A stretch of DNA of 64,000 bases from Eledone cirrhosa (Eukaryota): assembly GCA_964016885.1 (NCBI GenBank), contig OZ024740.1, positions 174,406,001 through 174,470,000 on the forward strand. The letters are read 5' to 3'. The notes beneath the pieces are model-generated. The model did no database searches. It had not been told where the DNA came from and saw only the letters and a list, made by a program, of their open reading frames with translations. Positions 1 to 64,000 of the stretch are shown here, piece by piece (positions within the stretch are counted from its first letter, which is position 1; the number at the start of each line of letters is the position of its first letter). The translations under genes and the position numbers were made by a program.

Positions 1-909
1 ATATTCACTGCTTTTTGCCACACATTGTACATTATGAAAATCTAGTTGTGTTCTGTTGTATTTTTTTTTCCATCTGTATATAAACTGAGGTAATTTGTTC
101 TGAAAGTAAGTTCGTATAGACAATTCAAAGAATTTGCAATATTTATAACATTAGAAATGTTTTGCGTCTATCTGCAAGAGAATGCTATAGATCGCACATC
201 ACAGTTTGCAACTGGGTGAACCAGAAATGGGTATTTAATGTATCCTGTTTCTCTAAGTTAGTGGTATATAAAATAACTAGTACTTCTTTCGATAGTATTG
301 CGAGGAATTATAAAAGCCTTACGAAAATCAACTTCAAGATTAGATACAACCAGTAAGTACATTCATTCAGATACAAAGACAGACTTATTTCACGTTCCTA
401 TATAGATGTGCCTGGAAATTAAGAAACAATGGCATAGCAAACGTTCTAATTAACTGGAATATTTTCGATCCCACTCACCCTATTCCGTGCATCTACAGAG
501 CAAGTAACTGCACTTTCTGTATATCCGAGAAATTCCCTATTTTGAAATAGTCAGCAATATCGTTGAATAGGAAATCCGAGATCTTTTCCTTTAGTCATGA
601 TATGTTTACTATTTTCAAATCTAAGTATGATATCTCCTGCCGCATGTCACAGGCCATTCATAATAGTGATTCGCTGATAACTCGCACGAACGTACTCTCT
701 ACTATCAATAGTATACGCTACAGCCAGTCCCTTGACTGCCGTTCTTCATTAGCAGATATTAACTCTACCAATACATCTTTTTGTCACTTGATGTTAGCAC
801 GTCGTGAGAAACTAAGTGCCGAAGAGCCAAAAATAATTTTAAGTTGTTTTCAAATAAATTAACTACATGCATGCACTTAGCACGCTTTTCCGCATTTTTA
901 ACCTCAAAC

Positions 910-974
<65 letters not shown>

Positions 975-975
<1 letters not shown>

Positions 976-1402
976 TAGGATTGGTGCTCTGAAATTGTGA
1001 TGTATACATGAATGTATAGTATATTTGGTGATATACTGTATGTTTAATTAAAAACATTTTGAAAACCTTGCGCTATTATTTTAAAGTAGTGACTATGTCA
1101 CTTACTTCTTTTTTCAGCAAAGGAAGGGAGATAAGCTGACAGATCTGTTTCACACTGTTGGCGTTCATGAGAGCCGAGTACTCGCCGACCTCTGCCGAAA
1201 ATTATAGAGGCTGGATTCTTATAGAATTCCAGTAATAATCAGGAACTGATTTTACAGAGCGATTTCCGGTCCAGCAAAAATAAAAAATTAGGATTGGTGC
1301 TCTGAAATAGCGATGTATACATGAATGTATGTATAGTATATTTGGTGATGTACTGTACGTTTAATTAAACACATTTTGAAGACCTTGCGCTATTATTTTA
1401 AA
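975..1402 (-). mobile_element. Retrozyme-like partial tandem, ~313-bp unit
   Basis: 975-1085 is repeated at 1288-1402 (period 313). One hammerhead motif lies between the copies, and the minus-strand 3' end abuts the (TA)n at 911-970. Confidence 0.6.
1134..1175 (-). ncRNA. Minimal type I hammerhead ribozyme, core mutated (G5C)
   Basis: Minus strand reads ggct-CTCATGA-acgc caaca gtgt-GAAA-cagatct-GTC-agct. Helix III is the palindrome ACAGATCTGT. Confidence 0.7.
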
Positions 1403-1407
1403 CGTCT

Positions 1408-2347
1408 CTAACTCGAGTCAATTTCCTGGACGTTAACCTCAATCTCGAAAATGATCTGTACTACCCATACAGGATACCAAATGACAACCTTCACTACATC
1501 CACCGCCGCTCTAACCATCCTAGAAACATCACCAATAACCTGGTTAAAAAAATCTCCCTCCGCATATCTCGTTTGTCCGCTAATGAGCAGATATTCGATG
1601 AACATGCGCCTCGTTACAACCAGGCCCTCAAGCGAAGCAGCTTTCGGGAGGAAATCTCCTTTTATCCAGCTTCCCTTAGCGGGACCAGCAGGCGACGCTG
1701 CCGCTCACGCCACGTAACGTGGTTCAACCCTCCCCACAATGCCGAGGTGGCAACACCAATCGGGAAAATCTTCTTAAAGCTCATCGAAAAACACTTCCAC
1801 CAAAACACCGCTACGACAACATAATCAACAAAAACACTATCAAACTCTCCCACAGCACCACACTCAAATTCGCACAAAACATCGCCTCCTCAAACAACAA
1901 GAAACTCAACTCCTACGGAAGAAACAACCTAGACATTAGTGGAGAGCCGACCAGGTGGTGTAACTGCCCTGATATATCTACGTGCCCCCTCAACAACAGA
2001 TGCCGAGAACGTAACGTGATCTACCAATGCAACGTGAGGACGGAAAACTCCAACAAAGCCTATATAGGATTAACCGCTTGTGACTTTAAGACCCGGCTCT
2101 ACCAACACTGACATACTTTCTGAAACCCGGCCCGGCGACATGCCACTACACTTTCGGGTCACATCTGGGACCTCCAAGATAATATATTACCACGCTAAAA
2201 ATTCTAATTTAGTCCAGAAATAGCCGTCGAAACGGCTTGAGCTCTGCCGTCGGGGTTAAATATTTTCCTATTACCCACTCTACTACCTTAAGTATTGAGT
2301 ACTCTGGTGCGTTATGGTCCATCTAGTTCCTTACCACACTCCCTTCG

Positions 2348-2349
<2 letters not shown>
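1408..2349 (+). mobile_element. Penelope-like element fragment (RT thumb + Cys linker + GIY-YIG + pLTR end), family 1
   Basis: Near-copy of 54608-55380. Encodes WFNPPHN, CNCPDISTCPLNNRC and VIYQC...AYIGLT...FKTR. Internally deleted onto the 3' half of the pLTR hammerhead (GAAACGGC...GCCGTCGGGGT) and ends at GTTA into (TA)n. Confidence 0.9.
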
Positions 2350-2430
<81 letters not shown>

Positions 2431-3112
2431 GCTGTTGGTTTCAAATGTGGTAATGATGTCTTTCGAAGACGATGTTGATTCAGAGTGACGTCAATGGTGA
2501 TATTGATGGCAGTGTAGTATCAACGGTATAATGCATAGCAAGGGTTTGTTTCTTGCTATAATATTTTCATAGTGGTGTCATCTCTGCTTGTACAGTGTCA
2601 AACGCGACGTCAGCGGTGTTGATGTCAGATGGTGGTGTGATTAGTTGGTGTCGGTGATAATATCGAATGCAGTAGTGACGGTAGCCATGATGATAGTGTG
2701 ATGACTTGAAGCTAAAACACGATTAAACACTGTATTATTTATGTTATTTCTAGGCTTTTATCGTAACCATCCAAAAGCATTGGTAAATTCTTTCTGGTCA
2801 TGTTCATCGGCCAACTTTCCTATGCATACAACATTTCGAAAGCTTCAAATAGATCGTGTTAGAGCATAATTTCTTTCTTTTTTACTAAGTAATTGCGAAT
2901 GAGACGTGTCCTATATTTTAACCAACTAGAATATATCAGAGGTAGCATTTATAGTAGAAATACATATATATCAACACATATATATTGACACCCTTACAAA
3001 CTCTGCTGGCATAGGAAAAGAAAAAAACAAGCGTGACGTATAGTGATTGCCAAATGTTTACATTATGTTACCCTATCAGGTATCTGAAACGTTATCACAT
3101 GACATTATTTTT

Positions 3113-3655
3113 AGGGTCGGACGCCATGCTTTCCAACATAGTTACGTCCCTTTGCGGTCTGAGTTCAAATCCCGCCGAGGTTAACTTTGCCTTTCATCCT
3201 TACAGGGTCGATAAAATAAAGTACCAGTAATGCACTGGGTAATTGCTGGCCTTGTGCCAAAAGTAGAAACAATTATTTTTAGGGTCTGACGCCATTCTTT
3301 GCAGCAAAGAGTGACGGCCCTTTATGGTCTGAGTTCAAATCCCGCAGAGGTTAACTTTGCCTTTCATCCTTACGGGATCGATAAAATAAAGTACCAGTAA
3401 TACACTGGAATAATTGATGGCCTTGTGCCAAAAGTAGAAACAATTATTTTTAATACCATGAGGGTAGTGGATTGGCAGTATCGGTAGAGGAGTCGTACGC
3501 CATGCGTTGCAGCATAGAGTGACGGCCCTTTACGATCTGAGTTCAAATCCCACCGAGGTTAACTTTGTCTTTCATCCTTAAGGGGTCGATAAAATAAAGC
3601 ACCAGTAATGTACTGGGATAATTGCTGGCCTTGTGCCAAAAGTAGAAACAATTAT
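3113..3655 (+). mobile_element. Three tandem tRNA-derived SINE copies
   Basis: Repeats of GAGTTCAAATCCC (B box)-GCCGAGGTTAACTTTGCCTTTCATCCTTACGGGGTCGATAAAATAAAGTACCAG-...GGCCTTGTGCCAAAAGTAGAAACAATTATT. The third copy (from 3462) has the A-box head TGGCAGTATCGG. Confidence 0.9.
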
Positions 3656-4164
3656 TTTTAATACCATATCGAAAGACAGTTATGTGCTTATGAATGTTGA
3701 CTACGTGTATCTTAAAGAGAGCGTGTGTGTGACATTAAATGCAGAATCATTGCTATATTGCTTCCGAGAATATCTTCCATTTCTGTCTATGTATCTATAT
3801 ATTTATAATTCTATTTCTTTCAGATTCTCTTTCACTACTATTTCTCTCTTATCTGTCTCTTCATATACGAACACATGCATGTACATATTTTTTCCTCTCG
3901 AGCTTGGAGGCTCATAAGGCCGAGTTTCCGTGGCGTGAAGACTCCCCCACCCTGGAGAGGATGCCAGTCCATTGCAGGGTTAAACCCCCAACTATTGCTG
4001 GTGCTCATTTTCAACTGCAAAGCGACGTTCTTTTGCTCAAGAAGACAACATGCAGCCCAGGGATCGAATCCACTACATTATGATTTTAAGTCCAACACCT
4101 TTACCACTAGGCCACGCGCCTCCACATTTACACCACACACACAGACACATATAACGCATCTGAT

Positions 4165-5595
<1,431 letters not shown>

Positions 5596-5619
5596 CTGAC
5601 CCCCAATGACCTTATAGAC

Positions 5620-6141
<522 letters not shown>

Positions 6142-6636
6142 TACAATAACAGAGATAGTTTAAAGCTAAACTCTGACTGGTAACCATCTCACTCAACAAA
6201 CATTAGGTTACATTAAAATATAAACCCAATTTAAGTGTTTGGGGTGCTAACAATATGTATAATGTGGAAAAACCAGTTGTATTATTTTATGAGATATAAT
6301 TAAAGTTAAAGTATATCTCTCTTTCCAAACAATTGTTTCATTATAAGTTTTCTACAAGTTTGGGAGAATATTTCCAGTTTATGTAGAAGCCTAATATATA
6401 TTCATGTAAGAATATATTTATGTGGGCACTTATAAATCGTCAGTGGAAGCCCATTAAACATTGATATAAGAAAACAAATATCTTACCGCTGTCAAAAATA
6501 ATGTCCGTACAGTAGCTCTCTCTTACCTCGAATGACCGCCAAAGTTGAAATTCCAGCAGTTTTTGACTGAGGAAGTATAATAGCGACACGAAGCGGGAAG
6601 GGGAGACAACCCACGAAATGAGGAAAAAAATAATAT

Positions 6637-7008
6637 ACACGCGGGTTAATTAGTTTTTTGAAAACATTATCAATCCGACGTGTTTAAGAACTCAATTGAA
6701 AATAAAAAAATAAATATATGCTTGTATAAATTACACACGCATATAGATATTTTCTTAGGCTAAATCAGAAGTTGTACCCGAATAAGAACCGCTTCTCATA
6801 ACCGCAGTAAATGCAGAAAGTTATGCTATAAAGGGCAAATGGGAATATAATTCTCCGGCCGAATTAAGAGTAAAATATAAAACACACGCGGGTTAATTAG
6901 TTATTTCAAAACCAATATCGTGTAAAGAACTCAATTAATAAAAGAAAATAAATACATATATGCGTGTAATTATATACGTAGGCATATATATATATTTTCT
7001 TAGGCTAA
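6637..7008. repeat. Degenerate two-copy direct repeat, period ~247 bp
   Basis: ACACGCGGGTTAATTAGTT...AAGAACTCAATT...ATATTTTCTTAGGCTAA occurs at ~6637-6763 and ~6884-7008. Confidence 0.75.
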
Positions 7009-7822
7009 CGAGCTCACCTGGAGTGCTTGGAAAAATAAATTTCCCCTTCTTTCAGTAAATGAAAATACTCGGCGTGGCTTAATTCGCCATGGGGCCCGGG
7101 GCGCGGCCGGTGTTTTAACCGCCAAATAGTACCTTTAAATTACAGAACAAATCGGAACTATTATATAATTAAATGTTAAACTGTTGAACTTTAAATTTTC
7201 TAACCTCTTTAATATTGAATATTGATTATTAATTTTTTTAACTTCATCCTAGAAGTCTAAACACTGTAAAACACTGACTCCCAATATATTCACCTCTGCT
7301 AAGATGCGGGTCCCTGTGAAAATTTTCTCGCGCCACTCCTGGCTTGACTGTGGTCTGACATTAATATCGACCTTTCTTCCTCTTTCTTTCTATCTTCCTT
7401 CTTGTAGCCATCAACCCTTACTTTTTTACTTCTCTCTTCCCTTCCTTCTCTTCTCCCCTCCTCCTGTCTTCCTCCCGCAGACTTATCTTCCTTCCCCCTC
7501 TTGCTTGCCTATATCTGACCAGTAGTAGTTGCCTTCCTCTTTTAGCTGACATTAACCCTGGCTTCTCTTCTTCTTTTTTCCCCCTTCTTCTCTCTCCTTC
7601 CTTTCTTTCTTTCTTTTACCTTGTGTCATGGGATCGACGTTAACTTATGCTCCCATCCCTTTCTGTTTTCGTTCACCTGACCGGTAGTAGCATACTATAA
7701 AATTTAGCCACGTCACTCCAGGGCGACCGGCTGAGGTTGAAGGAACAGAATAGCGGTCGCCCTCGGGTCTCGATTTTCAGCCCCATGGATTTTACCTATT
7801 ACATTCACGTATTATATTTCGA

Positions 7823-7880
7823 ATACCTGATGATATCACCGGATTCATACGGAACCCGGTCATTGAAATGATCATAGTAT
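7823..7880 (+). ncRNA. Type I hammerhead ribozyme
   Basis: atac-CTGATGA-tatc accgg...ccggt catt-GAAA-tgatc-ATA-gtat. Helix III is the palindrome ATGATCAT, followed by AATAAA. Confidence 0.75.
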
Positions 7881-8071
7881 AATAAACCTTTCAAGGATTT
7901 ACACAAATCCAGCCTCCTGTCATTTCATTATAATATTTAACTCCGTAATAGCACCACCAACTACAAAAACAAAGACGTTTGAACTGCTTTACGTTGAGTA
8001 CTCTCTATATTATTGCATTACGATTGACCATACGGAATAGACCAGCTCTATACAGTGGTGAACCTCAAACC

Positions 8072-8137
<66 letters not shown>

Positions 8138-8141
8138 CATA

Positions 8142-8762
8142 TAAACAATTAAGTTAAAAATGTACATCCACATATGTATACTGAAATACTAGTATGCATA
8201 TGAATACACACACGTGTACATATGTAGATGTACCGAGTTTTTCACTGGTCACTTTACTGTGAGTGTCCAGCTATTCTGTATGTAAACACACAGACAAACC
8301 GGTTTTTATCGTCTCCGTTGAACCGGTACGTACTCACGCTCTATGCAAATTAGTCTGCCCACTACTAATTTTCATAGAAAAAGCATATAACGATATGTGC
8401 TTTTACGATTCTCTAGAAAGGCCGGAAGATAGGTAAATATTGCTGATGAGATGTAACAACATCGAAACTAGTCCAATATTCCTTGTCTGGCTTTCTGGAG
8501 AATAGAGGAAAGGTGATGTATGACTCTAAAAACCGGTTTGTCTTTGTGTTTACATACAGAATAGCTGGACACTCACAGTAAAGTGACCAGTGAAAAACTC
8601 GGTACATCTACATATGTACACGTGTGTGTATTCATATGCATACTAGTATTTCAGTATACATATGTGGATGTACATTTTTAACTTAATTGTTTAAGCGTCA
8701 GTCATACAAAAGTGAGTTACAAACGAAACGAAATTTAATTTCGTTTCGTTATTTGTTTTTAT
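8142..8762 (+). mobile_element. Retrozyme-like element: one ~460-bp monomer plus 5' inverted arm
   Basis: ~8302-8762 is homologous to the 469-bp unit at 58311-59207. 8142-8307 is the reverse complement of ~8527-8693. Flanked by (TA)n on both sides. Confidence 0.85.
8436..8480 (+). ncRNA. Canonical minimal type I hammerhead ribozyme
   Basis: aatattg-CTGATGA-gatg taacaa catc-GAAA-cta-GTC-caatatt. Perfect 7-bp helix I, GUC cleavage site, ACTAGT palindrome. Confidence 0.92.
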
Positions 8763-8772
8763 TTACATATAC

Positions 8773-8843
<71 letters not shown>

Positions 8844-9103
8844 CAGTGTGAGTGTTCATATATATATGTGTCGAATGCAGATAACAACTTCGTGGTTATC
8901 GGCTATCGATATTTTAATCACCTATCGACAGTACTGTTCGTCCATTAGGTACCACAATGTCTAATAAATAGCAAGAACAGTCCTAGAGAATTTTAAAAGA
9001 CTAAGAACGAGACGAAAATACAGTACAGAACGCAGATTTAAACGATAAAGTAAACAAAACAAACTTACGGGAAATTACAGATCGAGGACAAAATATATAA
9101 ATA

Positions 9104-10230
9104 ACTAGCGGCAGGATCCGGCGTTGCACGGGGTAGGAAATGTGAAATAACAACACGTATATGCAAATATTGAGGAATGTAGCTGTGTACTTTTTGAATT
9201 CCCTTATTCTCAGGGAATAATTGTTCATCTACTGGAAACGTAGAACACGAGCAGGCCGAATCCAGTAGTAGCAATATCAGTGGGTTGATTTCGGAAATCC
9301 TGTATGCGAAAGGAGTAAGTGTTGTGGGGCGATGTATGTCGTAAGTCTGTTCACGAATTACGTCACGGATGGGGAACACACTTCAGTCTGAAGGAGCGAC
9401 GTGTGAAAACCAAGTAGGGATGTACGTTTAAGTAGGCATATTGAGATGACGAAATCAGCGTGGCAACGCAGCTGCGGCAGAAGGGGGGTCATAGTGCAAT
9501 TAGCATAAACGCTGGGCGGCACTGGTTGCACTTGTTGCACTGGTTGCACTGCGTTTACACAGCAACAAGGTGCGACAAAAGGGGTCACCTCAGAATTAGC
9601 ACAACCGCTGTTCGGCGTACTTGCACAGGTCGTTCATACTGCAGTGTAGGTGCAACAAAAGGAGTATTAGTAGAAGTAGCACAAACGTGAGTTTTACGGT
9701 GTCAATAAATCGGCAACGTACACAGGGCCCGGATTTGCGCGTGATGAAAGCACGAAGCGTCAACAGGGCGCCGACAAAAATGTTAAGGTCCTCCTCATTT
9801 CCTCAATCCCCCGAAAATGGTTCTGCTTAAAAGTAAGTGTTGTGTCCTCTGTTAAATAAACCAATTTTTAACGAAATATTATACGCTACTTACGATGTTT
9901 AAGTAGCGTTTATATTGAAAATGAAAATGTTATGTAATGCCCAATTCTAATTCGTAAATTTCCTAGAAACCATTAATGGAATCGGAAATTTTTGTCCACA
10001 GCAATTCGAGGGGACTAACTAATGTGTGCTGCAAATTTCGAGGAAATCAGCTAGATTATCTTTTAGTTACACCTCAAAATATCTTTAAAATGCGGTTTTT
10101 CGCCTAATGCAGAAAAAGTTAAAAAACATTTTAGCCCATTGCACTTCAAGAAATATAAGTAACGCATTGAAAATAATCGGTCGGGTACTTCTCGAGTTTT
10201 ACACAGACAGACAGACATCCTCTGTTTTAT
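9104..10230. mobile_element. Non-autonomous Helitron/Helentron-type element
   Basis: One end is ACTAG followed by the hairpin CCGGCGTTGCACGGG. The other end is TTCTCGAGTTTT-ACAGACAGACAGAC-...TTTTATATAT. This layout is typical of invertebrate non-autonomous Helitron/HINE-like elements. Confidence 0.6.
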
Positions 10231-10250
10231 ATATATATATATATATATAT

Positions 10251-10725
<475 letters not shown>

Positions 10726-11707
10726 AATGCTTGTATTAATAAATTAACATATGAAAACGTTAGAGTACTCAAAATTTCATCAATTGAAACAGTCAGTATC
10801 ATCGATTTTAACACAGAAATATCCGCCGGACTAAAAAAATCTACCTCTAAGCTGATACAGTACTGTTTCAAATTCCGTGGAGAATCCACTGGTCAATGAT
10901 TAATAACAAATCTATCACCAATAAGTTCCGGACGTCTGCAGTCCTATGAGGGATTTTAAAAAAAAGTACCTTACTAAATTTTTAGGTCGGTGCCGGTACC
11001 CCACCTGTAGCATTAACTCCTATTCTGTCATCAAGTGACAGCAGTAGTGGCAGACTGGCAGGGGTTGGCGTTATGCTTAAAAGCAGCATGACGTCAACAA
11101 TATGGAGCATTCAACCATAATTCAAGAAACGATTTTAGGAGTTGATTATAATATTAATATATATAATTATCTCGTACAGGGATAACTGAATCTCACTTCT
11201 GTCGAAGTTCAATATTTTATTCTTCCATTAACAATCATATATTAAAATAGGCGATTACATAATTTAAACCGTTGAAATATTTAACAAGGTTTTATAAAAA
11301 ATAAAGACATACAATTGTGAAGATGTAATTGTCATAGGATATGACATCAAATATGTTATAATATATATTTTTAATCCCGCTAAGTTAAAAGTTTCTGAAT
11401 ATGCAGGATCCTTAGGGAAACGAAAATATCTCAGTAGGATTAAGTAACGAGTCTTTATGTTATAAATTCCCACTTTGCTTCCCATATTTCCTTGATCGAT
11501 AAAATCAGGTACCAGTCAAGAAGTGCGGCCGGCATAATATTCGGATAAATCCTCCTAGAAATGAAGTAAATCATAATAAAAAACAAAATCAAAGAATACT
11601 TTGTTTCTCTTTCCCTATTCCTGACATACTTGATCTATTCAAACAGCTATACCGTCTATTGTAAGAAATTCTTACATTTATTTCTTAATAATTAATAACA
11701 GTCTATC

Positions 11708-11740
<33 letters not shown>

Positions 11741-12483
11741 GTCTGTCTATCTATCTCTCTATCTTTCTATCTCTCTCTCTATCTATATAAATGTCTGTCT
11801 GTCTGGTTATCTATTAATATATTTTATTTTAGTTTTGTTTATTTATATATTTATTACCTTCCTATCTATCCTTATAAATATGCAATTCTGTCAGTTTCGA
11901 GACATTTCCTTTAATGAATAACAAAAGGTAAAAAAACAACGAAGCGCCATGTGAACGATCACTCTTCCAGAAATCTCAATTTTGCGTGACTTCAGCGGCC
12001 ATTAAATAACTGCACGATCAAAATGTATGACGTTGTCTGAACCAATATATGCATCTAATGTCAAAGAGTAGAGTTCATCAGCCAATCGCTGCAAACGTAT
12101 AATTTTATAATTTATTGTATTGGAGATATCTTTTTCATGCAAATCCTGAAGATATGATACTGTTCTCATTCTGAGCTATTTTTATAGTGAACTCTAACGT
12201 TGATTCGCCATTGCTTTTTCTCTGTTCTCTGAAAAAACCTGAGACAGATTTGGCATATTTCCAATACAGAACAATAGACACCTTAATCACTGATCTTATC
12301 AAATCCACGCTCTTATCAGTTTTCCCTTCCATCCTCGATATCAAATTTCCAGATGCATAGATTGAATCAGTTTAAGATAAGTGTTTTGTCCTGTAACTAG
12401 AGATAATTCCATCAGCTATATACCATTGCCTCGATATATGAACCACAACCATTTTTAAACAGTTATATTTCTGCTTTCATATT

Positions 12484-12618
<135 letters not shown>

Positions 12619-12621
12619 CAT

Positions 12622-12652
<31 letters not shown>

Positions 12653-12654
12653 CA

Positions 12655-14092
<1,438 letters not shown>

Positions 14093-14093
14093 T

Positions 14094-14648
14094 AGATGGT
14101 GCGCAGGAGTATTGGATTAAAAATATAACATCCCTCCACCCGAAACTGACAATCATGTTCAATGACTACTTGATGTTAGGTGAGGTACCAGAGTGGTTGA
14201 CAAAAGGTACCACAATTCTGGTAATGAAAGACCGAATCAAGGGTAATGATGTTACCAACTATAAACCTATCACATGTCTGTCCGTAATGTGGAAACTGTT
14301 AACAAGCATTGTGTCTCAGGAAATCTACCATCACCTCCACCTAAACAACTTGTTACCGGACGAACAGATAGGATGCAGAAAGAAGTCCGTGGTACAAAGG
14401 GCCAGTTACTTATTGATAAGATCATAATGAGGAATTGCAAGAGGAGACACACTGGTCTTGCCATGGGATGGATAGACTACAAAAAGGCATTCGACATGGT
14501 ACCTCATTCTTGGATAACCAAAAGCCTAGAGATCGTCAAGGTGGCAGATAACATCAGACAGTTGTTGAGCAAAAGTATGAAGTCCTGGAAAACAGAGTTA
14601 ACATCGGCTGGAGAATCCTTGGGAGGCGTGAAGATCAAGAGAGGTATC
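14094..14648 (+). mobile_element. R4/Dong-clade LINE RT fragment
   Basis: Near-identical to 34203-34758 ([21 protein letters not shown]). Confidence 0.92.
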
Positions 14649-17122
14649 AATTTCGCCGCAAATACGTCGGTCCCGATGCCTTTGCTAAGCGCCTCGTCTA
14701 ATTTTCTAACTAATTCTCCCTCTGCTCTATTTTTCTCTATTGCTAAAGCCTTACTAAACCTAATGGACTCTATTCTAATCGCTCTTTTCAGAGCAAACCA
14801 CCACTTGTTGTTGGCGATGGCCCCCGTCAACGCCCGCTTAACTAGTTCGCTAATCCGGTCTCTGTGGGCCTTGCGCGCTGGTAAGGACGCGTTTAGCTTC
14901 CAGTAGCCGGGTCCTCGTCTATGAAGCCTATCTAAGTCAAGCACACAGATCACGAATGTGTGGTCCGTGTAGCTGACTATCCTGAATTGTGGACAGCCTA
15001 TGCTAGACCTATCTATTTCCCTACAAAATACTCTATCTAGATATGATCTGGATGACCCTATGCGATTTGTCCAAGTCCACATTGGCACATTCGGGAAATC
15101 CAATCGGTCAGACAGTTCAAAACGCCTGAGCAGGTTGGTGAGGCTCTTGCACCCTCCTCCCCTATCCGCTAATCCCACACAGTCTCAGCGTGCATCTAAG
15201 ATCCCGTTCCAGTCGCCCACTAACACTAAAGAGCGGGACGTTCCAAGAAAGGTCTCCAGACGCCGGAAGAAATCAGGCCGCCCTGCTCATGTCGGGGCAT
15301 AGACGGCTACTAGCCTGAAAGCTTTCCCGTCTCCGCTAGTCACGTCCAGCACTACCAACTTACCTTCTGGGTCCAGGAAGATGGCCGTATGGCGAGATCC
15401 AGACCTCTCCGAAAAAGCACAGCAAATCCTCCCCCGATCCAGGACGACTGGGAGATGCGTACACATCGTAGCCGCCGAAGATCGGTGCGAAGGCCCGTGC
15501 TTCGGAGATTCTGGTCTCGCTGATGGCCACCACATCTATATTTAGCGACCTGAGATCGTTGAGCAGGTGGCCCTGCTTCCAAGACGACCCCAGGCCACGT
15601 ACATTTATGTTACCTCTTCTGAGAGTAGCCATGTTAGCTAGGATAGGAGGAAAACAAGTGAGAGGGGAGAGGTACAAAAAATTACCTGTGGCTCTTCTTT
15701 AGGAAGGGGGTAGGTGATCCATCCCTCCGACCATTAGTGGGTTTCTCCACGAGAATATCCGTGAATATTCTTTTGGTGATGTTCCCTCGGTAGTCTCCAA
15801 TTGATGTGGGGAACATTTTTTTTAATATGTAATTTTTGTGTGTAATTTCTATTATTTTTATGTGTGTGGGGGTGCAATTTTGGTGGTTTGTACGGAGTTT
15901 GTTTCTGTGGTGTTGGTGTGGTGTTGAATGTAATTTAAAAGCTATGTGTTGTCTGTGTCTATGGCTGTGTATTGTGTCTGCTGTTTGGGTGTTGGTGTTT
16001 TCTGTGTTTGCTGTCGTGTTGTTGGAGGTGACGATGGGGTAGATGGTAATGGTGGTGGTGGTGGTGGCGACGGGGTGGTGGCGGTGGTGTTGGTGGTGGT
16101 GGTGGTGGTGATGGTGTAGGTGGTTGTGGAGGTGTGGCTGTTGATGGTGGTGGAGGAGGTGGGGTAGTTTTCATTTTCTTTTTTTTTAAGGTTCTTTCTT
16201 CCTCTTTTTTTTGGGGGGGGTGTGAGGGTAGGGAGTTCTTCCTTTTTTTGTTGGAATAGTTCTCCACTCTTCGGCCTCATCGCACTTCTTGTCCGATTTG
16301 GCTATATCAGGAAGGGGTATGCTTTCCATTGGTTTTGTGGGTGGTGGAAGAGATGGTGTTTTTGTTGTTGGGGATGGTGTTTTCTCTTCTGCCACGGTGT
16401 TCTTTGTTTGTTTGTCTGATCCAGTTGCAGGGCACGGCGTAGGGAGAAGAGGTGGGCGCGTGCCTGTTTTGGTAATTTTGGAGCAGAATGCCTCTTGTCA
16501 CCACATCCATGACACTTTGGGCGCCTACCTTCGACAGTCACGGGTAGATGGCTGCCGTCGTCAAAGTCTATTACATCGGGGATGGCCTCAACGCTTTCGT
16601 GGTTTGCTTGGATGATTAGCACCATCCCCGACCCTGTCCAATTTTCCTGTCTTATTCGTATGACGTTGAGTATGGTTGTTGAATCTTCAACGTCAGCGAG
16701 GACGGCTGCCGTCAACCACGCCATCTCTACTGAGGGTGGAACCTGGCCTACTCGAACCCTCACGACTCTCTGGCTGCAATATGTGGGCACCATTGTGATT
16801 TCGTCGCTGCGGAGTGGTGCAATGGAGTGTGCTCTGGCTTCCTCTGGTCTAGCAAAGAGCACATCCACAGTGCCATATCTCGATCCCCGGGCTATATGTT
16901 TTCTGTGCCCAGACGGCACCCATAGCTCTTTGGATCTGTGACTCCGTTGCCCGTTCAACTCGCCTGGATTTTGAACTGATCGTGCGATAACTGACCGAAC
17001 ACAAAAGTTTGTTTCTTATTATCTCAGCTGGGCGGGTGAGACTTACTCAGTGTCCGTTTTTTTTTACCAAGACCTTTGCTTGTTTAATCTCTTCGTTAGT
17101 GATGTTTATTTGCTCAAATTTG
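14648..17122 (-). mobile_element. L1/Tx1-clade LINE copy A (partial ORF1, APE endonuclease; 3' part lost)
   Basis: ORF1 remnant with RPKCHGCGDKRH zinc knuckle. ORF2 starts at 15632 (MATLRRGNINVRGL; SET; GDWN; SYLDRVF; TDH; GPGYWKLN). Frameshifted. Confidence 0.9.
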
Positions 17123-17444
17123 TAATAATAATAATAATAATAATTTCTTTATTGGCCACAAGGTCTGACATCAAGAAAAACATTACAGACGGCACAGGAC
17201 GGTACGATGTGGGTTTTGTGCGTGTAAATATTTTTATTATTTATATAAGAAAAGAAAAAAAAAAGACATAGAAACATATATATATATATATAAACAATAA
17301 AAATGAAAATTGAAACAATGAAAAATTCCCCAATAGGGGGGGGGGGGGACCTCGAGGGTTACTCGTGGCGAAAACCACACAAAAGACCACGGCCACCCTG
17401 ACCACCAGGGCAAGCGCCCTCTCCCAAATTTTCCATTTCTCAAA

Positions 17445-20400
17445 CTACAGACGTATATTCAGAGCGGTCCCGTTCACTCGGACCATTCTCGCTACATTCA
17501 CCCACCTTTCAACAAACTTGCTAGAAGGCAGCACTTGCCTCTCCACCCTGATTTTCCTCTTCAAGTGAAACTTGAAAAAGTTAATTAGGGATTCGCCGAA
17601 GAGGAAAGTGTCTGTCTTTAACCCTTTTAACCTTGTCCACCACACAATCTCTTTCGTCATGGCCACCAGGCAGATGAAAACCGCCTGCCCTTCCTCCTCG
17701 AAGGAAGACGGCGAGACCATCTGCACAATGGACTCAGTCGATAACCGGATCAGTCCTACACGCGACAGCAACTGTTCGACATAGCTCCACAAGTCAGCAA
17801 TGCTTGGGCACTGAACGAGTGCGTGCACGACAGTTTCGTCGCTCTGCGCGCATCTCGGACAGGCTCGGCTGACGGCACTTCCGCACCTGTAGAGCTTCTC
17901 TCGAACCGGCAGCGCTCCCCGGTAGCACTGCCAGGCCAGGGATTTTTGGAAGTTATCCATAGGCCCTGGGCTGAAAGTTCTCCGGAAGAGAGTAAACAGC
18001 TGATCTTCTTCGACGCCCAGGATCTCTCCGAGAATGTCGTTGCTCTTCCCCTCCACTAGTCCTCTATAGAACGCCGAGGTGGATGTTCCACCGATACTGG
18101 TGCCCAGCTGGCAAAGGGCAGTGAACGCCTGGAGACATTCCAGTTTCCAGGCGCTATCCCTCGGTCTTTTTCTGACCCAGGACTGCAGCTCCGTCAAGGA
18201 CACGAGCTGTGGGAAAACGTGCCTGGCGAACGGCGACTACACCTGTTCACCGTCAAGGAAGCACCAGAGATGTCGCAGCCTCAGCGCATATTTGCGCATC
18301 ATCAGCCATGGCATGCCCAGTCCTCCACGCAACGGGTGTTGACACCAGATGGATCGTCTGACCATGGGAGCGCGTCCCTTCCACAAAAAACGGAAGAGAA
18401 GGCACTCCATTTTGGTGAGAGTGGGGCCGAGGCAAGGGACGACGGTGAGGCGGTAGCAGATGACAGATACGATGTACGCATTCGCCACTTCCGCCCGGCC
18501 TTTCAGGAACAGTTTCCTCTCGGCCCATTTCTGGGTGAGGGAGGCCACCTTGCTCGTCACCTCGTTCCAGTTTTTCTCCATCTGAAGGTCCGGTCCGAAC
18601 CAGACCCCGAGCAATTTAACCGGTCCGTCCAACGCCCCACGACGCTGTCGGACGGCATGGACTTGCCTCTCCAGGTGCCGAGCTGCAAGCCCACCGACTT
18701 TTCCTGGTTTATCTTTGCTCCTGTCACCGCTTCGTATTCCTTGAGAGCGGTGCCGAGCATCTGGACGTGTCTGGTGCTCGACACCACCACGGTGACGTCG
18801 TCGGCGTAAGCCGACTCGGATTTCCCGCATCCTAGTTCGCGTGGGACGCCCCTCATCGCCCCCAATTTGTGCAGTAACGGCTCGAGAGCCAATACGTACA
18901 AGAGGGACGAGAGGGGGCAACTATGGCGGACTGAGCGCATGATGCTGAACGGCTGCGACAGGTGACCGTTCACCCTCACAACTGAGCAGATGTCGCTGTA
19001 CATCGCTGCGATCCAACCCCTGAAAACGGCCCCGAAACCGGCTGCCTCGAGGACCGCCGCCAGGTACCGATGGTCGACCCTATCGAATGCTTTGGATTGA
19101 GCCAAGTTGGTCAGAGCCCCACCCGTGCCAGGTTCCTTAACCACCCTCTCTATGATGTATCGCATGAGGTGGAGGTTGTCGTGTATGGATCTGTCCGGAA
19201 TGACGCATATCTGCGCCTCTCCCACCAGACCCTTGACGACAAGCGCCAACCTCGTTGCTAACACCTTGGCCAAAATTTTGAACTCTGCGTTTAGCAGGGT
19301 TATGGGCCTGAAATTATTGATAACATCCCCCTTGTTCAGGTCTTTTCTCAGCAGCGGCACCGCTCCCCGGCTCACAAAACTGGGAATGCTCCCGTTCTGC
19401 TGCCAGTTGAAGTAGACGTCTGCCAAGAGGTCACCGAACAAGTCTGGCATAAATGCATAAAGCTCGTAGGGCAGACCATCCAAACCTGGTGATTTACCCC
19501 TGGTGCAGTTAGCCACTGCTTCCCGTATTTCACCGGCTGTTATTGGCTTTTTCAACACTGTGCTGCGGTCGTCGAGAGCCGAAGCAGTCCGTCGAGGTAT
19601 GCACTGAAATCCATGCCCCGATCCGGGCCGCTGCTGCTCCCGAACAGTTCAGCAAAGTGCTGCTGAAAAGCTTCACACATCCGCTCGGGTTCGAGCATCA
19701 CGCACTCGTTTTGGTCAGACAAAGACTGAATTGTGGCTTTGTTGCCACGTCGCGCCTCTGCCACCCGGGCCCATTGGACGGCTTTTGTCCCCTTGTGTTT
19801 CAGAGCACGCGCTCTAGCTCTAACAACGCAGCCTTCGTGTTTTGCGTTGAAGAATTGGTCGAGTGCCAATCTCGCCGCAAGCACGTCGGTTGCGATGCCT
19901 GTCCTAAACGCCTCTTCTAGCTTTCTGACTAGCTCTCCCTATACTCTATTTTCCTCTATCACTCTACTTTAATTGCCCTTTTCAGGGCGAACCACCACCT
20001 GTTATTGACGACCGCTCCCGTCAACACCCGATTAACTAATACGCTAATCCGATTTCTGTAGGCTTTGCGCGCCGGGAATGACGCGTTCAGCTTCCAGTAA
20101 CCGGTCTCTTATCTATGAAGTCTGTCTATGTCGATCTCACAGATCACAAATTTGTGGTCTGTGTAGTCGACTATTTTAAATTGTGGACAACTTATACTAG
20201 CCTTATCTAGTTCTCTGTAGAATACCCTATCGAGATACGATCTGGATAACGCGATGCGGTTTGTCCATGTCCACATTGGCACATTCGGGTGATCCAGTCG
20301 ATACCTGTCAGACAGTTCAAAACGTCTGAGCAGGTTGGTGTGGCTCTTGCACCCTCCTCCCCTATCTACTAGCCCCACACAATCCCAGCGTGCATCCAGG

Positions 20401-20831
20401 ATACCGTTCCAGTCGCCCACTAACACTAAAGAGCGCGACGTTCCAAGAAAGGTCTCTAGACGTCTGAAGAAATCTGGCCGTCCTGTCCCTGTTATGGCGT
20501 AGACGGCTACTAGCCTGAAAACATTGCCTTCGCTGCCGGTCACGTCCAGCACCACCGACTTACCTTCTGGGTCTAGGAAGATGGCCCGTATGGCGAGATC
20601 CAAGCCTCTCCGAAAAAGGACGGCAACCCCTCCCCCCGATCCAGCACGCCTGGGAGATGCGTATACATCGTAGCCGAAGATCGGTGCGAAGGCTTGTGTT
20701 TCGGAGATTCTGGTCTCACTGATGGCCACCACATCTATGTTTAGTGACCTGAGGTCGTTGAGCAGGTGACCCTGCTTCCAAGATGACCTCAGGCCACGTG
20801 CATTTATACTGCCTATTCTGAGTACGGCCAT
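17445..20831 (-). pseudogene. Tx1 ORF2: APE endonuclease + reverse transcriptase + C-terminal CCHC, disrupted
   Basis: Pieces 20109-20831 (INARGL...GDWN...TDH), 19552-19884, 18557-19558 (KSPGLDGLP, NFRPITLLN, KAFDRVDH, SAYADDV), 18237-~18600 (GGLGMP) and 17445-18203 (CPRC...ETVVHALVQC). Confidence 0.93.
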
Positions 20832-21112
20832 GTTGCATGAGAAACGGGGCAAGTGAGAAAGGGTCACTTACCTTGATCGTGTGGTGAAGGGACAGTAGAA
20901 CAGTCCCTTTCGCTGGTCATGGGTGTTTCCAAGAGGATGTCAGTGTATATCCTCTTGGTAACCGACCCTCTGAAATCTCCAACTGCGTGGGGAATTTTTG
21001 TTTTAAAGGTTTTACTGTTCTATTGAGATTTCAATGATGCTTATGTTTGTCGGGAGAGTTCTTGGTGTTGGTGGGGTGTAGTAGTTTTTTTCTGTGATGT
21101 CTGTGTGCTGCT

Positions 21113-23012
21113 TTATATATTGTATGAGTTCTTTTTTTTGCCATGTTTATGGCTGTGTACTTTTTGGGGGGAGGGGTGATTTTGTTGCTGTTTTCTTCTT
21201 GTTGCTGTTTGGTGTGTGTGTTTTGTTTTGTTTACGTTGTTGGTGTTTTCGGTGATGCTGGTGGTGTGGTTTTTGTTGTCACTGGTACTTGTGGTGGTGA
21301 TGGTGATGGTGGTGGTGTTGCTGCAAGTTTCCTTGCTGCCTTTACCCCTCTTTGTATGCCTTCGCTTTTGGGGGGTGAATCTAAGGGTTTTTTTTCTTTT
21401 TTCTTTTTTCTTTTTTCTTTTTTCTTTTTTTCTTTTTTCTTTTTTCTTTTTTCTTTTTTCTTTTTTGTCGCAGACTGTTTGCCACTTCACTCCCGCCTCA
21501 AATTCCATGTCGGATTCCGTGGCGTCTGGGAGAGGTATGTGCTCCACGGCTGTTGGTGGGGGTAGTGGAGCCCTCTTCGGCAATTTTGTTGCTGGTGTAG
21601 CTACTTCAAATGTAGCTATTGGTGTTGCCGCCACTGATGCTGCTGCTTTAGTTGTCGGTGGCCTTGATACGGGTGCCACGAACGTTGCCCTGCTACTCAC
21701 CGTGGAAGGGGCTTCTGCGTTTGTTTCCTGCCCTGCTCTTGGTAGCAGCGGACCAGGTATTGGAAGGAGAGGGGCCTTCTTCTTCGCTGTCTTCTGCGGG
21801 CAAAAGGCCCTGAGGTGACCCTTCGACCCACAGCGATAACATTTTGGCCGTCTTCCTTCTACGCTTATAAGGAGTTGGAGTCCTTCCTCGATGTCTATGA
21901 TATCGGGGATAGCGTCGATACATTCCTGGTCAATTTGTATAAGCATTTTCATGCCTATACCTGACCAGTTCTCTCTCCCTATTTTCTCTACTTGTAGCAT
22001 GGTCGTCCTGTTCTCGATTCCAGCAAGGACAGACGCGGCCAGCCAAGGTATTGGGACGTCGGGTGGGACTTGGGTCACTTTGACCCTCACAATTTTCTGC
22101 CCGCAGTAGGAGGGCACCAAGACTATCTCCTCACTCTTTAGGGTTTCCAAAGAGTGAGACTTTGCTTCCTAGGGTGTGACGAAAAGTACGTCTACTGTGG
22201 CGTACTTTCTGCCTCGGGCGATGTGGATTTTGCGTGTCCAGGCGCACCCCAAGGCCTTTTGGATTTGAGCCTCCGTGGCTCTCTCCACCCAATGTGAGAT
22301 TTTGCTTACGGTGCGGTAAGTCACCGTCCGTAGCTGCTGGTCCTTGAAAAAATCGGGTGGAGGTTTCAGGGAGACTATTGGCGCTTCTTGTCACCATGGC
22401 CCTTGCGACTGCCATCTCCTCCTCTGTGACTAACACTGTCTCGATATTTCGGGCGACACCTGCAAAAGAAGTGGTCCCTTTTTCAGCAGCACCACTATTG
22501 CTGCCGCTACTGGTCTTACTGGTGGTGCTGAGATCGCTGTTACAGGTATCGGTGTCATTGTTGTTCTTTTCGCTGGTACAGTTGTTGGTGTTGTTTTCGT
22601 TGATACTGTTGCTGCTGTTACTGTTATTGTGGCTGTTGTTATTATTGTTGTTTTTGTTGATACTGTTCCTACTATTATTGTTCTTGTGGCTGTTGTTATT
22701 GTCATTGTTATTGTCGTTCTCGACCTTACCGCTGTTATTTTTGTTATTGCCGTTCTCGACTTTACCGCTGTTATTTTTGTTGTTGCTGTTGTTATTGATG
22801 GTGTTGTTGTTGGTGTTGTTGTTGGTGTTATTGTTGGTGTTGTTTGTGTTAGAAATATTTGTTAATTTTAAATCTGTAACAATCTTCTTTTCCTTTGTAA
22901 TATTTTCGTTTATATTTACCTCCGCTGGAACGCTGTCTTGTTGACATGCTGATAAAGTCTCCCTCTCTCCGTGTTGTCTGACAACGCTCTCTCTGTTTCT
23001 TGTGTTATCCAT
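21113..23012 (-). pseudogene. Tx1 ORF1 (gag-like, Asn-rich N-terminus, CCHC knuckle), frameshifted
   Basis: ORFs 22131-23012 and 21113-22150. Contains CYRCGSKGHLRAFC (CX2CX4HX4C), an Asn-rich tract and a Lys/Arg-rich tract. Confidence 0.88.
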
Positions 23013-23201
23013 GTTGAAATTTTTTTTTCAAAAAGAAATATTTTTACACAAATACGACACCCCGTAAAGGCGTGCCGTATTATTTACGAGTGCACCCCTG
23101 TATTAGGTGGGTCACTTCTTCTAAACTTTTATCAAATTTAAAACTTAAATAAAAGGTTTAGAACGGTTGAAAACGAGGTAAAATGTTGAAAAAAACTGGC
23201 G

Positions 23202-23245
<44 letters not shown>

Positions 23246-23247
<2 letters not shown>

Positions 23248-26200
23248 TTTCTTTATTAACCACAAGGGTTTACATAAAGTAGACATTAAGGACAGTGCAG
23301 GACAATACAGGACGGTACAAATGGGCATTTCTGCGTGTAAAAAACAAAAACAGAGGATGTAACAAAAAATAACAATGAAACATTCCCCAATAGGGGGGAA
23401 ACTTCGGAGGGACTTTTGTGGAGAAAGCCCAGTAAAAGGCCACAATGACCCTGACCACCAAGGCAAGTGCCCTCTCCCAGTTTTCCACCTTTAATTTACA
23501 GATATATACTCAGAGTAGGCCCATTCACTCGGGCCATTCTTGCTTCTCTCACCCATCTTTCAACAAAATGCTGGGAAGAGAGCACTGGGGAAATACGTCT
23601 CTAGCAAACGGGGACCACACCTGATCACCGTCGAGGAAGAGGTGGAGATGTCGTAGCCTGAGCGCGTGCCTGCGCATCATCAGCCACGGCATGCCCAGCT
23701 CTCCACGTAGCGGGTGTTGACAACAGATGGACCGCCTGACCATCGAAGCGCGTCCCTTCCACAAAAAGCGAAAGAGCAAACGCTCCAGCGCAGTCAGGCG
23801 AGGCTTAGGACAAGGTACGACGGTCAGGCGGTAGCAGATGACAGACGCGATGTACGCGTTAGCCACCTCCGCTCGACCTTTCAGGGATAGCTTCTTCTAC
23901 GCCCATTTCTGGGTGAGAGAAGCCACCCTGCTCGTCACCTCGTCCCAGTTTTTGTCCGTCTGGAGGTCCGGACCGAACCAGACCCCTAGCAATTTAACCG
24001 GTCCGTCCGTCCAGCGTCCGACGACGCTGTTGGACGGCATGGACCTGCCTCTCCAGGTGCCGAGCTGCAGGCCCACTGACTTTTCCTGGTTGATCATTGC
24101 TCCTGTCACCGCTTCGTATTCTCTTAGTGTAGTGCCGATCGCCTCGATGTGTTTGGCGTTCGACACCACTACGGTGACATCGTCCGCATATGCTGACACG
24201 GAGTCAATACGTACAAGAGGGACGAGAGGGGACATCCTTGGCGGACCGAGCGCATGATGTTGAACGGTTCCGACAGGTGACCGTTCACTCTCACCACAGA
24301 GCAGATGTCGCTGTGCATGGCAGCGATCCAGCCTCTGAAGACGGGCCCAAAGCCAGCCGCCCTCAGGACTGCCGCTAGGTAACTATGGTCGACCCTATCG
24401 AAAGCTTTCGACTGATCTAAATTGATCAAGGACCCACCCGTGCCATGTTCCCTAGCTACACTCTCTACTATGTATCGCATGAGGTGGAGGTTGTCGTGGA
24501 TGGATCTGTCGGGAATGGCGCATGTCTGCGCCTCTCCCACCAGACCACCAACGACAAGCGCCAACCTCTTTGCTAGCACCTTGGCCAAAATCTTGAACTC
24601 TGTGTTTAGCAGAGTTATGGGCCGGAAATTATCTATGTTATCCCCCTTGTTCGGATCCTTTCTCAGCAGTGCCACCGCTCCTCGGCTCACAGAACTGGGA
24701 ATTCTCCCGTTCTGTTGCCAGTTGCAGTAGACGTCCGCCAAGAGGCCTCCGAACAAGTCTGGTGAAGGGACCGTTGAATCGTCCCTTCGGCTGGTCGTCG
24801 ACTCTTCTATGAGTATGTCCGAATATACTCTTCGATTGATAGTTCCTCCTAGGTCACTGAAATCACCAACTGCGTTGGGGAATTTCGTTTTAATGTTTGT
24901 GTATTGTTTCTGTGCTATTTTTAGCGGTCTTATGTTAGTTGGCGTTTTGATTGGTGCTGGTATTATGTAGTCGTGTTGTGAAATGTCTGTGTGTTCAATT
25001 ATGTAAGTCATTAGTTTCTTGTTGTGTGTATTTATTGCCGTGCATTTGTTTTTCTGGGGGTGGGGTGTGGTTCTGCTATTTTCTTGTCGTTGTTGCTGGG
25101 TGTGTGTGTTTTGTTGTTGTGTTTGCGATGTTGGTGCTTGTGGTGGTGGTGTTGAAGGTGTTGTTGTTGTTGGCGGTGGGGTTGTCGCCGGTGGTGATGG
25201 TGGTGCTAGTGTGGGTGGTGATGGTGTTGGTGGTGTTGCTGCCGTGAGTCTTTTTGCAGTAGACTTTACCCTTTTCTCATTTCTTTCCTCCCTTTTCAGT
25301 GGCGACGATGCGCTGCTTCTGCGTTTGTGCCTTCTTACGACCTTTCCCACCTCACACTCCATGTCTGATTCTGTGAGGTCGGGGAGGGGTACCAGCTCCA
25401 CTCTTTCACTTGTTGTTGTTGGTAATGTTTGCACTGGAGTCTCTGTTGCAGCTGCATTTGGTATTGCTGTTGCTGTTGTTAATATTTCCACTGCTGCTGC
25501 TGTTTTTGATTTCCGTGGCGTGGGTATGGGTGCCACGGACCTATCGTTCCTGGTTGCCGCTTGTCCTGTTGCTGGTAGCAGTGGAGCCGGTTTCGGAAGG
25601 AGGGGAGTTTTCTCCTTTCTCAGGGTCGTATCGTTGGAGAAGGCCCTGAGGGGAGTCTTCGATCCACGGCGAAAGCATTTCGGGCGTTTGCCCTCAACAC
25701 TTATGGGCAGTTGAGTGACGTTATCGAAATCTATCACATCCGGGATAGCTTCGATGCACTCCTGGTTGGTTTGGATTAGCATCTCAATGGAGGTGCCGAC
25801 CCAATCTTCTCTTACTTTTTTCTGTACTTACAGTACAGTTGTTTTGTCCTCGATTCCGACGAGGACAGACGCGGCCAGCCAAGAGGGAGCCATCCCGGGG
25901 CCGACGTGGGTCAGTTTGACCCTCACAATTTTTTGCCCGCAGTAGGAGGGCACCAACACCATTTCCTTGCTCCTTAGGGTCACTACGGATTGAGCCTTTG
26001 CCTCCTGGGGTGTGGCAAAAAGTACGTCTACGGTGGCATATTTTTTGCCTCGGGTGATGTGCGTTTTCCGCTGCCACACAGACCCCAAGGCTTTTTGTAT
26101 TTGAGCCTCTGTGGCTCTTTCAACCCTACGGGATTTTGTACTTACTGTACGGTACGTGACCGTACAGTGCTGTTGGGTTTCGAAAAATTTTTCCGCTGCC

Positions 26201-27016
26201 TTACAGATTGCTCGGTGTCCAGTCTTTGTCACCATCTTCTTCGCTTCCTCTAATTCCTCAGTTGTTATGAGGATTGTTTCCAGGTTCTTCGCAATACCTG
26301 CAAACGAGATTGGTTTTTCTTTGCTGCTGTTGTTGTTGTTGTCGTCAGAGCTGCTGTTACCTTTGTTGTTGCTGCAGGTACTACGACTACTGCCTCCGCC
26401 GCTGTTGCTGTGGTTGTTGTTGGTGTTGCTGCTGCTAATGCTGTTGTTGTTTATGCTGCTGGTGATGCTGTTGCGGCTGCTACTGTTGTTTTCATTGTCA
26501 CTGTTGCTGTTGTTATTACGGCTGCTACTGCTATTATTCATGACGTCAGACGAATGAAATGGGTTTTCGTATTTCCCGCACACCTGTTTCGTCGTTGTCG
26601 TCGTCGTCGTGGAGAAATCTTGCACGCTTTGCACGAGACTTTTCTTTTCTGTCGTCGCTTGCGAAAGAGAAGGGAGGGAGAGAGACACATTTAAAGAAGG
26701 GAGGGAGAGAGACAATCTTCTCTCTGCTGTAGTGATGATTGAGGAAGAAGAAGACGGAATGAGTGGGAGTGACCTATGAAAATTCTTTTTCGTAGCCATG
26801 TTGTTTTTTTTGTTTAAAATAAATATTGGGCACAAAACCCCAATAAGCAGTTATTTAACCCCGAGGGGCCAAATAACGGGCAGAAAGACTCCTCTCACGA
26901 GGAGGAGGGTGTTTTTGTCTACAAGTTCGTTAAAGTTTTAAACAATTTACAATTGTTATAGCGTTCAAAATTTACAATTACTTACAGAGCCGAGCCTCCG
27001 TCAACCATAGCATTCA
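23246..27016 (-). mobile_element. L1/Tx1-clade LINE copy C, internally deleted
   Basis: ORF1 ATG at 26799. The endonuclease region is deleted (junction ~24761), with a second deletion near 23582. The 5' end matches copy D closely; bounded by (AAT)n. Confidence 0.92.
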
Positions 27017-27042
27017 ATAATAATAATAATAATAATAATAAT

Positions 27043-30000
27043 GTTTTCTTTATTAACCACAAGGGTTTACATAAAGTAGACATTAAAGACAGTACAGGAC
27101 AATACAGGACGGTACAAATGGGCATTTCTGCGTGTAAAAAACAAAAACAGAGGATGTAACAAAAAATAACAATGAAAAATTCCCCAATAGGGGGGAGACT
27201 TCCGAGGGACATTTATGGAGAAAGCCCATTAAAAGACCACAGTGACCCTGACCACCAGGGCAAGTGCCCTCTCCCAGTTTTCCACCTTTAATTTACAGAC
27301 ACATACTCAGAGAAGGTCCATTCATTCGGGCCATACTTGCTTCTCTCACCCATCTTTCAACAAAATGCTGGGAAGAGATTTTCCTTTACAAATGAAATTT
27401 GAAAAAGTTAATCAGGGCATCACCGAAGAGGTAAGTGCTCGTCTTCAGCCCTTTCAAACGTGTCCACCATACTATCTCTTTCGCCATGGCCACCAGACAG
27501 AATAAAACTGCCTGCCCTTCCCGGCTAAAGGAAGAGGGCGGGGCAATCCTCACGATGGACTCAGCTGATAGCTGGATCCGTCCTACACGTGACAGCAGGT
27601 GTTCGACATAAACCCACAAGTCAGCAATGCTCGGACACTGGACGAGTGCGTGCAGAACGGTTTCGTCGCCCTGTGCGCATCTCGGACATGCCCGGCTGAC
27701 GGCACCTCCATGCCTGTAGAGTTTATCCCGAACTTGCAAAGCACCCCGGTAGCACTGCCAGGCCAGGGATTTCTGGAAGTTGTCCATAGGCCCCGGCCCG
27801 AAAGTCCTTCCGAAGAGATTGGCTAGTTGATTTTCGTCGACGCCTAGAGTTTCTCCAAGTACGTCGTCGCTCTTACCCTCCACTAATCCCCTATAGAACG
27901 CCAAGGTGGAGTTTCCACCGATCACATTGCCCGATTGGTCGAGGGCTGTGAACGCCTGAAGACATTCCAGTCTCCAAGCGCTCCCTCTCGGCCTTCACTT
28001 GACCCAGGACTGCAGCTCCGTCAAGGAGACGAGCTGGGGAAAAACGTGTCTAGCAAACGGCGACCACACCTGATCACCGTCGAGGAAGAGGTGGAGATGT
28101 CGTAGCCTGAGCGCGTCTCTGCGCATCATCAGCCACGGCATGCCCAGCCCTCCACGTAACGGGTGTTGACAACAGATGGACCGCCTGACCATCGGAGCGC
28201 GTCCCTTCCACAAAAAGCGAAAGAGCGAACGCTCCAGAGCAGTCAGGCGGGGCTTAGGACAAGGTACGACGGTCAGGCGGTAGCAGATGACAGACGCGAT
28301 GTACGCGTTAGCCACCTCCGCTCGACCTTTCAGGGATAGCTTCCTCTACGCCCATTTCTGGGTGAGAGAAGCCACCCTGCTCGTCACCTCGTCCCAGTTT
28401 TTGTCCGTCTGGAGGTCCGGACCGAACCAGCCCCTAGCAATTTAACCGGTCCGTCCGTCCAGCGTCCGACGACGCTGTTGGACGGCATGGACCTGCCTCT
28501 CCAGGTGCTGAGCTGCAGGCCCACTGACTTTACCTGGTTGATCATTGCTCCTGTCACCGCTTCGTATTCTCTTAGTGTAGTGCCGATCGCCTCGATGTGT
28601 TTGGCGTTCGACACCACTACGGTGACATCGTCCGCATATGCTGACACGGAGTCAATACGTACAAGAGGGACGAGAGGGGACATCGTTGGCGGACTGAGCG
28701 CATGATGTTGAACGGTTCCGAAAGGTGACCGTTCACTCTAACCACAGAGCAGATGTCGCTGTGCATGGCAGCGATCCAGCCTCTGAAGACGGGCCCAAAG
28801 CCAGCCGCCCTCAGTACTGCCGCTAGGTAACGATGGTCGACCCTATCGAAAGCTTTCGACTGATCTAAATTGATCAAGGACCCACCCGTGCCAGGTTCCC
28901 TAGCTACCCTCTCTACGATGTATCGCATGAGGTGGAGGTTGTCGTGGATGGATCTGTCGGGAATGGCGCATGTCTGCGCCTCTCCCACCAGACCACCAAC
29001 GACAAGCGCCAACCTCTTTGCTAGCACCTTGGCCAAAATCTTGAACTCTGTGTTTAGCAGAGTTATGGGCCTGGAATTAGGTATGTTATCCCCCTTGTTC
29101 GGATCCTTTCTCAGCAGTGCCACCGCTCCTCGGCTCACAGAGCTGGGAATTCTCCCGTTCTATTGCCAGTTGCAGTAGACGTCCGCCAAGAGGCCTCCGA
29201 ACAAGTCTGGCATCTGTACGTAAAGTTCATAGGGCAGACCATCCAAACCAGGCGATTTACCCCTTGTGCAACCAGTCATTGCCTCCCGTACTTCAGCGGC
29301 TGTTATCGGCTTTTCGCAACACTCCGCCTCAGTGGCCGAGAGCCGCGGCAGTCCGTCGAGGTAGACACTAAAGTCCATCCTTCGATCCGGCCCACCACTG
29401 CCTCCGAACAGCTGAGCGAAGTGTCGCTGAAAAGCTTCACACATTTGCCCGGGATCGAGTAGCATGCGCCCGTCGTGGTCTACCAAAGACCGGATCGTGG
29501 ATTTGTTGCCACGACGCACCTCCGCCACTCGGGCCCATTGAGCGGCTTTCGTCCCCTCGTATCTGAGAGCACGCACCCTAGCTCTGACAACGCAGCCTTC
29601 GTGCTTTGCATTGAAGAATTGGTCAAGGGCCAATTTCACCGCAAGCACGTCGGTCGCAATGCCTTTGCTAAGCGCCTCCTCTAATTTTCTAACTAGTTCT
29701 CCCTCTGCTCTATTTTTCTCTGTAGCTAAAGCTTTACTAAACCTAATGGATTCTATTCTAATCGCTCTTTTCAGAGCAAACCACCACTTGTTGTTGGCGA
29801 TGGCACCCGTCATCAACTAGTTCGCTAATCCGGTCTCTGTAGGCCTTGTGCGCTGGTAAGGACGCGTTTAGCTTCCAGTAGCTGGGTCCTCGTCTATGAA
29901 GCCTATTTAAGTCAAGTGCACAGTCCCAGCGTGCATCTAAGATCCCGTTCCAGTCGCCCACTAACACTAAAGAGCGGGACGTTCCAAGAAAGGTCCCCAG

Positions 30001-32767
30001 ACGCCGGAAGAAATCAGACCGCCCTGCTCATGTCGGGGCATAGACGGCCACTAGCCTGAAAGCTTGCCCGTCTCCGCTGGTCACGTCCAGCACCACCAAC
30101 TTGCCCTCTGGGTTCAGGAAGATGGCCCGTATGGCGAGATCCAAACCTCTCCGAAAAAGCACAGCAACTCCTCCCCCCGGTGCAGGACGGCTCGGAGATG
30201 CGTACACTCGTAGCCACCGAGGATCGGTGCGAAGGCCCGTGCTTCGGAGGTTCTGCTCTCGCTGATGGTCACTACATCTATGTTTAGTGACCTGAGGTCG
30301 TTGAGAAGGTGGCCCTGCTTCCATGACGATCCCAAGCCACGCGCATTTATGCTGCCTATTCTGAGTGAGGTCATGTTTAAAATGGAGTGGAAAAGATGGG
30401 AAAGACCACTTACCGTACTTTTCGTAGAGGAAGGATGGTTTCTCCATCCCTTTTCACTTGATCGTCCGTTGAAGGGACCGTTGAATCGTCCCTTCGGCTG
30501 GTCGACGGCTCTTCTATGAGTATTTACGAATATACTCTCCGGTCGAGAGTCCCTCCTACGTCTCTGAAATCACCAACTGCGTTGGGGAATTTCGTTTTAG
30601 TGTTTGTGTATTGTTTCTGTGTAATTCTCATCAGTCTTATGTTCGTTGGTGTTTTGATTGGTGCTGGTATTATGTAGTCGTGTTGTGAAATGTCTGTCTG
30701 TTCAATTATGTAAGTCATTAGTTTCTTGTTGTGTGTATTTATTGCTGTGCATTTGTTTTTCTGGGGGTGGGGTGTGGTTCTGCTATTTTCTTGTCGTTGT
30801 TGCTGGGTGTGTGTGTTTTGTTGTTGTGTTTGCGATGTTGGTGCTTGTGGTGGTGGTGATGAAGGTGTTGTTGTTGTTGGCGGTGGGGTTGTCGCCAGTG
30901 GTGATGGTGGTGCTAGTGTTGGTGGTGATGGTGTTGGTGGTGTTGCTGTTGTGAGTCTCTTTGCAGTAGCCTTTACCCTTTTTTCATTTCTTTCCTCTCT
31001 TTTCGAAGGCGACGATGCGCTGCTTCTGCGTTTGTGCCTTCTTGCGACCTTTTGCCATCCCTCTCCCACCTCACACTTCATGTCTGATTCTGTGAGGTCG
31101 GGGAGGGGTACCAGCTCCACTCTTTCACTTGTTGTTGTTGGTGATGTTTGCAGTGGAGTCTCTGTTGGAGCTGCAGTTGGTATTACTGTTGTTGTTGTTA
31201 ATGCTTCCACTGCTGCTGCTGTTCTTGATTTCCGTGGCGTGGGTATGGGTTCCACGGACCTATCGTTCCTGGTTGCCGCTTGTCCTGTTGCTGGTAGCAG
31301 TGGAGCCGGTTTCGGAAGGAGGGGAGTTTTCTCCTTTCTCAGGGTCGTATCGTTGGAGAAGGCCCTGAGGGGAGTCTTCGATCCACAGCGAAAGCATTTC
31401 GGGCGTTTGCCCTCAACACTTATGGGTAGTTGAGTGACGTTATCGAAATCTATCACATCCGGGATAGCTTCGATGCACTCCTGGTTGGTTTGGATTAACA
31501 TCTCAATGGAGATGCCGACCCAATCTTCTCTTACTCTTTTCTGTACTTACAGTACAGTTGTTTTGTCCTCGATTCCGACGAGGACAGACGCGGCCAGCCA
31601 AGAAGGGACCATCCTGGGGGGGACGTGGGTCAGTTTGACATCAGAATTTTTTGCCCGCAGTAGGAGGGCAGCAACACCATTTCCTCGCTCCTTAGGATCA
31701 CTAAGGATTGAGCCTTTGCCTCCTGGGGTGTGGCAAAAAGCACGTCTACGGTGGCATATTTCTTGCCTCGGGTGATATGCGTTTTCCGCTGCCACACAGA
31801 CCCTAAGGCTCTTTGTATTTGAGCCTCTGTGGCTCTCTCAACCCTACGGGATCTTGTGCTTACTGTACGGTACGTGACCGTACAGTGCTGTTGGGTTTCG
31901 AAAAATGTTTCTGCTGCCTTGCAGATTGCTCGGTGTCCGGTTTTTGTCACTATCTTCTTCGCTTCCTGTAATTCCTCATTTGTTATGAGGATGGTTTCCA
32001 GGTTCTTTGCGATACCTGCAAACGAGATTGGTTTTTCTTTGCTGCTGTTGTTGTTGTTGTTGTCGTCGTCAGAGCTGCTGTTACTTTTGTTGTTGCTGCA
32101 GGTACTACGACTACTGCCGCCGCCGCTGTTGCTGTGGTTGTTGTTTTTGTTGCTGCTGCTGCTGCTGTTGTTGTTGCTGTTGCTGCTAATACTGTTGTTA
32201 TTTATGCTGCTGCTGATGCTGTTTCAGCTACTACTGTTGTTTTTCTTGTCACTGTTGCTGCGGCTGCTGTTATTACGGCTGCTACTGCTATTATTCATGA
32301 CGTCAGACAAATGAAATGGGTTTTCATATTTACCGCACACTTTTTTCGTCGTTGTCGTCGTCGTGGAGAAATTTTCCATGCTTTGCTCGTGATTTTTCTT
32401 TACTGGCGTCGCTTGCGAAAGAGAAGGGAGGGAGAGAGACACATTTAGAGAAGGGAGGGAGAGAGACAATCTTCTCTCTGCTGTAGTGACGATCTAGGAA
32501 GAAGAAGACGGAATGAGTGGGAGTGACCTATGAAAATTCTTTTTCGTAGCCATTTTTTTTTTCGTTTAAAATAAATATTGGGCACAAAACCCCAATAAGC
32601 GGTCATTTAACCCCGAAGGGCCAAATAACGGACAGAAAGACCCCTCTCACGAGGAGGAGGGTGTTTTTGTCTACAATTTGGTTAAAGTTTTAAACAATTT
32701 ACAATTGTTATAGCGGTCAAAATTTACAATACCTTACAGAGCCGAACCTCCGTCAACCATGGCATTC
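27043..32767 (-). mobile_element. L1/Tx1-clade LINE copy D, near full length, disrupted
   Basis: ORF1 32553-30524 and ORF2 fragments 30374-27300 (APE, RT, CPRC...H...C). Bounded by (AAT)n at 27017-27042 and 32768-32815. Confidence 0.93.
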
Positions 32768-32815
<48 letters not shown>

Positions 32816-35800
32816 TTGTTTATTTATGTTCGTCTACAGCGTGATAATGCCACACAAAAATCACCGGGAGTGACGAAATCACCGGAGGTGATGAAATCAC
32901 CGGTGGTTATGTAACCATACATTCGCCAATCCTCGATAAGAGTGTTTAAATGTCGAACCTAAACAGTTCGAATAACGGTAAAATGGAGACTAGAATGTCA
33001 TGTGACAGACTCTCACCCAACAGGTGCTCCCTGGCTCAGCAGCAGGGACCTGGCTGTCAACCAAATACTGCTGGTGTCGGAGGAAGAAGAAGAAGGAAAG
33101 GGACCAGAACCAACTGGACGAAAGAATTGAATACAACTGTTATGCAATGTTACCTGAAGAGTAACCCCAAGGAGAAAGGCTATAGGAAACGGATGCATAA
33201 CATCTGGAACGAGATTGGTCTATTTAAATTAGATGAACAAAAATTGGCCGGGCAGGCTCGAGTAATAAGAACTAATGGGTGGATAATCGAGCTGGAACTG
33301 GAGGAACTGAGCAGAGAGATTAGCTTGGATATGGAGAGTGGAGTATGCCAGGCAAACGAGCCAGTGGGAAATGAAGGTGAGGAGGTCGAGAAAACGGAGG
33401 AACCACCCGAAGCAGACAATGATCTGAATGCTGAGATAAATAATACCTGGAACAGAGATACGGCCACTGAGGAGATGAATGCTGACGGGCTATGACAAGA
33501 TTTGGTTGATATCCTAAAGTTAGTGGTAGATGAATTGAACAATGATAGTGAGAAACCTATGAACCTAAGATTTGTAGACAGGAAAAAGTTAAAAGAAACA
33601 GCTAAGGTAAACAAAGTCATCCCATACCTTGAGGCGAGGAGCCTTCACCAGTGCAACAATATCCTCAAAGCAACAGCAAATACGGTGAGGAAACTACTTG
33701 GTATAAAAGCGAGAGGAAACAACAAACAAGAAAGATCAGAGCCTTGGTGGAAGAAACGACTGAGTGGTCAAATCAGGGAAATGAGAAATGACATTGGAAA
33801 GCTTGAGTCCCTACTGAATGGGACACTAAAAAACATAGACACTAAAAATAGACTGGAAATAAAGTACAAAACTAGGAGGAAAAAGCTAAATATTATCATA
33901 GAGGAACTGAAGCAACGCATTGTAGCAAAGAGTGCAAAAATCAGGCGATACGAGAACAGAGTCAGTCAGTATAGACAGAACCGCATGTTCGACAACAACT
34001 TGATCCCTGAGGCGGAACAAACTGAAACATTCTGGAGAGGAATATGGGAGCAGGATGTTAAACATAATGACCAGGCAGTGTGGATTGAGACAGTACAGAA
34101 GGAGATTAGTGAACAGGCACACCAACAAATTGATTTGAGTATCACAGTTGAAACTCTTAAGGGGCAGGCCAAAAAACTAACCAACTGGAAATCACCAGAC
34201 CCAGATGGTGTGCAGGGGTATTGGATTAAAAATATAACATCCCTCCACCCGAAACTGACAACCATGTTCAATGACTGCTTGATGTCAGGTGAGGTACCAG
34301 AGTGGTTGACAAAAGGTACCACAGTTCTGGTAATGAAAGACCGAATCAAGGGTAATGATGTTACCAACTATAGACCTATCACATGTCTGTCGGTAATGTG
34401 GAAACTGTTGACAAGCATTATGTCTGAGGAAATCTACCATCACCTCCACACAATCAACTTGTTACCGGACGAACAGAAAGGATGCCGAAAGAAGTCACGT
34501 GGTACAAAGGACCAGTTACTTATTGATAAGATGGTAATGAGGAATTGCAAGAGGAGACACACTGGTCTTGCCATGGGATGGATAGACTACAAAAAGGCAT
34601 TTGACATGGTGCCTCATTCTTGGATCACCAAAAGCCTGGAGATCTTCAAGGTGGCAGATAACATTAGACAGTTGTTGGGCAAAAGTATGAAGTCCTGGGA
34701 AACAGAGTTAACATCAACTGGAGAATCCTTGGGAAGCGTGAAGATCAAGAGAGGTATCTTCCAGGGAGATAGTCTGTCCCCTCTGTTATTTGTCCTTGCC
34801 CTGATGCCCCTGACCAGTGTACTGCGAAAAGTGAGAGCAGGATACGGGTTGGAAAAGGGAGGGCTTACCATCAATCACCTCCTCTTCATGGACGATCTTA
34901 AGCTCTTCGGGAAGAGTGAGAAGGAGTTGGATGTGCTTGTTGACACTGTCCGTATTTTCAGCAATGATATATGTATGCAATTTGGTATTAGTAAGTGTGG
35001 AGTCCTTGTGGTGAAGAGGGGTAAATTGAGCAGAAGCAACGGAATCCAGGTACCAACAGGTGAGATGATAAAGGAAATTGACACTGAAGAAGGATACAAG
35101 TATTTGGGTGTTCTGGTGGCTGATGACATCAAGAACAAAAAAAGGAAGGAATTGATAAGAACTGAATACATTCGGAGAGTAAGGAGCGTATTAAAGTCAC
35201 ATCTGAACAGTAGGAATGCCATAAGTGCAGTAAATTCCCGAGCTGTGTCTATTATTAGATACAGTGCGGGAATTCTGAGATGGAATGTTGCTGAACAAAA
35301 AGAAATGGATAGGAAGACTAGGAAGCTATTGACTATCTACAACATGTTCCACAAGAGGATTGATGTCGATAGACTCTACTTAAGGAGATCTGAAGGTGGA
35401 AGAGGTCTTATCAGCATAGAGGACTGTGTTCAGGTGGAGAAAAACAACCTACACAAATACGTGACTGATAGTAAGGAGCCAATGCTCAGAACTGTACTGA
35501 AGGAGGGGACAATAGACCAGGGGATGTCCAAGGAGGAAATAACATCAAGGAGAAAGAGCAGCCTTCAGGAAAAATCCCTTCATAGTACCTTCTTTGAGAA
35601 AACTGAATTCAGAGATCCACAGACATGGAGCTGGTTGAAAAGAGGAGACCTTAAAAAGGCTACAGAAGGAATGTTAATGGCCGCGCAATGGCAGGCCCTC
35701 AAAACGAAGTGGTTGAAACACCATATTTACAAGGAGGAGGCTAGCCCACTGTGCAGGATCTGTGGATAGAGAGAGGAGACTGTGGCTCACATTGTATCCG

Positions 35801-36401
35801 AGTGTAAACACCTAACCCAGACTCACTATAAGGGCTGGAGACATGATGTGATGGGCAGGGTGATCCACTGGCACCTATGCAAAGTAAACAATTTACCACA
35901 TTCTGAGAAGTGGTATGAGCATAAGCCAGAGTCGGTGATAGAAAACGATCAGGTGAAGGTGCTGTGGGATTTTAGGATACAGACGGACAAGAAACTGGAA
36001 CAAAATAGACCTGACCTGGTGGTTTTGGACAAGGAAAAAAGATCGTGCCTGATTGTGGATGTGGCCTGCCCATTCGACACGAGAGTGCAAGAGAAGGAGA
36101 GGGAAAAAATTAACCGATATCAGGACTTAAAGTGGGAGGTAAAAAGGATTTGGAACTGCCATGAAGTCAAAGTGGTCCCGATTGTCATAGGCGCACTGGG
36201 TACTATCTCAAAAAGTTTCCAGGGATGGTTAAAGAAAATTGGCCCCGCCACGCTTTTTGGAACGCTTTAAAAGGCATGCATGCTGGGAACAGCAAGAACC
36301 CTCCGATACGTCCTGAATATCTGAGGCTGCGGGTAGTGGCTTGATATTCATTTCAACAAACTTTCCAGTTAACTAACATCAATGACTGAGACTCAAAGAA
36401 C
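32816..36401 (+). mobile_element. R4/Dong-clade non-LTR retrotransposon, full length, in (TAA)n
   Basis: Single RT-CCHC-restriction-like-endonuclease ORF flanked by (AAT)n on both sides, the known Dong target. Confidence 0.93.
32950..36324 (+). pseudogene. Dong/R4 polyprotein (RT + zinc knuckle + RLE) with three in-frame nonsense codons
   Basis: ORFs 32950-33495, 33502-35769, 35782-36270 and the tail to the TGA at 36324 are all in one frame. Motifs: YRPITCL, DYKKAFD, GIFQGDSLSP, LFMDD, CRIC...H...C, RHD, RPDLVV...IVDVACPFD...EKINRY. Confidence 0.93.
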
Positions 36402-37002
36402 AATAATAATAATAATAATAATAATAATGTATAGGCTGCTGATACTTATACTACTGCTGCTGCTGCTTCTCCCTCTGCTGCTGCTTTTGCTGTTTCTGTT
36501 GCTGTTACTTCTATTAGTGCTGTGCGGCACAATAATGTTGAAGTGTAATATAGATCATTGACGTCTTCAAGTGTAATACAGTGCAGTGTTGTATAGTGTA
36601 TTATGTGTAGCGTAGTATAACAACATTCATGCTGAATATAATGAACTCTATTACATTACAGTGTAATATTAAAGTGCTAAAATGTAGTACAATGCTGTGT
36701 AGTGCAACAGTGTTGAAGTGTAGTATTTTTCAGAGTACTGTCTATTATGTTTCTTACACAAGAGTTTAAATTTATCTTAGAACTTAATCAAAAACAAAAC
36801 AAAACAAGCCAACAATATTTTCTGTCTTAAGCCCCATTACTCAACCAACCACATAATTCCCACCGATAAGGAGAATTTTGTGCCAGTTTTATCTAACTCT
36901 ACATCAATGAATTCTCATCGATATATTGACTAGATTTTTTTAAAAGTACACCAGCAACGTTCAATTAGTTTTTATATAATCTATACACATACAAACATAC
37001 AT

Positions 37003-37093
<91 letters not shown>

Positions 37094-37559
37094 CATATAT
37101 ATATTTATACACACATTTATCTCATCTTATTTTTATTCTTCCGAATTTGGCAATCTATCGGACTCCAAAAGAGTAATGTTGTTCAATAATTGATTAGAGA
37201 TCTTTTTGGATGACGTCCAGCTCACGAATATAGGAAATGCTCTCGTCTGTTCTATTTTACCTTACTCATAAATATTTCAGCCTTAACATGTGCTGATAAA
37301 TTTCAACAAGGTCAAAGAGTGGTTCTAGCAAAATGAAAAAAAATTGACACAAACCACTTAAATGTCAAACACTATTATGTATGATTTTATTTCTTTCTTT
37401 CCCTAAAAGAGAAAGAGTTGGGTTCCTACACAGAGACAAAGCGCTTTCATTAAAATTTAGACGACATCAACTAGGTATTCATGTATGTATTTGCACACCT
37501 ATATATGTGTGCATGAGTGCAGGTTATCGTCTGCGTGGTGCTATATACTTTGATTTATC

Positions 37560-37670
37560 TGTGTACATCGCTGAATTTACCAGTCATATCATAGCTAGTC
37601 CGAGGTCAACGTTGCCTTTCATCCTTTCGAGGTCGATAAAAAAAATGTACCAGTCTAGTACTGGAGTCGA
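37560..37670 (+). mobile_element. Degenerate SINE (same family)
   Basis: CGAGGTCAACGTTGCCTTTCATCCTTTCGAGGTCGATAAAAAAATGTACCAGT. Confidence 0.75.
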
Positions 37671-38190
37671 TTCTTCCTCCATATCTCTTCCTCACTTGCT
37701 CTCTCTCTCACTTTCTATCTTTCTCCGGAAGAAATCTGCTGTACACAGGCCTGGAGAGAGATGGGCTCCGCCAGGTTTAAAATGCCATAGAAATGCCGTA
37801 TGTCAATACGGTGGCCCTACGACTCTATCAGGAGTTACGGGACCTTACATACATACATACGCGTAAGTTTTCTTTCTTCTTCATCGCAGAATTCACGCAT
37901 ATCTCTAACAAAGTGGCAAGGCTTTCTGTTTGAGTAAAGACAGATTTAAGGATTTCATAATGCGTGAGTTTATGTATGCAAGTATGTAAGTGTATGTGTG
38001 GTTATACTTGCACGCCTAAAATGGCTGTACACCTGTCTTTAGTACACGACTTTGTGTGATTACTCATTAAGTATCTATGTATGCCAAACACACATGTGAT
38101 GGTCATTCCAGGAAACTTAAATGGAGAATCTATGGAATGTCTTACAGATCTTCACTGAATCGTTAATCGATTAATTTTAAAGTAATCTAT

Positions 38191-38234
<44 letters not shown>

Positions 38235-38277
38235 GCAGAAACACACACACAGACCCGCGCGCGCGCACACACATATA

Positions 38278-38316
<39 letters not shown>

Positions 38317-38400
38317 AAGAGAGAGAGAGTAGAAAGAGTAGATAGATAGATAGATGGATAAACAGATAGTCAGATAGATAGATAGATAGATAGATAGATA

Positions 38401-38700
38401 AATTTCTTTATTAGCCACAAGGGCACAAAAGAAGGGGACAAATACAAATGGGGAGTTTACATGCAGGTATATGAAAATAAAACTATTAATAAAATAACAA
38501 ATAACAATTGAAATCCCCAATAGGGGGAGGCGTTACACAGGGGTTGTACACACCCCGAAAACATGTACAACCCTCATCTCCAGGAGCACCAAGAGTGAGT
38601 ACTCCCTTCCTCTCTTCCTCTTTTTCCTCAACCTACAGGCTTATATAGAGAGAAGGCCCAACCACTCGGGCCATCGTTGCCACATTCACCCACCTTTTAT
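38401..38700 (-). mobile_element. 5'-truncated Tx1-like LINE 3' end within (GATA)n
   Basis: Homologous to the 3' ends of copies B-D (CCTTGTGGCTAATAAAGAAA, CCCCCTATTGGGG, RWVNVATMARV). Flanked by (GATA)n. Confidence 0.8.
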
Positions 38701-39088
38701 AAAATAGATAGATAGATAGATGATAACTACAATCTTGACATTTATTCAGTGTGCGTTGCTATACGAATAATTAAAAATTGCCTAAAATCATGATAGGATA
38801 TTTTTAGATAAATACAATACTTTTGAAATATTGTATATTTACTGATGCAGTAATACCACCACTGACAAAAGTAATGTGTGGTAATGATAGGTAACAATTT
38901 GAGAATAACCGTTATAATTGTATAAAATGTTTAGTTAACTTCTTTCTCATGTCGTCACAATAAAAATTTGTAAATTTAGATTGGATGAATCATTCTGTAC
39001 ATTAGCATGCAGTCTTATAATCATAAGGAAATCGGTCTTCTGAGGAGTTGGCAATATTGGTACTGTGAGTCGTTGTTCACTATAACTA

Positions 39089-39244
39089 CCGTATTTCCCG
39101 GCGCCGAAGACGCTTCGTCCTCGAGGACGCACCTTAATTTTGACAACCAAAATTTTGAAAAAACATAATAAACAACCTTCGGCCTCCAAGATATATGGTA
39201 GATTTTTGACACTTGTTTTAGCAAAAATGTAGCGGGAAATACGG
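39089..39244. mobile_element. Tc1/mariner/pogo-type MITE
   Basis: TA|CCGTATTTCCCG ... CGGGAAATACGG|TA: terminal inverted repeats with TA target-site duplication. Confidence 0.8.
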
Positions 39245-39884
39245 TAGTTTAAACCAGAATACTCGAACTGGAAAATGTGTGAGTGTGTGCGTTGATGTTC
39301 TCTCTTTCACTCACTGCCTCCGTTTCTCTCGATCTCCCCATCTCTCACTATTATATGCAAATGGGAGCCCACGCGCCGGCTGCCCCGAGGGCCTAGTGGA
39401 CAGAATTGAGAAGACGTTTCCCCGGAGGATGGGGAGGGAGACGCGTTGAAACAGCCATTCCAGGTCGCGCGGCTCACACCAGCTGTTAGCCAACTCAGTG
39501 AGGATTATGTAGAATAAATGAACAAATAAAATGAATCTGGAATATAACTCCATAAAGAAGATATGTGTATATTTAACTTCTGGTAATCCTCCATGATATC
39601 TAGATGTTTCTGAGACAACTGGCTAGTTAAACTGCTGTAGACAAAGACAAGCTCACGTAAAGCCTTTCTTGAAATAGCTGTAGGTAACAAATGTTTGAAT
39701 GTATGTACATATGTATGGACCCATAACTCCTGATGTAGTCGTTGGGACACCGTCATGACTTACGGTATGTCTTGGGCATTTTTAAAACCTGACGGAGCAT
39801 ATCCTTTCTAGCCGATTTATTCTTGAGAATGGGAAAAATGAAAAAAAAGAGAGTGATAGAGAAGTGATACTGAGATATATATCA

Positions 39885-40035
39885 AGAATCGACCCCAGTA
39901 CTGGACTAGTACTTTTTATCGAGCTCGAAAGGATTAATAGCAAAGTTGACCTCGGCGGGATTTGAACTCAGAATGCAGAGAACCGGAATGAATACGGCAA
40001 ATCTTTCAATCCGACTATCTAATGACTCTGCCAAT
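39885..40035 (-). mobile_element. SINE copy
   Basis: Reverse complement of the SINE core and B box (GACCTCGGCGGGATTTGAACTCAG). Confidence 0.85.
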
Positions 40036-40294
40036 TTCCTCACCTCAAAACGTTCAAGCAGTACAAAGTGGGCTTGCTTATATACAACTGAAAAAAAATC
40101 TGTTTTGCTGAGGTAGTAAATATACCACCAGAATGCTACACGAGAAATTATATTAAGTTAGAGTAATGTATGCAGTAAGTAGACACACATACGGACCTCA
40201 CAAAGAACAACTTTATGTGTACGTGTGTGTATATGGTGAGTGAGTCTGTGATTGTGTTATGTGTATGTGTGTGTGTGCGTGCGTGTGTATAAGG

Positions 40295-41010
40295 GAAAAT
40301 AATCTATTGCTTTTATTGACTATCGAAAAGCTTTTGATACTATTATTCTCAACAAACGATAACTGTCGAAATTAACATGGCTTCACTTGCGATTGTGTGT
40401 GGAGTATGACAAGATTATATTCTATCTCCTTCCATGTTTAACGTCTCTGAATAAATTGCAATTACGAAAACTGTATTGTTTGAATATACTGTTATAATCG
40501 TTAAAAAATTTTCAGATATGCCGGTGATACTCTCTTATTGCTGGTAGTCAAGAAGAATTGAGAAATGTTATGAAGCAAGGAAAAGTAAAAAGTAAAAGGT
40601 GTGGGTTATTCATTAATTTTGACAAAACTGAATCAATGGTTATTCTAAGGAATGTATGATCAAGATAAGCCTGGAATAATTGATAATGAAACTGTCAAAG
40701 TCATTGAGGTTTGGTATCTTCGAAGTATTATTACAAATCAATGACTTGACAGCGAAGAGATAAAAAGAATTTCAGCGACAAATAGCTGCCGTTATCGTCT
40801 TAAATGTAATTGGGAAAAAAATCCACCAATAAATAAAAACATTAAATTGAAATTGGTGCGCAGGTTGATATTTCCTAACGTATGGATCTTAATGCTGACC
40901 TCTTAGAAAAACTGATGGAACTAAGATAAAAGTTTCCAAGTTTAGTTCTGTAGAAGAATGCCAATAACTGAACAGAACAAAAGAAATCGGTGTGTGTGTT
41001 GAACCAAATT
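40295..41010 (+). pseudogene. Highly decayed RTE-like LINE reverse transcriptase
   Basis: FIDYRKAFD, GV*QDYILSPSMFN and RYAGDTLL appear in the correct order, with stops and frameshifts. Confidence 0.75.
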
Positions 41011-42029
41011 GGAATTGAATGTAATCTTATAAAAGAAACAAAAGTTCTTACATAAAATTGATGGAAGGTTTTCAGAAATGTATAAATACTTTAAAATAGT
41101 TTTGTATTGCAGAACCAGGGGTGGTTTCAAGCATTTTGGTATGAAAAGGGTTAATATAGGACTTTCTGTGTTTAATAGTCATAAACAATTGATTGAGAAG
41201 TTCTGTTTAAGAATGTAGCTTACGGATAAAGTTGTTAATTAATCATTAAATGTGCTTAGCGGGATTATTGTCTAACTAATTTAACTAGAGTGTAGTGCAT
41301 ATCAAATTGTGGAAAGACAAAAATAGTTTATATTTTGGATATATCATAACAGATTTGCTATCAAAATTGTTTGTCATAGAAGTAGCAAGAGTATATATTT
41401 CAATATGTATTTCAGTTTGTTCTAAGAAAAGCAGAAATCTTGTTTACCACAAATAAATTAAATGTTACATTTTAAACCACATCTGCCAGGTGATTACCTG
41501 TGCAGCACTGTAATCAATAAAGTATTAAACAATTTCCGTAAATGATTCTTATAAATATTATTTTTACGTTACATAAGCAGTACCATATGAACTACGAGTC
41601 TTTCCCAATATCTATACTTCTGAGTAGCTAAAATATTAGAACTCAACTGTTGTCTCAACTGATCGACAGAAAAGTGAGGAGCACAGCACAAGAAGGAGTA
41701 AACTCACATAATGTTTTCGTTTAAAGGTACGAACGTTACAGCTTATTTGCCTCTTTCGTAACAAATAAAGAATCATTTTTAATCTAGTCAAAAGAACTCA
41801 ACATGTTATTCAAAACAAATCAAAATAAAATAAGCTCCCGACCACTTTTCAATAAGGAGCCCATCTAAAACATCAGAAACCCCATAATTTCATGCCGAAC
41901 GAACTTTTATTTAATTTTGATATTCTTATTCTTTGTAGATTCTTTTACTTGTAATCATTAACCTCTGATCACCGATATAGCAAGACATTTTATTATTTTA
42001 TTTTTGACACAAGAATTTTACATAAAAAT

Positions 42030-42265
42030 AATTGCACGTCGCGTTACAAATTAGGGATTTGCCCCTCTCGAAATGGAAGAGGGTTAATCGATTATGGTCC
42101 TTGCCATCGTCACGGCCAAGACCAGCCGGCTCCAATTGTGACTGGAAACTGGGTGCATCAAAGCTCCTTCTGATGGTATCGTTCATAGAGCTGGAGCGAG
42201 CCTGCCGTAAGGCGGTAAGACAACGGGTGCAGATCGAACTCATCGCCTGAAGGTGGACTTGCATT
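42030..42265 (-). pseudogene. Restriction-like endonuclease fragment of a CRE-like non-LTR element
   Basis: R.SSMNDTIRRSF...QLEPAGLGRDDGKD..RLTLFHFERGKSLICNATC resembles RHxxLND...EPxGLxRxDGKRPDGLTLxPWxxGKxLxWDATC. Confidence 0.7.
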
Positions 42266-42286
42266 TAACGTCGTCCCACTAAAAAT

Positions 42287-42335
<49 letters not shown>

Positions 42336-42772
42336 ACATACAAATCCGACACGCAAACATGTAGGCAACATTTCTCCTATTTATGTAAGAAATTATAAGA
42401 TGAAAGAAATACGACTGTAGCAAACGTTCCACTGAAACGATTAATTTATTTGTCACATTTTTTAAATGCCACAAAATAAAAATTGTTGCCATTAAACTAG
42501 AAATACTAAACATCAAATTGTTATATGATTTTATGATATTTGTATGACGAACAAGTAGTAGTCTTTTCTATATTAGTTTACTACATAGTATAGAATTCGT
42601 TATCGTATATACTCTAGCATAATCAATGTGTGACCGATATATAATTTGTATAAATATTTTTTAGATACCAAATCTACGTAATATAGGCTACAGAATTGCA
42701 GTACGATTATAGCGACTGCTTTCTCAGCAGGACCACTGTGGATCATTTCCATCTTCACCCGTTAGAGATCTT

Positions 42773-42996
42773 TTAACCTTTTCAGCCAGGGCTTTTGTTA
42801 TCTTTTTAACGGCGACTTAGTGCCGAGAAGACGCACTTTACTTTTCTCTTGCTCTGATCTGGTTCCTTTTATCGCGCACACATCATACCAGCAGAAATAT
42901 TTGTTTATATTTCTGTTGTACGTACCGGCAATTTTATGGGGTCTTCTCAATTAAATCGTATGAAACCACAGCCGGTTTGAGAGCTGAAGAGGTTAA
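42773..42996. mobile_element. TTAA-flanked (piggyBac-type) MITE
   Basis: TTAA|CCTTTTCAGC ... GCTGAAGAGG|TTAA. Confidence 0.7.
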
Positions 42997-43774
42997 AAGA
43001 TATGTGTGTGTGATTTTGTCTTATTCATTTATTTTCTTTATTTCTTCCTTCCTATCATGACTGCGGCCCAACACACTTCTAACCACTGATATCTGTCCTT
43101 TGAGGTGATTTTTACCCGACGCTCACGTTGACCTCATTTTGCTGTTTTAAAAGCCATTCTTACGTTGAAATTTTCTCATAATTCTATTAATTCTAATACA
43201 CTTGCGCTCCATCTCAGTCTTCGAGACAACATTGTTGATATATATATATATATATATATATACAGAGAGAGAGAGAGAGAGAGAGGGGGGAGGGATGGAG
43301 AGACAGAAGAAGAAAACGAGATAGATAGATACATACAAAGTGATACATATTTCCATTCATTTTAGAAGCGCATGAAAAGCTAGCAGGAAACGTTTCAGAA
43401 GAAGGAGGAAAAAACCGTAGTCAAATCCAAATAAATTATAGTAATAGATTAAATTATTTTTCGTATTCTTGTTTTTTTTTCTGTGAAAACCTTTTTAACA
43501 AAGAACATTCTGAAGAAGTAGTAGTTGCTTTTATAAATTTGAATTATGTGAAATCTAATTTTAAACGGAAAATTGTGGTGCATCATATTTGATATTTTAA
43601 AATATTTTTTAGTAATAATCACTTACCAAGCGAGCATGTTTAGAGGTCATATTTTATAACAATAGAAAACTTATAAAATGATCGATGTTTATATATTTAA
43701 ATATGACCTCCAAATTGGGGACCTTTAGAACCAGACCCCACTAGTTCCTCCCTCTCTATAGACACACACACACA

Positions 43775-43884
43775 TATATATATATATGCATGTATATATG
43801 ATGTATATTATATATGTATATATATACATATATATGCATGTATATATAATGTATATTATATATATGCATGTATATATAATGTAC

Positions 43885-43933
<49 letters not shown>

Positions 43934-43995
43934 GCATGTATATATAATGTACATTATATATATGTATATATACATATATATGCATGTATATTATA

Positions 43996-44026
<31 letters not shown>

Positions 44027-44048
44027 GCATATGCATGTATATATAATT

Positions 44049-44091
<43 letters not shown>

Positions 44092-44104
44092 TGTATATAT
44101 AATT

Positions 44105-44145
<41 letters not shown>

Positions 44146-44158
44146 TGTATATATAATT

Positions 44159-44203
<45 letters not shown>

Positions 44204-44258
44204 TGTATATATAATTTATATTATATATATATATATATATATGCATGTATATATAATT

Positions 44259-44298
<40 letters not shown>

Positions 44299-44306
44299 AT
44301 ATAATT

Positions 44307-44350
<44 letters not shown>

Positions 44351-44412
44351 GCATGTATATATAATTTATATTATATATATATATATATATATATATGCAT
44401 GTATATATAATT

Positions 44413-44445
<33 letters not shown>

Positions 44446-44501
44446 CATGTATATATAATTTATATTATATATATATATATATGCATGTATATATAATTTA
44501 T

Positions 44502-44535
<34 letters not shown>

Positions 44536-44548
44536 TGTATATATAATT

Positions 44549-44581
<33 letters not shown>

Positions 44582-44596
44582 CATGTATATATAATT

Positions 44597-44629
<33 letters not shown>

Positions 44630-44697
44630 CATATATATATAATTTATATTACATATATGTATATATGCATGTATATATAATGTATATTATATATATA
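43775..44697. repeat. Compound minisatellite GCATGTATATATAATTTATATT(AT)n
   Basis: About 20 units of roughly 40 bp, with variable (AT)n spacers. Confidence 0.95.
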
Positions 44698-44699
44698 TC

Positions 44700-44943
44700 A
44701 AAGGTATATATTGAGTTAGGAACTCAAAATAGTCTCGTACAACAAAATAGCTCCAAGAAAGAGATATTTCCGAGCCGTATATTATAATAGAATATAAAAG
44801 AAAAACGAACACAGATACATACATATAAGTGTTCAAATCGCAAGGGACCAGATTCGCTAAGGTGAATTTCACCTTAGCGATTCTGGTCCCTTGCGATTTG
44901 AACACACATGTATATATCTGTGTTCGTTTTTCTTTTATATTCT

Positions 44944-44948
<5 letters not shown>
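44700..44948. mobile_element. Fold-back mini-element between TA tracts
   Basis: Inverted repeat 44786-44946 centred at 44867 (GCTAAGGTGAA T TTCACCTTAGC). Each arm continues GAAT/GATT-CTG-GTC, resembling the 3' half of a hammerhead. Confidence 0.7.
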
Positions 44949-45022
<74 letters not shown>

Positions 45023-45468
45023 TCCCTTCTTACCTTTTCTACGCATTAGTGGCATTCTTCTTTGACTTCAGTCCATATTATTCTTTTCTGTTTTTCTATT
45101 TCTTTCCTTTCTATATTTTCTCCTTTGAATAAGCCCTCGTGCATCATCCTTTCCTTTCTTGTCAGTTGATGCACTTGGGATACTTTTTCGTCTTTATTTT
45201 CTAATTTGCCTAATGGCATAACTTCTGTCTTTGTCTCTACCTTTTTTGTCTCGTCCCAATGTGCACTCGAATCAATCGTATCAACCTTAAAAAAAAAACG
45301 AAATTATAGTGATTTCCAGGGGTTGACTGAGGAGATGGGACTGTCCGTTTTTCCACTGTTTTTGTTCTGTGTGCTCCTCTGTTTTGAATGTATATATATA
45401 AATATGTATATACGTGTGTGTATATATATATATAAATATATATATATATATGTCTATCTATCTCTCTC

Positions 45469-45554
<86 letters not shown>

Positions 45555-45739
45555 AAGGGTAAAATAATATATAATTCAATTTGTATGTGAAAAATTATAT
45601 AAGTTAGTATATAATTGTCAAAAAATTTCAGAATTAGCTTAATGTGTTTGGTCAGGAAAAAAGAAAGTTTTGAAAGTCAGACATAGACAGAGCATATATC
45701 AACAGAAAAGAGATGGGAAGGTAATTTTAAAACAATTTT

Positions 45740-45842
45740 AATACCTTACACGTGTTTCGAACGTAATACCGTTTGCATAAGTGAAAAGTAAAAAATAAAC
45801 AAGAAAAGTAAAACAAGATATTACACTTTCTTCGGAGGCATT
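45740..45842 (-). ncRNA. Type I hammerhead with long helix II insert (core CCGAAGA)
   Basis: Minus strand reads aatgcct-CCGAAGA-aagtgtaatatc...ggtattacgttc-GAAA-cacgt-GTA-aggtatt, with an ACACGTGT palindrome. Confidence 0.75.
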
Positions 45843-46894
45843 AAAAATTATATTCAATTTAACAGAAACGTAACCATAGTCAACTCCACTATAGAAATTA
45901 CAAAATTTGTTGTACGTCTAAATGACTCTGCCACGACCCGAGATCGGTGCTACCTGTTCTGGTAAGAATCGGTATGGTCCAGGCTGGGGGTGGTGAATGT
46001 CAACTACGACACAGAGAGCTTTGCAACCTCCGTCTCGGACGTGTGATATATTCTCCACCAGGTGCATATATCACAGTTTTGTACACCTGGGTAGCTATGG
46101 GGCGCCTTGACAAGCGTTTGGGATATTTCAAATATACAATGAAATAAGAATAAAAACTGAAAATTCCACGTCTGAAATCATACGTACGGAATCAGATAGT
46201 GCAAACGAATTATATCTTTGATATGTAAAGCTTCCAATAGAAGCCGTTAGACACTTTAACATTAATAAATTTCTGAAATAATATCTTGTCAAATATGTCG
46301 GTTACATTATTAATAATATTCATGATGCCTGTAACTGTGGGTACAGGAGAGGGCAGCTTCAGTTAACTGAATTCTATAAGGATATTTAAATTTCCCCACG
46401 AAAAAAACAGGCTGATTACATTATTTGCTAATTTCGTCAATACAGTAAAAAACAATAGATATAGAAGGTGGTGTAAAAGAAAATTAGATTTAAAATGAGA
46501 CATTTTTCAGTTAGGATAATGTATATTATTTAGAACTTGATCTTTTGTTCATGTGTTTAAACTTTATTAAACGATAAAGAGCACTCATATGTGTACCAAA
46601 TATGTGCCAAAATCATTGGTAGTAATGTAAATATAGACTCTTTCTATTTTTATTTTCGTATTTCTTTTAACTATTTAGTTCGGAAGAAATGGGTGGCGCC
46701 CATGATCCTTTATTTTTTCAGGACTTCTGAGATTGGTGAGAAGAAGGGAGGAAATCATTCACCTAACTTCAAACGAAGAGACTACCACTAAAGGAACCTA
46801 AGATCCAGATTCTGGTGCTAAACCAATGGAAGGCTTCCACCTAAGAATCAAGTGAATTATCATCCGACATCAAATAATTCGGCTAATCCTGCGC

Positions 46895-47032
46895 TCTGGC
46901 TTGGTACATGTTTTACTGATTCCGCAGAGAAAAAGAAAAGTTGACTTTAACGGTATTTGAACTCAAATCCCAGAGAACTGGAGCAAAAACTGCAAGAAGT
47001 TTTGCAAAATTGCTCTGATGCTTTTGCCAATT
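46895..47032 (-). mobile_element. Degenerate SINE
   Basis: Reverse-complement core: AAAGTTGACTTTAACGGTATTTGAACTCA...TTGCCAAT. Confidence 0.65.
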
Positions 47033-47217
47033 TCATCTATTAATTAAAGAATTTCATTAGTAGGTGAAATTGATATGTTTGAACTGCTCTCTTTAATTTG
47101 TATATTCTAATAAATACTTTATTTTTTAATTTTCAGTTCATCATTATTCTGAAAAAATTATATTTGCAAGAGCAGCAAAATTGACGTTGCCTGGAGCACA
47201 ACAATCACTGATAGACA

Positions 47218-47248
<31 letters not shown>

Positions 47249-47359
47249 TTGATTACCTGTGCTACCTTAGTGTCATCAGCATAGCTAGTGAGGGATATTG
47301 TTGTACGTACTACAGAGGGCATTATATATATTTATATATATATATATATATATATATGT

Positions 47360-47640
47360 GAGGTCACCAGTTGATGCTACTGGTAACATGTATCCCAGTA
47401 TAACCTGTCTCATGGTCGGGTCGTTGGCGACTAAACTGGCAACCTCACCAAGGTTTCTTGGTGAGGAGGGTGACTTTGGACATCCTGCAGGACTAAAAAC
47501 AAAACCTGTCAAAGGGCAAAGGAGCTCTTAAGAGTCAATGGCCATCCAAAATCACTGGGAGAGATGACCCCTTAGTCTTTGTCAAGGCAGAATTCTAGGA
47601 GAAGGAAAACTCTGATATAACACCTGCAACCCTGATGGTA
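47360..47640 (+). mobile_element. Probable RTE-type LINE 5' UTR relic
   Basis: Contains GGAGAAGGAAAACTCTGAT..AACACCTG, which I recall as typical of RTE 5' UTRs, and a structured 5' region with hairpins. Confidence 0.4.
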
Positions 47641-48173
47641 TCCAATGATGTTGACTTGTTCTTCTTTTTGGTAAATATCATCTTGGTTAAGAGAGTGGGA
47701 CTGGCTTTGTGCAGTGCCTTTGCTCACTATAAAAGCTTCACGGCACAGGCATTGCTTTATATCTGGAGTTCTCTCTGCACTTGTCGTCACATGGTGCCAT
47801 GGGCCCAGCACTATGTATCAATAATTGTCACAAGTGTAGTGTTTGTACCAGAGTTTTCAAGTCGCTGGCTGGACTAAAAAGTCACACTCGTTCAGCGCAT
47901 CGGTAGTGGTTCTCCTACATGGATATAAAGTAGTGGCCGTACTTGAAAACGAGTTGGCAGCCACCATGTGTGTTATGTGTGATTTGATAAGTACAAAGTA
48001 AATCATTAATATACAGTAGATTTTATTGACATAAAAAATCATAAACATTAACGCATTAACATATTGTAAGTTTATAGATATCATAAATGTTATGATTTCG
48101 ACGTTATGAAAACGAATTTACAAAATATCCTTTGATTTTCAATTTTATATAACACACTATATAGCTGAAAACA

Positions 48174-48482
48174 ATTGAATTCTCTTGGCATTTATACAAT
48201 AACACGTTCATTGCAGCATTTTGCACTAAAAATATCAATAGTCGCTGCCCCTCTTTACTCTGAAGGTTTTCCCTTTAGCATTTACATTACTCTATATATA
48301 CTATTGTATTTTTGTGGTAAAGGCTTTACCTCACATAATATCTCACATAATATCGACTCTATGAGATTTTGATATTATTTATTTTGAGAACAATACCTTA
48401 ATGTCAGTATGAGTAACAAATTAACAGAAAGAAGTGAGAGAATTCTGGTCGGATACAGCCGGTTTAAATGCCAAAGGGTTAA
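48174..48482. mobile_element. TTAA-type MITE, degenerate left end
   Basis: Right end is GCCGGTTTAAATGCCAAAGGG|TTAA. The left end TTGAATTCTCTTGGCATTTA is a decayed inverse of it. Confidence 0.55.
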
Positions 48483-48718
48483 GCATTTGCTACAGAATTG
48501 ATATGCCTTCACTGCCATAGACGTGTGTATGCCTGTGAATATCAGTTCGTGTTCATGTGATCTATGATTGCGTGAATTTATGTTTATAATCGTAAGAGTA
48601 CTAAGTTATCTGTATGTCCGAGTTAGTGTGGCCGTGCCCGTGTGTGTACAAACGTGTATAGGAATTTATGCATGCCCCCCCCCCCCTCTCTCTGTATATA
48701 TATATATATATATATATA

Positions 48719-48825
48719 TAACAAAGAAAGTGTGGTAAGGAATCAGGTGGACCATAACGCATCAGAGTACTCGGATCTAACTGTCGAAACGGCCGGAGCT
48801 CAGCCGTCGGGGTCCTGACTCTTTT

Positions 48826-48830
<5 letters not shown>
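48719..48830. mobile_element. Tiny PLE family-1 remnant: inverted pLTR end joined to hammerhead 3' half
   Basis: 48719-48772 is the reverse complement of the pLTR end. It is followed by GTC-GAAA-cggccggagctcagcc-GTC-ggggtc. TA tracts on both sides. Confidence 0.8.
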
Positions 48831-48866
<36 letters not shown>

Positions 48867-48872
<6 letters not shown>

Positions 48873-49203
48873 GTGAGTTTTTTTTTACAAAATGAAAAAT
48901 AACCGAGGTGTCCTACACGAGTGAAAGTATAAAGAAAAAAAGATGAAATCGAAAATGCAACTGGAGTCTTATTTAAAAAAAATATATATATATTTATTTG
49001 GTTCCTTTACCGGTTTCGCAGTTCTTCTGCTTTTCAAAAGTAGAGTTGAGATTAAGGGTCTGTGGTTTTTTCGAAAAAACACAGACCCTCCATCTCAACT
49101 CTACTTTTGAAAAGCAGAAGAACTGCGAAACCGGTAAAGGAACCAAATAAATATATATATATTTTTTTTAAATAAGACTCCAGTTGCATTTTCGATTTCA
49201 TCT

Positions 49204-49209
<6 letters not shown>
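48867..49209. mobile_element. Fold-back mini-element with two divergent variant hammerheads
   Basis: Inverted repeat 48935-49209 centred on TCGA at 49071-49074. ctactt-TTGAAAA-gcag aagaa ctgc-GAAA-ccg-GTA-aaggaa occurs at 49101-49142 (+) and 49002-49043 (-). Confidence 0.82.
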
Positions 49210-49241
<32 letters not shown>

Positions 49242-49671
49242 CTCTCTCTGTATTTCTCTCTCTCTCTCTCTCTCTTTCTTTCTCTCTTTTCGTGTGAACG
49301 TTTGTGCATATTCTGTTAATGGGAGGGAATTTGAGACGACATTTAGTGCGTCGTGTATGTATGAATGTGCATGCTTCGATGTTTTTTTCTCTCTGTGTTT
49401 AAGTTTAGATGTGCGCTTGCATGTCCATGTCCTTATGTATACAGTCCATGCATGTATGTTAGTATCTTTCTCACCGTGAGGTTATTTAAGTCTATTTGTT
49501 TATCTCTGCGTGTTTATGGGTACTTGCCCGTGTCCATCAGTTCTGTGAATGGCTCTGCTTTACATCCCATCTCTGTTTGCGTGTCCACATGTCAGCTTCT
49601 GTATAAAATAAAATAAAATATAAATAATAATGAGCAATACCCCCCCCCCACCACCACCACCACCACCGCCA

Positions 49672-49707
<36 letters not shown>

Positions 49708-49962
49708 CTTTCTTTCTCTCTCTCTCTCGTCTGCTTCATATTATAGTATTATCACCAGCTGAAAGGAACAATGGAATATATTTAAGCCGATCAGATCACC
49801 TATGGAAGATGGGATTAAGGGATTATAGGTAATTATCAGAGGGATTCATTTAAGTGTACAGAAAAAGAATAAAATGTGATTTTAAACTATACAACTGGAA
49901 ACCAAAAAAATAAACAGAATATATATGTGTGTGTGTGTGTGTATGTGTGTGTATGCATATGT

Positions 49963-49993
<31 letters not shown>

Positions 49994-50101
49994 CATACAA
50001 ATATACATTTAGCGAGAATCGCATTTTGGCGAGTAGAAATTAGCGAAACGCAACTTCCGAATTGTGTTGGGGAGCGCTCAATGGATTTGAATATACCAGA
50101 G

Positions 50102-50150
<49 letters not shown>

Positions 50151-50359
50151 GTAATACAGTATTTACGTATCGAGAAAGAGAAAAAAAGGGGAGGATAGGT
50201 GATACATATAGTTATTTGCCAAGTAGCGTATGCCAAAGGTGCTCGATACTAGTGCCGGCAGTATTAAATATTCGAAGTGTTAATATTTACTGGGCTAGAG
50301 AGTTAGTTAACCCCAAAAACTCTTTCCGAGCAATATAAGGAACACTTTTGATTATTTAT

Positions 50360-50399
50360 GCCCTTGAGAAGCCCAACTGGGCGAAACGTACGTAGGTGC
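50360..50399 (+). ncRNA. Variant type I hammerhead (U3/A8 core)
   Basis: gccc-TTGAGAA-gccc aact gggc-GAAA-cgtac-GTA-ggtgc, with an ACGTACGT palindrome. AATAAA and (TA)n follow. Confidence 0.75.
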
Positions 50400-50547
50400 T
50401 GTTTTAAATAAACATGTTTTAACGGTCTATTCTCCGATTTTTTACTTTCCCACGTGTATGTATATGATATATATGTATATATATATATATATGTATATGT
50501 ATATATATGTATATATATATACATATATATACATATATGTATGTATG

Positions 50548-50614
<67 letters not shown>

Positions 50615-50617
<3 letters not shown>

Positions 50618-50781
50618 GGCGTCTACAGGACTAGAACTGTTTCATTCGAGAGAAATCATCTTCTCCCGAATGAAACAGTTCTAGTCCTGTAGAAGCCTTT
50701 CTATATTAAATATTTATACGCTGCTTTGCATTGAGTACCGTACTTACTGTGGTTACCCCCGATTGAAACCGGGATAAACTT
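50615..50781. mobile_element. Fold-back mini-element inverted inside the hammerhead core
   Basis: Inverted repeat 50615-50700. Both arms carry GAAT-GAAA-cag ttctagtc ct-GTA; the minus arm retains only GATGA of the core. The tail is homologous to 5909-5990. Confidence 0.78.
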
Positions 50782-51554
50782 ATATATATATATATATAAA
50801 TATATATATATTTCTTCATTATACTCTGTCGTTTGCTTTGTTATTTCTGTTTGCCTTTTTCATATATATATATAATATTATATACTAGCTGAGGTACCCA
50901 GTTTCGCCAAGGTTAACAAATTGGTAAATTTACGCGAAGGTTAACTAATTGGTAAATTTACGCTTAACTAGTAGAAAATTAATTAGGAAGCTCTTATCTT
51001 TAAACCAATGTAATATCTAAATATTCAGATAATTCAACCATTACTCAAGTGATTAAATTTTATTTTTTCTAGAATCACAGCCATCTATAGAGTTGGTTCT
51101 TAATTCCAGTTTCTGTAACAAACTGGCAAGTATCTAGATACATTCTCGCGAACTCCTTAATGGGATACTAATATTAATCCTGGGGAAAGATTCTAATCCA
51201 TTTCAAGTAACTTGTCTAGAAAATTCCAATACTTTACCCCGACTTCTATACAATGCAGAATCAATTAATCTACGGTAGATCTAGATTAACACCCGTCTGT
51301 TAGAAGTGAAATAATTTATCCACATCTTATAATTCTGAAATAACCAGTTCAAAAGGCAATACACAATTTAAACCATCTATCAATTGGTTTGGTAACACAT
51401 AGGGATACTGTAGTGATTTATGATCTCTTGCACATTTAAACATGGCGGAGCCCATCTCTCTCCAAGTCAGAACACAGGAGATTTCTTCTCAAGAACAAGA
51501 GAGTGGGAGCAAGTAAAAGAAAGTGAGAATGAGATATAGAGAAAAATTCGCCTC

Positions 51555-51680
51555 AGTACTGAAATGGTATTCTATTTATCGACCTCAAAGGATGAAGGGC
51601 AAAGCTGACCTCAACAGGATTTGAACTCAGAATGCTAGAACGAATATCGCGAAGCATTTCATGCGACGATCTAGCGGCAG
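51555..51680 (-). mobile_element. SINE copy
   Basis: TTTATCGACCTCAAAGGATGAAGGGCAAAGCTGACCTCAACAGGATTTGAACTCAG. Confidence 0.8.
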
Positions 51681-52769
51681 TGGCTTGTTTAATTCGCGAC
51701 TATTTATTAGCTTTTAAAAACATTTCTAATATCGGTTTTGCCTAGTCACAAGGCCTGTTTAGAAGGATCACTTTAGTAATGGAAACGAATCAAACCATAT
51801 TGCTGGTACTTATTTTTCGATTTCTAGAAATTGGTAAGAATACAAGTTAACTTCAGTCACATTTAACCTCAAAATAATAATCTGATAATCTACAGTTTTG
51901 GTAATCTCCACCCCAAAAGAATACACCCACAATATATTAGAAACTACTGAACTTAGTGAAGAATTTAAATTATGAAAATTAATGTTGCACTATTTTATAT
52001 TTAAAAAAAAGCTTAATGATACTATCACATATACCATTATTTCCCTTGTAAAACTTATTTCAAGCAAAATTCAACCCTATTTATTTCATATTTATTTGGT
52101 AAGTATGTAAAAAAAAAAAACATCAGAATTCTAATCACAAATACGAATGTTTATATTAACTGAACTGTATCAATATCATGCATAATTCAAATATATTTAT
52201 GAAATTCACGACAGATATGGTTTTTCAATTCCAAAACGTTGGATAATCTAAAATTCCGTATCATGAAATTTTTGGAAGTACATATGATTGCACTTCCATT
52301 TTTCTTTCTGCCTTTCTAAATCTCGAAGTCAGCATAACCCTGGGAAAGTTCAGTTAGGATAGTAATAAGTATTTGGGATTATAATCATTATTTTTATTAT
52401 GTTCATTATCAAGACAAATATAAAATAAAATAAATAGAGTTGAATTTTACCCTGAATACGAAACAGCAAAGTAGGAAGGAAAAAATTTTTTTCTCTTCAT
52501 AAAAGGTAAACGAATTGGCTAATCTGAATTGAACTTTGGGGATAGAAAAATTTCAGGCCATCACACAATATTCAGAGAATGTTCTTTATGGGGAAATAGT
52601 TGCAGTGTATTCGATTGAGGTGACAACCCTGATAGGAATGTAAAGAGCCAAGTGTAGTTATATGCACATTGAAATATAGTAACAACTGGAACAGAGAAAA
52701 AGAATTGTTTGAACGAAAAAGTTTCCATGAACGTTTGAAATTGTAAATTCGAGAAAAAGTATGTGATGG

Positions 52770-52914
52770 AAGCTTACAGCAGGAAAAATATAATGATTTG
52801 TTCAATATTCTTCCCCCAGACTCTCTTTCTCTCTCACTCGCTCTCTCCCTGACTTTCTCTCGAGAGTGTGGGGGAAGAATATTGAACAAATTATATTTTT
52901 CCTGCTAGAAGCTT
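52770..52914. repeat. Imperfect ~55-bp inverted repeat around a CT-rich spacer
   Basis: AAGCTT.CAGCAGGAAAAATATAAT..TTTGTTCAATATTCTTCCCCCA.ACTCTC pairs with GAGAGTGTGGGGGAAGAATATTGAACAAATTATATTTTTCCTGCTAGAAGCTT. Confidence 0.8.
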
Positions 52915-52934
52915 ATATATATATATATATATAT

Positions 52935-53297
52935 ATATATAAGATCAAAAGATGGTTAAAAGAGTTCCATGTATTTTATTATGCGCATTTCAAAAACAAA
53001 TATCATCATGCAATAACATTTGCGTTTTCATCAGATAAAATAGGAAGACATGATATGAAGGTTAAAACACACTTGTGAATAGTGCAGTTTTAAATAAACA
53101 TATATGATATGTTTAAATCAACATATATGATATGTTGATTTAAAACTGCACTATTCACAAGTGTGTTTTAACCTTCATATCATGTCTCCCTATTTTATCT
53201 GATGAAAACGCAAATGTTATTGCATGATGATATTTGTTTTTGAAATGCGCATAATAAAATACATGGAACTCTTTTAACCATCTTTTGATCTTATATA
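52935..53297. mobile_element. Fold-back mini-element with two intact divergent hammerheads
   Basis: Near-perfect ~360-bp palindrome. tattttat-CTGATGA-aaacgcaaatgtta...tgatatttgttttt-GAAA-tgcgc-ATA-ataaaata occurs at 53191-53261 (+) and 52972-53042 (-). Confidence 0.88.
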
Positions 53298-53395
53298 TTA
53301 TTATTTATACTCCAGTCCTACAAACTGTAGAGTGCTACTTATCCGATATCTGCATTGCTTTATTGTACTACAATAAAACTCACCTCTTACATATA

Positions 53396-53442
<47 letters not shown>

Positions 53443-53533
53443 CAAAGGAATTGTGGAAAGGAACCAGATGGACCATAACGCACCAGAGTACCCAATACTT
53501 AGGGTAGTGGAGTGGGAAATAGGAAAAGGTATG

Positions 53534-53631
53534 ACCCCGAAGGCAGAGCTCAAGCCGTTTCGACGGCTATTTCTGGACTAAATTAGAATTTTTAGCCTGG
53601 TGAATAAATAGCCGAACTTGTCAAGAGGGTA
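53534..53631 (-). ncRNA. Variant hammerhead (UUGACAA core) in inverted pLTR
   Basis: Minus strand reads accctc-TTGACAA-gttcggctattt...aaatagccgtc-GAAA-cggc ttgagctct gcc-TTC-ggggt. The triplet is GTC in the sister copies at ~2247, ~48806 and ~56940. Confidence 0.72.
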
Positions 53632-53878
53632 CTTTCATATATGGGAAGATTGTAGTTGTCAAGAGGATTGGTTAAAATTTGTTGTAAACACAAATAAGTC
53701 TATCATGGCATTTGGTGGCAGGTAGTGGTGGCTGAACTTGCCTGTAGAACAGTAGGCGATGGATTGGAGCGGTCAAGCGTTGAAAGTGATATGTATACAG
53801 CAGATTCTAAGGATAGTGTATGAAGTGGAGGAGGGTGGTAGTAGAATAGGTAAATCAAATGAGAGTAGGAGATAATAA

Positions 53879-55595
53879 GGCTAACCATTCGATTATCGAG
53901 GACATAAATCGAGATGGACAACAAATTACATCCAGCCTCGGGGTCGCCGACCACACTGAACCCCTAGACCCACGGACTCCCTACTTCACATTGAAGGACC
54001 ACAAATCCGACTGCGACCGCAAACCATCCATTAGGCTTATAAACCCAACGAAGTAGGACATAGGGAGAATCAGTAAAAAGATCCTAGACCGAGTTATACC
54101 AAAAGTTAAGCATAACGAGAGACTTAGCCTATGGGTCAGCACCCAGGAAGTAATCTCATGGTTCAGGAATATGGAGGACAAACGAGACACAAAATTCATC
54201 CCGTTTGACATAGAGAGTTACTATGCATCTATTACCTTACCGCTCCTTACGGCCGCCTTGGACTTTGCCGAAACACTCACACCCATCACTGACCTGGAAA
54301 GAAATATCATTCTCCACGCCAGGAAGACAGTCCTACTTTTCGACAACTCCAAGTGGATAAAGAGAGCTCCCGACTCCCCATTCAACGTCAGTATGGGCTC
54401 GACGGATTCGGCCGAGGTCACAGATCTTATAGGATTATTCCTACTATTTAACCTCACCGAAATGTTTCATGCATTCAGCGGTGGATTGTACCGGGATGAT
54501 GGGCTCCTCACCCTCAAAGGGTACAACCCCAGTAGTACAGATCGGGTCCGTAAACAACTAATCAATTTCTTCCGGGACTGGGGATTTAAAATCACCCTAC
54601 GAACGTCCCTAACCCGAGTCAATTTCCTGGACGTTACTCTTAACCTCGAAAATGATCTGTACTACCCATACAGGAAACAAAACGACAGCCTGCACTACAT
54701 CCACCGCCGCTCTAACCATCCTAGAAACATCACCAATAACATGGTTAAAAACATCTCCCTCCGCATATCTCGTTTGTCCGCTAATGAGCAGATATTCGAC
54801 GAACACGCGCCTCATCACAACGAGGCCCTAAAGCGGAGTGGCTTCCGGGAGGAAATATCCTTTTATCCATCTTCCCTTAGCGGAACCAGCTTGCGACACC
54901 GCCGCTCGCGCAACGTAACGTGGTTCAATCCTCCCCATAATGCCGAGGTGGCAACACCTATCGGGAAAATCTTCTTTAGACTCCTCGAAAAACACTTCCC
55001 ACTACAACACCGCTACCACAACATAATCAACAAAAACACCATCAAACTCTCCTACAGCACCACACCTAACTTCGCACAAAACATCGTCTACTCAAACAAC
55101 AAAAAACTTAACGCCTATGGAAGAAATAACCTAGACATCGGTGGAGAGCCGACCAGGAGGTGTAACTACCCTGATAGATCTACGTGCCTCCTCAACAGCA
55201 AAAGTCGAGAACGTAACGTGATCTACCAGTGCAACGTGAGGACGGACACCTTTCAACAAAGCTTATATAGGATTAACCGCGTGTGACTTCAAGACCCGGC
55301 TCTACGAACACCGACATATTTTCCGAAACGGCGACATGCCACTACACTTTCGGGCCACATCTGGGACCTCCAAGATAATAATATAACCTACAATCTCACT
55401 TGGAGCTTACTGTCCAGAGCTAACTCTTACACGGGTGGATGTCGTCCGTGTAATTTATGCTCGGGGGAAACATTACAAATGTTGTTTTCGAAGGAACAAC
55501 TCGTAAATAAGAAAGACGAACTGGTAACCGCATGCAAACACAGATTGCGTAGGACTTACCTCGCCCTCAAACCCCATAATGACCCGGGTGGGTAG
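53879..55595 (+). pseudogene. PLE reverse transcriptase-GIY-YIG ORF, 5'-truncated and disrupted
   Basis: TLKDHK...RLINPTK*DIG, FDIESYY, MGSTDSAEVTDLIG, GLYRDDGL, VNFLDVTL, WFNPP, NVIYQC..YIG (frameshift ~55250), CNLC...CKH. Confidence 0.9.
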
Positions 55596-56372
55596 ACAAG
55601 GGCTGATACCCCCCCCCCCCACTTGCCGAATAAGTTAGGGGAAACCCCAGCTTACTTAGGTAGATGTATCTCCTTTCTTTTCTTTTCCTCTTTGTCTTCT
55701 TCTTCCTCCTGTCTCATTCTATCACTCCTTCCACCCTCTATTTCCTTCCTCGTCTGCTTTTCCTCTTTCGCCTACCCCAATGCAGCCCATCGGGCCTCTG
55801 TAGCATCAGTTCCACCACCCCTGTAATTTTAAGATAGAATTGGCCGAATACGTTTTACTAACTACTTATAGCAGACGTGTTAAACCCCCCTAATTTTGTA
55901 TCAGTTCTGGTACTACTCAATTTCTACAAGTTTTTTCTAATCTCAACTTATTAACCTGTAATTGTAAGATAGCAGTGTGATTTTTTTTTTATTCATTTCT
56001 CACTATCTAATTTTAGATATTTTTTTATTTCTTTCCATTATCTTTTATTGTCTCCTACTCTCATTCGATTTACCTATTCTATAACATCCCTCCTCCACTT
56101 CATACACTATCCTTAGAATCTGCTGTATACATATCACTTTCAACGCTTGACCGCTCCACTCACCCCCCCCCCCTATTGTTCTACAGGCAAGTTCAGCCAC
56201 CCCTACCCCCCACCAAATGCCATGATAGACTTATTTGTGTTTACAACAAATTTTAACCAATCCTCTTGACTACTACAATCTTCCCATATAAGGAAGTACC
56301 CCCTTGACAAGTTCGGCTATTTATTCACGAGGCTAAAAATTCTAATTTAGTCCAGAAATAGCCGTCGAAACG

Positions 56373-56751
56373 GTGTGGTATCTGTCAGGGTTGACGAAGT
56401 AGAAGTTTCCAGTTTGGTCCGAGTGCACCATGATGTCGTTGGTGTTTTCATACTCTGTTATTTTGCTACGGAGTTGTAGGAATCTGTTGTGTCTGGGTTT
56501 GAATTTAATGCTCTTGACCAGGTGGCAAAGGTTGTTCTCGAAGGGTGAGAGCATAGGGTTCGGAGGGGGATATTTGTAGGTATTGAATCCGAATCTCTCC
56601 TTGGGGTCGAAGTCCTGATTGTCGCGGTATCTATCGTAGAAAAAAGTTCTCTATCTTAGTCTTTTCGCAAAAAGGTCGATTTTTTGCGTGAGCATCCGAA
56701 GGTGGAACTGGGATGTCTTTGGTGGAGAAGTCAATGTTGTGTTTTCGCATC
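56373..56751 (-). pseudogene. PLE family-1 ORF N-terminus (inverted)
   Basis: Reads MRKHNIDFSTKDIPVPP..., then FGFNT..PP.PMLSPFENNLCHLVKSIKF...VHSDQTGNFY, directly downstream of the pLTR end on the minus strand. Confidence 0.75.
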
Positions 56752-56971
56752 GTGCGGGTGAAGAAACTTGAGCTGGGTAGAAAAGTCGGGATATGGCGTG
56801 GTAGAGTCGAAAAGTGCTCCACTACAGAGATAGGAGCTAAATAACAAAGGAATTGTGGTAAGAAACCAGATGGACCATAACGCACCAGAGTACTCAATAC
56901 TTAGAGTAGTAGAGTGGGAAATAGGAAAAGGTATGACCCCGACGGCAGAGTTCAAGCCGTCGGGGTCATAC

Positions 56972-57039
<68 letters not shown>

Positions 57040-57128
57040 ATTTATTCAGGTTTGAGGTTCACCACTGTATAGAGCTGGTCTATTCCGTATGGTCAATCGT
57101 AATGCAATAATATAGAGAGTACTCAACG

Positions 57129-57186
<58 letters not shown>

Positions 57187-57201
57187 TTATATATATATAT
57201 A

Positions 57202-57294
<93 letters not shown>

Positions 57295-57299
57295 GTATA

Positions 57300-57640
57300 A
57301 GTATTTATTTTGCAAGTTGCTTGATGTGAAATGGTGTGTTAAAAAAGATATTGTTATATTTTGGGAATGGAAATTTCTTTGCCCGTTTTGCCAATAAAAA
57401 CACACGTACTATGATTTTTACTTCAGCTTTATTATAATTAGATATTGGATGGTTATTTTGTCAAAGCTCAATCATCACACATTCTGTCACCTCTTCAATA
57501 ACTATTTATTCTCCTCTGTATCTCCTCTTCTTTCTGGCCTTATTAATTTCACTCCATGGTGTAAAAATGATAAAATAAAATTGAAGTGAAAATCAAATAG
57601 AGCGTGATCTTATAGGCAAAATTGGCAAACGGATCATCCT

Positions 57641-57647
<7 letters not shown>
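57300..57647. mobile_element. Decayed relative of PLE family-2 terminus, with inverted arm
   Basis: 57347-57500 resembles 13035-13170, including a decayed hammerhead. 57570-57645 is a decayed inverse copy. TA flanks. Confidence 0.6.
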
Positions 57648-57694
<47 letters not shown>

Positions 57695-58029
57695 GCATAG
57701 AACGTGAGTCATTGTACGCACCGGTTCAGCGGAAACGATAAAAACAAATAACGAAACGAAATTAAATTTCGTTTCGCTTCTAACTCACTTTTGTATGACT
57801 GACGCTTAAACAATTAAGTTAAAGTGTACATCTACATATGTATACGCAAGTATTAGTATGCATATAAATACACACATGTATACATATGTACATGTACTCA
57901 GCTTTTCACTAGACCATTTACAGTGAGTGTCAGCTAGTCTGTATGTAACCACACAGGCGGACCGGGTTTTAGAGTCATACGAGTTTTCAAGGAAACACAT
58001 TTCCTCTATTCTCCAGAGGGCCAGACAGG

Positions 58030-58074
58030 AATATTGGACTAGTTTCGATGTTATTACATCTCATCAGCAATATT
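58030..58074 (-). ncRNA. Canonical type I hammerhead ribozyme
   Basis: Minus strand reads aatattg-CTGATGA-gatgt aata acatc-GAAA-cta-GTC-caatatt. Confidence 0.93.
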
Positions 58075-58474
58075 TACCCATCTTCCGGCTTCTCTGGAGA
58101 ATTGTAAAAGCACATATCGTTATATGCTTTTTCTATGAAAATTAGTAGTGGGTAGACTAATTTGCATAGAACGTGAGTCATTGTACGCACCGGTTCAGCG
58201 GAAACGATAAAAACAAATAACGAAACGAAATTAAATTTCGTTTCGCTTCTAACTCACTTTTGTATGACTGACGCTTAAACAATTAAGTTAAAGTGTACAT
58301 CTACATATGTAAATTTAATTTCGTTTCGTTATTTGTTTTTATCGTTTCCGCTGAACCGGTGCGTACAATGACTCACGTTCTATGCAAATTAGTCTACCCA
58401 CTACTAATTTTCATAGAAAAAGCATATAACGATATGTGCTTTTACAATTCTCCAGAGAAGCCGGAAAATGGGTA

Positions 58475-58519
58475 AATATAGCTGATGAGATGTAATAACA
58501 TCGAAACTAGTCCAATATT
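58475..58519 (+). ncRNA. Canonical type I hammerhead ribozyme (one helix I mismatch)
   Basis: aatatag-CTGATGA-gatgtaataacatc-GAAA-cta-GTC-caatatt. Confidence 0.9.
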
Positions 58520-58943
58520 CCTGTCTGGCCCTCTGGAGAATAGAGGAAATGTGTTTCCTTGAAAACTCGTATGACTCTAAAACCCGGCCCGCCTGTGTGG
58601 TTACATACAGACTAGCTGACACTCACTGTAAAGTGTCTAGTGAAAAGCTGAGTACATGTACATATGTATACATGTGTGTATTTATATGCATACTAATACT
58701 TCCGTATACATATGTAGATGTACACTTTAACTTAATTGTTTAAGCGTCAGTCATACAAAAGTGAGTTAGAAGCGAAACGAAATTTAATTTCGTTTCGTTA
58801 TTTGTTTTTATCGTTTCCGCTGAACCGGTGCGTACAATGACTCACGTTCTATGCAAATTAGTCTACCCACTACTAATTTTCATAGAAAAAGCATATAACG
58901 ATATGTGCTTTTACAATTCTCCAGAGAAGCCGGAAGATGGGTA

Positions 58944-58988
58944 AATATTGCTGATGAGATGTAATAACATCGAAACTAGTCCAATATT
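58944..58988 (+). ncRNA. Canonical type I hammerhead ribozyme
   Basis: aatattg-CTGATGA-gatgtaataacatc-GAAA-cta-GTC-caatatt. Confidence 0.93.
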
Positions 58989-60672
58989 CCTGTCTGGCCC
59001 TCTGGAGAATAGAGGAAATGTGTTTCCTTGAAAACTCGTATGACTCTAAAACCCGGTCCGCCTGTGTGGTTACATACAGACTAGCTGACACTCACTGTAA
59101 AGTGTCTAGTGAAAAGCTGAGTACATGTACATATGTATACATGTGTGTATTTATATGCATACTAATACTTCCGTATACATATGTAGATGTACACTTTAAC
59201 TTAATTGTATATATATATATATATATATCTTTCTGATTTGAAAAAGAAACAATATTCTGTCCGTTCAGTCAATACCATTCTGATTTGGAAGACTATGTCT
59301 GTCTTCCTTTTCATAAATAATCCTGAGTTCCGCATGTCACTGATGAAATCCAGTAAAAATGCGTATTTGTGATGACAATTCTAATCTTTATTTTATTCAT
59401 TACCAAAACTATAAATATAAATTAGACTGAATAGAATCTAAAGTTGATTTTACTTTGAATAATAACGAAATAGGAAATATATTTTCCCCTCAGCCCCACC
59501 ACACTCCGCATAATGAGACCAATCAAAACGAAGTTCAACGTTATTGTTGAGTGGGATTATTTTTACAATCACTTAGAAAGTATAACTGTCTGTCGAGATC
59601 CAAAGATGAATATGTTAGTGATTTTTCCGTTCAGATTTCGCTGAATTATATCATAGGAAGTATATTGAGTTACATAATTGTATTCTTGAAAAAATTCAAC
59701 AAAAATTAATAAATGACGAATGGGTTGCTGACGTTGATTAAACTAACTTGGATGATGTATTTCCGGTTCTTTTTTGAAGTATAAGAAATACGTGTAGCTT
59801 TTCAGGAAGTAACGGCAGATCAGATTTTTAAATAGCAAGTAATAACGACCAATTACAACATAAATTCGTCTCCACTCACCACTTTCCCAACAAATTCACA
59901 ATCAGAGATTTCAGGAAATTTTCAAACAAACATCAGTTCATTTAATATGAATCTTTTGTTTTCTTTCAAATATGAGAAAATAGCGTAAAATCGAGTGTGC
60001 GGAAAATATGCTCCATAAAGACTGTTGCAAAGTACAAGCTATCTACCAGATTCTTCTGTAATAAAATATTTTTTCTAAACTGTCAAAACGTTACGACAAT
60101 ATAATTTATTTCTTAATTTCTACAATTGTTGTTTTTCATAATTACAAATGATAAATAGTCAATGATAAAGTTATAAATATTCATAGTTTTGACGAAACAC
60201 GTGATTTGTGGTCCATTTCATTACTCGCTGATATAACCTCAGAACAAAGAAATGCATCTGTATCATTGCTCAATTTAATCTGTTTGGAAATCCTGACCTA
60301 AGTGTCAAAGAACGAGAAGAGAAGAACATTTGAAAATAACTTTTAAAAGTAGGCCATGCACGCTAATAAAGAATCTTATAGGAAATCGAATCAAAAATAC
60401 TTTACAGATGAAAAGAAATTGGAGGAAGCTATCATATCATATTGTTTGACTCATAAATGAGAAATAATCAACAAAAAGTATTCAACTATCTCAAATATCT
60501 TATTGCTTTAATAAGAAACTTCTTGATTTTGCTTCCATGTTGTACTGTACGTCGGACCTGTTCAAGTAACATATCAGTTGCAAGCCTTTCGTTGAAACCT
60601 TCTCCATTTCTGAAAAATGTGACGCTGTGAGCGGTCTTCCACGACTCCTAAAGACCGAAAGATAAAGAAACA

Positions 60673-60727
<55 letters not shown>

Positions 60728-60729
60728 AT

Positions 60730-60820
60730 CGATACCAGTACTTGACTAGTTCTTTATTTAACGAATCCGCAAGGATGACAGGCAAAGTTGACGTCGGCAG
60801 GATTTGAACTCAGAAGGTAT
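60730..60820 (-). mobile_element. SINE fragment
   Basis: AAGGATGACAGGCAAAGTTGACGTCGGCAGGATTTGAACTCAG. Confidence 0.75.
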
Positions 60821-62180
60821 GGCATTCTATCAATTAACAACCTAATAAGAAACTAACCAGAAACAGTTCAAATAGCTAAAATTTTCGAATGTAACAGAAC
60901 TATTGATTTATAAATTTACATTGAAATGGTCTCAAATAATTTGAAATTCTGATATCATCTAACCGGTCTCCCATACAAGAAAATGTATATTTTTATTTTC
61001 TGCGTTTTTCTCTCCTCGATCACATTATTATTCGAGTATCTTATTTTGAATAGCTAACATCATAATATTCAAGCTTACTAAATATTTCAGTTAGAATGCT
61101 ATGATATTAGCGATTCGAAATACTGGAACAAGAATGTGATCTTGTTATTATAACTCGCATGTGTTTGGATAATAAATGAATATCTGATAAGTGTTTGGAT
61201 AATAACTGAATAAATAGAATAGAAAAGACATTAAAATATATAAATCAATCAAAACAGAATTTTTATTATTTTACAGATTCTATAAGAAAAATTAAATTTA
61301 ACTAATATTACCAAATAAATATAATTCTTCAAAGACTACTACACAGAATGCAATATGGTAAATACATTTCAGTATGAATGTTGTCGTGTTTTTTATTTAC
61401 ATTAAGCTCATTAACATCTTAAAAGTTAAATATACATAGCTTCTCTTAAAACTGCAAATCATTTAAATAGAAAAAAAAAATGGAAAAGTTGCACTTTGAC
61501 GTGATATAAAAAGATATCGATTACAAGTCGTGTAAATTCTCTGAAGATTCAAAAGAAATATTATATATGGATTCTGCAATGGAAGGATCTAAATAGCAAG
61601 AAATAAGCAATTTTAGTCGATGGGTATAGGCGTCATCATTTTCCATTCATCTACGCCCTGCAAAATATTGAATGTAATGCCTAAACACGGAAAAAATCGA
61701 TGTTTTGAGTGTGTGTTAAGCGCCAAGCAATATAGGTCAGGGATCAGTCGATTGTGAACAGTACCTCTGACCTACTTTCAATTCATTTTTAGCTATTTAA
61801 CTTCACTTCTTTAATTATCTCGCTTGTAATTCTATAGACAATTTGTATGATCTGCAGGATAGTGTATCAGACTAACAGCCGAAAGGAAAGCCTGCATTTA
61901 GAGGCCGGTCAAGGATACTGTAACGCATTTTCGATATTCAAGTCTTTCAAATGATTCATAGTAACCACAATTATTTCTTTCTTTATTTAGTAACACTAAT
62001 AATACATTTCTCTCTGTAAATAATGTGAATATATGACAGCCCCTAAAAGATAGCTGAAAGCAACTACCCACTCACTTACGTTCTCTTTCCACGGGTAGTG
62101 GTCCGACAATAAATTGGGTAAAAACGACAAAAGAAACAATAATAAGAAGAAATAAAAAAATTATTATTATTATAATTATT

Positions 62181-62575
62181 AATTGTTTCTACTTTAGGCA
62201 CAAGGCCAGCAATTACCCAGTGCATTACTGGTACTTTATTTTATCGACCCCCGTAAGGATGAAAGGCAAAGTCAACCTCGGCGGGATTTGAACTCAGATC
62301 GTAAAGGGACGTAACTATGCTGGAAAGCATGGCGTCCGACCCTCTACCGATACTGCCAATCCACCGCCCTTTTATTATAATTATTAATGGCAGTGGATTG
62401 GCGGTATTGGTAGAGAGACGGACACCATGCTTTCGACATAGAGTTACGTCCCTTTACGGACTGAATTCAAATCCCGCCAAGGTTAACTTTGCCTTTCATC
62501 CTTACGGGGTCGATAAAATAAAGTACCAGTAATTTACTGGATAATTGCTGGCCTTGTGCCAAAAGTAGAAACAAT
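62181..62575. mobile_element. Two full SINE copies head-to-head (62181-62369 minus; 62389-62575 plus)
   Basis: Both have an A box, B box, core and (ATT)n tail. A ~19-bp AT spacer separates the heads. Confidence 0.92.
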
Positions 62576-62589
62576 TATTATTATGGTTC

Positions 62590-63430
62590 ATTTTTGTAAA
62601 TCTCTGATATTTAGATGTTAAACATTATTTCAGCTAGGGAGCAGTCAACAAGTTGACAAAGGTCCGTCACTGTATTCTCTCCTGTATATTACATAGACAA
62701 GACTTTCCTTAAAATCTGTGCCAAGAAGTGCTGTCTTCTGTATGACCTGTAACCTTGCATCGTTTCTGATTCTATTTACACAGTTCTCAAAACTGTCCGA
62801 TATACATCCCAATGTTAAGATCACTACTGGAATCACTAAAACCTTTTTCATCCCCCACAACTTTCCATCCTCCTCCTTCAGTGGTTCATACTTCTCCCTC
62901 TTTTCATACTCTTTATCCTTCACTCTATTGTCTCCTAGAACAGATATATTGATAATTTGGGCCCGTTTTTTTTTTCTTGTTCACAACTAAAATTGTTGAC
63001 CTTCTTGTATCAATTATTGTATCGCATCGAATGGTGAAGTCCCACAAAAGTTTAAACTTGTCATTCCCCTTCTGGTCTCTTCTCATACCATTTAGTTGCT
63101 CTGACAAACCCACATTTCTCAAATATCATCCAATGGATATATCATGTAGTCTTTTGTATTCTCGCTGTGCTAACTTAAAACATTCACTTACAATATGGCT
63201 GACTGCTTCTCCTTTTGTTCCATACATTCTACACAATGGTGATTTATCGTTTTGTCAATATGATGTTTAATGTAGTTAGTTCGAAGAGCCTGCTTCTGGG
63301 CGCTACATACCAGAGATTTGATGCATCCTTTCAGATCGCCATATTTAAGCCACGGACAAAGTCTTTTCCCAATCAATGACTGCTTTATCTTTAGTTTACT
63401 GTCTATGCTTAAGTTTCTCCTTCCATTCCT
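62590..63430 (-). mobile_element. Decayed R4/Dong-clade LINE 3' fragment
   Basis: WLKYGDLK...SAQKQALRTN, LLWDFTIRCD, KEYEKREKY and VIPVV..LG...IQKTALLGT (RLE domain). Confidence 0.85.
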
Positions 63431-63451
63431 TATTATTCTTGTTGTTGTTAA

Positions 63452-63667
63452 GGGCGGTGGATTGGCAGTATCGGTAGAGCGTCGGACACCATGTTTCGAG
63501 GCATAGTTACGTCCCCTTACGTTCTGAATTCAAATCCCGCCGAGGTAAGTTATGCCTTTCATCCTTACGGGGTCGATAAACAAAAGCACCAGTAAGAACT
63601 GGGGTCGATTTAATCGATTTTACCTTCCCCCTCAAAATGCTGGCCTTGTGCCTAAAGTAGATACAAT
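63452..63667 (+). mobile_element. Full SINE copy
   Basis: GGGCGGTGGATTGGCAGTATCGGTAGAGCG head, B box, core and tail. Confidence 0.9.
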
Positions 63668-63905
63668 CATTATTATTATTCCTTTCCTGATTTGTAGCTG
63701 AGACTCCGATCTTCAAATTAAAAAACGGCATGATATATTAAGTGAACTTTACAAGTGGTATTCATGTTTCTCTACTTTCTGAATTAAAATATGTATTGAA
63801 TATAAATACATTTCGATTTACTCTGTCACTTGGAATTTCCCGTGGGTAAAATTTGTAAAATTTAACCAGTCCTATACATGAATTTCGCGTCAGTTGGATT
63901 TTAAG

Positions 63906-63995
<90 letters not shown>

Positions 63996-64000
63996 ACACA

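Follow-up and report, generated by a model that had tools for sequence, protein, structure and literature searches.

A young 469-nt hammerhead retrozyme family of Eledone cirrhosa with paired Penelope-type ends and a U6-like box

The 64,000-nucleotide stretch of Eledone cirrhosa DNA analysed here (the window) holds, between two (TA)n microsatellites, a pair of arms that diverge from a single inversion junction and are built from a 469-nt unit (Table 1). Tandem Repeats Finder returns a period of 469 with 1.9 copies and 99% matches at 58311-59208, and the arms are inverted relative to each other over 550 and 505 nt at 99% complementarity. A preliminary description had reported diverging arms of a 469-nt unit at 57690..59207 that part near 58311, consist of near-identical units, lack an ORF and end on both outer sides in (TA)n. 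Each of these points stands: the arms comprise 1.33 and 1.92 units and meet on the shared base 58311, the right arm carries 3 internal differences and the left arm 4, the longest ATG frame in a concatemer of the unit is 64 aa, and (TA)n occupies 57644-57690 and the sequence from 59208. The monomer has a GC content of 37%, folds with a z score of -8.8 against 60 shuffles and is 69% paired as a circle. The left end of the window copy (unit 348) is atypical for the family and an exception to the two-site rule described below. Rfam miRNA matches were discarded as AT-rich hairpins scoring far under gathering; a near-perfect long inverted repeat with SINE-like sequence at 62308-62450 of the window also gives rise to sub-threshold matches of this kind.

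Table 1. Features of the window copy (positions in the window; unit numbering follows the complete monomer).
Feature	Position	Strand	Remarks
Left (TA)n target microsatellite	57644..57690		
Left arm	57689..58311	-	1.33 units, unit 195->348, 4 differences; end within U6-like box
Type I hammerhead	58030..58074	-	predicted cleavage after 58037; core at 58067
U6-like box and TATA-like word, left arm	58119..58168	-	
Inversion junction	58311..58311		single base common to both arms
Right arm	58311..59208	+	1.92 units, unit 268->227, 3 internal differences; ends at site B
U6-like box (58381-58392) and TATA-like word (58423-58430)	58381..58430	+	unit 338-387
Type I hammerhead	58475..58519	+	predicted cleavage after 58512; core at 58482; stem I mismatch at 58480
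Complete 469-nt monomer	58513..58981	+	bounded by predicted cleavage sites; reference for unit numbering
13-bp hairpin and U-rich tract	58772..58811	+	family end site A (unit 296-300), internal in the window copy
U6-like box (58850-58861) and TATA-like word (58892-58899)	58850..58899	+	
Type I hammerhead	58944..58988	+	predicted cleavage after 58981; core at 58951
Family end site B (unit 224-231)	59205..59211	+	right arm stops here
Right (TA)n target microsatellite	59208..59228		

Three CTGATGA..GAAA cores lie on the sense strands of their arms, as had been claimed, at 58482 (+), 58951 (+) and 58067 (-), the first of them in a hammerhead (58475-58519) whose stem I is interrupted by a T>A change at 58480 that worsens the fold (z -0.17 vs -2.06). 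The search with hammerhead models that had been proposed recovers all three, with matches to Rfam Hammerhead_HH9 and Hammerhead_1 at E values of 7e-5 to 8e-3, every one of which falls under the gathering score. Helix III has 2 bp and the palindrome ACUAGU. Judged by this 2-bp helix closed by a palindrome the hammerhead is assigned to the dimer type, a form with a short helix III described in PMC4209133, and in the dimer the double hammerhead evaluates at -17.8 kcal/mol, within 1.4 of the dimer minimum of -19.2. The core and stems are kept between this family (family A) and a sister family, B, only ~70% alike. In stems I and II, 5 of 14 pairs have changed on both sides between the two, and in the A/B alignment 90.5% of the stem cells are paired as against 26-47% in slid controls, a covariation that, resting on effectively two lineages, is read as support and not as a p value. 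The antisense strand of the unit contains no hammerhead core. The preliminary label of an RNA "replicon", in the sense of RNA-to-RNA copying, finds no support, since the core is confined to the sense strand. Further hammerhead-like motifs unrelated to families A-C were seen at L048 (5594 and 6065, -), L034 and L058, and one such motif recurs at a spacing of 471 nt.

An exact 26-nt hammerhead word of the unit occurs 3,088 times in the 3.0-Gb genome and its reversed control 0 times, while a genome search with the unit itself gives at least 397 matches (38 of 536 candidates scored). The loci are dispersed across many contigs with copies at 99%+ identity, and in the best-scoring set arms reach 14.7 units at 99.3-99.8%, so that the genome-wide copy count called for earlier returns a dispersed young family. 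Classified by its sequence, the window feature is one insertion of this young, dispersed family of non-LTR retrozymes. Older subfamilies, at 85-95% to the unit, are also present. One of their copies lies in the window itself at 8142-8762 (85-87% to the unit), with diverging arms that stop in (TA)n at sites B and A, and its single hammerhead core lies at 8443. Family B has periods of ~420-510 and 27,805 exact 21-nt hammerhead words. A decayed third family, C, with a period of ~290, is found at ~10250-10600 (-) of the window and near 800 (-) of L049, and combines a U6-like box, a TATA at +43, a palindromic helix III and an altered hammerhead core with an end in (TA)n. The unit had been placed at the upper size limit for retrozymes. 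Sizes of 150-450 bp are given in PMC7229834, and consensus lengths in bioRxiv 10.64898/2026.07.22.740005 run from 51 to 972 bp, a range inside which 469 nt lies, and the claim of an extreme size does not hold.

The 3' ends of the family's arms lie in one of two places, site B (unit 224-231) or site A (unit 296-300), and from there run on into (TA)n. In the best-scoring set of 36 loci (34 fetched and 2 in the window), 20 have one arm per site, 11 are single-armed and 5, among them the window copy, have one odd end. A second, positional set of 36 loci, drawn from the first 100 matches listed on C1 (38 stretches, less one duplicate and one overlap), contains 19 mixed pairs, 11 single-armed loci and 6 that are odd or complex, including L307, which has two junctions and site B at each outer end. 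Every single-armed locus in both sets (11 + 11) ends at A or B. The older copies (30 stretches, 85-95%) contribute 11 mixed pairs and 1 B/B. Across two-armed loci with both ends at these sites, mixed pairs account for 50 of 51, with 1 B/B and 0 A/A (p ~2e-14 against independence), and in family B the ends fall correspondingly at ~211-220 and 270-275 of that family's unit. The inner (5') ends are scattered; those within 5 nt of the cleavage site number 2/38 and 0/40 in two sets each chosen to contain at least one intact cleavage junction. No target duplication is visible at the (TA)n insertions. This near-exclusive mixed pairing suggests that one RNA is engaged by two reverse transcriptase subunits with different start sites.

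A 391-base section of one unit was compared with contigs of four runs of unrecorded kind. In one of these runs, X2, 12 contigs show site A running into (TA)n, and the X2 and X6 contigs are mostly older-subfamily variants. A 499-nt contig of X1 that closes on itself at a period of 469 was rejected as evidence for circles, since a tandem array gives the same. At L053-L054 and L307, two diverging pairs are connected tail to tail at the site A hairpin (unit 261-287), so that the array has four arms.

The same genome carries several families of coding Penelope-like elements (PLEs). A remnant at 54057-55595 of the window belongs to a Hydra-type family whose frames are 784 aa long and whose period is 3,528 bp; Pfam gives no match within the remnant. 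Broken copies of this family occupy 53436-56960, 1400-2354 and 48715-48772 of the window at ~84% to its young members, with a stop at 55284-55286 and rearranged arms. Young copies (loci L099-L118, e.g. G000:C2:51271000-51289900) are 99.5-99.9% alike, and first-look candidates number 62,988. The element carries the RW, DKT and CxCx5C motifs of the Hydra clade (PMC8557442). In 8 of 8 two-armed loci where both ends are visible, its diverging arms stop at element positions 31 and 110-114; it also builds arrays of 3.5-kb units, and its hammerhead, read by eye, is a variant with apparently a U3-A8 core. At one of its loci (L103, 2171-5742) a 55-bp piece of the ORF forms a tandem array of more than 60 copies at the inversion junction. 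A second type has 900-905-aa frames and two ends ~45 apart, and in families of a third type the ends lie ~40 apart; judged by their motifs these are provisionally of Poseidon and Neptune type, respectively. All three types share the (TA)n target with the unit.

No clear sequence is shared between the unit and the PLEs at the loci compared (30 Hydra, 20 GIY-YIG and at least 2 Poseidon), where similarity is limited to TA-rich sequence and to separate retrozyme copies. The tail between the two end sites measures ~70 nt in the unit and 83 in the Hydra-type element of this genome, as against the 30-40 described for EN+ PLEs. A non-exhaustive helper search found an 11-nt word common to the family B end and a Neptune-type end. 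At L293 (2153-5890) an arm running to site A is followed, across an inversion, by 41 nt of unit and a 5'-truncated Neptune-type element that continues to its own (TA)n end. This locus is possibly a chimeric insertion, and it could equally be a later Neptune insertion accompanied by a deletion. As candidate helpers, the Hydra type is indicated by its youth and tail length and the Neptune type by the putative chimera and the 11-nt word, and the Poseidon type would also qualify.

The ATGCAAAT box followed by a TATA-like word lies upstream of the hammerhead in families A and B. The box itself is kept in families A, B and C, with the TATA-like word 41-43 nt on as against 46-48 nt in host genes. Of 48 U6 matches, 15 loci were fetched, and the box at -79 to -77 with a TATA at -30 is present in two single loci and in an array of 11 copies; in one array copy (L200) the box is displaced by an insertion, and L207 and L208 have none at that place. 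The box also stands upstream of the best of 6 fetched U6atac loci and of the single RNase MRP gene, and is absent upstream of the 5 weaker U6atac copies, 15 U2 loci and the RNase P gene. A matrix built from these five Pol III genes (U6 at three loci, U6atac and RNase MRP), in which the 12-nt box lies at -79 to -77, scores the unit at 17.2 bits, within the 11.9-18.7 of the genes in leave-one-out, and 3 of 2,000 shuffles score as high, in a test designed after the box had been noticed. In 0.8 Mb of masked flanks, 8 of 9 box matches fall inside families B and C. The predicted start, at unit 410-417, lies just before hammerhead stem I. The first run of four or more T after it lies at site A in A1, B and C, and the older copy has an earlier T5. 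A T4-free stretch from predicted start to site A would suit a terminator there, but 644 of 2,000 shuffles give the same and it is not significant; a match to a distal element (ACTTCCG, unit ~186), which the older subfamily lacks, was set aside.

Taken together we interpret the unit as a young 469-nt non-LTR retrozyme with one hammerhead per unit, likely copied into (TA)n by a PLE enzyme, a reading to which we give a probability of about 0.8. That the element is a non-LTR retrozyme moved by a Penelope-like reverse transcriptase had been put forward in the preliminary description and is well supported by the dispersed arrays, one type I hammerhead per unit, covarying stems, the missing ORF and the PLE-type ends. 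PLE enzymes likely mobilise these retrozymes, the genomic evidence being the two-site pairing common to the unit and the coding Hydra-type element. In vitro, a PLE protein nicks both strands of AT-rich DNA, starts at two internal RNA sites and is a predicted dimer (PMC11167929). For that protein no strand difference in start site was seen, whereas the retrozyme pairing suggests one site per subunit on one RNA.

In the cycle we propose, a promoter in one unit, probably the U6-like box and TATA-like word with a start near unit 410-417, would drive transcription through the next units. Neighbouring hammerheads would pair through the palindromic helix III and excise 469-nt monomers, which would then be closed into circles by ligation, as modelled on the retrozymes of coral, mussel and axolotl. 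A dimer of PLE protein would bind one RNA and nick both strands of a (TA)n tract, each subunit presumably starting reverse transcription at its own site (unit 224-231 or 296-300) and going round the circle or following an uncut multimer. Microhomology would then allow the two cDNAs to be joined head to head, which would account for the observed diverging arms with one end per site.

The likeness of the ends to those of PLEs admits the reading that the unit is a mere terminal repeat (pLTR) of a coding PLE and its arrays truncated by-products. This case had been named earlier as one that would overturn a retrozyme. Xenopus retrozymes do resemble PLE pLTRs (bioRxiv 10.64898/2026.07.22.740005), the end pattern equals the PLE pattern, 41 nt of unit abut a 5'-truncated Neptune-type element at L293, and the PLE candidates scored amount to ~100 of 62,988 and 89 of 37,186. 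However the arrays reach 15 pure units, and in 72 loci whose flanks were compared with PLE proteins no unit is the repeat of an ORF. An RT/GIY-YIG frame continuous with the unit was found in none of the 72 except at L293, where the join is in mid-ORF, and the PLE that flanks L055 on its 5' side points away. With the Hydra, GIY-YIG and Poseidon loci showing nothing in common with the unit but TA-rich sequence and separate retrozyme copies, we consider a pLTR origin improbable. Still less credit is due to a Helitron-type non-autonomous rolling-circle DNA element or a plain satellite in which the hammerhead is incidental: the AT-rich target, the tandem units and the terminal hairpin close to one end would suit it, but the arms are head to head, their variable inner and two paired outer ends match those of the coding PLEs of the genome, the hammerhead stems covary and the loci are spread over many contigs.

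Within the retrozyme reading two templates come into question, as reading through the cleavage site for many units requires a circle or an uncut multimer. The circle is favoured by analogy with the three animal retrozymes tested in PMC7229834, in which circles dominate the RNA. The same retroelement and PLE enzyme could instead use an uncut linear multimer read from the arrays, with the hammerhead acting rarely or late and arrays growing by local duplication. Variants are confined to some adjacent units at L039, L048, L051 and L061 and alternate at L046, and this patchiness leaves no clean circle signature and fits linear multimers or later duplication. In addition the anole PLE acts in vitro mainly on uncut RNA, and its ribozyme required protein (PMC11167929), only 1 of 9 vertebrate retrozyme dimers cleaved in vitro (bioRxiv 10.64898/2026.07.22.740005), the Hydra-type element forms arrays of its own 3.5-kb unit, and the inversion junction at L053/54 is duplicated. 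Against this stand the conservation of hammerhead core and stems between diverged families and locus-private variants that span both arms (A348G is present in nearly all units of four arms at L053/54 and of both arms at L064), and without a circle the arrays would be expected to shrink each round. We regard the uncut template as rather unlikely.

A similar weighing applies to the promoter. Because the box matches the host U6, U6atac and MRP box and not that of U2, and is accompanied by a TATA-like word, a Pol III type 3 arrangement is predicted, and box and TATA-like word are likely a captured Pol III promoter. The box might instead be a plain octamer enhancer or an RNA element, with transcription by read-through or Pol II. 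Its core is the POU octamer; the TATA-like word comes 3-7 nt closer to the box than in the genes, where the spacing is 46-48 nt; the absence of T4 runs carries no significance; and retrozymes seem promoterless according to a review (PMC7761336). What speaks for Pol III is the position of the 12-nt box in five Pol III genes and its absence from the U2 and RNase P upstream regions examined, the concentration of flank matches in sister families B and C, and the recurrence of the box upstream of each following hammerhead with the TATA-like word between. On this balance the octamer or RNA-element reading comes close to an even chance. A U6-type Pol III promoter lies outside the transcript and is normally lost on retroposition. 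We tentatively propose, at somewhat less than even odds, that a superfamily of more than 30,000 retrozyme units captured a host U6-type promoter, the tandem or circular form carrying it along: read-through RNA would be cut to a circle, and a PLE dimer copying round that circle, with a subunit at each of the two start sites, would restore the promoter before the next unit. If true, an arm that stops at site A would amount to an entire gene, with promoter, hammerhead, body and terminator.

The unit resembles the metazoan non-LTR retrozymes of coral, mussel and axolotl (PMC7229834; bioRxiv 10.64898/2026.07.22.740005) in its tandem non-coding monomers with one type I hammerhead each, GC below 45%, high self-pairing, lack of an LTR and PLEs in the same genome. 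It differs in its (TA)n target and U6-type box; inverted two-armed insertions with paired fixed ends, present here, are not described for those retrozymes in the sources consulted, and the word "inverted" is absent from PMC7229834. With EN+ PLEs (Hydra, Neptune, Poseidon; PMC8557442, PMC11167929) it shares partial tandem and inverted insertions, two end sites, (TA)n targets and a hammerhead in the repeat, inverted copies with a tail at one end being PLE hallmarks (PMC8557442), but it has no ORF and no sequence in common with any PLE examined. The non-autonomous Chlamys elements (MRC1; PMC8557442) resemble their autonomous partners at the 3' end, unlike the unit and the PLEs examined, and most Chlamys elements are described there as being without the canonical hammerheads that the unit has. 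Newt satellite 2 and the schistosome satellite are likewise hammerhead tandem repeats with their own promoter, cited in PMC2220036 as snRNA-type for Pol II in the newt and as Pol III in the schistosome; the box of the unit, in contrast, matches the host U6, U6atac and MRP box, not U2, with a TATA-like word. A literature search, with Repbase and Dfam (which may contain such repeats) outside its scope, yielded no cephalopod retrozyme, no U6-type retrozyme promoter and no paired PLE-type ends; the giant squid genome is reported to have 235 Rfam hammerhead-1 matches (PMC6962438). The class of retrozymes is known and the size ordinary, and it is the paired PLE-type ends and the U6-type box that add to the earlier description.

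For animal retrozymes, neither the mode of transcription nor the inserting enzyme is settled in the field. The published link to PLEs consists of co-occurrence and pLTR similarity, and the insertions described here carry the two-site signature of PLEs. A 469-nt non-coding RNA with mapped start sites offers a minimal substrate on which purified PLE protein could be assayed. A candidate promoter is provided by the U6-like box, and the U6 upstream box of the lineage emerges from the same comparison. Two further elements were seen upstream of the small RNA genes: the RNase P upstream region (L216) shares with U2 (L179-L193) a CAGTGG box near -60, and a CTCCCT-type element at about -260 to -290 is common to U2, U6 and RNase P.
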